Shown in pieces: positions 1-64,000 of a stretch of 64,000 nt of DNA. Numbering within the stretch: position 1 is the first letter of the stretch; the number at the start of each line of letters is the position of its first letter. Source of the stretch: Planctomycetota bacterium (GTDB lineage Bacteria > Planctomycetota > UBA1135 > UBA2386); NCBI GenBank assembly GCA_965223545.1, contig OZ245006.1, positions 6,688,001-6,752,000 on the forward strand. Reading direction: 5' to 3'. The notes beneath the pieces are model-generated. The model saw only the letters and a program-made list of their open reading frames with translations, had not been told where the DNA came from and did not search any database. The position numbers were made by a program, and so were the translations under genes.

Positions 1-615
1 CGTCAGGCCTTGTGTGATCGGGTCGTAGTCGAGGATGGACAGTGACGCCCGCGCGTATTCACCGCCGTACCCGATCGGATCGAAGTACGGCGCGAACACG
101 ATTTCGTCGCGTTCGTCGCCGTCCAGGTCGTGCAGTGCCAGCGCCAGGCCGCCGAGGCCGAGATCTGCACTCTGCGCCAGGATCGCAGATGTGGGCGAAG
201 TGGGGGTTGTGCCACCGAAGTAGGCGTCGAGGACTTGCACTTTGCCGCCAAAGCCCGCGACCACGGGTCGGGGATGCTCCTGTCCTGATGTCTGTTGCGT
301 GCGCACGGCGAGCAGGCCGAAGTGTGCCGGGTCACCCATGTACGTGTAAGGTTCGAGGTGCTTGTTCGCCGCGGCAGATCGCGTGCCGTGCATGCGGAAG
401 AGCACGACGGCGGTCGGGCGTTCGAGAACCCTGTCGGCGGGGAGAGGGGCGACGATCTCGAACGAAGCGACGTTGGTTTCGCCCTTTGGCGTCCCCTGCA
501 GCTCCCCGATCCAGTTCTGCAGGTTCTGGATGCGCGGCAATGGCAATGGCAAGATTGACTGGTCGCTTTCGTCGACGCCCTCGATCGGGGTCCACCCTCG
601 ATGTTGGATCGCCAC
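1..615 (-). CDS. Partial FG-GAP/VCBS-like repeat protein; runs off the left edge, 5' end probably truncated
   Basis: Hand translation of a frame absent from the ORF track, open from 615 to base 1: ...LALALHDLDGDERDEIVFAPYFDP..., a Ca-binding DxDGD-type repeat. No signal peptide at its start. Confidence 0.55.
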   Translation of the reverse strand, partial: MAIQHRGWTPIEGVDESDQSILPLPLPRIQNLQNWIGELQGTPKGETNVASFEIVAPLPADRVLERPTAVVLFRMHGTRSAAANKHLEPYTYMGDPAHFGLLAVRTQQTSGQEHPRPVVAGFGGKVQVLDAYFGGTTPTSPTSAILAQSADLGLGGLALALHDLDGDERDEIVFAPYFDPIGYGGEYARASLSILDYDPITQGLT

Positions 616-751
616 GGAGATCGAGGCCGTCCAACAAGAGCGCGAGTTCGCTATTCGCAATCTCGAATCGGCTGCTGTTCTCCGCGGAGCGATCGAATAC
701 CGGAAAGCGGCCGCTCGTCAGTCGCTTCGCCAGCACCCAGTAACCGGACGA
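611..751 (-). mobile_element. IS66-family accessory protein TnpB (Orf2), C-terminal remnant
   Basis: Translates SSGYWVLAKRLTSGRFP...ELALLLDGLDLRG, matching the IS66 TnpB pattern GxWLxxKRLxxGRF...ELxLLLxGIDL. N-terminal half, tnpA and tnpC are absent. Confidence 0.7.
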
Positions 752-752
752 C

Positions 753-1802
753 TCAATTCTTCCTCACTGTGATCCGCGCGATGATCTCCCCGAGGTTGGA
801 GGAAGACATATTGCGATACGGCGACACGAACTTCTTCCTGAATTGGTCGTCGATATTGATCACCTCCTTCGGCTCGTATTTGATTACAGTGAACCCGCCA
901 GACTCGAACTTAGCTATCCACTCACGCGGACGTACGCGATTCTGCCGCACTCGGCAGAGCTTGCCCGGCAAATCTGTAACATCTCCTGCGGCATTAGAAG
1001 CTTCATGAGACAGGTAGTCCAAGGGGTGTACGTCCTTGTCCTGGTATCGCCTGTGATCCGTAGCATCGACCAGGTGAACACCAAACCCACCCGCAGACGT
1101 CACTCGCGATAACTCTCCAACCACACTGTCTGGCTCGAGCACATGCTCCAAGAACGCGTGCGACACCGCCAAGTCCACCTCACCGTCACGTATCGGTAGG
1201 TCCGCGGCATCAGCACACCTCCAGCACAGCTTTTCCCCATCGATTCCAGCAACATCTCCTTGGGCAAGCCTGGCCACACCAAAGCTACGGAGGTTCTGCA
1301 AGACCTCTAACCGGCTTATTGCGTACCCACCCACAACCGATGTCGGGTGCAGCAGCATCGCGGCGATCAGGTCGGCTAGCGCTCGCGCTGCCCGAGGCTC
1401 GTGCTCTGGACGACTAGTATCCACAGCATACGCACGCGTTGCCCCCAACATAATGTGTAGCATTGACAGGCCTCCGGGGTTCCAGGACCCACACCCCAGG
1501 TCGAGAACTGTCTTCCCACTCAAAGAATAGTCGCTGTCCCCCAGGGCTTTGCACATTCCTCGAAAATCTCGACCAATTCGACGAGGAGAGAGTCGGTTTG
1601 TCGGTCGATCTAAGAAGGCAGCTGCAGTATCGATGAAGGGTTTCAGATCCCAAGCTACACCGCTCGTAACCTGCTTGCTGGAAAGCCGTGCGATGAGTTC
1701 ACCGCAGAGAGCTTCCGTAGAGACCTCCGAGAGGCGGGGATCGTCGTCGGGAATAGAACCGACGCCCCATGAAGGGAGTTGGCCAGACATCGCTCTACTC
1801 AT
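753..1802 (-). CDS. Class I SAM-dependent methyltransferase
   Basis: VLDLGCG motif I, DAADLP, DLAVSHAFLEHV, ELSRVTSAGG. Visibly lower GC than the rest of the window. Start uncertain (ATG 1802 or 1790). Confidence 0.8.
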   Translation of the reverse strand: MSRAMSGQLPSWGVGSIPDDDPRLSEVSTEALCGELIARLSSKQVTSGVAWDLKPFIDTAAAFLDRPTNRLSPRRIGRDFRGMCKALGDSDYSLSGKTVLDLGCGSWNPGGLSMLHIMLGATRAYAVDTSRPEHEPRAARALADLIAAMLLHPTSVVGGYAISRLEVLQNLRSFGVARLAQGDVAGIDGEKLCWRCADAADLPIRDGEVDLAVSHAFLEHVLEPDSVVGELSRVTSAGGFGVHLVDATDHRRYQDKDVHPLDYLSHEASNAAGDVTDLPGKLCRVRQNRVRPREWIAKFESGGFTVIKYEPKEVINIDDQFRKKFVSPYRNMSSSNLGEIIARITVRKN

Positions 1803-2164
1803 AGAACGGGATAAGCCGATTGTCGCCGCCAAGAGGCGCAAACGGCGGTGCCGCTTCTCAGCGCCCGGGAGTTGCGGAATCGAACTCCTGACGGCAAACG
1901 GCCTTCGGAAATGTTGCCGCCGCGCGAAGGCTCTCGGCCCCGGACGCTCAGTCCGAAACCAGCCGCGATGATTGCGCAAAAGTGGTGCTGATCACGCATT
2001 TCGAGCGCCTCCTGGGTCTCCAACTCCGGTGTGGACAGCGTGGATCGTGCCGCTGCACGCTGCACGGGCTTGTAGCCTTGGAGACTAGCGTCCCGCGGCG
2101 ATCTGGTCGATCCCCTCGGCCGTTGGAGCGGCATCGTCGCCCGTCGCCGACGACGAGAGAGCCC

Positions 2165-2821
2165 TCAGTCCGCGTAACTCGCCATCAAGTACAACGGCTG
2201 CAACGCCTGGGCCGAAGCCGGAGTCGTCGCGATGCGCGGATCGAGCAGCAGCGCCGCGCGTTGCGCCGGCTCGGCGCGCGCAGTGACCCAGCCCACCACG
2301 CGCTCCTCCACCACGCCCCGCAAGGTCGGCTCGAGGCTCTCCTCGGCGAGCACCGTCTCGTCGTCGCGCATCGCCGCCGCGCACTCTTCCAGCGGCGTGG
2401 CCCGCGGTTTCTCGACGAGCACGACGTGCTGGCGCAGCTCGACGCGGGCGTGGTGCGCGCACCCGCGGCGCGCGTCGAGCAGGACGCGCACCGGGCCGCG
2501 GGCCCGCTCCACTGACCACGCGTGCAGGGCGAGTAGCTCGAGGCTGGTGGCGGTGTAGACCGCGACTCTGCCGAAGCGGTGTAGTGTGCGCGCGAACGTG
2601 GTGGCGACGCGCAAGCCGGTGTAGGAGCCGGGGCCGATGTCGACGTGCATTGCTTGGCAAGCGCGCGGGGGCAGGCCGGCTTGCGCAAACAGGGTGGCGA
2701 CGCCCTCGGCGAGGCCGTCGGGGCAGTCGGTCGTCTGTCGGGTGCCGTCGTCGCGCTGCAGGACGCAGCCGTAGCGGCCGGCGCTGGCGGAGATGGCGAG
2801 CGCGATCGGTGGGGTCGGCAT
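2165..2821 (-). CDS. tsaB: tRNA t6A biosynthesis protein TsaB
   Basis: GPGSYTGLRV signature, LLDARRG, C-terminal PLYL. Confidence 0.9.
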   Translation of the reverse strand: MPTPPIALAISASAGRYGCVLQRDDGTRQTTDCPDGLAEGVATLFAQAGLPPRACQAMHVDIGPGSYTGLRVATTFARTLHRFGRVAVYTATSLELLALHAWSVERARGPVRVLLDARRGCAHHARVELRQHVVLVEKPRATPLEECAAAMRDDETVLAEESLEPTLRGVVEERVVGWVTARAEPAQRAALLLDPRIATTPASAQALQPLYLMASYAD

Positions 2822-2827
2822 CTTGGC

Positions 2828-4177
2828 TCAGCTGCCGATCGCTGCGCGCACTGCGCTCGCGATGTGCTCGGTGTGGCGCTGCACGGCGTCGGCTGCCGGG
2901 CCCTCGACCATCACGCGGCAGAGGTTCTCGGTGCCCGAGTAGCGCAGCACCACGCGGCCGTCGCGGCCGAGGGCTTGCTCGACGTCGCGCACCGCCTGCT
3001 GCACGCCGTCGAGGTCTTCGAGCGCGGGCTTGTCGCGCACGGTGACGTTGACCAGCAGTTGGGGGAAGCGGTGGAACTCGGAGAATGCCGCAGCGCTGCC
3101 GCTGGCGATGTCGGGCAGCGACAGCAGCTCGAGCGCGGTCAGCAGGCCGTCGCCGGTGTAGTCGCCGCGCTCGGCGAAGATGATGTGGCCCGATTGCTCG
3201 CCGCCGAAGCCGAAGCCGTGCTCGCGCATCGCCTGCACGACCGAGCGGTCGCCGACCGGCGTGGTGTGCACGGCGATGCCGCGCGCCTCGAGGCAGCGGT
3301 GCAGGCCGAGGTTGCTCATCACCGTGGCGACCACGGTGTCGTGCGGCAGCGCGCCCTGCGCGCGCAGCTGAGGACCCAGCAGCGCCATCACCGCATCGCC
3401 GTCGCGCACCTCACCGCGGTCGTCGACGAAGATGCCGCGGTCGCCGTCGCCGTCCAGGCAGATGCCGAGCAGCGCCTTGGCCTCGAGGACCGCCGGCGCC
3501 AGCTTTGCGGCGTGCAGCGCGCCGACGTCCTTGTTGATGTTGTTGCCGTCGGGAGCGCAGCCGGTGACCACCACCTCGGCGCCGAAGCCGCGCAGCACCG
3601 CGGGCAGCACGTCGGAGCCGCCGCCGTGCGCGGCGTCGACAACCAGCACCTGGCCGCTCAGGTCGAGCTGCGGGAACTGGTTGGCGAGAAACTCCTGGTA
3701 GCGCGTCGTCAGCTCGGGGGCGTGCCGCGTGCGGGGTGCGTGGTCGGTGTCGAAGTCGACTTCCACCGCCAGCCGCTCGATCTCGCGCTCGGCGTCGTCG
3801 CCGAGCTTGCGCCCGGCGTGGTCGAAGATCTTGATGCCGTTGTCGGACGCCGGGTTGTGGGACGCGCTGATCATGATGCCGGCCGAAAACGGCTCGGTGC
3901 GGGCGGCAAACGCCAGCGCCGGCGTCGTCACCAGGCCGATGTCGACCGCGGTCGCCTCCGCCGCGGACAGCCCGCTGGTGAGCGCGCGTAGGATCCACTC
4001 GGCGGAGCCGCGGCCGTCGTTGCCCAGCACCACGCGCTTGTCCGCCGGCCCGGCGCGCTGCAGGTAGACGCCGAGCGCGGCACCGATCCGCGCCAGGGTA
4101 GTCGCGTCCATGGGCGGCACGCCGGCCTCGCCGCGCAGGCCGTCGGTGCCGAAACGAGGGGCCGTGGTGTCGTGCAT
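2828..4177 (-). CDS. glmM: Phosphoglucosamine mutase
   Basis: FGTDGLRG, ISASHNP, DGDGDR, GGEQSGH, RYSGTE motifs. Confidence 0.95.
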   Translation of the reverse strand: MHDTTAPRFGTDGLRGEAGVPPMDATTLARIGAALGVYLQRAGPADKRVVLGNDGRGSAEWILRALTSGLSAAEATAVDIGLVTTPALAFAARTEPFSAGIMISASHNPASDNGIKIFDHAGRKLGDDAEREIERLAVEVDFDTDHAPRTRHAPELTTRYQEFLANQFPQLDLSGQVLVVDAAHGGGSDVLPAVLRGFGAEVVVTGCAPDGNNINKDVGALHAAKLAPAVLEAKALLGICLDGDGDRGIFVDDRGEVRDGDAVMALLGPQLRAQGALPHDTVVATVMSNLGLHRCLEARGIAVHTTPVGDRSVVQAMREHGFGFGGEQSGHIIFAERGDYTGDGLLTALELLSLPDIASGSAAAFSEFHRFPQLLVNVTVRDKPALEDLDGVQQAVRDVEQALGRDGRVVLRYSGTENLCRVMVEGPAADAVQRHTEHIASAVRAAIGS

Positions 4178-4189
4178 GGGTCTCTCAAG

Positions 4190-5371
4190 CTACTGGCCGC
4201 CGCTGTCCTTGAAGTGTGCCTCGAGCGGCACCACGGGGGAACGATAGTGGGTGCCCTCGACGAAGCGACCGTCGGGAAACCACAGCCTCCCCTGGATCAC
4301 CGTCGGCTGGCCAGGCGTCGCATCTGCAGGCAGAACGGCGAGAATGCACAGGTTGTGGCGCACCCACTCCTGCAGCGCCGCGCCCTGCTTGCCCGCGAGC
4401 TCGGCGTCCAGCGGGCTGGCGACCAGTAGGGTGATCTTGGCGTCCTCGATCGGCTCGAACTGGTCGGCGTCGTACTCGGTCTGGAAGGTCAGCAGCTCGA
4501 CCGGCACCGACAGCTCGAACGACTGATAGGCGGGGCGCACCGGAAACTCGACCTCGACGCGCGGCGGCTCGAAGCGCAGCCGGCGGGTCTGCGTCCAGTA
4601 GACGTGCACGGCGGCGACCTGCCGGATTGCGCGGTGCGTCGTGCCGGCCCAGCTGGTCAGGTCGACCGAGAACAGCGGCTCGGTGGGGGCGTCGGCTCGC
4701 GGGGTGTCCAGCTGGCGTTCGAGCGCGCGCACGTCGGAGGCCGACCCGGTCACGGTAATGCTCTCCGGCGAGAACGTCGCCGCCTGGCGGTCGAGCCGCG
4801 CGCTCAGCGAGGGATCGGACGCCGGGAAGAGGATCTGCAGGAGGTCCGGGGTTGGCTGTAGCTCGAAAGTCTCCAGCGGCTCGAGCTCGACGCGGATGCG
4901 CGCCGGCACCATGCGCACCGTGGCACGCTCGAGACCGTCACGCAGCTGTAGGTCGGCGGCCTCGAACTCGAAGAACGGCGTCGGCGTGTTGCGGTGCAGC
5001 CGGTCGCTCGGATCCACCGTGGCGCGCAGGATCGAGCCGAGGATGGCGATGGTGCTCTTGCCGCCCACGAAGCTGAGGCTGACCTGCGTCACCGGCGCCC
5101 CACTGCCGCTGGCGTCGAGGAACGACTTCACCGCGAACTCCTGCGGTGAGACCAAGATGTCGACCGACGAGCCGAGCGGGGCGTCGCCGGCGCGCACCCC
5201 GCCGGCCGGGTCGGCGAGCCGCAGGGCGCACGCGGGGAACTCCTTGGACTCGCTGACGTAGCCGTCCACCCAGTACCACAGGCCGACGGCGAGCGCGATC
5301 GACAGGAGCTTGCGCCATGGATCCGACCACAGCCCCGCCCAGAAACCGTCGTTGTCGCGCGCTCTGCTCAC
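4190..5371 (-). CDS. Membrane-anchored CdaR/YbbR-like protein
   Basis: GTG start overlaps the cdaA stop; N-terminal W.KLLSIALAVGLW anchor and P.SITVTGS motif; lies between cdaA and glmM. Confidence 0.7.
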   Translation of the reverse strand: MSRARDNDGFWAGLWSDPWRKLLSIALAVGLWYWVDGYVSESKEFPACALRLADPAGGVRAGDAPLGSSVDILVSPQEFAVKSFLDASGSGAPVTQVSLSFVGGKSTIAILGSILRATVDPSDRLHRNTPTPFFEFEAADLQLRDGLERATVRMVPARIRVELEPLETFELQPTPDLLQILFPASDPSLSARLDRQAATFSPESITVTGSASDVRALERQLDTPRADAPTEPLFSVDLTSWAGTTHRAIRQVAAVHVYWTQTRRLRFEPPRVEVEFPVRPAYQSFELSVPVELLTFQTEYDADQFEPIEDAKITLLVASPLDAELAGKQGAALQEWVRHNLCILAVLPADATPGQPTVIQGRLWFPDGRFVEGTHYRSPVVPLEAHFKDSGGQ

Positions 5372-6171
5372 GATGTGGCCACCTCCGCCGCCGGCTCGCG
5401 GCGCGGCTTGCGGCCGGGGAGGCCCAGCGACGCCTCGATCGCCATCTCGAGCTGCTCGAGGGTGATGTTGTGCGTCAGCTTGCCGTTGAGCGCGTAGCTG
5501 ATCTTGCCGGTTTCCTCGGAGACGACGACCGCCAGTGCATCGCACTCCTCGGTGAGCCCGACCGCCGCGCGGTGCCGCGTGCCGAGCCGCTTGTCGATCG
5601 CCGGGTTCTCGCTCAGCGGCAGCACGCACTTGGCGGCGACGATGCGGTTGTCGCGCACCACGACCGCGCCGTCGTGCAGGGGGCTCGACTTGGAGAAGAT
5701 CGACTCGACCAAGTAGGAGTTGATCTCGGCGTCGAGCAGGATGCCCGACGCGGTGAAGTTGGCCAGCGAGCCCTCGCGCTCGATCGCGATCAGCGCGCCG
5801 ACGCGGTCCTTGGCGAGCCGGGCGACGCCGCGCAGCAGGCGCGGCACCGACCGCTCCTTGCGGCGGAAGGCGGCGAAGATCGGCGTCTCGCCCAGGTGCA
5901 CGATGGCGCGGCGGATCTCGGGCTGGAACACGACGATCAGGCCGAGGATGGCAAACTGGGTGATCTGCAATGCGACTTTCTCGAGGCGTCGCAGTTCGAA
6001 GGTGTTGATCAGCACGCTGAAGGTCACGATGCCGATCAGCAGCAGCAGCGACAGGCCGCGGATCACGCCCGCGCCGCGCGTCTCGCGCAGAAAGCGCATC
6101 ACCGCGTAGATGCCGACCGCGAACACCGACACCTCGAGCGCCATCTTGAGGTAGTCGCTGATCGGGTTCAT
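5368..6171 (-). CDS. cdaA: Diadenylate cyclase CdaA
   Basis: Three N-terminal TM segments, FQPEIRR, LHDGA and GTRHRAA catalytic motifs, VVSEETG. Confidence 0.93.
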   Translation of the reverse strand: MNPISDYLKMALEVSVFAVGIYAVMRFLRETRGAGVIRGLSLLLLIGIVTFSVLINTFELRRLEKVALQITQFAILGLIVVFQPEIRRAIVHLGETPIFAAFRRKERSVPRLLRGVARLAKDRVGALIAIEREGSLANFTASGILLDAEINSYLVESIFSKSSPLHDGAVVVRDNRIVAAKCVLPLSENPAIDKRLGTRHRAAVGLTEECDALAVVVSEETGKISYALNGKLTHNITLEQLEMAIEASLGLPGRKPRREPAAEVATS

Positions 6172-7021
6172 CGCGCAGCCTCCGCAGTGCGCACCGCGTC
6201 GCTGACGGTCACCACGTCGCGCATCTCGGCGACATCGTGGACGCGGACGATCTCGACACCGCCCAGCGCCAGGCAGGCGACGGCGGCGGCCGTACCCGCC
6301 AACCGTGCCTCGACCTCCCGGCCGGTCAGCTGACCGAGAAACGACTTGCGCGAGGGGCCGACGACCAGCGGGAAGCCGGCCGCGCGCAGCGCGTCGACGT
6401 GCGCCAGCAGCGCGACGCAGTCCTCGGCCGTGGTGCCGAAGCCGATGCCCGGATCGAGCAGGATCGCCTCCTTGGCGATGCCGGCCGCCTGCGCCCGGTC
6501 CGCCGCCGCCGCCAGCTGCTGCGCGACGACCTCGGCCAGCCGGCGGCCGGCGGGCGGGGTCGCCGCCGGCGTGCGGGCGGGCGCGAAGCGGTGCATCAGC
6601 ACGACGGGACAGCGGTGCTCGGCGACCACCGCGGCCAAGTCGGCATCGGCCGAAAGGGCGGTGGTGTCGTTGATCCAGTCCGCACCGGCCGCCAGCGCGG
6701 TCGCGGCGACTTCGGCACGGGTCGTGTCGATCGAGATCGGCACGTCGATCCGCGGGCGCAGCGCGTCGAGCACCGGCATCAGCCGCTCGAGCTGCTGCGC
6801 GGCGGGAACCTCTGCGTGGCCCGGCCTGGTGCTCTCGGCGCCCAGGTCGAGGATCGATGCACCGGCCTCGACCATCGCCTCGGCGTGGGCCACGGCGACC
6901 TGCGAGTCGACGAAGCGGCCGCCGTCCGAGAACGAGTCCGGCGTCACGTTGAGCACGCCCATCAACTGCGTGCGACCGCCGCCCAGCGCTAGTGATCTAC
7001 CGTGGGGCGACGCGATCCGCA

Positions 7022-7022
<1 letters not shown>
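6168..7022 (-). CDS. folP: Dihydropteroate synthase
   Basis: MGVLNVTPDSFSDGG, GAESTRPG, DPGIGF, SRKSF, RVHDV. ATG overlaps the ftsH stop (TGATG). Confidence 0.95.
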
Positions 7023-9331
<2,309 letters not shown>

Positions 9332-9422
9332 GGCTCAGGGTGGGAGGCGGCGCTCGAGGTCCCCGCCGGGCGCATCGCGGAGCGCCCGGATCTCCGTGGG
9401 GGCGCGCCTTCTGTGTAGTTCG

Positions 9423-9914
9423 TCAGAATGCGGGCTCAAGCGCAAGGGCGATCTTGCGCGCCAGATCGGCGCTCATCTCGAGCACGACACTGTCCAGATT
9501 CTCGCCGATCGCGCTGCGGAATTCACCGATGTCGCGGATTCGCGCCCGCCGCACGGCGCGGCCGGTGCGCCGGTCGACCAGCACCACGTCCGCGGTGAGC
9601 ACCAGGCCGCCCTCCAGGACCGGGTGGGCCGGGCCTTGTAGGAGGGAGACGCCCTGAGCGTCGACGAGGTCGACGTGCAGCACTGCGTCCGCCCGCTCCG
9701 GCGAGGTCAGCGACAGGCCGGTGTGGGTCGGCAGGGTGCGCTGCAGATCCCGGGTCAGCGGCACCTCGAGGCGCTGGCGGAAGGTCTCGTTGCCGGCCAC
9801 GGCCAGGCCGATGCTGTGGATGCCGCGCTCGGCCAGGTCGAAGCCGGCGGTGTAGCCGCAGCCAGCCGCCAGGCCGGCGCACAGCGCGTTCAGCAGTACC
9901 GTCGCCAACCTCAT
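9423..9914 (-). CDS. lptE: LptE-family lipoprotein
   Basis: Lipobox LAAGC followed by GY; NETFR...LEVPLT; ATG overlaps the upstream stop; follows bamD. Confidence 0.7.
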   Translation of the reverse strand: MRLATVLLNALCAGLAAGCGYTAGFDLAERGIHSIGLAVAGNETFRQRLEVPLTRDLQRTLPTHTGLSLTSPERADAVLHVDLVDAQGVSLLQGPAHPVLEGGLVLTADVVLVDRRTGRAVRRARIRDIGEFRSAIGENLDSVVLEMSADLARKIALALEPAF

Positions 9915-10852
9915 CGCGCGCTGGATCCCGTGCCCGCGGTGGAGGGTTGCGGCGTGCTGGGCTGCGCGGGCGCCAGCCGCTCGGCCGCCCGGCTGCCCGC
10001 TGCGGTGTCGCCGAAGTCGCCGACCGCCTGCTCGAGGTGCAGTTGCTCGCCGGCGGGGTTGCCGATGCGGCGGTAGAAGTCGGCGATCGCCACGTGCTTC
10101 TCGCCGAGCCACTCGCGCACCTGTGCCAGCGCCGCGCGTGCCCGCTCGGCGAACTGGGGGTTTTCCACCGGCGCAGCCAAGAAGTCCGCCAGCTCGCGGT
10201 GCGCCTGCTGCATCGCCGCGAGGTCGTAGCGCGGCCCGACCAGGACCTCGAAGCTCGCCATGGCGATGCGGAACTTCGCCAGCGCCACCCATTCGCTGCG
10301 CGGATGCTGCAGCACGAGCTCGCGGAAGCGGCGGTGCGCGGTGGCGTAGTCCCCCTCACTGAAGGCCTTCTCGCCGAGCAGGCGCAGCGCGTCCGGCGCG
10401 TTGGGGTGCTGCGGGTAGCGCACCACGAAGTGCTCGAGCACGAGCTGGCCGTCGTTGGCGTCGTTGGCGAAGAACCACAGCGACCAGTCGCTGTTGATCA
10501 GCGCCTCGCCGACGCGGAACTCGAGGTCTTGGATCGCACCGCGGTACGAGCTGAAGGGGTGCTCTTCTTCGAACGTCCGCGTCGCCCGAAACGCCTGCCA
10601 CAGCTGGCCGTCCGCCGCCAGCGCCTGCGCCAGCAGGGTCTTGTAGCGCTCCAGGGCGTCGCCGGCGAAGGCCTCGGGGCTCAGCCGCTGCAGCAGATCG
10701 AGCGCCGGGGCGACCTCGACGCGCTCGAGGTGGGCGGCGGCGGTGGCCAACGCCGCGTCGGGATCGGCCGGGGGCGCGCTCGCGCACGCCGCCAGCGCCG
10801 CGGCCAGAAGCGCGGTCGCGGCGCGGCGGGTCGGGCTGGCGAACGCGGCCAT
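9911..10852 (-). CDS. bamD: Outer membrane assembly TPR lipoprotein (BamD-like)
   Basis: Lipobox ALAAC; TPR repeats (HPFSSY, YPQHPNA, HPRSEW); YDLAAM...IADFY. Confidence 0.75.
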   Translation of the reverse strand: MAAFASPTRRAATALLAAALAACASAPPADPDAALATAAAHLERVEVAPALDLLQRLSPEAFAGDALERYKTLLAQALAADGQLWQAFRATRTFEEEHPFSSYRGAIQDLEFRVGEALINSDWSLWFFANDANDGQLVLEHFVVRYPQHPNAPDALRLLGEKAFSEGDYATAHRRFRELVLQHPRSEWVALAKFRIAMASFEVLVGPRYDLAAMQQAHRELADFLAAPVENPQFAERARAALAQVREWLGEKHVAIADFYRRIGNPAGEQLHLEQAVGDFGDTAAGSRAAERLAPAQPSTPQPSTAGTGSSAR

Positions 10853-10879
10853 GTGGCAGGGGTACCACAAGTCGGCCAC

Positions 10880-11668
10880 TCAAGGAAACGGTCTTTGTCC
10901 CTCTGCGCCGGAAGCCGATGGACGGGAAGCGCGCAGCGCGGTCAGCGCGCGATAGACGCCGGCGCGGGAGGGAGTGCCGCTCTCGGTCGACGCCTCGATC
11001 CAGGTGCCGAGCGCGGCGATGGCGCTGCCATTGGGTGGCGCCATGCCCGGCCAGTCGCGGCCGCGGCTGTGGCGGAAGCGACGCAGTCCTGCCAGGTCCT
11101 CGCGCCGCACGATGCGACCGCGCTGTGGGCGGTGCCGCGCGCAGCCGAGACCCTCGCCGCGCAGGTCGAGCATCAAGCGGTCGTCGCGCGCGCCGCACGT
11201 CGAGCAGCCCTCGAGGTCGGGCAGCGCGCCGAGGTGCGCCAAGAAGGCGAGCTCGATGCCGGCGAGGGTCGATGCCAGGCCCGTCAGCGGACAGCGCTCG
11301 ACCAGCTGCAGGGCGCCGCACAGCAGGTCGAACAGCGCTGGGTCGGCGACGCCCTCGGGAAAGGCCCGGTCGAACACCTGGCCGATGTGCGCCGCCGCGC
11401 GAAACCGCGGCAGGCTGCGCAGGCCGCGGGGCTCGTGCAGCAGCTTGACGTCGCGCAGCACCGCCAGCTGGTCGCCGCGCTGGGCCGTGAACCGAGGGAT
11501 CACCAGATTGAGCTGGTCGAGCCGGCCCAAGAACGGGCTCTTGGCGCGGTGCGCGCCCTTCGCCAACGCGGTGATCCGGCCGTGGTCGCGGCTCAGCAGG
11601 GTGACGAGCCGACTGCTCTCGCTGAAGTCGTGCCGCCGCCAGATGAGTGCCCGGTCCGGCGCGCGCAT
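10880..11668 (-). CDS. recO: DNA repair protein RecO
   Basis: FSESSRLVTLLSRDHGRITALAKGA N-terminus; zinc-finger CSTCG...C..H. Confidence 0.9.
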   Translation of the reverse strand: MRAPDRALIWRRHDFSESSRLVTLLSRDHGRITALAKGAHRAKSPFLGRLDQLNLVIPRFTAQRGDQLAVLRDVKLLHEPRGLRSLPRFRAAAHIGQVFDRAFPEGVADPALFDLLCGALQLVERCPLTGLASTLAGIELAFLAHLGALPDLEGCSTCGARDDRLMLDLRGEGLGCARHRPQRGRIVRREDLAGLRRFRHSRGRDWPGMAPPNGSAIAALGTWIEASTESGTPSRAGVYRALTALRASRPSASGAEGQRPFP

Positions 11669-11678
11669 CGCAACCGCG

Positions 11679-12938
11679 TCACTCGCGCGTCGCGGGCTCC
11701 GGCAGGCGCAACCGGAGGCGCGCGATGCGCCGGTCGTCGGCCTCCAACACCTCGAACTCGATGCCGTCGAGGTTGGTGGTCTCGCCGTTCTTGGGAATGC
11801 GGCCCAGGCGGGTGAAGAGATAGCCGGCGGCGGTGTCGTAGTCCTCGTTCTCGGGCAGCGCGCAGCCGAGCGCCTTGTTGATCTCGTCGATGCGCGCGCG
11901 GCCCGCCACCTCGACCACGCGGTCGTCATCGGTGGTGACGATCGCGTCCTCCTCGTCCGCTTCGAACTCGTCGGTGATGTCGCCGACGATCTCCTCGAGG
12001 ATGTCCTCGATCGAGATCAAGCCGGCGGTTCCGCCGTACTCGTCGAGCACCACCGCCAGCTGCACCTTGCCGGTCTTGAACTCGCGCAGCAGGGTGTTGA
12101 CGCCCATGGTCTCGGGCACGAACAGCGGCTGCCGCATCACTTGGCGCACGGCGACTTCCTTGCTGCTGCCGTTGCTCAGCCGCGCCAGGGCATCCTTGGC
12201 GTAGAACACGCCGATGACGTGGTCGACCTTGCCCTCGTACACGGGGTAGCGCGAGTGTCCCTTCTCGATCGCCTGCTGCACGGCGTCGGTCAACGGCAGG
12301 TCGGCCTCGAACGCGACGACGTCGGTGCGGGGCGTCATCACCTCGGAGACCCGCAGGTCCTTGAGCTCGACGATGTTCTCGATCCAGTTGCGCTCTTCTT
12401 CCTCGAGCTGGCTCTCCTGTGCCGAGTCGGTGACCGCCGCCATGATCTCGTCGGCGATGTCCTCCGGCCGGCGCGGCGCGTCCTCGTGGATGCGCGCCGC
12501 GCGCATCAGGCCGCGGGTGATGACCGACAGCAGCACCAGCGGATAGTGCAGCAGCACGCGCACGATGCGCAGCGCCGGCAAGAACGTCAGCACGATGCGC
12601 TCGGGGCGGTGCGGTGCGACGCCGCTGGGCAGGGCGGCGCACAACAGGCCGACGATCAGCACCGCGAGCACCGCCAGCGGCCAGCCGCCCGCCGCCGCCC
12701 ACTGCCAGAACAGCGGGGCACCGACGGCGATGCCGAACACCAGGGCGAGCCAGCCGAGCACCTCGTAGGTGCGCTCGTGCTCGGCGAGGTCCTTGTTGGT
12801 CGGCGAGTCGGCGCCGCGGATGCGGGCGATCTTGGTCGGCGAGTAGACCAGGATCGCGGCGCCGATCATCGCCCCGAGAATGGCGACGAAGAGGCCGGCG
12901 ATGGCGGCGAGCGCCGCGACGAGAGTGGCGGGCTCCAC
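11679..12938 (-). CDS. Hemolysin/CNNM-CorC family CBS-domain membrane protein
   Basis: N-terminal TMs, VMTPRTDV, HSRYPVY, VLDEYGGTAGLISIEDILEEIVGDI, CorC/HlyC C-terminus. Confidence 0.92.
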   Translation of the reverse strand: MEPATLVAALAAIAGLFVAILGAMIGAAILVYSPTKIARIRGADSPTNKDLAEHERTYEVLGWLALVFGIAVGAPLFWQWAAAGGWPLAVLAVLIVGLLCAALPSGVAPHRPERIVLTFLPALRIVRVLLHYPLVLLSVITRGLMRAARIHEDAPRRPEDIADEIMAAVTDSAQESQLEEEERNWIENIVELKDLRVSEVMTPRTDVVAFEADLPLTDAVQQAIEKGHSRYPVYEGKVDHVIGVFYAKDALARLSNGSSKEVAVRQVMRQPLFVPETMGVNTLLREFKTGKVQLAVVLDEYGGTAGLISIEDILEEIVGDITDEFEADEEDAIVTTDDDRVVEVAGRARIDEINKALGCALPENEDYDTAAGYLFTRLGRIPKNGETTNLDGIEFEVLEADDRRIARLRLRLPEPATRE

Positions 12939-12941
12939 GCG

Positions 12942-13100
12942 CTATGACCTCGTGCCGATCGGTCGGGTGGTGCGGCGTGTCTGGCCGGTGCTTCCGCCGG
13001 GCTTGCTTTCGCCGGGCTTGCTTCCTCCGGGCTCCGGGTCTTCACCCGGATCGGAGCACGCGCTTTGGGTATCGGGATCGGCCGAGTGGGGTTCGTCCAT
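12942..13100 (-). CDS. Possible 52-aa low-complexity small ORF
   Basis: MDEPHSADPDTQ...PGGSKPGESKPGGST...; stop 3 nt before the CBS gene start; contains a 15-bp tandem repeat. Confidence 0.3.
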   Translation of the reverse strand: MDEPHSADPDTQSACSDPGEDPEPGGSKPGESKPGGSTGQTRRTTRPIGTRS

Positions 13101-13328
13101 TTCAGGAAGCGCCCTCGCGGCCGGGACAACAATCGGAGTCCGACACGGTAGCTCGCAGCATAAGTCGAATCGGCGGTCGGCGGAAGATCCCGAAATCCAC
13201 CCGGCGGGACCGGATCTTCGGCCGCCGCACCGTCGGGTAGCCCGCCGGGCGCGGTCTCGCCACCGGCGGGCGTGGGGCGGGTTCGGGGCCCCGGGGGGCC
13301 CCCTCTGGGCGGCGCTGTAGGTGGGGCT

Positions 13329-15218
13329 TCACTCTTCGTCGATGGAGAAGCGGTTGCGGCCGCGCGACTTACTGGCGTAGAGCGCGCGATCGGCGCGCGA
13401 CAGCGCCGACTCGACGTCGTCGCGGTCGCCGCGCACCCGCGCCAGCCCGATCGAGATCGTCAGTGGCAGGTTGTGCTGGCGGCCGGCCTCCTCGACCGCG
13501 ACGAAGATGCGCGTCGCGGTGATCGACGCCTCGTCGATCGAGGTGTCCGGCAGGACGACCAAGAATTCCTCACCGCCGTAGCGGCAGACGATGTCGGACT
13601 TGCGCACGGTCTTGCGCAGCACGTCGGCGGTGACCCGCAGCGCCTGATCACCGGCCAGGTGGCCGCGGCTGTCGTTGAGCTGCTTGAAGTCGTCGAGGTC
13701 GAGCATCAACACCGTCAAGCTGGAGCCGCTGCGGCTGGTGCGCGACAGCTCTTGCTCGAGGCTGGTGATGCCGACGCTGCGGTTGTAGAGCCGGGTCAGG
13801 GGATCGGTCAGCGAGAACTTGCGGGCGCGGCTGCGCTGCCGCTTGAGCAGCAAGTTCTCGGTGAGCATCGAGGCGATGCCGGCCAGCGCCTGGGCGCCGA
13901 CGCGGTCCTGCGTCAAGCGGATCGGCGCGCCGGACAGGGCGCGGTCCATGACCAGGAAGGTGCTGATCTCGAAGTCGCGGTTGATCGGCACCACCAGGAC
14001 CTCGTCGGTGCCGAGGTAGCGCAGCAGGCCCGGGTCGCTGTGCCCCTCGTTGAGCAGGTGCTGCGCGTTGCCGCTCGCCAGCGTCAGCGACAGCAGCTCG
14101 AACTCGCGGTTGGTCGGCGTGAACGAGGTCGGCGCCAGCGGCTGCGGCGACAGGTCGGCTTTGGCGCGCACGTAGCAGCGGTGTGCGTTCTTGGAGAACT
14201 GCACGCTGTAGGCGCGTTCGAAGCCCAGGTGGCGCAGGCAGGACGCCGTCGTGATGGTGAGGATGCCGCGGTAGTCGGGCGAGTCGTTGCAGCCGAGCAG
14301 GCGCAGCACGAGATCGTTGACGTTGCTCTGCGCGCGCAGCGGAAACAGCTGCAGGTCGTCGGCCGGATGCGCGTCGAGGCGGGTGGGTTCGTCGGCGGAG
14401 CAGCCGAGGCCGAACGCGGCCAGCGCCACGCCCACTTCGTGCCGCAGCTGCTCGGCCGCGCGCAAGTCCTCGACGGCGACGACGGACTGCAGCATGTGGC
14501 GCGCGATCGGATCACCGTCGTCGGGGTGCCAGAAGCCGGCGAGCTCGGCGAGCAGCTCCGCGCCGGCCACCACCGACGCGGCGCCGGACTCGTCGAGGGC
14601 GTCGCGGCCGCCGCCCAGCATGGTGCGCTCGACCACGCGGCGCACCGCGGCCGGCAAGTGCCAATGCTCGATCCATGCGTCGACGCCGAGTGCCGGCGCC
14701 GAGCCGTCGCGACGCAGGCTCAAGTAGTGCAGCCACAGCGGCAAGTCGTGCAGCAGGCCCAGGACGTAGGCCTCCTCGGGATCGCACTCACCGCTGGCCA
14801 GCGCCAGGGTGCGGCTGGCGTGGGCCGTTGCCACGGCGTGCAGCCAGAGCTGGCGCAGCGGCGTGGTGCCGGCGACGTCGGCCGGCTTGGTGTTGAGCGC
14901 CCGCCGGACGATGGTCGAGCCGAGCGCTTGGCACAGGCCGCGGATCGTCAACAGCTCGCGTGGCAGCCCGTACACCGGCGCGTGCGCGACGCGCATGCAC
15001 CGCAGCAGCGTCAGCGGGTCGAGCGCCAGGAGCTGCTCCTCCCAGGACGAGTCGGCCGGCACCGACTGCAGCGAGCGCTGGACCTCGCCGCGCAGATCGC
15101 GCAGGGCGAGCGCGGACGGCAAGCCGTCGAGCGGGTTGCGGATGGTCTCGGTGCGGGTGCTCAAGGGCGTCCAGCGGGATGCGACCCCGGGGCGCGGATG
15201 CGGCCGGGGCGTATCCAT
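13329..15218 (-). CDS. HDOD-domain diguanylate cyclase
   Basis: HDOD (LWLHAVATA, AYVLGLLHDL), central GAF-like region, TDPLTRLYNR, RKSD I-site, GGEEF. Start uncertain. Confidence 0.9.
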   Translation of the reverse strand: MDTPRPHPRPGVASRWTPLSTRTETIRNPLDGLPSALALRDLRGEVQRSLQSVPADSSWEEQLLALDPLTLLRCMRVAHAPVYGLPRELLTIRGLCQALGSTIVRRALNTKPADVAGTTPLRQLWLHAVATAHASRTLALASGECDPEEAYVLGLLHDLPLWLHYLSLRRDGSAPALGVDAWIEHWHLPAAVRRVVERTMLGGGRDALDESGAASVVAGAELLAELAGFWHPDDGDPIARHMLQSVVAVEDLRAAEQLRHEVGVALAAFGLGCSADEPTRLDAHPADDLQLFPLRAQSNVNDLVLRLLGCNDSPDYRGILTITTASCLRHLGFERAYSVQFSKNAHRCYVRAKADLSPQPLAPTSFTPTNREFELLSLTLASGNAQHLLNEGHSDPGLLRYLGTDEVLVVPINRDFEISTFLVMDRALSGAPIRLTQDRVGAQALAGIASMLTENLLLKRQRSRARKFSLTDPLTRLYNRSVGITSLEQELSRTSRSGSSLTVLMLDLDDFKQLNDSRGHLAGDQALRVTADVLRKTVRKSDIVCRYGGEEFLVVLPDTSIDEASITATRIFVAVEEAGRQHNLPLTISIGLARVRGDRDDVESALSRADRALYASKSRGRNRFSIDEE

Positions 15219-15433
15219 GGGATCGGGTGTTGGGGGCAAATCGCTCAAACCCTGTTCGCTTTCCCACAGAGCGGACCCTGTGGGTGTCACTGCCCGGTTC
15301 TTGAACAGTTTTGGCAGGAATGCCGTAAGTGGCCACGAGAAGGTCGTTTAGATCTTGTTGGTCGATGTCGGGCGGCGCCCGCGCGGCGCCCTTCTTCCGG
15401 CGTTTGGCCCGGGTTTCGCAGTTCGCTGCACCC

Positions 15434-16189
15434 ATGAGCAGCCTGCCAACCGACGGCGTCGCGGTGCCGACCGCAGTGGCGCGGAGAGCCGAGGAACTCC
15501 TTCGCAGCCGAGGCGTCGTCTGGGCGCAGACATCCCGCTGTGCGCGGGAAGACGCGATGGCCACTGCACTGATGGACTGCTACCGCCGCACGGGCTGCCA
15601 GGAGGTGTTCGACGTGCTGGTGGCCCTGTCGCAGGGCAGGCTGCGTCGCCGTGTAGAGGCGCGCACGCGCTACCTCGGCGGCCGCGCCGACGTCGACGAG
15701 CTGCTGCAAGACACCTTCGTCAACATCTATCGCTACCCGGACAAGTTCGACGGCAGCCGGCCGGGGGCGTTCAGGGCGTGGTCGGCGACCATCGTCGACA
15801 ACGCGATCCGGCGCCACCTGCGGCGCCGGCAGGCCGGCCCGCAGATCAGTCTGCGACCGATCGAGCTGCTCGAGCAGGAAGCGGATGGCCGCCAGCGCGA
15901 ACCCTACGAGCGGGTCGGCGACGCCGAGGTCTGCCGGCGCACGGCGCGCGCCTACACGCTGCTGCTGGCGGCGTACTTGCGCGCATTCGAGGAGCTCAGC
16001 GAACGCGAGCGCTTCGTGCTACAGATGGTCGAGGTGCGCGGCCTGCGCTACGCGCAGGTCGCCAACCTCCTGGGGGCCCGCGCCGAGGCGCTCAAGATGG
16101 TGGTCTTTCGCGCCCGGCGCCGGGTCCTGGCCCGCGTCGCCGCGATGCTCCCCCCCGTCGAAAACACCGTAGCCCGCCTCGCCGGCTGA
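15434..16189 (+). CDS. ECF sigma-70 factor
   Basis: DELLQDTF...FRAW (region 2); LSERERFVLQM...GLRYAQVA...VFRARR (region 4). Confidence 0.88.
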   Translation: MSSLPTDGVAVPTAVARRAEELLRSRGVVWAQTSRCAREDAMATALMDCYRRTGCQEVFDVLVALSQGRLRRRVEARTRYLGGRADVDELLQDTFVNIYRYPDKFDGSRPGAFRAWSATIVDNAIRRHLRRRQAGPQISLRPIELLEQEADGRQREPYERVGDAEVCRRTARAYTLLLAAYLRAFEELSERERFVLQMVEVRGLRYAQVANLLGARAEALKMVVFRARRRVLARVAAMLPPVENTVARLAG

Positions 16190-16217
16190 ACGTACGGAGC
16201 CAGGCTCCGATTCATCA

Positions 16218-16670
16218 CTACGCCTGCTGGCCGATCCGGATCTTCACCGGCTTGTGCTGCGGTGCTTTGGGCAGCGTCAGGTGCAGCACGCCGTCCGACA
16301 GATCGGCGGTCAGCTTGCCGGTGTCGACGTCGGTCGGCAGCTCGAACGTGCGCTCGAACTGCATCGGCGTGGTCTCGTCGCGGTGCACCGTCACCTTGTC
16401 GCGCTTCGTCGCGGGGCGCGCGCCCTTCAGCGAGACGCGGTTGCCGGTCACGGCGATGTCGAGATCGTCACTGCGGATGCCGGGCACGTGGGCCTCGAGG
16501 TGGAACGAGTCCTCGTCCTCCCAGATGACCACGGGGGGCACGGCAGTGCTGTAACGGGAGCCGTCGGTGACGCCCTCGAACATCCGGTCGAGCTCGCGGC
16601 TGAGGGACTGGAACGGCGACAAGACGGTGCCGTTGATGCGGTTTGCCAACATGGTGTGCCTCTCTTGCAT
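16218..16670 (-). CDS. Hsp20/alpha-crystallin small heat shock protein
   Basis: PG...DLDI, FERTFELP, DGVLHLTLPK, C-terminal IRI motif. Confidence 0.93.
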   Translation of the reverse strand: MQERHTMLANRINGTVLSPFQSLSRELDRMFEGVTDGSRYSTAVPPVVIWEDEDSFHLEAHVPGIRSDDLDIAVTGNRVSLKGARPATKRDKVTVHRDETTPMQFERTFELPTDVDTGKLTADLSDGVLHLTLPKAPQHKPVKIRIGQQA

Positions 16671-16722
16671 TGAAAACTGGTTCTATGGGCGCCCGGTATC
16701 GCTGGGCGCTGGGTTTTCGGTA

Positions 16723-16739
16723 AGCAGAAGGTGTGCCAA
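16723..16739 (-). promoter_or_regulatory. Sigma54 (-24/-12) promoter of hsp20
   Basis: Minus strand TTGGCACACCTTCTGCT has GG-N10-GC spacing, about 50 nt upstream of the ATG. Confidence 0.75.
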
Positions 16740-16826
16740 ACCGGCGGTTTGCGCCTCAGTTTTATCTAAACTGCTAGCATCGCTTGGTTTGCGGAGATTC
16801 GAAGGACGGGTCTCGGCACTGGGCAA

Positions 16827-16871
16827 ATGCCGAAACGGCAGTGTCTGGCACCGCGATGCCAACTTGGCAGT
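16827..16871. promoter_or_regulatory. Two palindromic candidate enhancer sites TGCC-N5-GGCA
   Basis: aTGCCgaaacGGCAgt (core 16828-16840) and aTGCCaacttGGCAgt (core 16857-16869), upstream of the sigma54 promoter. Confidence 0.55.
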
Positions 16872-17999
16872 CTAGCGCCGCGCCTGCAGCATGACGGTCG
16901 CCGCCAAGCGCTGTTCGGCGTACGGCAGGCCGCGGGCGATCTCGACTTCCACCGTGTCGCCGGGCCGCTTCTCGCGCAGGTGATCCCACAGATCCTCGAT
17001 GGTGCTGATCGGCTGCGCATCGATCGACACCAGCAAATCGCCGGCGAGCCACCGCCCGGAGCCGTCGGTGCGCTCCCCGAGCAGCCCGGCCCGGTGTGCT
17101 CCGAGGCCGGGCGTCACGGTCTCCACCATCACTCGATTGCGGAAGTAGCCGACCTCGAACCCGAGCACCACCCGGGGCAGCACCAAGCCTTGGCCCTCGA
17201 TCAGCTGCGGCACGACCCGGTTGATGGTGTCGACCGGAATGGCGAAGCCAATGCCAGCGCTGCCGCCGCTCGTGCTCTTGATCGCCGTGTTCATGCCGAT
17301 CAGGTGGCCGGCGGAGTCCAGCAAGGGCCCGCCCGAGTTGCCGGGGTTGATCGAAGCGTCGGTCTGGATCACGCCGGGGATCTTGGTCTCGACCACCGAT
17401 TCGATGGTGCGGTCGAGGGCGCTGATGATGCCCGAGGTCATCGTCGCCGACAGGCCGTAGGGGCTGCCGATCGCCAGCACCGACTGGCCGACCTGCAGCT
17501 CCGCCGAGCTGCCCACGGTGATCGGCTGAAGGTCTCGCGGTGGGTCGACGAGGAGCACGACCGCGATGTCGAGATCGCTGCGCGCGCCGACCACGCGGGC
17601 CGCGTACTCGAAGTGATTGTCGAGCCGGACGGCGACGTGCTGCCGTTCGGCGACGACGTGGTAGTTGGTCACCACGTAGCCGCGGGCATCCCAGACGAAG
17701 CCGGAGCCGGTGCCCGGCGGCGCCACCTGCTGCAAACCGCGCCAGCTCTGCTGCACGATGCCCGGCGTCGTGATGTGCACGACCGCGCTGCGGGTCGCCT
17801 CGTAGACCGCGATCGTGCTCTGCTCGAGCTCGGTGAGCGAGCCGCGCGGCGTGACCGTGCGCGGCGCCGCGCCGCGGTGCAGCGGCGCCGGCGCGCAGCG
17901 ATCCCAGGTCGCGTACAGAGTCAGCACGAACGCCGCACCGGCGACGACCAGCGGCAGGCCGGCTCCGGCCCTGGGTGGCGCGGGTGCCTCGGTCCTCAT
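16872..17999 (-). CDS. HtrA/DegQ-like trypsin serine protease with PDZ domain
   Basis: GSGFV, TNYHV, DIAV, IQTDASINPGNSGGPL; one PDZ domain; N-terminal TM. Confidence 0.93.
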   Translation of the reverse strand: MRTEAPAPPRAGAGLPLVVAGAAFVLTLYATWDRCAPAPLHRGAAPRTVTPRGSLTELEQSTIAVYEATRSAVVHITTPGIVQQSWRGLQQVAPPGTGSGFVWDARGYVVTNYHVVAERQHVAVRLDNHFEYAARVVGARSDLDIAVVLLVDPPRDLQPITVGSSAELQVGQSVLAIGSPYGLSATMTSGIISALDRTIESVVETKIPGVIQTDASINPGNSGGPLLDSAGHLIGMNTAIKSTSGGSAGIGFAIPVDTINRVVPQLIEGQGLVLPRVVLGFEVGYFRNRVMVETVTPGLGAHRAGLLGERTDGSGRWLAGDLLVSIDAQPISTIEDLWDHLREKRPGDTVEVEIARGLPYAEQRLAATVMLQARR

Positions 18000-18027
18000 C
18001 GACACCGCCTCATTCCGTGATCCTCCG

Positions 18028-20817
18028 CTACACCGGATCCGGCCACAGCTGCTTCCACGGCGGCGCCGGCGTCGCGGCCGACGCCTGCACCCGGGCCAGC
18101 GCGGCCGGGCCCAGCCGTACCCGCTCGAGCGCGGTCTCGGCCAATGCGCGCCCGCACGCTTGGCCGATGCTGTCCGCATCCAGGCCGTGATAGGCAAACA
18201 CGTCGGCCGGCGTCCCCGACTTGCTGAACTTGTGCACACCCAGCGTCACCTGCTGCGTGCCGGCGATCGAACCGATGTTGTCGAGCAGGCCGAGCTCGCC
18301 GTCGTGCACGCTGACCACCGGAATGCGGCGCCCGGCCAGGTCGATGGCATCGGCTTCCTCGACGCCGCGGTCGCCGACCGGCCGCAGGTGTAGGCTGCCA
18401 TCGACGCCGAGGCGCTGGCGCAAGGTGTGGTAATCGTCGCGCCGCGCCAGGATGCCGAGCAGCAGCTCGGGCGAGGTGACCGCGATGACGTTGGCGTAGA
18501 TGCCGCGCTCCAACAGCTGCTCGCTGGCCGCCGCGGCTTCGCGCACCAAGGCCCCCATGGCGAACACGTGTACGACGTTCTCGCCCGGCTCGTAGCCGCG
18601 ATAGCCGCGATAGTCGATCAGATAGTAGGCCCCGGCGAGCACGTCCTCCCGCAGCGCGTCCAGGATCTCGGCGTCGGGCAGCGCGGGCACCTCGGTCTCC
18701 GGCAGGCCGCCGTCGGCCGTGCTGGCGCCCAGCACGGCGCCGTCGGGCAGATCATTCTTGAACCGCACTTGCCGGCGCAGATTGTCGAGCAGGAGCCGCT
18801 GCTGCAGGCCGAGCGTGACGGCGCGGATGAGCACGCCGGTGCGGCCCGCGTTGTCGTCGGCGAAGTGCCGGCGGATCGCGTCGCACAAGATCCAGTCGAG
18901 CTCGATCGCGAACGCCGGCTCCCAAGTGATCAGGTTGGGGATCTGGATGTCGGACTTCCACGAGTGCTGGGCGCCCTCGGGCGCCAGGGTGACGCCCGAC
19001 GGCGTGCCCACCAGGACGAAGCTCGAGCCCCAGTACAGGTCGTAGTACAGCTGGTCGAGCGCGCGTTTGATGAAGAAGTCGTAGACCGTCATCATCGGCA
19101 GGAACGGGATGCCGATCAGATCGCGCATCGCGCCGAACGAGCCGGCCGCCGACATGCAGTTGGCCTCGGCGATCTCGAACCGGATGTGCCGGGTCCAGGC
19201 CTCGTCGGTCGGCGCCAGCTCCGGCCGCAGGCGCTCGTGCAGCTCGAGCTCCTTCTCCCAGTTCTGCTCGTGCTCCGGCCCGAAGATCTTCTCGTCCATG
19301 GCCGGGTTGATGTTGGTGCTGGTGCCGACGTCGGGCGCCATGGTCAGCAGCAGGTCGGCGACCGCGTTCCAGCGGCCCTCCTCGTCGGTCAGCGCGCGGC
19401 CGGGCTCGCGCCCCGCGCTGCGCAGCTCGTCGTGCACGCCGATGCGCACCAGCTTGGCCGCGAGCTGACCCCACATCCACTGGGTGTGCGCCATCGGCGC
19501 GAGCTTGAGGTTGATCTGCAGACTGTCGGGCAGGCCGCCGGCTTGCTGCAGAGCGTCGGCGACGCGCGCGCGGTTGGCCTCGGCCTGCGCCTCGAGCGCT
19601 TCGATGCCCTCGCGCAGCGCCGCGCTGCGCTGCGCGAGCCAGCGGCCTTCGTCGCTGTCGCCCGCGAACCGCGCGAACCGCCGCTCGTCGGTCAACCCTT
19701 CGCCGGCCAGCAGCTGCTCGACCTCGGCCTCGCGCGGCAGCGCCGAGTGATTGCCCGGCGCGGCGAAGCACTCGAGCCCGCGACCCTTGATGGTGTGCAC
19801 CACCAGCATGCACGGCTGCTGGGGATCGCGCTTGCTGTCCTCGAGCGCGGCGATCAAGACGTCGAGGTCGTGTCCGCCGAGGTCGCTGAACAGGCGCAGC
19901 ACGGCGTCGTCGTCGAGCTTGTCGAGGGCCTTGGCGCAGGCGCTGTCGGCCTCGAGCAGCGCGGTGCGCATCAGCGCGGCGTCGCGCTTCCACAACAGCA
20001 TCTGGAAGTGGTAGTCCGAGAAGTGCTGCTCGAAGACGCCGCGCAGCGCCTTGCCACCGGGGCCCTTGAACACCTTCTCGCGGAACGAGCCGTGCTGCAC
20101 CTGCACCACGCGCCAGCCGTTCGCCTCGCAGGTGCGCTGGATGCGGTGCGCGTCGGTGCCCTGCAGGCCGCGCTTGTTGGGGATCCGCGTGCCGTCGAGG
20201 TTCTGCCGGTTGTAGTCGACGATCCAGGTGACGTTGCCGAGCTCGCGTTCGGCGACCTCCGGCAGCACCTCGAGCAGCGACCCCTCGCGAAACTCGGAGT
20301 CGCCCATCATCGACCAGAAGTGCGGCTGCGGTGCGTCGGGCCAACCGTGCGCGCGGGCGTAGCGGTGAGCCAGGGCGAGGTAGACCGAGGCCACCGGCGG
20401 AATGCCCACCGATCCGGACGGCAGGAAGTGGAAGGAATCGGGGTCGGTCAGCGCGTGGTACGACTGGAACACCGGCTCGCCGTCTTTGGCGAACGCGCGC
20501 AGGCGGTGCATCGCCGCCTCGCTCTCCTCGTCGTCGAGCCAGCGTCCCGCCTGCCGCTGCAGGCCGAGCAGGTGCTGCAAGGCGTGGTCGGTGGGCGAGG
20601 CGTGTGGCTTGCAGCAGACGTAGTCGCCGGCATCGCGCACCACCAGGTGCAGTGCTGCGAGGATCTCCAGGCACGACGCGCACGCCGCCGGATGTCCGCC
20701 GACCTTGGGATCGCCGGTGGCCGCATCACTGCGGTTGTTGGCAGTGTCGATCATCGCCACCATGTGGACGAACGCCCGGCGCGTGATGCGCTGCAGCAGT
20801 TGAGTGTCGTGGGCCAT
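18028..20817 (-). CDS. AceE-type (transketolase-like) 2-oxoacid/pyruvate dehydrogenase E1
   Basis: KVGGHPAA, KPHASP, TPP motif GDSE...YNRQNLD, IAEAN, GTPSGVTLAPEGAQH. Confidence 0.85.
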   Translation of the reverse strand: MAHDTQLLQRITRRAFVHMVAMIDTANNRSDAATGDPKVGGHPAACASCLEILAALHLVVRDAGDYVCCKPHASPTDHALQHLLGLQRQAGRWLDDEESEAAMHRLRAFAKDGEPVFQSYHALTDPDSFHFLPSGSVGIPPVASVYLALAHRYARAHGWPDAPQPHFWSMMGDSEFREGSLLEVLPEVAERELGNVTWIVDYNRQNLDGTRIPNKRGLQGTDAHRIQRTCEANGWRVVQVQHGSFREKVFKGPGGKALRGVFEQHFSDYHFQMLLWKRDAALMRTALLEADSACAKALDKLDDDAVLRLFSDLGGHDLDVLIAALEDSKRDPQQPCMLVVHTIKGRGLECFAAPGNHSALPREAEVEQLLAGEGLTDERRFARFAGDSDEGRWLAQRSAALREGIEALEAQAEANRARVADALQQAGGLPDSLQINLKLAPMAHTQWMWGQLAAKLVRIGVHDELRSAGREPGRALTDEEGRWNAVADLLLTMAPDVGTSTNINPAMDEKIFGPEHEQNWEKELELHERLRPELAPTDEAWTRHIRFEIAEANCMSAAGSFGAMRDLIGIPFLPMMTVYDFFIKRALDQLYYDLYWGSSFVLVGTPSGVTLAPEGAQHSWKSDIQIPNLITWEPAFAIELDWILCDAIRRHFADDNAGRTGVLIRAVTLGLQQRLLLDNLRRQVRFKNDLPDGAVLGASTADGGLPETEVPALPDAEILDALREDVLAGAYYLIDYRGYRGYEPGENVVHVFAMGALVREAAAASEQLLERGIYANVIAVTSPELLLGILARRDDYHTLRQRLGVDGSLHLRPVGDRGVEEADAIDLAGRRIPVVSVHDGELGLLDNIGSIAGTQQVTLGVHKFSKSGTPADVFAYHGLDADSIGQACGRALAETALERVRLGPAALARVQASAATPAPPWKQLWPDPV

Positions 20818-20950
20818 GCGTCTTGTGCACCGTGCGTTGGCGAACCCGTGCCGGTTGGCGATCGCGACCGGCGTCGTCGGCGCGGGGCTCGAGGGCCGCC
20901 AAGAGTAGCCGAGGCGAGCCGCTCTTCCACCCCGCGGGCGGGTGCCAACG

Positions 20951-23674
20951 TCAGCGCGACCGGGGCCGGCGCGACGGGTCGCCGCGCTCGCGGCGGGCTT
21001 GGGCGCGGCGCTCGGCATGCGCTGCGGCTTCGCGCTCCGCCTGCTGCACACCGGCGTCATCGCCGAGCGCCCTGCAGGCGGCGGCCAGCGGGCGGTAGAT
21101 TCGGTCCCATGGTGCGGCGCGCCACGCCAGGTGGGGGCGCAGTGCGGTGAGGTCGGCGGCGCGGGCGAGTGCCGCCGTCAGGCGCTCGCGCGCAAGGGCG
21201 GGGTCGCCGCGCTCGAGGTCGTTGGCGGCGGCCGTGTGCAGCGCCTCGATCAGCCGCCAGAGCTGGTGCACCGCGCTGGGATACTCCTGCCACAGCGGCT
21301 CGAGCACATCGATGGCGGCGGCAAAATCGACATCCGCGCGCTGGCGCAGGTCGGTGGCCGTCGCGGCGTCGGCGGTGGCGCTGGCTTGCTCGGTGAGCAG
21401 TCGGCCGTGCAACAACCGCGCGCGGCCGTACAGCTCGCTGCAGCGCGGCAATGCCCGGTAGCGGTCGCGCAGCTGCCGGGCGCGATCGACCGCAGTCCTG
21501 CTGGCCGCGAGCGCCTCGTCGAGCAGCTGCTGATGGCTTGCCAGCATCAGATACGACTCGATCAGCTCGCATTCGTGATCGGGGATGTCCGGGTGGTTGG
21601 CGGCGAGCTCGTCCAAGGTGCGGATCGCGGTCGCGGCCTGCTCGCCGGCGGCGAGCACCTCGCCCGAGCGAAACAGCATGCGCGCCAGCAGTTGGCGGCT
21701 GCGCGCTTCCAGCATGCGGAACGCCGGGTTGTCCGGCTCGGCTTCGAGCAGGCCCTCGGCGAGCTGCAGGGCGCGCTCGTGCGGTGCCCCCATGCCGTGG
21801 CGCGGCTGGCGGTCGCGCCGGGCCCGCGGCAGCGTGTCGGGCAGGCGGCCGATGCGCTGCAACGCACCCAGATCGTTGAGCACCGCCGCCAGCTCGTAGC
21901 GGCCCTGCAGCTCTTCGGCGCCGCCGGTGGCTGCCAACAGCAGCCGCTCGAGCTGGTGGATCGCGGCGCGGAACTCCTCGCGCGCGCCAGAGCGGTCGCC
22001 GCGGTCCTCGAGCACGTGGCCGAGGCTGCGGCGGACGACCGCGCTGGCCAGCGCCGCCGCCGGGTCGCCGGCGTCTTGCCCGTGGATTGCCAGCGCGCGG
22101 CGGTAGGCGGTCTCGGCGTCGTCGTTGTGCCCGAGCCAGCGGTGGATGTCGCCGACCCGGCGCAGTGCGCGCGCGGTGTCCTGGTGCAGGCGTACATTGC
22201 CGTCGTTGTGCAGCGCAAACGCGTCGTAGAACGTGCAGAGACGTTCCAGTAGCTCGAGCTCGCGCGCAGAGACCACCGGTACCACCGGCACCGTTTCGCT
22301 CGCGTCGTCGAGCATCACCAATCCCCGGTCGCGGCCGGCGATCGCGTCGAACAGGTCGTCGAAGGCCTGCAGCGACAAGTCGAGGTTTTGTTCGGCGCGT
22401 GCGGTGGCGACGCGCTGACCGCGCAGACTGTTCTGCACCCGGTCGTTGGCGTCGCGCTCGCGTCGCAGGGATGCGTCGGCTTGTAGATAGGCGAGCCAAC
22501 CGACGGCGGCGGCGGTCAGCGTCGCGCCGATCGCAGTCGCCGCGCTGATCGCCTGGCCCGGGTTGCGTCGCGTCCAGCGCCATGCGCGTTCGAAGGCGCC
22601 GACGCGCCGCGCGCGCACGGGGACGCCGTCGAGGAAGCGCTGCAGATCGTCGGCCAACGCCGCGCAATCGGGATACCGGTGGGCCGCGTCGATCGACGTG
22701 GCGCGGGCGATCACGGTGCGCAGATCGCGGGGTGTTGCCGGGCGCTGCGCTGCTAGGTCGGGCACCCCCTGCGCACTGATCTGCTTGACCAGCGCGCCGC
22801 GGCCGCTGGCATGGAACGCGCGTTGACCGGTCAACAGCTCGAACAGCGTCACGCCGAGGCCGTACTGGTCGCTGCGCGCGTCGAAGCGGCCATCGAGAAC
22901 CTCCGGCGCGGCGTAGGCGAGCGAGCCGACGAAGTCGCGCGTGCGGGTCACCGCCTGCTGGTCGAGCAGCTTGCCGATGCCGAAGTCGGTGATCCAAACC
23001 GTGCCGTGGGGATCGAGCAACAGGTTGGCGGGCTTGACGTCGCGGTGCAGGACGCCCTGGGCATGGGCGTGGTGCAGGGCGCGCGCGGCTTGCACACCGA
23101 TGCGCGCGACCTCGTGCTCGAGCGCGCCGGCGCCGGTGGGGCGGCGGTCGGCGTAGTGGTCGAGCGCGCCGCCGTCGACGCGCTGCATGGCGTAGTAGTG
23201 CACGCCGTGGTCGAAGCCGGTGCCGTAGATCGGCACGATGTTGGCGTGGTGCAGGCGCGAGGCGATCTCGGCCTCGCGCTGAAAGCGCTCGACTTGTGCC
23301 GCCTCGGCGAACGCCGACGGCGGCAGCACCTTGACCGCGACACGGCGCGACAGCGACACCTGTACCGCGTCGTAGACGATGCCCATGCCACCGCGGCCGA
23401 TCTCGTCGAGCAGCCGGAAGTCGCCCAGGCGTTCGACCCGCTTCCAGTGTGGCCGGCTGAGGCGCTCCACCTTGAGCGCCTCCATCGCTGCGATCGGGGA
23501 CAGGAGCTCGCGCAGCGCTGCGCGGTACCGCGGGTGCCGATCGGCGAACTGGGTGGCGGTGAGCTGCTCGCCATCGCGCAGCTGGTCGGTGAATGCATCC
23601 ACCAGTGCCGCCAGCTCGGCTTCGGTGTCTGCCGCGGCGGGCTCCGGTCCTGGCGTTGCTCTCTCGTCGGTCAC
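20951..23674 (-). CDS. Ser/Thr protein kinase with TM segment and C-terminal TPR-like repeats
   Basis: IGRGGMGIVY, VAVK, HRDVKPAN, TDFG, APE; RRNP followed by a TM; helical repeats. Confidence 0.95.
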   Translation of the reverse strand: MTDERATPGPEPAAADTEAELAALVDAFTDQLRDGEQLTATQFADRHPRYRAALRELLSPIAAMEALKVERLSRPHWKRVERLGDFRLLDEIGRGGMGIVYDAVQVSLSRRVAVKVLPPSAFAEAAQVERFQREAEIASRLHHANIVPIYGTGFDHGVHYYAMQRVDGGALDHYADRRPTGAGALEHEVARIGVQAARALHHAHAQGVLHRDVKPANLLLDPHGTVWITDFGIGKLLDQQAVTRTRDFVGSLAYAAPEVLDGRFDARSDQYGLGVTLFELLTGQRAFHASGRGALVKQISAQGVPDLAAQRPATPRDLRTVIARATSIDAAHRYPDCAALADDLQRFLDGVPVRARRVGAFERAWRWTRRNPGQAISAATAIGATLTAAAVGWLAYLQADASLRRERDANDRVQNSLRGQRVATARAEQNLDLSLQAFDDLFDAIAGRDRGLVMLDDASETVPVVPVVSARELELLERLCTFYDAFALHNDGNVRLHQDTARALRRVGDIHRWLGHNDDAETAYRRALAIHGQDAGDPAAALASAVVRRSLGHVLEDRGDRSGAREEFRAAIHQLERLLLAATGGAEELQGRYELAAVLNDLGALQRIGRLPDTLPRARRDRQPRHGMGAPHERALQLAEGLLEAEPDNPAFRMLEARSRQLLARMLFRSGEVLAAGEQAATAIRTLDELAANHPDIPDHECELIESYLMLASHQQLLDEALAASRTAVDRARQLRDRYRALPRCSELYGRARLLHGRLLTEQASATADAATATDLRQRADVDFAAAIDVLEPLWQEYPSAVHQLWRLIEALHTAAANDLERGDPALARERLTAALARAADLTALRPHLAWRAAPWDRIYRPLAAACRALGDDAGVQQAEREAAAHAERRAQARRERGDPSRRPRSR

Positions 23675-24336
23675 GCGTCGGGCTCGAAGCCGGGAACGCC
23701 ATCCAGCGCCGCGCGCAGCCGGCGCAGCGCGCGCACGTAGCGGTTGGTCGACGCCGCCTTGTGCAGGCCCAGGACCTCGGCGGCTTGGTTGTTGGTGAGC
23801 TCTTCGAAATGACGCAGCACCAGGATCTCGCGGTCGGTCTCCGACAGCTCCTCGAGCACGAGCTGCAGGCGCTCGATCATCTCGGCGCGCACCGCGGCGC
23901 GCGTCGGCGTGGTCTGCGCGCCGAACAGCTGGTCGGCGAGGTGCGCCGCGGTGGCGTCGGGGCCGGGGCCGGCGATCTTGCGCTCGGCGCCGACACCGCG
24001 CTTGGCGGCGTGCAGGTGGTGTCGGGTGACGTCGACCAACGTCTGCATCGCGATGCCCCGCAGCCAGACGAACGTCGAGGCGTCGTTCTTGGCGAAGTGC
24101 TGCAGCCGCTGGGCGGCGGCGAAGAACGTGTCCTGCAGCACGTCCTCGGCGTCGACGCGGCCGTTGAGCCGGGGATCCATCCGCAGCCGAATCACGCGCG
24201 TCAAGCGCTCACGGAAGCGGTCGAGGACCGTGCCGAGGGCTTGCTCGTCCGCCGCCCGCAGGCGGTGGAGCGTGTCCGGGTCCACATCCGGGTCTTCGGT
24301 CGCCGGCGGTCTGGTTTCACTCACCAAGGGGAGCAT
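23671..24336 (-). CDS. ECF sigma factor coupled to the kinase
   Basis: RVDAEDVLQDTF, FVWLRGI, DREILVLRHFEELTNNQAAEVLG; stop overlaps the kinase start. Confidence 0.9.
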   Translation of the reverse strand: MLPLVSETRPPATEDPDVDPDTLHRLRAADEQALGTVLDRFRERLTRVIRLRMDPRLNGRVDAEDVLQDTFFAAAQRLQHFAKNDASTFVWLRGIAMQTLVDVTRHHLHAAKRGVGAERKIAGPGPDATAAHLADQLFGAQTTPTRAAVRAEMIERLQLVLEELSETDREILVLRHFEELTNNQAAEVLGLHKAASTNRYVRALRRLRAALDGVPGFEPDA

Positions 24337-24371
24337 ACCCGGTGGCGCGATCGCGCACGTGGGCGGTGGCG

Positions 24372-24728
24372 TCACCGGCGCCGGCGCGCATCGCCACGGC
24401 GACGGTCGCCACGGCGACGGTCGCCACGGCGATCCGGCGCCTTCCGCCCCGGGCCACCGCGCTTGCCGCGCTCGCCGCGGTTGCCGCGCTCGCCGCGGTG
24501 GTTGCGCCGGCCGCGTTCGCGCGCCGTGTCCCGGCGCTCGGCGCGGGCTGCGGCGAATTCCGTGGCGGTGATCACGCCGTCGCCGTTGGTGTCGATGCGC
24601 TGGAACGCGGCCGCCACGCGGTCGCGCGCGGCGTCGCCGCGGCGGCTCTTGCCGCGGTCGCCATCGGCTTGGGCGACGAGTGTCGCCGCCGCGCAGAGAA
24701 AGACGGAGATGCAGTGAATGAGTCGCAT
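24372..24728 (-). CDS. Small secreted EF-hand protein with Arg/Gly-rich tail
   Basis: Signal peptide; FQRIDTNGDGVITATEF EF-hand; RRGDR repeats. Confidence 0.75.
   Translation of the reverse strand: MRLIHCISVFLCAAATLVAQADGDRGKSRRGDAARDRVAAAFQRIDTNGDGVITATEFAAARAERRDTARERGRRNHRGERGNRGERGKRGGPGRKAPDRRGDRRRGDRRRGDARRRR
24391..24432. repeat. 15-bp coding tandem repeat, about 2.8 copies
   Basis: tcgccacggcgacgg twice plus tcgccacggcga. Confidence 0.85.
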
Positions 24729-24843
24729 GCCACGACAAACGCGCGCGCCGGCCGGCCGGAAACGCCCGACTCGGGGTTTCTCGGGCAACGACGGCGTATG
24801 GTGGCGATGTTTGCGTATCGGTTACAAATCGAAAGGACTTCGC

Positions 24844-25956
24844 ATGCGCATCACGGTGGTTTCGGCGGTCTTGCTGTGTGGTGTCGCTCCCGTGGCGGCG
24901 CAGCGCGGCGGCGACCCCGGCGCGGTTTGGCAGCACTTGGCCGAGCGTTACGACGCCGATGGCGACGGCGTCATCACGGCGGAGGAGCACGGCCGCGGCG
25001 AGCGGCAGTTCCGCAACCTCGACCGCGACGGCGATGGAACGATCACCGCCGCCGACTTCGAGCGGCGTGGACGGCGGCCGGGCCGCGGCGCGCGCGGCGA
25101 ACGCGGCGAGCGCCCCGCTCCGCGCGAGGTCGCGCGCCGGTTGGGCGACTTGTTCGGTTCGTTCCTCAACGTGGACGGTGAGCCCGGGCTGTCGGCGGTG
25201 GACTGGCAGCAGCTGCGCGAGCGCTTGGCGCCGGACGAGAACGGCGTGGTCGGCGACGGCGGCGTCGCCGCCGTGCTCGGCCTCGACGGCAAGACGCGCA
25301 TGGCGCGCATGGGCGGCTCGCTCAAGCCGCTGCTGGATCACGATGGAGATGGCGAGCTGCACGTCGACGACCTCGACGCCGTGTTCGCCGCGTTGGATCG
25401 CGACGGCGACGGCCTGATCGAGCAGGGCGACGAGATCGACATGCCGCCAGGGGTTGGCGAGATGGCGCCCGACTTCAGCCTGCCGTTCGCCGGCGACGCC
25501 GACCGCGAGTTGCGCCTGTCGAGCCATCGCGGCGAACGGCCGGTGGTGTTGATCTTCGGCTCCTACACTTGACCCCCGTTCCGCGCGTCAGCCGGTCGGC
25601 TGACAGAGCTGTACGAAGCCTACAAGGATCGCGTCGCGTTCTACCTGGTCTACATCCGCGAGGCGCACGCCCTCGACAGCCGTTCGCCGATGGCGTTCGG
25701 CATGGTCGAGGACCCGGTCGACGACGGTGAGCGTTCTGCCGTGGCGAAGCGGTGCGTCGACGACCTGGACTTGCCGATGCCGGCCTTGATCGACCGCATC
25801 GACGACGCGGTCAACCAGGCCTACAAGGGCTGGCCCGACCGGCTGTACTTGGTCGATCGCGAGGGCAAGATCGCCTACGCCGGCGGCCGCGGACCGTTCT
25901 TCTTCTCGACGGACGCGTTGGAGGAGCGGCTGCAGGCGGTGGTCGGGGAGCAGTAG
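24844..25956 (+). CDS. Secreted multi-EF-hand / iodothyronine deiodinase-like selenoprotein (UGA 25570-25572 read as Sec243; 370 aa)
   Basis: Track ORFs 24718-25572 and 25690-25956 share a frame and join across one TGA: APDF...RPVVLIFGSYT-U-PPFR...LVYIREAH...AYKGWPDRLY...AGGRGP, the deiodinase signature. SECIS-like hairpin follows. Confidence 0.88.
25587..25604 (+). promoter_or_regulatory. Putative bacterial SECIS hairpin
   Basis: GTCAGCC-ggtc-GGCTGAC, perfect 7-bp stem starting 14 nt after the UGA. Confidence 0.75.
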
Positions 25957-25990
25957 GGCCGGTTTGCCGGTTTCTTTCCGGCGAACGGCC
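25957..25990 (+). terminator. Hairpin after the deiodinase-like gene
   Basis: ggcc-g-gtttgccgg/tttcttt/ccggcgaac-ggcc directly after the TAG; no U-tract. Confidence 0.4.
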
Positions 25991-26067
25991 CGGGGTCGGA
26001 CAACCACGGCCGCGGCGGATCGCCCTACTGTGGGGCAGCACGCCTCCCTCTCCTTCGGCTCACCTCC

Positions 26068-27105
26068 ATGAAGAATCTCCTCACCGTTTCCGTCGCAACG
26101 GCGCTCGCCGCGGCGCTTCCCGCCCAAGGTCTGACCACCGCCTCCGGCTACGCGGTGTCGGCGCACGCCGGCAACGGCAGCGTGCAGGGGGTCGCCGGCG
26201 GCACCTCGATCGGCGCCACCGGGCTGGCGATCCGCGCCGCGGACGGCACCCGTGGCGGCCCGTCGGCGTTGGCGTCGACCGATGTCGGCATCACCCGGCT
26301 GACCAGTACGTCGGGCTCCGGTGCGGCGGTGCACGTCTACGAGAGTGGCGTCGCCAACAGCGACGGCTCTCGCCGGGCCGGCGCCGGCACCAGCAACGAC
26401 CCGCGCGGTGGTGGCCGTGCGCCCCACGCGCTGGCCTGGGCGATCCCGGCCCCGGCGGGCACGGTTGCCGCGGTCACCGTCGCCTGGCGTGCTGGCGCGA
26501 GTGCGAATGCCTCGACCGGCGTTGCCGTCGACGTCGACGGTGATGGCGCCGCTGATTTCACGGGCCGCGTGTCGAACGGCAGCGACAGCCGGAGCCAGAC
26601 GTTCCGCGTCACCGCCGGCCGCGCCGGCTTCTCCATCGGCATCATCACCTCGGGCAACGCGGCCGTGCTCAACGGCAGTGAGCAGTACGCGGGGCGCCTC
26701 TCGGTGACTTGGTTGCAGCCGTCGACCACGCCGTCGTGCACGTTCACCGCGTTCGGTCGGCCGTGTGGCGGTACGTTGGCGGCGCAAGAAGGTCGCACGA
26801 CGTCGGGCGGCGTGGTGATCCAGTACCGCGTCAGTGGCGCGGCGGCGAACGCGGTCGCCGTCCTCGGCCTCGGCACTGCGCTGTCTTCACCGGTGACGCT
26901 GCCCGGCACTCGCTGCCCGTTGCTCGTCAACCCGCGTGCCCTGATCAATGGCTCCACCGACGCGAACGGGAACGCGGGCTGGCGGTTGCCGCTACCGGTC
27001 CGGGCCAGTGGCCTCAACGTCGACGCGCAGGTCGTCACCCTGACGCTTGGCGCGACCGGCGCGCAGCTCGCCGCCACCAACGGCGTCAACACGATGTGTC
27101 AGTGA
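26068..27105 (+). CDS. Secreted hypothetical beta-rich protein with shared C-terminal domain
   Basis: Signal peptide ending LPAQ; VDVDGDG motif; C-terminal FGRPC...C...LPLP...AQ...TNG. Confidence 0.8.
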   Translation: MKNLLTVSVATALAAALPAQGLTTASGYAVSAHAGNGSVQGVAGGTSIGATGLAIRAADGTRGGPSALASTDVGITRLTSTSGSGAAVHVYESGVANSDGSRRAGAGTSNDPRGGGRAPHALAWAIPAPAGTVAAVTVAWRAGASANASTGVAVDVDGDGAADFTGRVSNGSDSRSQTFRVTAGRAGFSIGIITSGNAAVLNGSEQYAGRLSVTWLQPSTTPSCTFTAFGRPCGGTLAAQEGRTTSGGVVIQYRVSGAAANAVAVLGLGTALSSPVTLPGTRCPLLVNPRALINGSTDANGNAGWRLPLPVRASGLNVDAQVVTLTLGATGAQLAATNGVNTMCQ

Positions 27106-27179
27106 GTGCGGAGTCGCTGCGCGTCGCCTGGGCGGCGCGCGGCGCGACGTGATGAATCGGAGCCTGACCTGGCTCCGTA

Positions 27180-30100
27180 CTATCGGGGGCCGACGAAGAT
27201 GCGGGTGCGCAGGGTCTCGCCTTCGATGTTTAGGTCCGCGGTGCCGTGCCAGCCGAGGGCGCGCTCGGTGATCTCGACGCGGTAGTGGCCGGGGGCGAGG
27301 CCGAGGTGCTCGATGATCAGGCGCTCGGCGGGGACGTCGTAGGTGCGCGCGATCCAGCGTCGCACGGCTGCGTGGCGACCGTCTTGGGGCCGCACTTCGA
27401 TGGCGCAGAGGGCGACTTCGACGGCGTCGTCGCGGGGCGCGAACTGCAGCTCGAGGACGGCGTCGGCGGCGGGGTCGGCGACGACGCGCACGCTGCGTCG
27501 TTCGCCGGGGGTGAGCCGAAGGACTTGTTCGTGGACTGCGATGCCCGGGCCGCTGACCTGAAGGCGCCAGGATCCGGCGCCGAGCGCGGTTGCTGCGTAG
27601 CGACCCGCGCCGTCGCCAGTGGCGTCGATTCGGCTGCCGGAGTCGGGGTTGCGCAGCGTGACGTTGGCGTGCTCGCAGGGGGTGCCTTCTGCGGTTGTGA
27701 CCAGCACGGTGACCGCGGCCGGGGCCGCGAAGACGAGCGCTCCGAGGTCGACCGTTGGGCGGCCGCTGTCGAGCTGCAGCTCGAGCACGCGGGGCGCGCG
27801 ACCGCGAGGCTCGATGCGCAGGTGATACTCGCCGAGCGGCAGCCCGCCGAGTTCGAACGCGCCATCTTCGACCGAGGCGTGGGCGCCGCGCGCCACGGGC
27901 CAAGCCGTCTGCATCAGCGTCAACCGCGCGCCGCCGAGTGCCTGCCCGTGGTCGTCGATCGCGCGGCCGCGGATCGCGCCCCGCGGCTCGGAGACCCGTC
28001 GGGCGACCAGCTCGTGGCGTCGGTTCCCGCTGCGCAGCGGCCCGAACCGCTGTCCAGGGAAGACGTCCGCCTCCGCGCCGCGCCCATGCACCGTGATCAG
28101 ATACTCGCCCGTGGGAATGTCGCTGAAGGACACCACTCCGCTGGCGTCGGTTGCCGCCGTTTCGACGCGGGGCGGTTCGCCGCGGTGCGTGGCCCGCAGC
28201 CAGACGCGCGATAGCGGCGCACCACCTCGGTCGACGATGCGCACCGAGAGCTCGTCGCCGGTCCCCAGCCGCGCGTCCCAGCGCGCGGTGGCGCCGCACT
28301 CGAGGTCCAGGGCCGTGTGCGTCGTGTCGCGCGCGCGGCGCGCAGTCAGCCGCGCGCGCCCCGGCGGAAGGCCCGCCAGAGCGAAGCCGCCGGCGGCATC
28401 GGTTCGGGTCTCGGCTACACCGAGGTCCGACGCCAACGCCGCGAGGTCGAGGCCGGATACCGATAGTCGCACCGCCACGCCTTGGAGCGGCGCGCCGTCT
28501 GCACTCCGCACGGTTCCCGCCACTGCGGCGCCGTCACCGATCGCGAGCTCGAGCCACCGCGGTGCGTCCGGAGTGAGGCGCACGCGCCGTGCCGCGGCGG
28601 TGAACTCTCCACCGTCGGGCGCGCGGGCGATCGCGATGTAGTCGCCCGTCGTGACTTCGTCGGTGCGGAATCCACCGGCCGCATCGCACAGCAGGAGCGT
28701 TCCTCGAGTGGTGCCGTCGACGACCCTCGCCAACGCCACCAGGGCGCCCGGGACTGGTGCCCCGTCGTGCGTGACGCGGCCGGCGATCTCGACGCCGACC
28801 GCCCCGAGCTCGAGGTCGATGGCGACGCGATCCCCGGCCGCGCCGAACACCATCGCGGCGGCCGAGGGCGCCCGACCGGCGGCTCGGGCGCGCAGGCGGG
28901 CGCCCTGCGCGATCGCCGCGACCTCGTATCGGCCGTCGGCGGCGCTGGTCGCGACCAGCAATCCCCCGGGTGGCGATGTCGCGTGGCTGGCCCACACCGA
29001 GGCGCCCGGGACCGGGAGACCGTTGGGCGTCCGGATCGTGCCATGCGCGGTCGGCGCGCCTCGCAGCGTCAAGCTCACCTCGGTCGTGGCTCCGCCGCGC
29101 ACGTGTGCGTCGACAGTTTCCGGTTGGCGGTCCAGCCCCACCCGGTAGGCGCCCGCTGCGAGGTCCTCGAACACGGCGGGTCCGACGGTCGGGTCGAACA
29201 CCGCGGAGCGCGATGGTGCGCTGTTGTCGCCCTCCGTGCGCACGGCGAACACGCGGAGTGCGGACTCGGTCGGCGTTGCCCCGCGCACCGTGACGCGCAG
29301 CGCACCCACCGAGATCGGGGCCGCCGCCGGCGGAGAGGCCGTCGCCCGCGACGCCAGCGTCTCGTCGGCCGTGCCGCCCCGTCCCAAAGGTGCGGCGCGC
29401 AACGCGCGGGTCGCGACACTGGTCGGTGGTTGAGCCGAGGCTGGCCCCGGCGGATCTGCGCGGGTCACGAGCAGCAGCGCGAGCGCAACCAAGCCGAGGC
29501 CGGCACTGCCCGCCCACAGGGTGGTCGACGTCGCCCAGCGATGGGCGGCCACCCGACTGCCCCGTGCAACCTCCGTCGGAGTCGTCGCCAGCGGGGTCCC
29601 GCGGCCCGAGACCCGGGTCAGCAGGCGCGTGCGCACGGCATCGAGCGCGACGGGGGGCGGCCCCGTGTCGACCACCGCGATTCCCGCGAGGCCGGTCGGC
29701 AGCCGCGCCCGCAGCTGATCCAACCCCCGCACCAGTTGGGTCCGCACGGTGCCCGCCGGCCGATCGAGGGTGTCGGCGATCTCTCGACAGCTCAACCCGT
29801 GCTCGAAGTGGAGGACGATGACCTGCCGATAGTGCACGGGCAGCGCCGCCACCGCCTCACGACATACGGCGGCCCGCTCGCGATGCGCGGCATCGCTGGC
29901 CGGTTCCCTTCCTTGCCAAGGGCGGAGGGCGTCGGTCCAGCGCCGTGGGTCGACGCGCCGCCGCCTCCGCCTCCCCTCGTCCCGCGCCCGGTGGACGAGG
30001 ATGCCCAGCAGCCACGGCAGCAGGGGCATTCGCGGATCCCACTGTTCGGCCGTCTCGATCGCCGCCAGGTAGGTCGTCTGCAGCAGATCCTCGGCGCCAC

Positions 30101-30221
30101 CCGTTCCGGCCAGGTACCGGGCGACGCGGGCCAGTTCGGGCGCCGTCGCGTCGAACACCGCCGCCAGTGCGGCGGGGGCCTTGGTGTCGCGAAAGCGCTG
30201 GAAGTCTCGCTCTGGTGTCAT
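27180..30221 (-). CDS. ECF sigma factor fused via a TM to carboxypeptidase-regulatory-like beta-sandwich repeats
   Basis: AEDLLQTT...PWLLGI; LPVHYRQVIVLHF...TVRTQLVRG; TM LGLVALALLLV; repeated G.V....G.PV.GA.V...TD..G.F...L..G.Y units. Confidence 0.85.
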   Translation of the reverse strand: MTPERDFQRFRDTKAPAALAAVFDATAPELARVARYLAGTGGAEDLLQTTYLAAIETAEQWDPRMPLLPWLLGILVHRARDEGRRRRRRVDPRRWTDALRPWQGREPASDAAHRERAAVCREAVAALPVHYRQVIVLHFEHGLSCREIADTLDRPAGTVRTQLVRGLDQLRARLPTGLAGIAVVDTGPPPVALDAVRTRLLTRVSGRGTPLATTPTEVARGSRVAAHRWATSTTLWAGSAGLGLVALALLLVTRADPPGPASAQPPTSVATRALRAAPLGRGGTADETLASRATASPPAAAPISVGALRVTVRGATPTESALRVFAVRTEGDNSAPSRSAVFDPTVGPAVFEDLAAGAYRVGLDRQPETVDAHVRGGATTEVSLTLRGAPTAHGTIRTPNGLPVPGASVWASHATSPPGGLLVATSAADGRYEVAAIAQGARLRARAAGRAPSAAAMVFGAAGDRVAIDLELGAVGVEIAGRVTHDGAPVPGALVALARVVDGTTRGTLLLCDAAGGFRTDEVTTGDYIAIARAPDGGEFTAAARRVRLTPDAPRWLELAIGDGAAVAGTVRSADGAPLQGVAVRLSVSGLDLAALASDLGVAETRTDAAGGFALAGLPPGRARLTARRARDTTHTALDLECGATARWDARLGTGDELSVRIVDRGGAPLSRVWLRATHRGEPPRVETAATDASGVVSFSDIPTGEYLITVHGRGAEADVFPGQRFGPLRSGNRRHELVARRVSEPRGAIRGRAIDDHGQALGGARLTLMQTAWPVARGAHASVEDGAFELGGLPLGEYHLRIEPRGRAPRVLELQLDSGRPTVDLGALVFAAPAAVTVLVTTAEGTPCEHANVTLRNPDSGSRIDATGDGAGRYAATALGAGSWRLQVSGPGIAVHEQVLRLTPGERRSVRVVADPAADAVLELQFAPRDDAVEVALCAIEVRPQDGRHAAVRRWIARTYDVPAERLIIEHLGLAPGHYRVEITERALGWHGTADLNIEGETLRTRIFVGPR

Positions 30222-30315
30222 CGCCCGTGCTGCGGGTGGGGCGTCGACAGTGCTACACCAAATCTCGGCGGGCGTGTCGGACAGTCGACCGGCCGCGGAC
30301 GTCGCCCTCCGGCGT

Positions 30316-31611
30316 TCAGCGTCCCCAGTGCTTCATCCAGCGCTCTTCGAGCTCGTCGAGGTCGACCTGATAGATCTCCTGCACCGCGGCCTCGATCGCC
30401 TTCAGGTCGCCGCGCTGGACCTTGCCCACCGCGTGCACGAAGTCGAGGAAGTGCTTCTTGCCAAACCGGCTCTCGCGCAAGAACGCGATGATCGACGCCG
30501 CCTGCAGATAGGCGTTGCCGGAGTTGCTGCCGCCGCGCACTGAGTCGCCGTCGATCGAGCCGAGCAGGCTGGGCACTACGATGAGCTTCTTCAGCGGCAT
30601 GTGCGCGTCCGCCTTGATCTGGTTCTTGACCGAGGCCTTGATCGTATTGGCGCGCTCCGACAGGTAGTCGGCGACGCCCTCCTGGAACCAGGAGCCACCG
30701 CCGCCCAGGCGCAGGCGGTTGCTGAAGATCTGGTGGGTCGCCTCGTGGATGTGTATTGGGTCGTTGGGGGCCTCGTAGTACGTGGCGTAGTAGTCGCGCC
30801 AGGCGTGGCCCTTGGAGCGCTCCGCTTGCTCGCGGTCGCGGCCGGCGACGCGCATGTAGTAGTCGTAGTACTCGTCCGGCAGTCGGAAGAGGAACACCGG
30901 CATCAACCGGCGGCCCTCGACTTCGGGGAAGGGGAACACCTTTTGGATCTCCCGGTAGCACTCCTCCATCTTCTTACCGAACAGCGCGCCGCCGCTGGCG
31001 TTGGTCAGGATGAGGTAGTGCTTCGTGCGCTGGATGCGCAGCTTGCCGTGCAGGTCCTCGGGCGTGTGCTCCTGCCAGCGCGCCCGCGCCTCCTCGTCGG
31101 TCCACACCGGGTCGATGGTCGGGCCCCCGTAGCGCACGCCTTGCTCGAAGAACGTGCGCAGCTGCTTCTCGCCCTTCTTGCCGAGCGCCGGCTTGCAGTG
31201 TGCGCGCAGCTCGTAGGCCCGATTGGCGGTCACTCCGCACAGCGCCCAGGTCTCGGCGTCGTCGGACCGCGCGCGCAGGAGTGCGGCGTACGGGAGCTCG
31301 CCGACCGGTCCGGACACGTACTCGGTGTCGTAGTCCTGCTCGCGGAACGTGTCGCCGCGTGCCACCCACCAGACGACGTCTTCGACCACCACGTCGTCGC
31401 CCCTCTTGTGCAGGATGAGGGTGATCTGCACTTGGGCGCCGTCGAGCTCTCCCGCGAACGTCAACGGGCCCTCGCCCGTGGACCGCTTCTCGAAGCCCTG
31501 CGGCGGCGTCAAGTCGAGCTGCACCGGCCCTGTCGCCGCGTATTGCGCCTTTGCAACGGGTATCGCGATGCACAGCAGAGCGGCAGACTCCAATAAGCGT
31601 TTCGATCTCAT
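30316..31611 (-). CDS. Secreted gluzincin-like (DUF1570-type) protein
   Basis: Signal peptide; HEATHQ and WFQEGVADY motifs. Confidence 0.75.
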   Translation of the reverse strand: MRSKRLLESAALLCIAIPVAKAQYAATGPVQLDLTPPQGFEKRSTGEGPLTFAGELDGAQVQITLILHKRGDDVVVEDVVWWVARGDTFREQDYDTEYVSGPVGELPYAALLRARSDDAETWALCGVTANRAYELRAHCKPALGKKGEKQLRTFFEQGVRYGGPTIDPVWTDEEARARWQEHTPEDLHGKLRIQRTKHYLILTNASGGALFGKKMEECYREIQKVFPFPEVEGRRLMPVFLFRLPDEYYDYYMRVAGRDREQAERSKGHAWRDYYATYYEAPNDPIHIHEATHQIFSNRLRLGGGGSWFQEGVADYLSERANTIKASVKNQIKADAHMPLKKLIVVPSLLGSIDGDSVRGGSNSGNAYLQAASIIAFLRESRFGKKHFLDFVHAVGKVQRGDLKAIEAAVQEIYQVDLDELEERWMKHWGR

Positions 31612-31844
31612 GGTTCGGTAGAAGGCGTCTCCATCGCGGTAGCGCGCGCGGTGCCGGACGGCGCACGCCGGCATTCTAGCTGGCCGGCGCTTCCCGGCCC
31701 ACCATGCCCTGCGCGTCACCGACTGGGAGTGCTGCTCGAGGCTGATTGTGCCTGGGGTTTCCGGCCGCGCTCGCGTTTCCAAGGGCGACGGGGACAACCA
31801 CGCCCCGTGCCGCCTCTTCCGCGAGCAACGTCGAGGAAAACGAC

Positions 31845-34286
31845 ATGAGCACCTCTTTCTGCCGGGTGCTTCCGCTGGTCGCCGCTCTATGGGCGAGTCC
31901 AACGGTGGCGCAGTCCTTCATCGCCTACCACGACGCCGACGGGAGCGAGCACGACGCTCAGTACCAGAAGTTGTCGAGCTCGGGCTACCGCCTGATCTCG
32001 CTGTCTTCGTACGGAGGCGTCTCCAACACGCAGTATGCGGCCGTCTGGGCGCAACGATCGGGCCCGAGCTTCGTCGGGTTCAGGGACCTGACGTCGACCG
32101 AATACCAGCAGCTGCTCGACTTCAGCTGCGGCAACATGACGCCGGCGCTCTTGAGCGCGACCGGGTCCGCCGCGGATCCCCGGTTCTCAGGCGTGTTCGA
32201 GAAGACCGGCAACCCATGCCACGCGCGCCACGGTATCGACGAGTCCGAGCTGGCCACCGAAGTCGGCGATGCCCGCAAGAAAGGACTGCGGATCGCCAGT
32301 ATCGACGCGTACGGCGACGCGTCGGACACGCGCTACGTCGTCGCGTTCGAGCCCAACGCCGAGAAACTCGGTTGGGGCCATTACATCGCTTATGGCTCTT
32401 CCACCCATCAGCTGTTCTTCGACACGATGGGACAGACCCTCGCCCGCCCGGTCGATATCGTGTTCAACGACGACCGCACGAGGTTCGTGGCGGTGTGGGA
32501 AGATACGTCCGTCGGTCTGTCCTACTCGCACCACGACATGACGTCGGCGGAGTACCAGGACAAGTTCGACGAGTACTTGGCCAAGGGCCATTACCCGATC
32601 AACGTGCGCGCTGCGGGAACTCCCGGTGTGTTCGCCGCCACCTGGGCGAAGACCGACGTGCCGGACGGGCGCAAGTTCAGCATGACCGGAGTCGACGTCC
32701 CCGAGCTCGTTCTGTTCGACAGCTGGGTGCAACAGTACATGACTGACACGGCGACCCGCGCCGCGTCGCTCGCGATCGTCAAGGACGGTCGGTTGATGCT
32801 GGCGCGCGGCTACACCTGGGCCGAACAGGGCTATCCGTTGGCCCAACCCGACAGCCTCTACCGGACGGCTTCGATCAGCAAGCCACTCACCAGCATTGCG
32901 GTGCATCAGGAGATGGCGCTGCAGCCGAGTGCGATCGCCTACGACACGGCGATGGCCGACCTCTTCGGCAATCCGGTCTATGCCGATCCGCAGTCCAACG
33001 CGATCCAGGTGATGCACCTGCTGACGCACACCTCGGGATGGGATCGCGACGCGCAGACCGGCAGCGGGGTGGACCCGATGTTCTACGACCGGACGATCGC
33101 CAGCGCGCTGGGGATCTCGATCCCGATCTCGACCACGGCCATCCGCCGCTACATGGAGTCGCAGATGCTCGACTTCGCGCCCGGGACCGAGAGTCGATAC
33201 TCGAACTACGGCTTCAGCCTGCTCGGGCGGATCCTCGAGGTGCTGAACCCCGGCAAGACGTATGACGACATCCTGCAGGAGCGCGTGTTCGCTCCGCTCG
33301 GCATCACGCGTGCGGGGATTGGCGCCGCGCACGTGACGGCGGCTGTGCCCGGCGAAGTGCTCTACCATCCCGCCGCGCTCGGCGTTGCGCAGAGCGTCAA
33401 CGCGGCGCTCGAACCTTGGGTGCCGTCGCAGTACGGCGGGTGGAACCAGGGCAACCTCGATGCACACGGCGGTCACGTGATCACCGCGCCCGACTACGCC
33501 AAGATCCTCGCCGCGTTCGATCTCGGCGCGCAGAACCCGATCCTCGGGCCGGTGCAGACCGCCAACATGTGGACCGAGCCGGCGGCGCCGTTCATTCAGG
33601 CCGGGCCCAACATCAACAGCGCCTACCTCAAGGGGTGGGTGCGGAACTCGGTCAAGGGGCCGGGGGGGACGAACCTGGACCTGTACGAGCACGCTGGCAG
33701 CCTGCCGGGCACGCGCACCTACATCGGCCGGCGCGAGGACGGGGTTTCCTTCGTGTTCCTCACCAATGGTCACGAAGCGCTGAACGGTGCCCACGGCGAC
33801 GAGCTCAGCTCGATCGCCAACGTCATCGGCAGCTGGCCGGACCACGACCTGTTCCCCAGCGTGGGCCTGCCCGCGTTGCGCCATGTCCCCGGCAGCGTCA
33901 ACCCGTTCGGCGCATCATGCGTCGGCAGCTTCGGCACACCGGGCACGAGCTATGTCGGCACGCCCGAGGTCGGCATGGTTTTCACCCCGACGTTGATCCT
34001 GGCGAGGCCACAGTCGCCGGCGTTTCTGTTGCTGGGCCAGCGAACGCAAGTACCGCTGCCGGGCGGCATCGGCTGCTTTCGCTACACGACGGCGGGGATG
34101 ATCCTGCCGGCGACGACCTCGCCGGCCGGGACCGCGCAGATCGCGTTGCCGATGCCTGCGACGCCGGCGTTGATCGGCTACGTCTTTGCGGCGCAGTACG
34201 CGTTCCTCGACTCGTCGGCGGGATCGGCCGGGATCGTGACGACGAACGGGCTGGACATCAAGCTCGGCGGGTGGTTGGGCTTCTGA
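31845..34286 (+). CDS. Secreted serine hydrolase (beta-lactamase family) with N-terminal polyglycine-hydrolase/BTRD1-like repeats and shared C-terminal domain
   Basis: Signal peptide; repeated YQ...G......YAAVW units; SISK, YSN and HAG motifs; LLTHTSG. Confidence 0.88.
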   Translation: MSTSFCRVLPLVAALWASPTVAQSFIAYHDADGSEHDAQYQKLSSSGYRLISLSSYGGVSNTQYAAVWAQRSGPSFVGFRDLTSTEYQQLLDFSCGNMTPALLSATGSAADPRFSGVFEKTGNPCHARHGIDESELATEVGDARKKGLRIASIDAYGDASDTRYVVAFEPNAEKLGWGHYIAYGSSTHQLFFDTMGQTLARPVDIVFNDDRTRFVAVWEDTSVGLSYSHHDMTSAEYQDKFDEYLAKGHYPINVRAAGTPGVFAATWAKTDVPDGRKFSMTGVDVPELVLFDSWVQQYMTDTATRAASLAIVKDGRLMLARGYTWAEQGYPLAQPDSLYRTASISKPLTSIAVHQEMALQPSAIAYDTAMADLFGNPVYADPQSNAIQVMHLLTHTSGWDRDAQTGSGVDPMFYDRTIASALGISIPISTTAIRRYMESQMLDFAPGTESRYSNYGFSLLGRILEVLNPGKTYDDILQERVFAPLGITRAGIGAAHVTAAVPGEVLYHPAALGVAQSVNAALEPWVPSQYGGWNQGNLDAHGGHVITAPDYAKILAAFDLGAQNPILGPVQTANMWTEPAAPFIQAGPNINSAYLKGWVRNSVKGPGGTNLDLYEHAGSLPGTRTYIGRREDGVSFVFLTNGHEALNGAHGDELSSIANVIGSWPDHDLFPSVGLPALRHVPGSVNPFGASCVGSFGTPGTSYVGTPEVGMVFTPTLILARPQSPAFLLLGQRTQVPLPGGIGCFRYTTAGMILPATTSPAGTAQIALPMPATPALIGYVFAAQYAFLDSSAGSAGIVTTNGLDIKLGGWLGF

Positions 34287-34327
34287 CGCGCGGGTGGCAA
34301 AGCGAGAAAATCGAGTGCGACTCCGTA

Positions 34328-37300
34328 CTATCCGTCGAGGGTGAGGCGCAGATCGGTCAGCCGTTGGCCGCCGCGGAGTTCAACCGGGGCGAGGCTGCCG
34401 CTGGCGCCGTCGCGGAGGCCTGCGCGGCCGCGGATCGTCCAGGTGCCCGGTGGCACGCGGTCGACCGCGAAGCTGCCGTCGGCTTCGGTCTGCACGACGT
34501 AGCGGCTCTCGACCGGTTGGTCGCGGTCCTCGCCGCGGCGCGCGGTGTCGAGCGTGCCGCGGATCTCGACCCACGCGCTGGCCGCGGCGGCGCCGTCCGC
34601 GCGGTGCACCGCGCCGCTCAAGCTGCCGGTGGTGACCTCGAGCGCGACCGTTGCGGTGTCGTTGGCGGAGACCGCCACATAGTGGCCGATCAGCTGGTGG
34701 GGCCAGTTGTCGGCGAAGCTGCGCTGGTCGATCTCGAAGGCGAACAGGAAGTGGGTGCCCGCTGGCACGCCGTCGATCGAGAACTGACCGTGCTCGTCGG
34801 TGACCGCGTTCAAAGGGGCTTCCTCGCCGCGTTCGCACATCACCACCGCCTCGGCGAGCGGAGCGCCGTCCAGGTGCAGTGTGCCCCGCACGCGGCCGGT
34901 CGGTCCGGCGGTGGGCTCCGGTGGCGGCTGCAGGTGGATCTCCGCGCTCGCGGTGGTCGCGGCCCGCACCGCGACGGGGACGGCGGTCGGATCCGGCAGC
35001 CAGGCGAAGCGGCCGATGCCGTGCAGCCAGCCCGGGCTGACCGCGCCGCCGAAGGCCGACGTGGCGCGGCACTCGTAGCGGCCGGGTTGGAGGTGGGCGA
35101 ACTCGAAACGACCGTCCGCGTCCGGTGTCGCCAGCAGCGGCATGGCCGGCAGCGGGCCCATCCGCGGTGGGGTGAGCAGCACCGACCACTGCTCGTCGCG
35201 TGCCTCGGGCGGCAGCACGAGCTGGCCACGGATCGCGCCGGGGGTCGCGAACGCAATGGTCGCCGCGGCTTCGCCACGCCTGACCTCGGCGCGCGCGGTG
35301 CCGTAGGCCGGATGGCGCGCCAGAACCAGCGCGCGGTCGCCGGCCAGCGCGTCGAGCGCGATGGCGCCGTCTTCGCCGGTGGTGCCGCAGCGCAGGGGCA
35401 GGCCGCCGCGCCAGGCACCTTCTCCGCGCGGTGTGGCGTGGATCTCGGCGTCGGCGACGGGCGCGCCGGCGGCGTCGACGACGCGTACGCGCAGCGGCGC
35501 GGGTGGGACCAGTCGCAGCGGCAACCGCTGGTCTCCGTCGAGGGTGACGGCGGCCGTGGCGGGCGCGTGGCCGGTGGCGTCGACGCGCACCGTGTAGGAA
35601 CCGGCGGGCAGGTCGCGAATGGTGATCTCTCGATCGCGGCGCTCGCGGCGCCCGCGCAGGTCGAGGGGCGACACCAGCTGGTGGGTCCAGAGGTCCGGCA
35701 GACCTGGCCCCTGGCCGGGCAGCAACGTGATGTCCACGTCGGCGGGCGGTGCACCGCCGTCGGCGTTCAGCACCAGCGTCAGCCGATACTGCGCGGGCAG
35801 GGTGATCGTGTGCGCGGCGTCGACGGGTGCCGCCGGCGCCACGGTCCAGGGTTCGCCGGGGCCGCGGCGGGCGGCGACGGCCACGCGGCCGGCGGCGAGA
35901 CCGTGTGCCGCGAACTGTCCGTCGGCATTGGTCCGCACCGGCGCGGCGGCGGTGGAGAACGGAGTGAAGCCCGCCGCGGAGGCGACCACGACTTCGGCGC
36001 CTTCGACCGGTTCTCCGCCGGTGTCGCGCACGGTTCCCCCGCAGGTGTGGCCGGTTGAGAGCGTGATCGCGCCGAGGTCGTGCCGCCCGCCGGGGGATGC
36101 CTCGACCTGCGCTCGCACCAGCGGTTCGTGACCGGTCGCGTGCGCGGCGAGCACCACGCGTCCGGGCGGCACGCCCACCAGGCGAAAGCCGCCGCTGGCG
36201 TCGGTGCGCGCCCTCGGGACCGGCAGCTCAGCCAACACCGAGTGCACCCACGGGGCCAGCTCGACCACCGACACCGGCGCGCCCGGCAGCTGCAGCACCA
36301 TCGCGCTGCCGGCGGAGAAGCGGTGCAGCGGCGCCAGATCGAGCAGCGGCGGTGGCACGTCGGCGGCGATCACCACCGCGCCGGCGATCGGCGTTCCGTC
36401 GGTGTCCTGCAGGGTGCCGGTCAGCACTGCGCCGTCGCCGACCAGGACGTCGCCGACGTCGATGTGTTGGCCGGGAGTGGGGGTTTGGCGTACCCAGCGC
36501 ATCGCGGCGAGGCCGGTGCCCGCTCCCAGTCGCAGGGCGACGGTTCCGTGCGGCCGCACGCCTTCGATCGTGAACCGCCCGTCGGGAGCAGTGCGCGCTG
36601 CGCCGGCGGTCAGTCGCGGCGGGGCGGCGTTGCGCGCGCCGGCGCGCAGCAGCGCGTCTTCGGCGATGCGCAGCAGCTCGACCGCGCAGTCGGCGACCGG
36701 GCTGCCGTCGTGGTGGACGACGCGGCCGCTGTAGCTGGTGAGGGCCGGGGCCCAGCTCTCCGGGTGCCCGGTCGTGGTCGCCCCCGCGGCCGGATCGGCG
36801 ACCGGCGCGGCCGCCACCACTTGGCGGGAGTCGGCGGCCGGTGGCTTCGCCTGCTCGTCGCCGACCGCGGTGATCGGCGCACGCGCGGCGCCCTCCTCGA
36901 CCGCGGGTGTGCCCTGGGGCGTTCCGGCGCTGGGCCACGCCAGCCAGACGATCGCGGCGGCCGCCGCCGACAGCATGCACAGCATGACCTTGTTCATGAC
37001 CAAGACGTGGGTGAGGGTGGAGGAGGTGGCGAGAGAGGTGGTGGTGTGGGGTCGAACGCCGCCGGACAGCGGCAGCAGCACGGCCGACCAGGCTTGCCGG
37101 TTGCCGTGATGGCGGTCGAGACGTTGGCGCAGCAACGCGTGGGCGCGCTGCATCCGCGTGCGCACGGTGCTGGTGCCGACGCCGAGCCGGGCCGCGATCT
37201 CTTCGGTCGGCAGAGCCTCGAAGTAGCGCAGCACGACCGTTGCGCGGTACGGCTCGTCGAGCGCCAACACCGCATCCACGACCAGCCGCCGCAGCTCCTC

Positions 37301-37591
37301 GCGGGCGACGATCTCCTCGGTCGACGGCGCCAGCGGCGCGGTGGCCGTCGCGCGCTCGCGGGTCGCGCGGCGATGGTCGGCGCGGCGGTCGTTGTGGGCC
37401 AACCGGCGCACGACCGTGCCGAGCCAGGCGCGCACGCCGTCGCGCCGCGGGGGATGGGCCAGCGCGCGCACGTACGCGCTCTGCACCGCGTCCTCCGCGC
37501 GGTGCTCGTCGCCGAGCAGCCCGCGGGCGATGGCGCGCAAGAAGTCGCCGTGCGCCAGCAGGCTCTGATGAGTGGGTTCGAATGCGGTCAT
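34328..37591 (-). CDS. ECF sigma factor fused via a TM to carboxypeptidase-regulatory-like repeats
   Basis: AEDAVQ...RAWL; LDEPYRATVVLRYF...TVRTRMQRA; TM; multiple G.PVA.A.V...TD..G.F repeats. Confidence 0.85.
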   Translation of the reverse strand: MTAFEPTHQSLLAHGDFLRAIARGLLGDEHRAEDAVQSAYVRALAHPPRRDGVRAWLGTVVRRLAHNDRRADHRRATRERATATAPLAPSTEEIVAREELRRLVVDAVLALDEPYRATVVLRYFEALPTEEIAARLGVGTSTVRTRMQRAHALLRQRLDRHHGNRQAWSAVLLPLSGGVRPHTTTSLATSSTLTHVLVMNKVMLCMLSAAAAAIVWLAWPSAGTPQGTPAVEEGAARAPITAVGDEQAKPPAADSRQVVAAAPVADPAAGATTTGHPESWAPALTSYSGRVVHHDGSPVADCAVELLRIAEDALLRAGARNAAPPRLTAGAARTAPDGRFTIEGVRPHGTVALRLGAGTGLAAMRWVRQTPTPGQHIDVGDVLVGDGAVLTGTLQDTDGTPIAGAVVIAADVPPPLLDLAPLHRFSAGSAMVLQLPGAPVSVVELAPWVHSVLAELPVPRARTDASGGFRLVGVPPGRVVLAAHATGHEPLVRAQVEASPGGRHDLGAITLSTGHTCGGTVRDTGGEPVEGAEVVVASAAGFTPFSTAAAPVRTNADGQFAAHGLAAGRVAVAARRGPGEPWTVAPAAPVDAAHTITLPAQYRLTLVLNADGGAPPADVDITLLPGQGPGLPDLWTHQLVSPLDLRGRRERRDREITIRDLPAGSYTVRVDATGHAPATAAVTLDGDQRLPLRLVPPAPLRVRVVDAAGAPVADAEIHATPRGEGAWRGGLPLRCGTTGEDGAIALDALAGDRALVLARHPAYGTARAEVRRGEAAATIAFATPGAIRGQLVLPPEARDEQWSVLLTPPRMGPLPAMPLLATPDADGRFEFAHLQPGRYECRATSAFGGAVSPGWLHGIGRFAWLPDPTAVPVAVRAATTASAEIHLQPPPEPTAGPTGRVRGTLHLDGAPLAEAVVMCERGEEAPLNAVTDEHGQFSIDGVPAGTHFLFAFEIDQRSFADNWPHQLIGHYVAVSANDTATVALEVTTGSLSGAVHRADGAAAASAWVEIRGTLDTARRGEDRDQPVESRYVVQTEADGSFAVDRVPPGTWTIRGRAGLRDGASGSLAPVELRGGQRLTDLRLTLDG

Positions 37592-37648
37592 CGCCCGGGT
37601 TCACACCGCCGCGCCGCCCAGTGTCCCACGGTTTTGGTATTTCGTCCG

Positions 37649-38749
37649 TCAGCGCGCCGCGCGGCGCACCGCCGGCCAGTCGATCTCCCAGGCCGGCCGG
37701 GTCGGCGAGGGCGTCGTCAGCGCCGCGCGCAGCGCGGCGGCCCGCTCGCCGGGGGCCGGATGCGTCGACAGCAGCGGCGGTGCGGCCCCACTCGTGGCCT
37801 CGATGGCCTCGAAGAAGGCCAGCAGGCCGCGCGGGTCGATCTCGGCGCGCCGCAGGAGCTCCAGGGCGAAGGCGTCCGCGGCGCGCTCCTGCGCGACGCT
37901 GAAGCCGAGGTTCGCCACGTGACCGGCGAACTCGACCGCGACGCCGACCAGCACGTCGGCGTTGCCCAAGAACACGCCGATGCCGGCGCCGACTCCCACG
38001 CGGTGCAGCAGCTGGCGCAACCCGTGGCGCTCGACGACGTGGCCGATCTCGTGGGCGAGCACACCGGCGACCTCGTCGGGGCCGCTGGCGGCGTGCAACA
38101 AGCCGGTGTGCACGAACACCGCGCCGCCGGGGGCGGCAAAGGCGTTGATGCTCGGCGCGCGCAGCACGTGAAAACGCAGCTCGAGCGGGGAGGGCGGCAT
38201 CGCGGCGCGCAAACGCGCGCCGATGCGCTGCACCGCGGCATCGAGCACTTCGTCGTGGACCTTCTGGGACTTGGCGAGCACCGAGCGCTCGACCTGTTCG
38301 CCCAGGGCGGCGTCGACTTCGGTGGGGATCGTGCTCACCAGCGGCGCGAGCACGGTGCCGGGAGACACCAACAGCCAGCCCAGCGCCAGCACCGGCAGCA
38401 CGAGGGCTGTGGCGAGTACCGCGAGGCCGGCGCGCCGCCGCCGTCGCCTGCTGCGCTGGCTCTGGCGCAGCGCGCGCAGCTCCCCGACGAGCGGCTGGCT
38501 GAGCTGGTCCTCGAGTTGGTCGAGGCCGTCACTGCCTTCGACGGTCAGCGCCGCCTCGCCGGTGGGCAGGGTCCAGCTCAGGTGCACCGCGGCGCCCTGC
38601 CAGCCGCCACTGCGCACCCGGAGCGCGTTCTCGGCTACCGAAACCTCGACTCCGCTTGCCGAGAACGTCCAGTACGCGGGCGGGCCGGCGTGCCGGGCGA
38701 GCACGACGCGGTGCATGCCGCCGTGCGGGTCGTGGAACAGCGCGCGCAT
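37649..38749 (-). CDS. M48 family metallopeptidase
   Basis: NAFAAPGG, VLAHEIGHV, QERAAD, LSTHP. Confidence 0.9.
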   Translation of the reverse strand: MRALFHDPHGGMHRVVLARHAGPPAYWTFSASGVEVSVAENALRVRSGGWQGAAVHLSWTLPTGEAALTVEGSDGLDQLEDQLSQPLVGELRALRQSQRSRRRRRRAGLAVLATALVLPVLALGWLLVSPGTVLAPLVSTIPTEVDAALGEQVERSVLAKSQKVHDEVLDAAVQRIGARLRAAMPPSPLELRFHVLRAPSINAFAAPGGAVFVHTGLLHAASGPDEVAGVLAHEIGHVVERHGLRQLLHRVGVGAGIGVFLGNADVLVGVAVEFAGHVANLGFSVAQERAADAFALELLRRAEIDPRGLLAFFEAIEATSGAAPPLLSTHPAPGERAAALRAALTTPSPTRPAWEIDWPAVRRAAR

Positions 38750-38787
38750 CGGTTCAGCCCCGGCCGTTGCGCCGCAGGCGGTGGGGG

Positions 38788-39576
38788 TCAGTTGTTGTCG
38801 CCATCCAGCAAGCCCCCGAGACCACCGAGGATCGAGCCCTCGCCGCGGCCGCCGCGCGCGCCGGCGAGGATGCGGCCGGCCATGCGGCTCATCGGCAGCG
38901 ACTGCAACCAGACCCGCCCCGGCCCGGTCAGCGTGGCGAAGAAGAGGCCCTCGCCGCCGAACAGCGCCGACTTGACCCCGCCGACGAACTTGATGTCGTA
39001 GTCGACCGTCGGAGTGAAGGCGACGATGCAGCCGGTGTCGACGCGCAGCCGCTCGGCAGGCGCCAGGTTGCGCTCCGCGACGGTGCCGCCCGCGTTGCAG
39101 AACGCGTAGCCGTCGCCCTCGAGCCGCTGCATGATGAACCCCTCGCCGCCGAACAGGCCGGCGCCGATTTTCTTCTGGAAGGCGATGCCGATCGAGACGC
39201 CCTTGGCGGCGCACAAGAACGAGTCCTTCTGCGCGATCAGCGTGCCGCCGACGTCGGTCAGGTGGAACGGGATGATCTTGCCCGGATAGGGGGCGGCAAA
39301 GGCGACCCGCTTCTTGCCCTGCCCCTGGTTGCTGAACACCGTCATGAACAGCGACTCGCCGGTCAGCAGCCGTTTGCCGGCGCCGACCAGCGAGCCCAAG
39401 AGACCCGAGCGCGCCTGCTGGCCGCTGCCGAAGACGGTCTCCATCTCGATCCCGTCTTCCATGAACATCATGCCGCCGGCCTCGGCCACGGCGGCTTCTT
39501 TGGGGTCGAGCTCGATCTCGACGTACTGCATGTCGTCGCCGTAGATGTCGTAGTCGACTTCGTGCATTTGGCCCAT
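38788..39576 (-). CDS. TIGR00266 / AIM24 family protein
   Basis: [31 protein letters not shown]. Confidence 0.9.
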
Positions 39577-39683
39577 GGTTTCGGACTCTACCGGCGGGGG
39601 CCCGGTCTCTTCACCGCCCCGCCCGGGTGATTTTCTCGCCTCCGCGCACGCCAAATGGCGTAAACAATCGCCTGGAACCAATC

Positions 39684-40025
39684 ATGAACAAGACTTTCAT
39701 CGCCTGTGCGCTGACGGCGCTCCTCGGCGTGGGGCTGCCGCTCGGCGGCTGCACCACCGAGGCCGCCAACAGCTCTCCAACGCCCGCCGCCGAGATGACG
39801 ACGGTGACGCTGATCCTGCCCGCAATGACTTGAGGCGGCTGCGCCCAGTCGGTGCGGTCCGCACTCGACAACATTCCGGAGATCGCCGATCTCGAGACCG
39901 ATCCGGGGCCGGAGGGTGGCCGCGCCACCCTCAAGGTCGCCAAGGGCTTCGACCTCGAAGCGTGCCTCAACGCCGCGGTCACCGCCGGCAACGAGCACAT
40001 CAAGGGCTGGTCGATCGAGACCTGA
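39684..40025 (+). CDS. Lipoprotein with heavy-metal-associated (HMA/CopZ/MerP-like) domain, selenoprotein (UGA 39831-39833 read as Sec50; 113 aa)
   Basis: Lipobox LGGC. Reading through one TGA gives TVTLILPAMT-U-GGCAQSVRSALDNIPEI..., the MxCxxC motif with Sec first; the frame stays open 63 more codons. SECIS-like hairpin follows. Confidence 0.85.
39848..39869 (+). promoter_or_regulatory. Putative bacterial SECIS hairpin
   Basis: GTCG-GTGC-ggtcc-GCAC-t-CGAC, starting 14 nt after the UGA, with a bulged U. Confidence 0.7.
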
Positions 40026-40055
40026 GCCAAGGGCTCGGCCGCGGCGCGCGCTCAC

Positions 40056-41912
40056 CTAGGAGCGCTGCCGCCGCGCCAGCTGCAGCAGGCTGGCCGGCAA
40101 CCGGTCGGCGGACGGCAGCACGCGGTAGCCGCCGCGGCCGAACAGCTGCGGCAAGTAGTCCACCGCGTTCTTCTGGATCGCGAGGGCGAAGCTGTCGATG
40201 CCGTCGCGGTGCGCCTCGCGGAGCGCTTGGCGCACGTCGGCGATGCCGTGACGCCCCTCGTAGCGGTCGTAGTCGGTGGGCTTGCCGTCGCTGACCAGGA
40301 GCAGCAGCTTGCGCCGCGCCGAGGCGCGGCGCAGCTGGGCTGTGGCGTGGCGCAGCGCCGGGCCGATCCGCGTGTAGCCGGTCGGGCGCAGGCCCAGCAG
40401 GGCGCGGCGCGCGTCCCGCCATGGGGTGTCGAAGTCCTTGACCTCGACGTAGTGACAGTCGCGGCGCGAGTTGCTGTAGAAGCCGGCGACGGCGATCGGC
40501 AGGTCGCGGTCGCCGGCGACTTCGCCCAGGATCAGCACCGCGTCCAGGGCGACGTCGAGCACGCGCCGGCCCTCGACCCACGCGTCGGTCGACAGGCTGC
40601 AGTCGACCAGCACCAGGGCGGCGACGTCGGGTGCCGGCTTGCCGCGGGCGACGTACAAGCGGTCGTCGAGCACCGCGGGATGGCCCTGCCGGGCGGCCTC
40701 CAGGGTGGCGAGCTGGTTGGTCAGGGCGTCGATGTCGATGTCCTCGCCGGCGCGTTGGCGCGGCACCGGTCGCCGCGAATCGGCCGCCGCCAGCAGCTGG
40801 TCGCGCAGCCGGCGGATCTGCGCCGCGTAGCGGTGCCGCACGGTGGCCTGGCGCTGGCGCACGGTCTCCGGGCTCGCCAGCGGATCCGGTGGATGCGCGC
40901 GCAGTGCGCACCAGCTGCGGCGATAGCGCCGCCGGGTCGCGTCCCACTCGTCGTAGTGGATCGCACCGCAGTCGGTCTGCTCCTCTAAGAGGTCCACCGG
41001 CTCGCCGGCGTTCTGCAGGTCGGCTTGGTAGATGGAACTGGTGGCCTCGGCAGTGCGCACGACGTGGCGCAGCTCGAGTTCGTCGAGGGCTTCACAGTGC
41101 TCGTCGAGCTCGTCGCTGCCGTCGGCGCGTCGCTTGCCTCCGCTGTACTCCTCGGCGGTGAACAGCTTCTCGAACACGTGCATCAGCGGGTTGTCGCCGT
41201 CCTCGGGAGTCGACACGGTGGTGGTGGTCACCGTCTCGCGCGGTTTGCCGCGGCGCTCGGTGCCGCGCGGCAGCGCGGAGCCATCGACGCTGGTGATGTC
41301 GGGCACGGCGGCGGTGGGGGCGTCCGTTGCCGCCGGCGACCAGCGGCCCCAGAGCAGGTGGTGTTGCGGTGTGCGCGGGGCGTCGCGTCGGGCGCGCGGG
41401 GGCGCGTCGTCCGGTCGCGCGTCGGGTGCGCGCAGCAGCCGATCGGCCCACCGGTCGAGGTCGCTCGCGCCCGGCGGGGGCGGTGGGATCGCCGCGGCCA
41501 ACCGCGCGCGCAAGCGGATGCTCCCCGGCCATTCGGCGTCGAGTCGTGGCAGCGTGCGCTCGACCGCGATCAGCATCGCCAACTCCGGGTCGTCGCCCGT
41601 GCGCTGGCCGTGGGCGTACACCGCCGCGCCGGCGATCGTCCGCAGTCGGTAGAGGTCGAGGTTGCGCTCGGCAGAGTCGAACAACTCGATCACCGCCGGC
41701 AAGTGCAGCGTCGCGCCGCGCAGCCCGCCGGCGCCCTCGGCGACGCGCACGTCGAGCGGCGCCCCGGCGACGAGCTGCGCCAGCAGCCGCAGTCTTTGCG
41801 TCAGCTCCTCGAGCTTCGCCGCCGCAGCTTGGTGGGCCGCCGGGGCTCCGGGGTGCAGCCAGCGGCGGACCGCGCGGTGGGCGGCGCCGAACAGTCTCTC
41901 GCCGACGCTCAC
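40056..41912 (-). CDS. norD: Nitric oxide reductase activation protein NorD (VWA)
   Basis: YDEWD, MIDAS DCSLST, YTRIGPALRHA, SDGKPTD...YEGRHG. Confidence 0.9.
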   Translation of the reverse strand: MSVGERLFGAAHRAVRRWLHPGAPAAHQAAAAKLEELTQRLRLLAQLVAGAPLDVRVAEGAGGLRGATLHLPAVIELFDSAERNLDLYRLRTIAGAAVYAHGQRTGDDPELAMLIAVERTLPRLDAEWPGSIRLRARLAAAIPPPPPGASDLDRWADRLLRAPDARPDDAPPRARRDAPRTPQHHLLWGRWSPAATDAPTAAVPDITSVDGSALPRGTERRGKPRETVTTTTVSTPEDGDNPLMHVFEKLFTAEEYSGGKRRADGSDELDEHCEALDELELRHVVRTAEATSSIYQADLQNAGEPVDLLEEQTDCGAIHYDEWDATRRRYRRSWCALRAHPPDPLASPETVRQRQATVRHRYAAQIRRLRDQLLAAADSRRPVPRQRAGEDIDIDALTNQLATLEAARQGHPAVLDDRLYVARGKPAPDVAALVLVDCSLSTDAWVEGRRVLDVALDAVLILGEVAGDRDLPIAVAGFYSNSRRDCHYVEVKDFDTPWRDARRALLGLRPTGYTRIGPALRHATAQLRRASARRKLLLLVSDGKPTDYDRYEGRHGIADVRQALREAHRDGIDSFALAIQKNAVDYLPQLFGRGGYRVLPSADRLPASLLQLARRQRS

Positions 41913-41919
41913 CGCCGCC

Positions 41920-42714
41920 TCAGAAGGCCAGCGCGACCGCGTCGCGGAGCGCGTCCAAGACCTCGGCGTCGTCGGAGAGCGGATGCGCGATCGCGGCCTC
42001 GCACGCCGCCCGCGGCGCGATCCCCGCGCCGATCAGCCGGCCGGCGTGCACCAACAGCCGGGTGGACACCGTCTCCGCCAGCCCGAGCTCGGAGAGGTCG
42101 CGCACCTTGGCCGCGAACGCGACCAGCCGGCGCGCGGTCGCGGCGTCGACGCCCGATTCACGGGCGACGATCTCGGCTTCGACCGCTGCCTTGGGGTAGC
42201 CGAACTCGATGCCGACGAAGCGCTGCCGCGTCGACGGCTTCATCTCCTTGAGCGCGCTCTGGTAGCCGGGGTTGTAGGACATGACCAACAAGAAGCCCTC
42301 GGCGGCCGGCAGCGCCAGGTCGCGCCGGTCGAGGTAGAGCGTGCGCCGGTGGTCGGCGAGGGGGTGGAGTACGACGATGACGTCGTCGCGCGCCTCGGCG
42401 ACCTCGTCGAGGTAGAGGATCGCGCCGCGGCGCACCGCCCGGGTCAGCGGGCCGTCTTGCCAGACGGTCTCGCCGGCCTCGACCAGGTAGCGGCCGAGCA
42501 GGTCGACCGCCGAGGTCTCCTCGTTGCACGCGACGGTGACCAGCGGCCGCTCGAGCGCGGCCGCCATCGCCTCGACGAAGCGCGACTTGCCGCAGCCGGT
42601 CGGCCCCTTGAGCAGCACCGGCAACTTGGCGCGATGCGCGGCGCGAAACAGCGCGCACTCGTCGCCGGTGGCGCGGTAGTAGGGCGCCTCGGGCGTGCGC
42701 ACCGCGTCGTTCAC
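41920..42714 (-). CDS. norQ: CbbQ/NirQ/NorQ AAA+ ATPase
   Basis: LKGPTGCGKSRF, WQDGPLT, YLDEV, SYNPGYQ, MKPSTRQRF. Confidence 0.93.
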   Translation of the reverse strand: MNDAVRTPEAPYYRATGDECALFRAAHRAKLPVLLKGPTGCGKSRFVEAMAAALERPLVTVACNEETSAVDLLGRYLVEAGETVWQDGPLTRAVRRGAILYLDEVAEARDDVIVVLHPLADHRRTLYLDRRDLALPAAEGFLLVMSYNPGYQSALKEMKPSTRQRFVGIEFGYPKAAVEAEIVARESGVDAATARRLVAFAAKVRDLSELGLAETVSTRLLVHAGRLIGAGIAPRAACEAAIAHPLSDDAEVLDALRDAVALAF

Positions 42715-44102
42715 GCCGGGCTCCCCGGTGCCGTGACCGCAGCGGCGCCTTCTTCTTCCGCCGTCGCCGCCTCGTCCGCGACCACGGCGCCGACCGGCTT
42801 GCCGTAGCGGATGAAGGTCCACATGTAGGCGCCGATGCCGACGGTGAACAGCGCGGCCGCCAGCAGCACGCCGATGAAGTGCACCTCGAGCTCCTCCTGC
42901 ACGGTGAGGAAGTCGAGGCCGACCTTGCGCTCGAGATAGACCTGACTGACGCCGGCAACGGCAAACGCCACCGTCATCCCGAGCATGCCGACGTTGCTGA
43001 CCCAGAAGGCGAACGCCGAGGCGGGCGTGTCGTACAGCTTGCGGCCGGTGAGCTGCGGCATCGCGTAGCTGATGATGGCCAGCACCAGCATGGCGTACGC
43101 ACCCCAGAACGCCATGTGGCCGTGCATCGCGGTGACCAAGGTGCCGTGCGTGTACAGGTTGACCTGCGGCAGCGTGTGGGCGAAGCCCAAGAAGCCCGCG
43201 CCGACGAACGACATGATCGAGCAGCCCAGCGTCCACGCCAGCGCGTTGCGGTTGGGGTGGTTGCGGCCGCCGCGGCGGGTCATCGCCAGCGCGTAGATCG
43301 CCATGCCGAGGAAGGCCAGCGGTTCGAGCGCGCTGAACAGTCCGCCGATCCAGAGCCAGTAGCGCGGCGTGCCGATGTAGTAGTAGTGGTGGCCGGTGCC
43401 GAGGATGCCGGACAGGAAGGTGACGCCGACGATCACGTAGAGCCACTTCTCGATCAGCTCGCGGTCGACGCCGGTGAGCTTGATCAGCAGGTAGGCGAGG
43501 ATGCCGCCCATGATCAGCTCCCACACGCCCTCGACCCACAAGTGCACGACCCACCAGCGCCAGTACGAGTCCAGCGTCTGGTGATCGGTCGGGATCATGC
43601 CGGGCAGGTAGAGCAGCGCTGCCATCAGCAAGCCGAAGTACAGCACGCAGCTGGTGGTGGTGATGCGCCGGCCTTTGAGGATCGTGGCGCCGATGTTGAC
43701 GATGAACATCAGCACGTTGACCACCACGAGGAAGTCGAGTGGCCGCGGGATCTCCAAGAACTTGCGGCCTTCCCACCAGTGGAAGTGGAAACCGACGATG
43801 GCGACCACGCCGACGACGATCAGGCTGATCAGCTGCAGCCACGCCAGCCTGGGCCACAGAATGTCGCGCTCGACCTCGTCGGGGATGATGTAGTGCGCCG
43901 CGCCCATGAAGCCGCACAGCAGCCACACGACCAAGAGGTTGGTGTGCGTCGCGCGCGCGACGTGGAACGGGATGAAGTCGTGCAGCGGGTCGTAGCCCGC
44001 GTGCGCGAACGCCATGATGAAGCCGTAGACGATCTGCAGGCCGAACAGCAGCATGCAGGTGGCGAAGAACCAGTAGGCGATTCGTTGTGATTCGTAGCGC
44101 AT
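42711..44102 (-). CDS. norB: Cytochrome c-dependent nitric oxide reductase large subunit
   Basis: HTN, WWVVHLWVEGVWE, GTGHHY, HT...HGHMAF; multi-TM. Confidence 0.95.
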   Translation of the reverse strand: MRYESQRIAYWFFATCMLLFGLQIVYGFIMAFAHAGYDPLHDFIPFHVARATHTNLLVVWLLCGFMGAAHYIIPDEVERDILWPRLAWLQLISLIVVGVVAIVGFHFHWWEGRKFLEIPRPLDFLVVVNVLMFIVNIGATILKGRRITTTSCVLYFGLLMAALLYLPGMIPTDHQTLDSYWRWWVVHLWVEGVWELIMGGILAYLLIKLTGVDRELIEKWLYVIVGVTFLSGILGTGHHYYYIGTPRYWLWIGGLFSALEPLAFLGMAIYALAMTRRGGRNHPNRNALAWTLGCSIMSFVGAGFLGFAHTLPQVNLYTHGTLVTAMHGHMAFWGAYAMLVLAIISYAMPQLTGRKLYDTPASAFAFWVSNVGMLGMTVAFAVAGVSQVYLERKVGLDFLTVQEELEVHFIGVLLAAALFTVGIGAYMWTFIRYGKPVGAVVADEAATAEEEGAAAVTAPGSPA

Positions 44103-44105
44103 CGC

Positions 44106-44813
44106 TCAGGCTCCCTTGAGCTGCGAGAGGAAGGCCACCAGCTCGGTGATGTCGGCTTCACTGAGCGGCAGCTTCGGCATCTTGCTGTCGGCCTTGATCG
44201 CGAGTGGGTCGCGCAGCCACTTGGTGATGAACTCGGTGGTCAGCCGGCCGCCGACGCCGTCGAGGGCCGGCCCGATGGCGCCGCCCTGCCCGTTGAGCGC
44301 GTGGCAGGCGATGCACATCTGGTTGAAGATGCGGGGACGATCGCTGGCCGCGGCAACCAGGGATTGGTCACCGGTGGCGGCGGGCACGGCGGTTTGGATC
44401 AGGTCGGGCTCGGCGGGGAAGCCGTTGAGGTCCATCTCGCCGATCCACTGCAGGAACGCGACCATGTCGTCGAGCTGGCCCTCGTCGAAGTCGTACTTCT
44501 GCATGCGCCGCCGGCCCGGGTACATCGCCTCCGGGTCGGTCAGCATGGCCCGGATGAACGCCTCGCCGCGGCGCTCGTAGACCTTGGTCAGCTCCGGCGC
44601 GTAGTACGCGCCCTCGCCGAGCAGCGTGTGGCAACCCATGCAGTTGCTGGTATCCCAGAGGTGCTTGCCGCGGACCACGGCGGGAGTCATGCGCTCTTGG
44701 TTGGTCTGCTCGGGAATCTGCGCCAGCGTGTCGACCGTCAGCAGGCCGAACGCGGCAAAGCAGACCCCGGTGCCGAGCACGAAGAACGTGCGCGCGCCCT
44801 TCTTGGATAACAC
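44106..44813 (-). CDS. norC: Nitric oxide reductase cytochrome c subunit with second heme domain
   Basis: N-terminal TM, CMGCHTLLGEGAYYAPEL, RRRM, plus C-terminal CIACH...KMP. Confidence 0.9.
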   Translation of the reverse strand: MLSKKGARTFFVLGTGVCFAAFGLLTVDTLAQIPEQTNQERMTPAVVRGKHLWDTSNCMGCHTLLGEGAYYAPELTKVYERRGEAFIRAMLTDPEAMYPGRRRMQKYDFDEGQLDDMVAFLQWIGEMDLNGFPAEPDLIQTAVPAATGDQSLVAAASDRPRIFNQMCIACHALNGQGGAIGPALDGVGGRLTTEFITKWLRDPLAIKADSKMPKLPLSEADITELVAFLSQLKGA

Positions 44814-44841
44814 GAGAGGCTCCTGAGCTGAGGGTTGGAAG

Positions 44842-45444
44842 TCAGGGCGAGCGCAGGGCCGCGATCGCCTCGAGAGTGGGTTGTCGGTCCGCGTTGAGAC
44901 CCTTCTGCTGGTGGACGACGACGCCGTTGCCGTCGAGCACGGTGATGATGTTGGAGTGGGAGTAGTCGCCCTCTGGCGTGCGCTGGTAGTGCACGCCCAG
45001 CACCGCGGCGAGTTCGCGCACCGCCTCCGGGCCGCCGTGCAGCAGCGTCCAGGACGGATCGAGCTCTTGCTCCGCGGCCCAGCTGGCCAGGCGTTCGGGC
45101 GTGTCGCGGAAGTGGTCGAAGCTGACCAGCACGACGCCGACGTCCGGATAGCGCTCGCCCTTCAGGTCGGCGCTCAGGCTCTGCACGTCGGCGATCGTCC
45201 GCGGGCAGGCGAACGGGCAGTGGGTGAAGATCATGGCCAGCAGCAGCGGCCGGCCGCGCAGCTCGGCCAGCGTGCGTTCGCGGTCGTCCTGGTCGCGCCA
45301 GGTGCTGTCCAGCTGCCAAACCGAGGTCCCGGGCAGCGGTCCGGCGGTGGTGCTGGGATCGCGGTCGCTCGGCGCGCGCTCTGCGCAAGCGCAGAGTGCG
45401 AGCGCCAACGCCGCGGAGCGCAGGTACGCCCGATGCCGCGTCAT
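44842..45444 (-). CDS. SCO1/SenC copper chaperone lipoprotein
   Basis: Lipobox LCAC, FTHCPFACP (CxxxC), YSHS. Confidence 0.92.
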   Translation of the reverse strand: MTRHRAYLRSAALALALCACAERAPSDRDPSTTAGPLPGTSVWQLDSTWRDQDDRERTLAELRGRPLLLAMIFTHCPFACPRTIADVQSLSADLKGERYPDVGVVLVSFDHFRDTPERLASWAAEQELDPSWTLLHGGPEAVRELAAVLGVHYQRTPEGDYSHSNIITVLDGNGVVVHQQKGLNADRQPTLEAIAALRSP

Positions 45445-46355
45445 GGCCGCTCGCCTCCGGCGTCACTGGCGCAGCGAAAGCCGAGACCGCCGCCGACGTA
45501 GCTCGCGCGCAGGCTGCTGCGGAACGCGAACCGCATGAACGCGGCGTAGTCGGACGGGTCGGCGGCGCCGAGTGCGCCGCTGCCGCAGAACAGGTTGCGC
45601 TCGAGGGCGGTGTCGCCGCGCGACTCGCCGGTCACCAGGGCGTTGTTGAAGTCCGACAGCCACTCCCAGATCAGTCCGTGCAGGTCGTAGACGCCGTGCA
45701 CGTTGGCGAGCGTCGACCGCACCGGCCCCGGTGCGCGGGCGGGCTTGGAGTACCACTCGAGGATGGCTGCGTTGAACTTCGGATCGGAGCGGCCATCCAC
45801 GGCATCGGCGCTGGCTGCGGCGACGGTCTCCCACTCGGCGGTGGTCGGCAGCCGGCGCCCCACCCAGTCGGCGTAGGCGCGCGCCGCGAACCACGAGACC
45901 CGCGTCACCGGGCTGTCGGGCGTCGCGGCGCCGAGGTCGAGGTCGGAGGCCCAGTGGGCGAGGTAGCCGGTGTCGGCGAACAGCGGTGGAACTCGGGAGC
46001 GCCGCCAGCGCGGTACCGCGCCGACGAACGCCAGGAACTGGGCGTTGGTGACGGCGTGCTCCTCGATGGCGAAAGCCGCTACCGCGACGGGTGGCTGCCC
46101 TTCGCCCCCGAAGAGCGGCCGGTAGCTGGCTGCGGCGATGTTGCGCAGCGCGGACGCCACCGATGCCGGATCGACTGTGACCGGCGCCGGCGCCGGCGCT
46201 GGCTCCGGCATCCTACCCGCACCGGCCGAGTGCTCGCCGCCGTCGCAGGCGAGGGCCAGCAGCGCGGCCAGGCCGACCCAGGAGTTGTCGCGGGAAGTGC
46301 ACATCGTCGGCTCTCGGCCCAGCGGGAAGGGGAGTGGTTGACGGCGGCGTGTCAC
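45441..46355 (-). CDS. Formylglycine-generating-enzyme-fold protein (NirV-like)
   Basis: [38 protein letters not shown]. Start either GTG 46355 (overlapping the nirK stop) or ATG 46304. Confidence 0.85.
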
Positions 46356-47794
46356 CGCACCGCGGCGACCTCTTGTGGAGTGACTTCTTCGCCCTCGTTC
46401 CCCCAGGTGTTGCGCACGTACGTCAGCACGTTCGCCACCTGCTCGTCGGTGAGGTTGACCGCCGGCATGACGCCGTTGAACTCGGTGCCGTTGACCGTGA
46501 TCTTGCCCTGCAGCCCGTGCACGATGGCGCGGATCGAGCGCTCCTTGTCGGCCATCAGGTAGTCGGACTCGGCGAGCGGCGGAAACGCGCCGGGGATGCC
46601 CTTGCCGTTGGGCTGGTGGCAGGCGGCGCAGATCTGCGCGTAGAGGCGTTCGCCAATCTCGATGCGCTCAGCCGTGTTGGCGGCAACCTGGGCCGGCGGT
46701 GCCTGGCCGGGCACCTGCTGGATCGCGCCGCCCTCGATCTGGTAGATGCGGTCGTCCTGCAGGCCGGAGTAGGTGACGGTGTCCTCCGGCCCGTCGACCT
46801 TGAGCATGCCGAGCGCGCCCTTGTTGAAGGTGCGGAAGATGGAGTGGTCGACGATGATGAAGGTGCCGGGCACCTCCACCTTGAACTCGACCATCGCCGA
46901 TCCGCCCGCCGGGACCAGAGTGGTCTGCACGTTCTCGTTGCCGACCGTGCCGCCCTCCTGATAGACGACGTCGAAGATCTCGCCGATGACGTGGAACGAC
47001 GACACCAGGTTGGGGCCGCCGTTGCCGACGAACAGGCGCACGCGTTCGCCGACGCTGGCGGTGATGGCGTTGTCGCCGGCCAGCGCGCCGACCGCGCCGT
47101 TGAACAGCACGTAGTCCGGGTTCTCCTCCAGCGCCTTCTCCATGTCGAACGGCTGTAGGCCGGCCTCGCCGTAGGCACCCTTGGTGTAGAAGTCGCCCTG
47201 CATCACGTAGTACTCGCGGTCGACCTCGGGCAGCCCCTCGAGCGGCTCGACGAGGATCAGGCCATACATGCCGTTGGCGATGTGCATGCCGACCGGCGCG
47301 GTGGCGCAGTGGTAGACGTAGAGGCCCGGGTTGAGGACGCGGAACGAGAACTGCGAGGTATGGCCCGGTGCGGTGAACGACGACGCCGCGCCGCCGCCCG
47401 GTCCGGTGACCGCGTGCAGGTCGATGTTGTGCGGCATCCGGTTGTCCGGGTGGTTGTTCAGATGGAACTCCACCAGGTCACCGACGCGCGTGCGGATGAA
47501 GCTGCCCGGCACCGTGCCGCCAAAGGTCCAGAACGTGTAGTCGACGCCGTCGGCGATCGGGGCGACGTGCTCGAGCACCTCCAAGCGCACGATGACCTTG
47601 GTGGCGTGGTCGCGCTCGATCGGCGGTGGCACGCTCGGTGGCGCAGTGAGAATCGCGGTCTCCTCGCCGACGATCGGCATCGCGGCGATGTCGACGGCTG
47701 CGGTTGCGGTGGAGCGCGTCGCGGAATCGTTGCAGGCGACGAGCAGACCCAAGCAGGTCAGGGAAGCGAGGTGCGGCGTGCGAGCGAGGCGCAT
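46352..47794 (-). CDS. nirK: Copper nitrite reductase lipoprotein with C-terminal cytochrome c
   Basis: Lipobox [35 protein letters not shown]-terminal CAACH...MP. Confidence 0.95.
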
Positions 47795-47814
47795 GGAGGT
47801 CCTCCTGGACCCAT

Positions 47815-47836
47815 CAACGGACAAGAAAGTCGTTTG
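47815..47836. promoter_or_regulatory. Imperfect palindrome, candidate Rrf2 operator
   Basis: CAA-cg-GAC-aagaaa-GTC-gt-TTG, 20 nt upstream of nirK in the divergent spacer. Confidence 0.4.
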
Positions 47837-47936
47837 AGAACCCAACCTCCGGCGCGGCCGCTTCTTTCGCCGATTCGGGTTCTCTGCCCGCGGCTTGAAA
47901 GTCGCCCACCCGCGCGGTGTTCTCGCCGGCAAGACC

Positions 47937-48350
47937 GTGATTCTCTCGCACACCGCCGTGTACGCGCTGCGCGCGATGTCGGTGCTGGCCGAGGCCGAGG
48001 CCGGCGCCGTGCTGCGCGCGGAGGAGGTCGCCCAGCAGGCTGACATCCCCGCGCACTACGTCGCCAAGGTGATGCGCAAGATGGTGGTCGCCGGCCTGGT
48101 GCAGAGCCGCAAAGGACACGGTGGTGGGTTCGCGCTGGCGCGGGCGGCGGGGGGGATCAAGTTCCGCGAGATCTTGGCCGCTGTCGATGTGGTGATCGAG
48201 ACCGATCGCTGCGCGTTCAGCTATCGCCGCTGCAACCCGAAGAAGCCGTGTCCGCTGCACTCGACCTGGTCGCGGCTGCACGAGCAGCTGGCGGATTGGG
48301 CCGAGGGGTCGACGCTGGCCTCGGTGCGCGCCGGTTCCCGGCGCACCTGA
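47937..48350 (+). CDS. Rrf2 family transcriptional regulator with three Cys
   Basis: [19 protein letters not shown]-x6-C-x5-CPLH. Confidence 0.92.
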
Positions 48351-48378
48351 CGAGCGAGACGAGGCCCGTGCCCCGACT

Positions 48379-49539
48379 TCAGCCGCGCGGGGTCAGGTGC
48401 ACGCGTAGGACGCCGATGCCCCACATCACGCTCGCCAGCAGAAAGCAGCCGGTGGCCGTGCCCATCCACACGCGCATCCGCGGCGCGTCGAGGTCCTGTA
48501 GCGCGCGCGCTACCGTCGCGGCCACCAGCAGCGCGCCGAGCGCGCGGACGTAGACGGGTGAGGCCCGGGCGAGATCCTGGCGCCCGCCGTGCGCGCAGGT
48601 GACGTGCAGGCCGATGGCGAGCGCCATCATGCCGAAGCCGGCGATGAACACGACGTGCAGCCCGACCGTTTGCCGGGGCAGGCTTGCGGCCAGCGCGTAG
48701 CCGAGCGGAATCGCCCACGCCGACAGCCACACCAGCCAGCGGTGCGCGCCTGGCAGCGTCGGACGGCGGTGCAGATCTGCGGCGCGGAGCAGCACGGCCA
48801 GGGTGAGCGGCGCCCGCAGGCCGGCGCCGAGTCTGGGGTGGCCCAGGGCCTCGATGGCGAACGTGCTCGCCAGGGCGATGGCGGCGGCCAAGTGCAGAGC
48901 GCGCGCGCGTCTGGCGATGGGGCTCGGGCTCGCGTCGGGCGGGGACTCGCCACGCGTGATCAACCGGATCACCATGCCGCCGACACCGACGACCAGGCCG
49001 ACGAACACGCCCTGCGTCACCAGCAGCTGGCCGAGGCGGTAGGCGGTGAACGAGTCGTGTGCGCGGCCATACGCCATCATCGTTCCGGCGCCGGCGAGGC
49101 CCAGCAGAAGCGCGCACGGAATCCAGACGAAGCTCGTCGGCGGGCGGCGGCTTGCCGCTGGCGAGCGGAAGCGGCGGATGGCGAACGCCAGCAGCGCGCC
49201 GACTGCGACCATCCACCCCGCCTGTGCGCCGAGGTGCCACTCGGCGGATGCCGCCGCCGCGGAGCCGACCGCGCCGCCCGCGCCGACCAGCAGCGGCAGT
49301 GCGCCGGGCGCCGCGGTGCCGGTGCGCCGCGGGATGGCGGTGAACAGAAAGCCCAGCGCAAAGCAGGTCATGAATCCCTGGATCTGCACGGTGCTGTGCA
49401 TCAGGGGGCGCCACGGGGCCGGCGCGGACACCGCGTAGCGCAGCCACGGCAGCACGCCGGCCCAGGCCAGGGCGACCCCCAGGGGAAACAGCCAGCGGTA
49501 GGGTTCGCGCCGCCAGGGCGGCGCGTCGTCCAGAGACAT
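48379..49539 (-). CDS. nnrS: NnrS family membrane protein
   Basis: EPYRWLFPLG, H...QGF...GFLFTAIP, LHVVFIAG, HGG; next to nir/nor genes. Confidence 0.85.
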   Translation of the reverse strand: MSLDDAPPWRREPYRWLFPLGVALAWAGVLPWLRYAVSAPAPWRPLMHSTVQIQGFMTCFALGFLFTAIPRRTGTAAPGALPLLVGAGGAVGSAAAASAEWHLGAQAGWMVAVGALLAFAIRRFRSPAASRRPPTSFVWIPCALLLGLAGAGTMMAYGRAHDSFTAYRLGQLLVTQGVFVGLVVGVGGMVIRLITRGESPPDASPSPIARRARALHLAAAIALASTFAIEALGHPRLGAGLRAPLTLAVLLRAADLHRRPTLPGAHRWLVWLSAWAIPLGYALAASLPRQTVGLHVVFIAGFGMMALAIGLHVTCAHGGRQDLARASPVYVRALGALLVAATVARALQDLDAPRMRVWMGTATGCFLLASVMWGIGVLRVHLTPRG

Positions 49540-49601
49540 CTCTGCGACACTACTCGCGGGGCGGCACTCGGCCCACCGGGTTTTGGCTACGCTGGCGCGT
49601 G

Positions 49602-51449
49602 ATGCGAATGCTCTGCTCGTTCTTCTGCATCGTCGCCGGCATGAGCGCGGTCGTCCGGGCGCAGTCGCCCGACGGAGGGCCGCCCGCTGCTGCCGAGCAC
49701 GTGTTCGTCTGGGTCAGCGGTCCGACCGGCACCTTTGACGCGCTGCGCGCCGCCGGCTACGACGACCACGACGCGGTGTGGCGCGTCGCCCGTGGTCAGG
49801 AGCACGCCGGCGTCATCCTGCCGAGCGCCGACCTCGCGGCGCTGCGCGCCGAGCTGCCGGTCGCCAGCCTGGTCCGCGTGGTCCGCAGCTCGAAGCCGCT
49901 GCGCGACGCGCCGCGCGTCGGCCGCGCCGGTCCCGACCCGCGCTATCGCACTCCGCAGGAGGTGTTGGCGGGGCTCAACGACTTGGCGACGACCTATCCC
50001 GGTCTGGCCGCCGTGTACGACTTGCAATCGCGCTACGGCGCGCCGCTGACGCACGAGGGCCGGCGCATCCACGTGCTGCGCATCTCGGACAACGCCGGCA
50101 TCGACGAGGACGAGCCGTCGATTCTGGTGTTCGCCAACAACCACGCGCGCGAGCTCAACACGATCGAGGCGGCGTTCTCGGTCGCCGAGCGGTTGCTGGG
50201 CGGGTACGCCACCGACCCGGTGCTGCGCCAGCTGGTCGACGACCATCAGATCTGGGTGCTGCCCAGCATGAACCCGGATGGGCTCGCCTACGTGTGGAGC
50301 ACCAACGACATGTGGCGCAAGAACCGCCGCGACAACGGCAACGGCACGTTCGGCGTCGACCTCAACCGCAACTACTGGTTCTACTGGGGACGGTGCGGGG
50401 CCAGCACCAATCCGGGCAGCGACACCTACCAGGGCCCGTCGGCCGGGTCCGAGCCCGAGTCGCAGGCGATGCGCGCGTTCACTCTGGCCGAGGGCTTCGA
50501 GCGGATGATCGACGTGCACAGCTACGGCCGTGACGTCCGCCACCCGTTCAACCCGCTGCTGATCGGTCAGGTGCCCAACGCGATCGCGCAGGCCTATTAC
50601 GGCATGCAGAGCGCGATCGCCAACGGCATGGGCTACGTCACCCGCGGCACTTGCTGCTGTGGAACGCACATGGAGTGGCACCACGCCGCGCACGGCACAC
50701 TCGGGCAGCTGATCGAGATGGGGACCGCGTTCCAGCCGCCGTTCACCCAGACGCAGTCCGAGGTGACGCGCATGTGGCCCGGGTTTCGCGAGTTCTTGAC
50801 GCGGCCAGTGCCGTTGCGTGGCCGCGTGCGCTCGGTTCGCGGTGGTGCGCCGGTGGTCGCCGACCTGGTAGTGCGCGGGCACCAGTTCCGCAATGGCCAG
50901 CGGGTGCAGTCGATCGGCCGCTTTGGCCGCTACCACCTCTGGATCACGCCGGGTAGCTACGAAGTCGAGTTCCGCGCGCCGGGCCACGACCCGCAGACGC
51001 TGGTCGTCAACCTGACCAGCGGCGGCACGGTGGAGCGCGATGTTTGGTTGGTGCCGTCGGCCCGGCCGACGACGCTGACCGCGCAGGGCGCCCCGCGCCT
51101 GGGCCAGACGGTGGCGCTCGATCTGTCGAGTCCCGACGACCCGGGTGCGCCGTACTTCTTGCCCGTGTCCGACGCGGTCGCGCCGCCGATGGCGCTCGGC
51201 TTTGGCCGCAGCTTGCCGATCGCGCGCAGCATCCTGCTGGAGATCGAGCTGGCCGCGCCGCAGGTGTTCCAAAACGTGCTCGGCGTGCTCGATGGCCAAG
51301 GGCGCGGTCAGGGGCGCCTCGCCGTGCCGGCGGATCCGGCGCTCGTCGGCCTCACGCTCCACTTCGCGGGCGTGACGTTGGACGCCTCGTACCTGAGTGG
51401 CGTGCGCGGCATCACGGCGCAGAGCGTGCCGCTGACGATCGCGCGCTGA
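49602..51449 (+). CDS. Secreted M14 zinc carboxypeptidase with regulatory-like and C-terminal domains
   Basis: HARE, NPDG, WRKNR, GVDLNRN, SEPE, DVHSY. Confidence 0.92.
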   Translation: MRMLCSFFCIVAGMSAVVRAQSPDGGPPAAAEHVFVWVSGPTGTFDALRAAGYDDHDAVWRVARGQEHAGVILPSADLAALRAELPVASLVRVVRSSKPLRDAPRVGRAGPDPRYRTPQEVLAGLNDLATTYPGLAAVYDLQSRYGAPLTHEGRRIHVLRISDNAGIDEDEPSILVFANNHARELNTIEAAFSVAERLLGGYATDPVLRQLVDDHQIWVLPSMNPDGLAYVWSTNDMWRKNRRDNGNGTFGVDLNRNYWFYWGRCGASTNPGSDTYQGPSAGSEPESQAMRAFTLAEGFERMIDVHSYGRDVRHPFNPLLIGQVPNAIAQAYYGMQSAIANGMGYVTRGTCCCGTHMEWHHAAHGTLGQLIEMGTAFQPPFTQTQSEVTRMWPGFREFLTRPVPLRGRVRSVRGGAPVVADLVVRGHQFRNGQRVQSIGRFGRYHLWITPGSYEVEFRAPGHDPQTLVVNLTSGGTVERDVWLVPSARPTTLTAQGAPRLGQTVALDLSSPDDPGAPYFLPVSDAVAPPMALGFGRSLPIARSILLEIELAAPQVFQNVLGVLDGQGRGQGRLAVPADPALVGLTLHFAGVTLDASYLSGVRGITAQSVPLTIAR

Positions 51450-51458
51450 GGCGCGCGC

Positions 51459-51485
51459 CGCGGACGCCGCCGCGCGGCGTCCGCG
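51459..51485. terminator. Perfect 12-bp hairpin between convergent genes
   Basis: cgcggacgccgc-cgc-gcggcgtccgcg. Confidence 0.6.
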
Positions 51486-51495
51486 TGCTCGCTGC

Positions 51496-52401
51496 TCAGA
51501 GCAGGCGGGTGGAGGCGTACGGGACGCTCCAGTTGGCGAGCGTGGTGCTGACCGGGATGAAGGGCGGCAGCATGGCGTCGATCTTGATCAGGCCGCGCAT
51601 CGCGCCGCGGTGGAAGATCAGGTTGCCCGAGCGGCCCCACGTGGTGGTGGCGTTGATATCGGGCTGGGCGGTGGTCCAGTTGGCGTCCAGCTTCTGCTCG
51701 TTGGCGTAGAAGGAGAAGCTGAGGTTGGCATACATCAGGAGGCTGATGACGGTGGCGCTGGCGCTGCCGTTGCCGGAGACCGCGGCCTCGCCGTTGAAGC
51801 GGACCTTCGCCTTGCACGGGTCGAAGGTGCCGTCGAGGGCGGCACGGACCCGGCCGTAGGCGCGGCCGCTGAGTAGGGCGACGCCGGCGCCGACGGGGAC
51901 CGTCAGAGTGGGCGTCATGAAGCGGAGGCGGATCGTGCTGCGGCCGCTGAAGCCGGTGCTGAACGAGCTGTTCCACAGCACCGAGTTGCCGACCCGCAAG
52001 TAGACGCTGCCCGAGGAGTAGCAGGAGGTGCCCATGAGCCGGCCGAGGGTGCTCGTCTTGACGGTGCCGACGGCGGCGAGGTTCATGCGGAAGTCGCCGG
52101 CGCGGCCGGAGCTGCCGAGAAAGCGGAGGTCGGCGACGGCGCGGGTGCTGCCACTGGCGGCGAGGGTGGTCTCCCAGTAGGGCGCGGTGACGATCCAGCC
52201 CGAGCCGGAGCTGGGCACGTATCGCGTGCTCTTGCCGGCGGCGATGTAGCCGGTGCCGTAGGTGTAGACGCCGGCGTCGCTGTCGCCGAACGACTTCGAG
52301 TAGGTGCGGGTCAGGGACATGTTCTGGGCGGAGCCGGCGCTGGCCAGGGTCAGCAGGGCGGCGGCGACGGGGGCGAACAGGGCGGCGGTGGTGGTCTGCA
52401 T
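51496..52401 (-). CDS. Secreted beta-rich hypothetical protein, copy A (301 aa)
   Basis: Signal peptide ending GSAQ; ungapped paralog of 52759-53664. Confidence 0.85.
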   Translation of the reverse strand: MQTTTAALFAPVAAALLTLASAGSAQNMSLTRTYSKSFGDSDAGVYTYGTGYIAAGKSTRYVPSSGSGWIVTAPYWETTLAASGSTRAVADLRFLGSSGRAGDFRMNLAAVGTVKTSTLGRLMGTSCYSSGSVYLRVGNSVLWNSSFSTGFSGRSTIRLRFMTPTLTVPVGAGVALLSGRAYGRVRAALDGTFDPCKAKVRFNGEAAVSGNGSASATVISLLMYANLSFSFYANEQKLDANWTTAQPDINATTTWGRSGNLIFHRGAMRGLIKIDAMLPPFIPVSTTLANWSVPYASTRLL

Positions 52402-52532
52402 CGTTCTCTTCCTGGGTTTCGAGCCGGCGTTTGGCGACGTTGCCCACCGGCACCGGACGGAACGCCGCGCCGCGCGCGATCGACCGTGGACTCCGAAAAA
52501 ACCGTCGCGGCCTCGGCTGCCCTTGGATCGCG

Positions 52533-52693
52533 ATGCTGATGACCACCGCGCTGTTGTTCGTCGTTTGCCGCCACGCGGTGGGCAGGCCGCACCGGCGGCG
52601 CGCTGCGCCGACGAACTCGAGGCCGCGGGGGTCGCCGTGATCCGCGGGGTCCGCGGTCACGGCGTGGTCGGTGTCGTCGAGAACGGCGACGGC
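52533..52693 (+). pseudogene. Dead 5' fragment of the M20 amidohydrolase
   Basis: Matches 53795-54073 with a 1-nt deletion (gttttg to gtttg) and an about 117-bp internal deletion; similarity stops after the VVENGDG codons. Confidence 0.85.
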
Positions 52694-52758
52694 TGCGCCC
52701 GATCGCGCGTTGAAAGGGGCGTCGCGTCCGCCGCTGCGTGGCGGGCGCGGACCGTCGA

Positions 52759-53664
52759 TCAGAACAGGAGGGTCCAGGCGTAGGGGAAGCTCCAGTAGGC
52801 GAGCGTCGAGCTGACCGGGATGGAGGTTGGCTGTATGGCGTAGGCGTTGATCGTGCTGCCCATGGCGCCGCGGTGGAAGATCAGGTTGCCCGCGCGGCCC
52901 CAGGTGGTGGTGGCGTTGAGACCTGGCTGGGCCGTGGTTCCGTTGGCGTCCAGCTTCTGCTCTTTGATGGAGAATGAGAACGTCACGGACACAGGCTTCA
53001 TCAAGCCGATGGCGGCCGTTGTGGCGGTGGTGTCGCCGGAGACCGCGGCCTCACCGTTCAAGCGGACCTTCGCCTTGCAGGGGTCGATGTTGACGTAGAT
53101 GGCGGCGCGGACGCGGCCGTAGGCGCGGGCGGTGAGCTGGGAGGCGGAGCCGCCGAGAGCGACCACCATCGAGCTCGTCATGATTTGCAAGCGCATCGAG
53201 CTGATGCCGCTGAACATGGTGTTGACCGAGCTGTTCCACAGCACGGAGTTGCCGACACGCAGGTAGACGACGCCCGAGGACTTGCAGGTCGTGCTCATAG
53301 TGCGGCCGAGATTGTCCTTCTTGGTGTTGGACTCGGCGGCGAGGGATATGCGGAACTCGCCGGCGCGGGCCCAGTTGCCGAGCAAGCGGATGTCGGCAAA
53401 GGCGTGGGCGTTTCCGGAGGCGGCCAGCTTGGTGTGCCAGTAGGGGGCGGTGACGATCCAGCCCGAGCCGGTGCTGGGCACGTACTGCGTGCTCTTCACA
53501 GCGGCGAAGGAGCCGCCGCCACCGCTATAGACGCCGGCGATGGTGTTACCGTACGTCTTCGAGAACGTGCGGCCCCCGGACATGGACTGTGCGTGGCCGG
53601 TGCTGGCGAGGGTCAGTAGGGCGGCGGCGACGGAGGCAAAAAGGGTGGTGGAGGTGGTTTGCAT
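52759..53664 (-). CDS. Secreted beta-rich hypothetical protein, copy B (301 aa)
   Basis: Signal peptide ending GHAQ; ungapped paralog of copy A. Confidence 0.85.
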   Translation of the reverse strand: MQTTSTTLFASVAAALLTLASTGHAQSMSGGRTFSKTYGNTIAGVYSGGGGSFAAVKSTQYVPSTGSGWIVTAPYWHTKLAASGNAHAFADIRLLGNWARAGEFRISLAAESNTKKDNLGRTMSTTCKSSGVVYLRVGNSVLWNSSVNTMFSGISSMRLQIMTSSMVVALGGSASQLTARAYGRVRAAIYVNIDPCKAKVRLNGEAAVSGDTTATTAAIGLMKPVSVTFSFSIKEQKLDANGTTAQPGLNATTTWGRAGNLIFHRGAMGSTINAYAIQPTSIPVSSTLAYWSFPYAWTLLF

Positions 53665-53794
53665 TGTGCTCTTCCTGGGTTTGGAGCCGGCGTTTGGCGA
53701 CGTTGCCCGCTTGCACCGGACGGAACGCCGCGCCGCGCGCGATCGACCGTGGACTCCCAAGAAAACGACTCGGCCTCGGCTACCCTGGATCGCG

Positions 53795-55105
53795 ATGCTG
53801 ATGACCACCGCGCTGTTGTTCGTCGTTTTGCCGCCACAGGGCGGGCAGGCCGCGCCGGCAGCGGCCGCGCCCACCGCCGTCCAGGCCTGGGTCGACGCGG
53901 AGCTGGACGAGCTCGTTGCGCTCTACCGCCACTTCCATCGCTATCCGGAGCTGTCGTTCTTCGAGGAGCGGACGGCGGCGCGCTACGCCGACGAGCTCGA
54001 GGCCGCGGGGCTCACCGTGACCCGCGGAGTCGGCGGGCACGGCGTGGTCGGCGTCGTCGAGAACGGCGATGGCCCCACGCTGATGCTGCGCGCCGATCTC
54101 GATGGTCTGCCACTGCAGGAGCAGACCGGGCTCGACTATGCCTCGCAGGCGCGCCAAGAGCTGCCCGGCGGCGAGCAGCAGCCGGTGATGCACGCCTGCG
54201 GTCACGACCTGCACATGACCAATCTGATCGGGGCGGTGCGCTACCTGGCCGCGCACCGCGGGCAGTGGCGCGGCACGCTTCTGGTCATCGGCCAGCCGGC
54301 CGAGGAGCGCGGCAGCGGTGCGCTGTTGATGCTGCGCGCCGGTCTCTTCCGCCGCTTTCCCAAGCCCGACTTTGCGCTGGCGCTGCACGTCCACCCGATG
54401 CTGCCGGCGGGCACCGTCGGCTATCGCGCGGGCGCGGCCATGGCCAACGTCGATTCCTGCGACATCGAGCTGTTCGGCAAGGGTGGGCACGGCGCCTACC
54501 CGCACCTGACCATCGACCCGATCGCGCAGGCCGCGCAGCTGGTCGTCGCGCTGCAGACCATCGTCAGCCGCGAGGTCTCGCCGCTGGAGCCTGCGGTGGT
54601 GACGGTCGGCTCGATCCACGGGGGTGCCAAGCACAACATCATCCCCGACCGGTGTGCGCTGCAGCTGACGGTGCGCTCCTACTCCGATGAGGTGCACGCG
54701 CGCATCAAGGCCGCGATCGAGCGCAAGGCCAAGGCGATCGCCGACAGCGTCGGCGCGCCGCCGCCGGTGGTGGAGTTCTCGGAGAGCGTGCCCGCGCTGG
54801 TCAACGACGATGCCCTGACCGAGCGGGTGGCGGCGGCGTTCCGCCGCGCGCTCGGAGAGGAGGCGGTGCAACCCGCCGAGCCGGTGATGGGGGCCGAGGA
54901 CTTCGCCTACTACGGCCGCGAGGGCGTCGCCATCTGCATGTTTCGGCTGGGCACCATCTCGCCGGAGCGCATCGCCGCCGCCCGCGCCGCCCGCCAGCCG
55001 CTGCCGCCGCTGCACTCGCCGTTCTTCGCCCCCGACGCAGCGCCATCGCTGCGCGGCGGCGTGGTCGCCATGGTCGCCGGTGCGCTCGAGCTGCTGGGGC
55101 GCTGA
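53795..55105 (+). CDS. M20D amidohydrolase
   Basis: PELSFFE, LRADLDGLP, MHACGHD, QPAEE, GKGGHG, AEDF. Confidence 0.93.
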   Translation: MLMTTALLFVVLPPQGGQAAPAAAAPTAVQAWVDAELDELVALYRHFHRYPELSFFEERTAARYADELEAAGLTVTRGVGGHGVVGVVENGDGPTLMLRADLDGLPLQEQTGLDYASQARQELPGGEQQPVMHACGHDLHMTNLIGAVRYLAAHRGQWRGTLLVIGQPAEERGSGALLMLRAGLFRRFPKPDFALALHVHPMLPAGTVGYRAGAAMANVDSCDIELFGKGGHGAYPHLTIDPIAQAAQLVVALQTIVSREVSPLEPAVVTVGSIHGGAKHNIIPDRCALQLTVRSYSDEVHARIKAAIERKAKAIADSVGAPPPVVEFSESVPALVNDDALTERVAAAFRRALGEEAVQPAEPVMGAEDFAYYGREGVAICMFRLGTISPERIAAARAARQPLPPLHSPFFAPDAAPSLRGGVVAMVAGALELLGR

Positions 55106-55213
55106 CGGCGAAGCCGCGCCCGGCGCCACCGGCACCTCACGCCCGGCTGGCGCTGGGCTTCGCTGAGCGCGCTCCGCTCAAGCTGCGCCTGGACGCGCGC
55201 CGACGGCAGGAGC

Positions 55214-55573
55214 ATGCGGGGGCTCCGCGGTTGGTCTTGCAGCGCGATCGGGCTGCTCTGGTGCTGCGTCGGTTGTGGGTTCGATCCGAAGACGACGCTG
55301 ACCGTGCGCGCCGAGGGGCGGCTCGAGTCGGAGGCGGTGCGCGAGGCACTGGTGGACGTGCTGTCGGCAGCGGTCGCCGACGGCGGCCGGCACCGGGCGA
55401 CCTTTGCCAGCGGTGAGTTCACGGTTCTGCTGGCTCCGGTGACCGACGTCGACGCCTACACCGAGCGGCTGCAGCGGCAGCTGCAGCGGGTGAACGAGTC
55501 GCCCTTGGCGGTGCGTCTCTTGGCGACGATCGAGGCAGTCGAGGGCCGCGCGATGCGCATCCTCGTGCACTGA
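55214..55573 (+). CDS. Hypothetical lipoprotein
   Basis: Signal-like N-terminus ending CVGC; fills the gap between two plus-strand genes. Confidence 0.5.
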   Translation: MRGLRGWSCSAIGLLWCCVGCGFDPKTTLTVRAEGRLESEAVREALVDVLSAAVADGGRHRATFASGEFTVLLAPVTDVDAYTERLQRQLQRVNESPLAVRLLATIEAVEGRAMRILVH

Positions 55574-55612
55574 CGCCGCGTCGGCCGAGGTTGTTCTTGG
55601 CCACCGCGGCAC

Positions 55613-56770
55613 ATGCGCTCTGCTGTGTCGGTGAATCCGGCACCGCGACTCGCCGCCTTCTACGCCGCCTACTTCGGGGTGATCGGGGTGCTGATGCCGT
55701 TCTGGCCGGTGTGGCTGGCGGAGGCAGGTGCCACCGAGAGCGAGATCGGCGTGCTGGTCGCCACCGGTGCCGCCGTGCGTCTGGTCGGCAACCCGGTCAT
55801 TGGCGGCTTCGTGGATCGTCGTGGCAAGAGTCGCGGCACGTTGTTGGTCCTCGCCTGGGCCGCGATGGCGTGCTTCTCGCTGTTCGCCGGCGCCCGCGGC
55901 TTCTGGTGGCTCTTGTCGATCAGCATCGGTTTCGGGCTGGCGCACTCGCCGCTGTTGGCGCTGGTCGAGGCGCTGAGCACGCGCTGGGTGGTTGCCAGAG
56001 GTCTCGACTACGGTCGACTGCGGGTTTGGGGCTCGATCGCGTTCATCGGCGGCGCCGTCGCTGCCGGTGCTCTGCTGGAACGCGGCGGTCCGCGCGCGGT
56101 CTTGGTTTCGGCGCTGGTCTTGCTCGCGGTTCAAGCGCTCGCTACCCACGCTCTGCCCGAGCCACCGGAGCGGGGCCTGCCGCCGGCACCGCGCGCGGTC
56201 GGCGCTCTGCTCCGCCGCCCCGACATGCGGTGGTTCTTGGCGGCGACGGCGCTGGTCTGGGGCAGCCACGCGGTCTACTACGGCTTCGCCACGCGGCTCT
56301 GGCAGCGCGCGGGTTCGAGCGAAACCGTGATCGGCGCGCTCTGGGCCGAGGGAGTGGTCTGCGAGATTGCGCTGTTCGCGGTCGCGCCCCGCATCGGCCG
56401 CCGCTTCTCCGCCGTCCAGCTCATGCGGCTCGGTGCCGCGGCGGCGGCGCTGCGCTGGGGTTGTCAGGCATCGAGCGGCGCGCTGTGGGTCGCGGTTGCG
56501 ACCCAGCCCCTGCACGCTCTCTCGTTCGGCGCGCTGCACTTGGGCGCGATGCGCTACCTGGCCGCGGCGGTGGTGCCGCAGCAAGCCGCGACCGCGCAGG
56601 GGCTGTACGGGGCTTGCGGGACGGGTGCGGCGCTGGGAGTCGGTCTGGCGTTGTCCGGCGTGTTGGTCGAGGGGTGGGGGCGTGGGGCGTACTGGGTGAT
56701 GGCCGCGGCGGCCGCGGTCGCGGTGCCGCTGCTGGTGCCGTTGCGAACTCAGCGCATCAACGCCCGGTAG
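55613..56770 (+). CDS. MFS transporter (HcaT/MFS_1-like)
   Basis: PFWPVWL, YGRLRVWGSIAF, HAVYYGF, QPLHALSFG; about 12 TM. Confidence 0.88.
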   Translation: MRSAVSVNPAPRLAAFYAAYFGVIGVLMPFWPVWLAEAGATESEIGVLVATGAAVRLVGNPVIGGFVDRRGKSRGTLLVLAWAAMACFSLFAGARGFWWLLSISIGFGLAHSPLLALVEALSTRWVVARGLDYGRLRVWGSIAFIGGAVAAGALLERGGPRAVLVSALVLLAVQALATHALPEPPERGLPPAPRAVGALLRRPDMRWFLAATALVWGSHAVYYGFATRLWQRAGSSETVIGALWAEGVVCEIALFAVAPRIGRRFSAVQLMRLGAAAAALRWGCQASSGALWVAVATQPLHALSFGALHLGAMRYLAAAVVPQQAATAQGLYGACGTGAALGVGLALSGVLVEGWGRGAYWVMAAAAAVAVPLLVPLRTQRINAR

Positions 56771-58266
56771 ACGAGCGCCGAGATCTCGCGCACCGGTGCC
56801 CCCAGCGTGTTGCACATCACCGCGACCACGACTTCGTTGCCCGGGTCGAGCAGGAGATCGGTCGCGGTCTTGTTCTGCGAGCCGCTGTGGGCGGGCAGCA
56901 GCCGGCCGTCGAGGCGGCGCAGCGAGAAGCCCAAGCCGTAGCGCGTGGCGTTGCCGTCCGCGGTTTGCTGCGCCTCGAACATCGCTTCGCGCGTGGGCCG
57001 CGGCAGCAGCCGGCCGTTGAGCATGCCGATGCCGAAGCCGAGCAGGTCAGCGGTGCTGGAGATCCAGCCGCCGCCGGGCAGCTTCCACGCGACCGACTCG
57101 GTCGGCGAGCGGATGACACGGCCGTCCGGCGTGCGGTGGTAGCCGGCGGCGCGCCCTTCGATGGCGATCCACTCGTAGTCCGGCTGGAGCGTGTCGAGCT
57201 GCAGCGGTGCGGCGATGCCCTTCTGCACCAGCTCGACGTAGTCCTTGCCCGCGGCGCGCTCGAGCACTGCACCGAGCAAGGCGTAGCCGTGCGTGCTGTA
57301 GTGGTAGCGCTGGCCCGGCGGGGCGACCAAGGGCGTGGCGCGGAACACGTCGAGCGCGAGGATGCGGTCGGCGAACGGGTGCGGCCCGTCGTAGGAGCGC
57401 GGTGTCGCCCGGGCGCCGCGGTAGTGGGTGATGCCAGCGGTGTGGGCCAGCAGCTGGCGCGCGGTGATCGGCGCGCCGGGATCGTCGAACTCCGGCACCA
57501 GCGGTCGCACGTCGGCGTCGAGGTCGATCTTGCCGCGGTCCCGCAGCTGCATCGCGGCGACCGCGGTCAGCGGCTTGGAGATCGACGCCCAACGGTAGAG
57601 GGTGTCCTCGCCGGCCGGGCGGCGGGCGGCGAAGTCGGCGAAGCCGTAGCTGCGGACGTCGAACGGCCGATTGCCCCGCGCCGCGGCGATCGTCAGGCCG
57701 ACGGCGCGCTTCTTCTGCATCCACGCCGTGATGTCGCGGTCCAGGGCGGCACCGGCGGCCTCGTCGAAGCCGCGGCGCGCGACGGTGATTGGCCGCGCCA
57801 CCGTGTCGTCGAACTCTTCCACGCGCCGCACGGCGTCGTCCGGGATTCCGTCCGCCGCCCGCGCCAAGCGCACCGTCCAGCGCTGGCCGGGGGTCCGAGA
57901 CTCCACCTCGAGGCCCCCTTCCCCGTCGGCCCAAGCGTCGGCGTGCGCGGTGCGCGGAAACAGCTCGAGCCGCAGCTGCAGACCCGGCGGGTCGGCGCGC
58001 AGGGCGCCATCCCCGGGAGCCTCGCCCTCCGCGGTGCGCAGCGTGCAGAGCACGCGCGCGGCATCGTCGGGGTCGGGGGCGACGAACAGGGTGCACGGCA
58101 CCGTGCCGTGGTGGGGGTGGGGCGCGTCGCCGGTGAAGGTGCCGAGCAGGGTCGCGGGGATCTCGGTCGGGACGGAGCCGGATTGCGCGGGTGCCGCCAC
58201 CGCGAGCACCGCGGTGACCGCGGTGATCCAGCCGAGGCGGCGGTGCGCTGCGGGAGCCTGGGTCAT
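56749..58266 (-). CDS. Secreted serine hydrolase (beta-lactamase family)
   Basis: Signal peptide; WASISK, LLAHTAG, YST, HSG. Confidence 0.88.
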   Translation of the reverse strand: MTQAPAAHRRLGWITAVTAVLAVAAPAQSGSVPTEIPATLLGTFTGDAPHPHHGTVPCTLFVAPDPDDAARVLCTLRTAEGEAPGDGALRADPPGLQLRLELFPRTAHADAWADGEGGLEVESRTPGQRWTVRLARAADGIPDDAVRRVEEFDDTVARPITVARRGFDEAAGAALDRDITAWMQKKRAVGLTIAAARGNRPFDVRSYGFADFAARRPAGEDTLYRWASISKPLTAVAAMQLRDRGKIDLDADVRPLVPEFDDPGAPITARQLLAHTAGITHYRGARATPRSYDGPHPFADRILALDVFRATPLVAPPGQRYHYSTHGYALLGAVLERAAGKDYVELVQKGIAAPLQLDTLQPDYEWIAIEGRAAGYHRTPDGRVIRSPTESVAWKLPGGGWISSTADLLGFGIGMLNGRLLPRPTREAMFEAQQTADGNATRYGLGFSLRRLDGRLLPAHSGSQNKTATDLLLDPGNEVVVAVMCNTLGAPVREISALVYRALMR

Positions 58267-58416
58267 GACGCCAATCGTCGTTGGCACCGCGCGGGCGCGC
58301 CAGCGGGTGCAGGCGCGGAATCGACGGCATCGCGCCAGGCCAGCCCCGGGGGCGGGTCGTTCTCCCTGGCGCTGGCGCCGGCGTGCGCTACACCTATGCG
58401 TTTCGCCGCCACCGCC

Positions 58417-59748
58417 ATGTATCGCGTCGTCATCGTCGGCCGCCCCAACGTCGGCAAGTCGAGCCTGCTCAATCGAGTGGCGGGCCGGCGCGTCGCGATC
58501 GTCGAGCCGACCGCCGGCGTGACCCGCGACCGCGTCGGCGCGACCGTCGAGTGGCGCGACCGGCGGTTCGAGCTGATCGACACCGGTGGGCTCGGGCTGG
58601 TCGACGAGGCGCTGCTCAAGGAGCACGTCGAAGAGCAGATCGACTTCGCACTCGGCGGCGGCGATCTGATCTTGTTCGTCGTTGACGGTAAGGACGGCTT
58701 GGTGCCGGGCGACCAGCTCGTCGCGCAGCGGCTGCGCCGGCTCGGCAAGCCGGTGCTGCTGGTTGCCAACAAGATCGAGTCCCACTGGGAGGAGCTCGGC
58801 GTACACGATTGGCAGCGCGTCGGCTTCGGCGAGCCGTTGCCAGTGAGCGCGGTCGAGGGCTTCGGCATCAGCGATCTGCTGGACGCGGTCCTCGAAGCCC
58901 TGCCCGAGCCCGCCGCCGACGAGCAGCCGTCGGCCGACGCCCCGCTCAAGTTCGCCATCGTCGGCAAGCGCAACTCCGGCAAGTCGACGCTGGTCAACCT
59001 GCTGGTCGGAGAGGAGCGCGTCATCGTCTCCGACGTGCCCGGCACGACGCGCGACGCGGTCGACGTCGAGTTCGAGCACCGCGGCCGGCCGATGGTGGCG
59101 ATCGACACAGCCGGCGTGCGCAAGAAGCGCAGCCTGCAGGATGCGATCGAGCTGTTCAGCTACACCCGGGCAACGGAGAGCATCCGCCGCTCGGATGTCG
59201 TCGTGCTGCTCTTCGACATTGGCGCCGAGATCAGCCAAGTCGACAAGAAGGTCGCCGCCTACTGCGCCGAGCACAAGAAGCCGGTCTTGATCGCCGGCAA
59301 CAAGCTCGACCTCGCCGACGAGCTCGTGTTGGAGCAGTGGGACGCCTACATCAAGCAGCAGCTGTCGGGGCTGGCCTTCGCGCCGGTGGTGTTCCTGTCC
59401 GCGCTGTCCGGCGAGAACGTCGACGCCGCGGTCGAGCTGTTGTTCGAGCTGCGCGAGCAGGCCTCGGTGCGCATCCCGACGGCCCGGCTCAACGAGGTGC
59501 TGCAGAGCGCGCGGCAGAAGCTGACACCGCGCGGGCCCGGCAAGATTCCCAAGCTGTTCTACGGCACGCAGACCGGCATCATGCCCGTGACCTTGTTGGT
59601 CTTCGTCAACGACCCCAAGCTGTTCCGCGGCCAGTACTCCCGCTATCTGGAGAACCGCTTGCGCACGGAGTTCGGCTGCGAGGAGGTGCCGTTGAAGTTG
59701 GTGTTCAAGAAGCGCGCCAAGGTCGAGCTGCCGCCGGCGACGCGATGA
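58417..59748 (+). CDS. der: Ribosome biogenesis GTPase Der
   Basis: Two G domains (GRPNVGKS/DTGG/NKIE; GKRNSGKS/DTAG/NKLD) and a KH-like C-terminus. Confidence 0.96.
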   Translation: MYRVVIVGRPNVGKSSLLNRVAGRRVAIVEPTAGVTRDRVGATVEWRDRRFELIDTGGLGLVDEALLKEHVEEQIDFALGGGDLILFVVDGKDGLVPGDQLVAQRLRRLGKPVLLVANKIESHWEELGVHDWQRVGFGEPLPVSAVEGFGISDLLDAVLEALPEPAADEQPSADAPLKFAIVGKRNSGKSTLVNLLVGEERVIVSDVPGTTRDAVDVEFEHRGRPMVAIDTAGVRKKRSLQDAIELFSYTRATESIRRSDVVVLLFDIGAEISQVDKKVAAYCAEHKKPVLIAGNKLDLADELVLEQWDAYIKQQLSGLAFAPVVFLSALSGENVDAAVELLFELREQASVRIPTARLNEVLQSARQKLTPRGPGKIPKLFYGTQTGIMPVTLLVFVNDPKLFRGQYSRYLENRLRTEFGCEEVPLKLVFKKRAKVELPPATR

Positions 59749-60539
59749 CGGCGCCCGATGCCGTCGCGTCCGGGACTCGCGCCCGCGTGTTCGTGTGTAT
59801 GCCGGCCTACCGTGCCGCGCGTACGTTGGAAGCGACGATCCGGGAGCTGCCCGCCGGCAGCTACGACGAGATCGTGCTCGGCGACGACGCCAGCGACGAC
59901 GGCACTGCCGAGCTCGCAGAAGCGCTCGGCCTGACGGTGGTGCGCAGCCCGCACAACCGCGGCTACGGCGGCAATCAGAAGCAGATCTACCAGGCGGCGC
60001 TGGACCGCGGTGCGGACATCATCGTGATGCTGCATCCCGACGGGCAGTACGACGGCTCGCTGGTGCCGGCGTTCGTCGAGTTCGTCGCCCGCGGCGTGGC
60101 CGACGTCATGTTGGGCAACCGCGTGCGCACGCGCCGCGAGTGCCTGCGCGACGGCATGCCGCTGTGGAAGTACCTCGCCAACCGCTGCCTGACGATTTTC
60201 GAGAACGTCGCCCTGGGGCAGAACCTCGGCGAGTTCCACTCCGGCTTCCGGGTCTACCGGCGGGCCGTACTCGAGGCGATCCCCTTCCACGACAACAGCG
60301 AGGACTTCGTCTTCGACTCGGAGCTGCTCGCGCAGGCGGTCCATTTGGGGTTTCGGGTGGCCGACGCGCCGATGCCGGTGCGCTATTTTCCCGAGGCCTC
60401 GAGCATCAGCTTCCGCCGCAGCCTCCGCTACGGGCTCACGACGGTGTGGGTGGTCGCCAAATTCTTGGCGCAGCGCCTGGGGCTGCGCCAGGCGATGTTC
60501 CGCCGGCGGGTGGCCGATCCGGCGGCTGGGGTCCGGTAG
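59745..60539 (+). CDS. Glycosyltransferase family 2 (DPM1-like)
   Basis: MPAY, DDASDD, NRGYGGNQK, HPDGQY, FHSGFRVY; ATGA overlap with der. Confidence 0.9.
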   Translation: MTAPDAVASGTRARVFVCMPAYRAARTLEATIRELPAGSYDEIVLGDDASDDGTAELAEALGLTVVRSPHNRGYGGNQKQIYQAALDRGADIIVMLHPDGQYDGSLVPAFVEFVARGVADVMLGNRVRTRRECLRDGMPLWKYLANRCLTIFENVALGQNLGEFHSGFRVYRRAVLEAIPFHDNSEDFVFDSELLAQAVHLGFRVADAPMPVRYFPEASSISFRRSLRYGLTTVWVVAKFLAQRLGLRQAMFRRRVADPAAGVR

Positions 60540-60788
60540 GGCTCCGGGTCGGCCCAGGACGGGATTCTCCGCAGTTGCTTGACAGGCACCGGGCGCGGCC
60601 GACGATGCTCTGCAACCAGCGCGGGGGATCCCGGTGACCGGAGAGTGACTCCGGCAGCTGTGGCGAAGCAGCGGCCGCCGCGCTGGAACGAATCTGACCC
60701 GAAACCTGGACTGCGCCTCGCACACGGCGGCCTCGCCCTCGACGAGGGCGCGTCGTTTGCCCGCAGCCGTGCTTCGCCGGCAACTGCC

Positions 60789-61091
60789 ATGAAGAACCGA
60801 CTCTACGTAGGCAACTTGGCCTACCACACGACCGAGGACGCGCTGACCCAAGCCTTCGCCGCCGATGGGCGGCAGGTGAGCAGCGTGCAGATCATGATCG
60901 ACCGCGACAGCGGCCGATCCCGCGGCTTCGCTTTCGTCGAGATGGCGAACGACGCCGACGCCCAGTCCGCCATCGACGCGCTCGATGGCGCCGAACTCGA
61001 TGGACGCAACCTGCGCGTCAACGAAGCCCAGGAGCGCCGGCCCCGCGGTGGCGGTGGCGGTGGGCGCCGCGATCGCCACGACAGCTGGTAG
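60789..61091 (+). CDS. Single-RRM RNA-binding protein with Gly-rich tail
   Basis: RNP2 LYVGNL, RNP1 RGFAFVEM. Confidence 0.95.
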   Translation: MKNRLYVGNLAYHTTEDALTQAFAADGRQVSSVQIMIDRDSGRSRGFAFVEMANDADAQSAIDALDGAELDGRNLRVNEAQERRPRGGGGGGRRDRHDSW

Positions 61092-61106
61092 CGCAGCCCT
61101 TGCCCG

Positions 61107-61132
61107 GCGCCGCGCCCCACTAGGCGCGGCGC
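61107..61132. terminator. Perfect 10-bp hairpin (terminator or REP-like)
   Basis: gcgccgcgcc-ccacta-ggcgcggcgc between the convergent RRM and transposase genes. Confidence 0.5.
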
Positions 61133-61208
61133 AGTGCCGCCGCTAGTCCTCGAGCAAGTGCGTCTCGACGACGAGCGACGAGTCAGGCTGCGGCCCCGTC
61201 TCCGCTGC

Positions 61209-61907
61209 TCACGCGGGCCGCTCGCGGAAGTCCAACCGCCCCCGCGACCGCCGCCACCCGCCCCTCAGCAGCCAAGTCCGCGCCCGCACCGTCGGCCGGA
61301 CCACCGGCTCCGACAGCTCCACCACCTCGCGCCACCCGTCGAACCAAGGCGCCGAAGAGTAGACGTCGATCGGCTGCCGCGGCCGTTGCCGGTGGTGCCA
61401 AGCATTCTGCAGCACGTACACCAACGCCCGCCGCACCTCCGTCGGCGAGCGCAGCACGCGCTCGTGAAACCGCTCGGCAAACACCCGCCCCGAGCGTCCC
61501 CACAGCTTGTTCAACCCCCGCGCCATCCGCACCAACAGGCCGGTCATCCCCCGCGTCAACGCCTCCCGATCCTTTGCCTCGACCAAGAGGTGCAAGTGAT
61601 CGCGCTGCACCGAGAACTCCACCAACCGAAACCCGAACCGCCCACACCCAGCCCGGATCCGCTCCACCAGCATCCAATACGTCCGCGCATTGCGTAAGCC
61701 CGGCAACCCCCTGCACAGCCGCACCGTCAAGTGCAGCGGATACCGCGCCACCAGCGTCCCCCGCGCCAAGTGCGGCACCGTCTCATCACTCACCTTGGGC
61801 CGCCCAGCGCCCTCCCGAGCCCCACCCCACTGCCGAAATGGCAGCTCGCCCTGGGCAACCACACGCCGCCGTGCCCCGCGCCGCGTTCGAACGGTCTCGT
61901 TCGTCAT
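61209..61907 (-). mobile_element. HUH Y1 transposase, RAYT / IS200-like
   Basis: LHLTVR, FSVQRDHLHLLVE (HUH), VFAERFH, RRALVYVLQN (catalytic Tyr). Confidence 0.85.
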
Positions 61908-62148
61908 TTGAATTAGCGACCTTATAGAAATGGGAGCAATCATGCAAGATCCGGACAAGAAATCTGCGCAGGAGCAGCCGGCGACTCGCACGCGACACCC
62001 TCTGCTCCCACGACGCTGAGGCGAGTGCGTGCCACCTCGCCACGAAACGCGCGCTCTTGATTCCGCGACCTTCAGGCGCGCGGGGGGCCGGGCTCGCGGA
62101 GAGTCAAGCGGGAGCTCTCGCGGTGCGGCAGGTCACCGGCGTTGGCAG

Positions 62149-63318
62149 CTATGCACGGCGGAGGGCCTCGGTCGGCGTCATCCGCGCCGCGCGCCATGCG
62201 GGGATGGCGCCACCGATCAGACCGAGGAGAACAGCGAACGCCACTGCGCCGCCGAGGACGACGGCGTTGATGCGCACCGAGAACGCGATCTCGGAAAAGG
62301 TCGCCATGTTGATGGTGCCGGTCTCGATGCCGTTGAGCGGCAGCACCAGCAGGCAGCCCAGCAAGCCGCCGAGCAGGCCGAGCAGGGCCGCCTCGAACAA
62401 GAACGAGACGAACAATGCCCACGGCCGAAAGCCGAGGGAGAGCAGGATGCCGATCTCGCGGCCGCGCGCCGCGATCGCCGCCAGCATCGAGTTGGTGCCG
62501 GTGAAGATCGCCGCCAGCCCCATGATGATGCCGAGCAAGACACCGACACTGATGAAGGTCGCCGACAGCGCGCCGGTCTGACTGCTCAGATACTCGGGCT
62601 CGCCGATCGCCTTGACGAAGATGCGCGGCTCGGCCTCCAGCCGTGCCGACAGCGCGGCGACATCGGTGCCGGGTTGTAGACGGGCGAACACCCGGCTGTA
62701 GACCGGGCGCTGCAGTGCCTCGAGCAGACGGTCGGCATCGCCCCAGATCTCCGAGTCGTGTTGGCCGGTCGCCGAGAACACGCCGACGACGCGGAACGGC
62801 GTCGTGTTGACCACCAGCACGTCGTCGATGTTGCAATCGCGGATGCGGCCGCGCAGCGCGCGGCCGACGATCAGCTCGTCGGCGCCGGGCTGTGGCGCAG
62901 TGCCCTCGACGATCGCGAAGCGTTCGCCGTGCACCGCGTAGCTGCGTGGCTGCACGCCGCGGAAGCCGACGTTGACCTCGCCGCCGTCGAGCTTGGCTCT
63001 GCGGATCGCCAGAAACACCTCGGCCGAGGCCAGCGGCTGGCCGTCATCGCCGGTCGCGATCTCGGGCGTGCTCTTGATCAGCGCATCGACGCGGTCGCGC
63101 GTGATCCCGCTCTCGCCCTCGGAAGTGGCGCCCGGGCGCAAGAAGATGGCGACGTCGGCGTCACCGCGCTCGACGAACATCCGGGCAAAGCCCTGCTGCA
63201 GGGCCAGCATGCCGGCGAGCACGGCGACGGTCGCCGCGATCGACAGCACGGTCAGCAGCGTCGCGCTGCTGCGGGCAAACAGGCTGCGGAGGTTGTAGGA
63301 GAAGGGGACGAGTCGCAT
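62149..63318 (-). CDS. ABC transporter permease (MacB/FtsX family)
   Basis: N-terminal TM, periplasmic domain, R.REIGILLSLGF, GAIPAWRAA...EALR. Confidence 0.9.
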   Translation of the reverse strand: MRLVPFSYNLRSLFARSSATLLTVLSIAATVAVLAGMLALQQGFARMFVERGDADVAIFLRPGATSEGESGITRDRVDALIKSTPEIATGDDGQPLASAEVFLAIRRAKLDGGEVNVGFRGVQPRSYAVHGERFAIVEGTAPQPGADELIVGRALRGRIRDCNIDDVLVVNTTPFRVVGVFSATGQHDSEIWGDADRLLEALQRPVYSRVFARLQPGTDVAALSARLEAEPRIFVKAIGEPEYLSSQTGALSATFISVGVLLGIIMGLAAIFTGTNSMLAAIAARGREIGILLSLGFRPWALFVSFLFEAALLGLLGGLLGCLLVLPLNGIETGTINMATFSEIAFSVRINAVVLGGAVAFAVLLGLIGGAIPAWRAARMTPTEALRRA

Positions 63319-63457
63319 GGCTCGACCGCGGTGGGGCGCGCGCACTCGGATCGGTGTGCGCGTGGAGGTTAGAAGGTCGGATCTTGGGAGGAAAGGTCTT
63401 GTATCGCCGCTCGGTCGCGGTCGGCCGCGCCGTGCTGGGCAGCGAACGCGGGCCACA

Positions 63458-63510
63458 CCCCTTGACAGTCTAGGGGAGAGGCGTCATGCTTCCTCTAGAC
63501 CATCTAGGGG
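63458..63510 (+). promoter_or_regulatory. Two 19-bp palindromic operators overlapping a sigma70-type promoter of padR
   Basis: CCCCTTGACAGTCTAGGGG (63458-63476) and CCTCTAGACCATCTAGGGG (63492-63510); TTGACA-N17-CATGCT. Confidence 0.75.
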
Positions 63511-63514
63511 ACTC

Positions 63515-63859
63515 ATGCCCAAGACCAAGAACGACCTGCTGCCCGGTACGCTCGATCTGCTCGTCCTCAAGACTCTCTCGGCCGGCGACGAGCACGGCTA
63601 CGGGATCGCGCGCAAGATCCTGACCACGTCGCGCGAGGTCTTGGGAGTCGAAGAGGGTTCGCTTTACCCCGCCCTGCACCGGATGGAGCGCAAGGGGTGG
63701 ATCCGCGCCGAATGGGGACTGTCGGAGTCCAACCGGCGCGCGAAGTTCTACGCGCTGACGCGGGCGGGCCGCAAACGCTTGCAGCTCGAGACGGAGAATT
63801 GGAAGACCTTCTCGCGGGCGGTGACGCGCGTCCTCGACGCGCGGACCGCGAGGGCGTGA
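63515..63859 (+). CDS. PadR family regulator (acidobacterial type)
   Basis: GTLDLLVLKTL, HGYGI, EEGSLYPALHR, SESNRRAKFY. Confidence 0.95.
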   Translation: MPKTKNDLLPGTLDLLVLKTLSAGDEHGYGIARKILTTSREVLGVEEGSLYPALHRMERKGWIRAEWGLSESNRRAKFYALTRAGRKRLQLETENWKTFSRAVTRVLDARTARA

Positions 63860-63860
63860 C

Positions 63861-64000
63861 ATGGGCCTGGGCCGCCTCGCAGCCGTGGTGCTTCCCTGGA
63901 GGCACTGGAAGAGCGCGGAGCAGCTGCGCGAGGAGATCGACGCCGAAGTCCGGTTCCACCTCGAGGAGCTCGAAAGGACCCTGCGGTCGGAAGGACTGCC
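63861..64000 (+). CDS. Partial gene with permease-prefix-like N-terminus; runs off the right edge
   Basis: EEIDAEVRFHLEE...SEGLP directly after PadR. Confidence 0.65.
   Translation, partial: MGLGRLAAVVLPWRHWKSAEQLREEIDAEVRFHLEELERTLRSEGL

Follow-up and report, generated by a model that had tools for sequence, protein, structure and literature searches.

A probable exported selenoprotein joining EF-hands to a deiodinase-like domain in a Planctomycetota bacterium

Introduction

Does an in-frame TGA in a bacterial gene end one hypothetical protein, or does it encode the catalytic residue of a larger one, and what would such a protein do? The window considered here, a 64,000-nucleotide stretch of DNA from a Planctomycetota bacterium, raises this question at a locus for which a sequence-only reading had proposed a hidden secreted selenoenzyme, an array of EF-hands fused to an iodothyronine-deiodinase-like domain.

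What bacterial deiodinase homologs do has been a standing question since 2005. Bacterial Sec and Cys forms of deiodinase-like proteins, together with a bacterial SECIS element, are described in the accessible part of an early survey, which anticipated a redox function distinct from the deiodination of hormones (Zhang, Fomenko and Gladyshev 2005; PMC1088965). Twenty-two Sec forms are given for the GOS data in the available text of PMC2398784. Among marine GOS reads, a protein that combines a deiodinase-like selenoprotein domain with the EF-hand family Pfam13499 carries an extra conserved Cys; the accessible text assigns no role to this Cys and shows no function for the protein (Xu et al. 2021; PMC9402790). 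Two reviews, in their available portions, treat the family as one of unknown function with the motif UxxC and do not mention EF-hands (PMC9312934, PMC13188914), and the main text of PMC4807772, on planctomycete selenoproteins, does not name the deiodinase. The mechanism of the animal enzymes is summarized in the accessible part of PMC10298544. The earlier statement that bacterial Sec homologs exist and have no established function is in line with these sources (PMC1088965, PMC9312934, PMC13188914). In the literature searched, largely without subscription journals, we found no characterised bacterial deiodinase-like member and nothing on deiodinase-like selenoproteins of Planctomycetota.

One gene across an internal TGA

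A single frame of 370 codons runs on the forward strand from the ATG at 24844 to a TAG (Table 1), and its sole internal stop is a TGA at codon 243, within FGSYT*PPFR; VYIREAH and WPDRLY follow downstream in the same frame, just as the sequence-only reading had described. The start at 24844 is common to close homologs. The read-through protein matches PF00837 at 79.2 bits against a gathering cut-off of 27 (E 3.8e-22), which bears out the proposed deiodinase-like domain, and GC3 is 0.91 both upstream and downstream of the TGA; together these argue that the frame is not a product of chance. A promoter and terminator scan returned no promoter-like site and, within the gene, one terminator-like site, which equals the chance expectation. 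A look through RNA data sets listed none that contains the locus, a result that speaks neither for nor against expression.

Database gene calls usually cut such genes at the TGA, as had been claimed for this one: P0153, the call of the same gene, has 242 residues and ends before the Sec site, and 74 of 262 homologous proteins (260 database matches and two translations) end at G-S-x-T/S. Thirteen database homologs have Trp at the Sec site (P0067, P0138, P0172, P0176, P0177, P0181, P0185, P0187, P0189, P0190, P0192, P0193 and P0195), probably through reading of TGA under code 4 or 25. At the level of the locus, the outcome is an annotation fix in which two 'hypothetical' fragments are one selenoprotein.

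Table 1. Features of the gene and its predicted product, in positions of the window.
Feature	Position	Strand	Remarks
Shine-Dalgarno-like AAGGA	24833..24837	+	sequence; 6 nt upstream of ATG
Whole gene, 370 codons, TGA read as Sec243	24844..25956	+	ends in TAG, 25954..25956
Probable Sec/SPI signal peptide, residues 1-19	24844..24900	+	hydrophobicity; predicted cleavage after VAA, before Gln20
First EF-hand pair, loops 37-48 and 60-71	24952..25056	+	best conserved pair
Middle EF-hand pair, degenerate, about 109-120 and 131-142	25168..25269	+	model secondary structure
Third EF-hand pair, loops 165-176 and 185-196	25336..25431	+	
Deiodinase-like thioredoxin/peroxiredoxin-fold catalytic domain, residues 201-370	25444..25953	+	PF00837; structural matches Dio2 9h48, Dio3 4tr3/4tr4
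In-frame TGA, almost certainly selenocysteine 243	25570..25572	+	counterpart of mouse Dio3 Sec170
Predicted bacterial SECIS hairpin, 7-bp stem	25587..25604	+	GGUC loop 25594-25597, begins 21 nt past UGA
YIREAH motif	25651..25668	+	Tyr270, Glu273, His275 = Dio3 Tyr197, Glu200, His202
Cys304, helix 294-307, candidate resolving cysteine	25753..25755	+	not at animal distal Cys position
Pro331-Asp332-Arg333	25834..25842	+	matches Dio1 Pro-Glu-Arg substrate-site floor
Arg349	25888..25890	+	counterpart of Dio3 Arg275 carboxylate clamp

Selenocysteine at codon 243

Comparative and genomic evidence makes it nearly certain that codon 243 encodes selenocysteine. The genome (8.1 Mb, 91% complete) contains selA, selB, selC and selD, all four of the genes that the sequence-only reading had named as worth looking for, with scores of 74 (tRNA-Sec), 464 (selA), 318 (selB) and 346 bits (selD), each over its cut-off. 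selA adjoins selD (L018 / L009, G000:C1:1264004-1266329, reverse strand). The latter carries an in-frame TGA of its own at the catalytic site, with a downstream hairpin of a different shape. prfB is present as well (G000:C1:3852269-3853294), so that UGA is a stop by default in this genome; the prfB match contains one in-frame TGA, which we take to be the expected autoregulatory frameshift site. The sole tRNA with a UCA anticodon is tRNA-Sec. A genome-wide reassignment of TGA to Trp was rejected, since prfB is present and the three Trp codons of the gene are TGG.

The support for the predicted SECIS element comes from its position and covariation, not from hairpin energy, which by itself is unremarkable (z -0.79 for a 61-nt fold and -1.92 for 43 nt). 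Over 19 aligned loci, 91% of the cells of the stem are paired and four of the seven pairs show compensatory two-sided change; the covariation score, 0.39, exceeds all slid controls and all 500 shuffles, in a shuffle test that the relatedness of the 19 sequences inflates. A G-loop hairpin occupies the SECIS position at 67 of 77 distinct TGA sites and at none of four Cys sites, a small control made up of the loci where TGC or TGT was seen in the DNA; the background is 627 of 10422 other codon positions in the same genes (6%). A looser hairpin window gives 68/77 and 1/4. For the Cys forms in protein databases the codons are invisible, so a 'C' there may include a converted U.

Homologs were expected to carry Sec or Cys at this codon, and it is TGA at the 77 loci and TGC or TGT at the four; among 30 loci fetched from a PF00837 search of the phylum, TGA stands at the site in 29 and TGC in one. 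selA was found in all 44 genomes tested (a chosen set) that have a TGA-carrying match, whereas of five genomes with a full-length stop-free match it was not found in three (each 99% complete) and was found in two. One locus, L082, has TGC at the same site, and selA was not found in its genome. Genomes without a match had selA in 21 of 26 cases, so that selA is widespread in the sample with or without a match. Within the genome itself, a paralog with 49% identity (L022:904-2022; G000:C1, about 1874170-1875288, forward strand) has the same TGA and SECIS hairpin; its true stop is a TGA too. SECIS covariation, TGA-carrying homologs and selA co-occurrence thus uphold the recoding that had been proposed.

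Export and the EF-hands

The N-terminus is the only strongly hydrophobic stretch of the protein (Kyte-Doolittle 2.66 for the 11-mer at residue 5, against 0.77 for the best 19-mer beyond it), and 'AQ' at the predicted cleavage place recurs in several close homologs. It fits a signal peptide, as had been suggested, and the protein is probably exported.

Four canonical EF-hand loops begin at residues 37, 60, 165 and 185, which are the four that had been quoted earlier, and an AlphaFold2 model (33 sequences, pLDDT 87.7, pTM 0.85) adds two degenerate loop-strand-helix units, at about 109-120 and 131-142. The modelled arrangement is therefore one of three EF-hand-like pairs, rather than the '4-5' loops first counted, followed by the catalytic domain. 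Several EF-hand models match the read-through protein over their cut-offs (PF13499, 34.9 bits vs 30), and calcium binding is probable on these sequence grounds. The first pair is kept even by the shortest EF-hand homologs (the minimal forms L032, L033 and L035), and the middle pair is more canonical in the paralog and in other homologs. In three of the four canonical loops the last residue is Asp, not Glu, a replacement that usually goes with lower affinity.

EF-hands number from two to about six among homologs and are absent from many. They lie N-terminal to the domain in most fusions and C-terminal to it in P0027, P0039, P0212 and P0236; attachment at either end in different homologs suggests that the pairing with the domain is selected. 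On a quick tree, the presence of EF-hands, labelled by a strict pattern that misses degenerate loops, changes 12 times, at least four of the changes being forced by starred branches.

A deiodinase-like active site

By sequence, the best solved relatives are mouse Dio2 (E 3e-16) and Dio3 (E 1e-14), and Foldseek also ranked Dio2 and Dio3 first (target TM 0.76-0.78). In a VIA-align search, which bore on the catalytic domain and barely covered the EF-hand part, Dio3 reached Z 22.1 (178 residues aligned, rmsd 4.3 Å), followed by AhpE and Bcp1 at Z 18.1 and DsbE and ResA at Z 17.6.

Numbering for Dio3 was taken from a sequence alignment (chain offset 113) and checked against the residue names in PMC11592359. 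Kept with respect to Dio3 are Ser240 (Ser167), Thr242 (Thr169), Sec243 (Sec170), Pro-Pro-Phe, the Tyr, Glu and His of the YIREAH motif (Table 1), Arg333 (Arg260) and Arg349 (Arg275). Changed are Cys168, replaced by Tyr241 as the sequence-only reading had observed for the proximal Cys; Trp207, replaced by Arg280; His219, by Pro291; Cys239, by about Met312; Phe258, by Pro331; and Glu259, by Asp332. Among the 77 TGA homolog domains, Ser240, Tyr270, Glu273 and Pro331 occur in all, Thr242 and His275 in 76 and Arg333 in 73. The Arg349 equivalent is present in 21 of the 77 and in 17 of the 25 with EF-hands; His is found at the Pro291 position in seven, and Trp at the Arg280 position in 44, including 3 of the 25 EF-hand forms.

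In its accessible text, PMC11592359 names six proton-relay residues (Ser/Thr/Tyr/Glu/His/His), describes Dio2 as having Ala in place of the proximal Cys, and attributes a wider pocket to Dio1, in which Pro replaces the shielding Phe. Five of the six relay residues are kept here, and the sixth, His219, is Pro291. As Dio2 has Ala at the proximal Cys, Tyr241 does not separate the protein from the animal enzymes, and given the Pro of Dio1 in place of Phe, neither change excludes deiodinase chemistry. Pro331, which had been weighed as a mark against that chemistry because Dio3 has Phe258, was dropped as an argument once Dio1 was seen to have Pro there. The predicted pocket is Dio1-like, without His219 and both animal cysteines, and with a conserved Cys304 of its own. 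Besides Sec243, this is the sole Cys of the mature chain, and it is present in 62 of the 77 TGA homolog domains and in 23 of the 25 with EF-hands.

Possible functions

Our preferred reading, which taken as a whole we hold at slightly under an even chance, is a periplasmic Sec243/Cys304 reductase of the thiol or peroxide type. SelB, bound to the GGUC hairpin, would deliver Sec-tRNA to UGA243, and the 370-residue product would be exported to the periplasm. There the Sec243 selenolate, presumably tuned by the Ser240/Thr242/Tyr270/Glu273/His275 network common to deiodinases, would attack an oxidised substrate and reduce it by two electrons, the substrate most likely being an S- or O-centred electrophile such as a disulfide, a sulfenic acid or an organic peroxide. 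Cys304 could then resolve the oxidised selenium to a selenenylsulfide; some atypical 2-Cys peroxiredoxins have their resolving Cys in a helix of this sort. An envelope dithiol relay would re-reduce the enzyme. The EF-hand pairs would bind Ca2+; at the Ca2+ concentrations of the periplasm they would more likely stay loaded throughout and pack against the catalytic domain as a scaffold than act as a switch. The whole-chain pTM of 0.85 in the model agrees with two domains held in a fixed position relative to each other.

Several observations lead to this reading: the thioredoxin/peroxiredoxin fold, for which AhpE, Bcp, DsbE and ResA are the best matches below Dio3; the standing of Cys304 as the only other Cys, kept in most TGA homologs; and fusions to TPR arrays, EF-hands, DUF1080 and tandem domains, as general envelope redoxins might have. 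The anticipated redox role and the extra conserved Cys of the EF-hand fusion, as given in the accessible parts of PMC1088965 and PMC9402790, point the same way. Against it stand an active site, S-Y-T-U-P-P-F, with no CxxC, UxxC or CxxU motif, and a fold and active-site residues nearer to the deiodinases than to thiol oxidoreductases (Z 22.1 vs 18.1). The peroxiredoxin signature is PxxxTxxC, and here LIFGSYTU has Ser at -3 and no Pro at -7. Peroxiredoxins, in the available text of PMC2757866, carry a catalytic Arg at the cis-Pro position, whereas Pro331 occupies the probable cis-Pro site, as assigned from topology and not from a residue-level structural alignment. Cys304, moreover, is missing in 15 of the 77 TGA homologs, and no conserved neighbour at 21 loci indicates a reductant or a substrate.

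The main rival, which we regard as possible but doubtful, is a reductive dehalogenase of the deiodinase type, in which Sec243 would act in the periplasm on a halophenol or halotyrosine and remove its iodine or bromine, the Tyr/Glu/His network would protonate the ring and Cys304 would recycle the selenium. The top matches in sequence and fold are Dio2 and Dio3, five of six relay residues are all but invariant, Pro331-Asp332-Arg333 corresponds to the Dio1 Pro-Glu-Arg floor for the carboxylate and amine, Arg349 corresponds to the Arg275 clamp, and the proximal Cys is absent from Dio2 too in the accessible text of PMC11592359. This has to be set against the loss of the relay His219, the replacement of Trp207 (Trp is rare at this position in the EF-hand forms) and the variable Arg275 equivalent; no conserved neighbour at the 21 loci indicates halogen metabolism, and the literature searched yielded no characterised bacterial member. 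In its fullest form, a periplasmic selenium-dependent dehalogenase of iodo- and bromo-aromatics with a Dio1-like open pocket, a resolving Cys304 and a Ca2+-loaded lid, ancestral to the deiodinases, this idea appears unlikely, a shade more so than the dehalogenase in general. If true, it would reveal the ancestral chemistry behind the thyroid-hormone deiodinases and an overlooked halogen-cycling route, in a family that about a third of the phylum's sampled genomes carry and that gene callers mostly conceal.

A redox sensor gated by Ca2+ or another metal, in which EF-hand occupancy would open or close the Sec site and signal to an envelope partner, seems improbable; animal selenoprotein N, or input to an ECF sigma factor or kinase, would be its analogues. 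The joining of EF-hands at either end of the domain, with 12 changes on the tree, and the strong conservation of the first pair are consistent with it, as are an ECF sigma factor and a Ser/Thr kinase upstream, which also occur near two other loci. Kinase proximity is nevertheless at chance level (3 of 21 loci, where 12% of the genome is no more than 6 kb from a kinase, of which it has about 79), EF-hand number is variable down to none, and periplasmic Ca2+ tracks the medium.

That the TGA truly ends translation or stems from a sequencing error, leaving a secreted EF-hand gene and a short C-terminal ORF or else a pseudogene, is very improbable and already contradicted by the comparative data: an 88-aa ORF does begin at 25690 under translation table 11, but no Shine-Dalgarno was found before the in-frame starts downstream of the TGA, the codon falls on the catalytic residue in mid-domain, the same TGA recurs at 77 distinct loci with SECIS covariation and selA co-occurrence, and, as a weak point against an error, the contigs of two runs, possibly the source sample itself, cover the codon with no other letter. 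What probability remains for the function lies outside these readings.

Genomic neighbourhood

Over 21 loci no conserved operon was found; only the gene and its antisense frames clustered widely, and the other neighbour clusters joined two to three loci each. In the window, a divergent gene on the reverse strand (24372-24728), its start 115 bp from that of the selenoprotein gene, encodes a small secreted protein that has a single EF-hand and ends in an Arg/Gly-rich tail, and was not found conserved beside homologs at the 21 loci. Beyond it lie the ECF sigma factor (about 23671-24291) and then the Ser/Thr kinase with a TPR-like tail (20951-23674); a link of the selenoprotein to this pair was rejected as being at chance level. 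On the other side, a 1013-aa protein (27180-30221, reverse strand) fuses an ECF sigma factor to an extended series of carboxypeptidase-regulatory-like (Ig-like) repeats, and about 31812-34286 (forward strand) encodes a secreted serine beta-lactamase-like hydrolase that carries BTRD1 repeats at its N-terminus.

Distribution and relatives

The wider point is one of scale. PF00837 was found in 106 of 301 genomes sampled across Planctomycetota, and of 121 matches at E <= 1e-16, counted by hand, 115 contain a TGA and six are stop-free, so deiodinase-like proteins may be among the commonest selenoproteins of the phylum. The labelled close relatives are from Planctomycetota. In the ESM Atlas, the top matches of a database homolog are clusters named deiodinase family protein, mostly from Planctomycetota, and 75-87% of their members have EF-hands.

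The quick tree covers 86 catalytic domains and includes neither animal sequences nor a true root; on it the gene falls within a 17-member TGA branch (SH-aLRT 96) composed of its own family and order plus one record labelled Planctomycetota. EF-hands are present in all members but one locus, which is cut by a contig end. This branch is nested in a 27-member branch that includes Cys-type forms from databases, and it is separate from the branch of NF038285 type (G-N-F/L-T-C-G-P-F; SH-aLRT 97).

Other fusions were seen among homologs: PF06439 (DUF1080) in P0074 and P0197, TPR arrays in P0104, P0205 and P0207, an alkaline-ceramidase-like domain in P0032, and two deiodinase-like stretches per chain in P0018, P0042 and P0060; many long homologs have further domains without a Pfam match. 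A second thioredoxin-like group with one in-frame TGA (L040-L046), from relatives of the same family, matches residues about 200-345 at E 1e-11 to 1e-20 and lacks the deiodinase motif; it is probably another selenoprotein family. At L038:1327-3465 the frame continues past the domain end into unrelated enzyme-like sequence, probably through a frameshift in that assembly. A peptide-pattern scan of database genome contigs gave one true relative among three loci, and a metagenome scan with P0169 did not return the locus of P0169 itself.

Comparison with known systems

Bacterial deiodinase-like selenoproteins and their fusion to EF-hands have already been described, and the present protein is not a new kind. 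Like the fusion in the accessible text of Xu et al., it combines a deiodinase-like selenoprotein domain, a Pfam13499 pair and an extra conserved Cys, here Cys304. It shares with the bacterial PF00837 family, as far as the available accounts go, a domain over the cut-off, a catalytic UGA, a predicted SECIS whose small apical loop contains G, and the existence of Cys homologs. Unlike the UxxC motif given in the accessible portions of the reviews, it has SYTUPPF with no Cys at +3, and it adds a probable signal peptide and three EF-hand pairs.

The NCBIfam model NF038285 (deiodinase_rel, a hypothetical equivalog) covers Cys-type proteins with EF-hands and a deiodinase-like domain end to end, and eight of 13 tested proteins score 340-498 bits. 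Its positions 39-85 match the first EF-hand pair of this protein, which falls below the cut-off (214.9 vs 250 bits), as does the paralog (214.5). Among thioredoxin-fold families, peroxiredoxins (Prx/BCP) differ in having PxxxTxxC and Arg at the cis-Pro position, and TlpA/ResA/DsbE in having CxxC (NF002854, 25.5 bits vs 170). The close-set EF-hand pairs, the first with 23 residues from loop to loop, resemble lanmodulin (PDB 6mi5, 8fns) with a weak sequence match, but NF053806 gives 28.2 bits against a cut-off of 135 and an enzyme domain is fused. Pro at loop position 2 is a hallmark of lanmodulin and is absent here. Matches to lanmodulin, XopAW and transaldolase were set aside as EF-hand look-alikes far below cut-off.

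The animal enzymes Dio1, Dio2 and Dio3 share with this protein the fold, Ser-x-Thr-Sec-Pro-Pro-Phe, the Tyr/Glu/His motif, the Pro-acid-Arg of Dio1 type and the Arg275 equivalent. Unlike them, it is predicted to be soluble and exported, with no N-terminal membrane anchor; it has EF-hands, lacks His219, Trp207 and the proximal and distal Cys, has a different Cys (304), and its bacterial SECIS lies inside the coding sequence. Such a soluble, exported protein lends itself more readily to assays and structural work than the membrane-bound animal enzymes, but this copy is no better for that than many. What appears new here, as read from the sequences, is how widely the family occurs in the phylum (106 of 301 genomes, in most cases with TGA), together with a Dio1-like pocket and a conserved Cys304.
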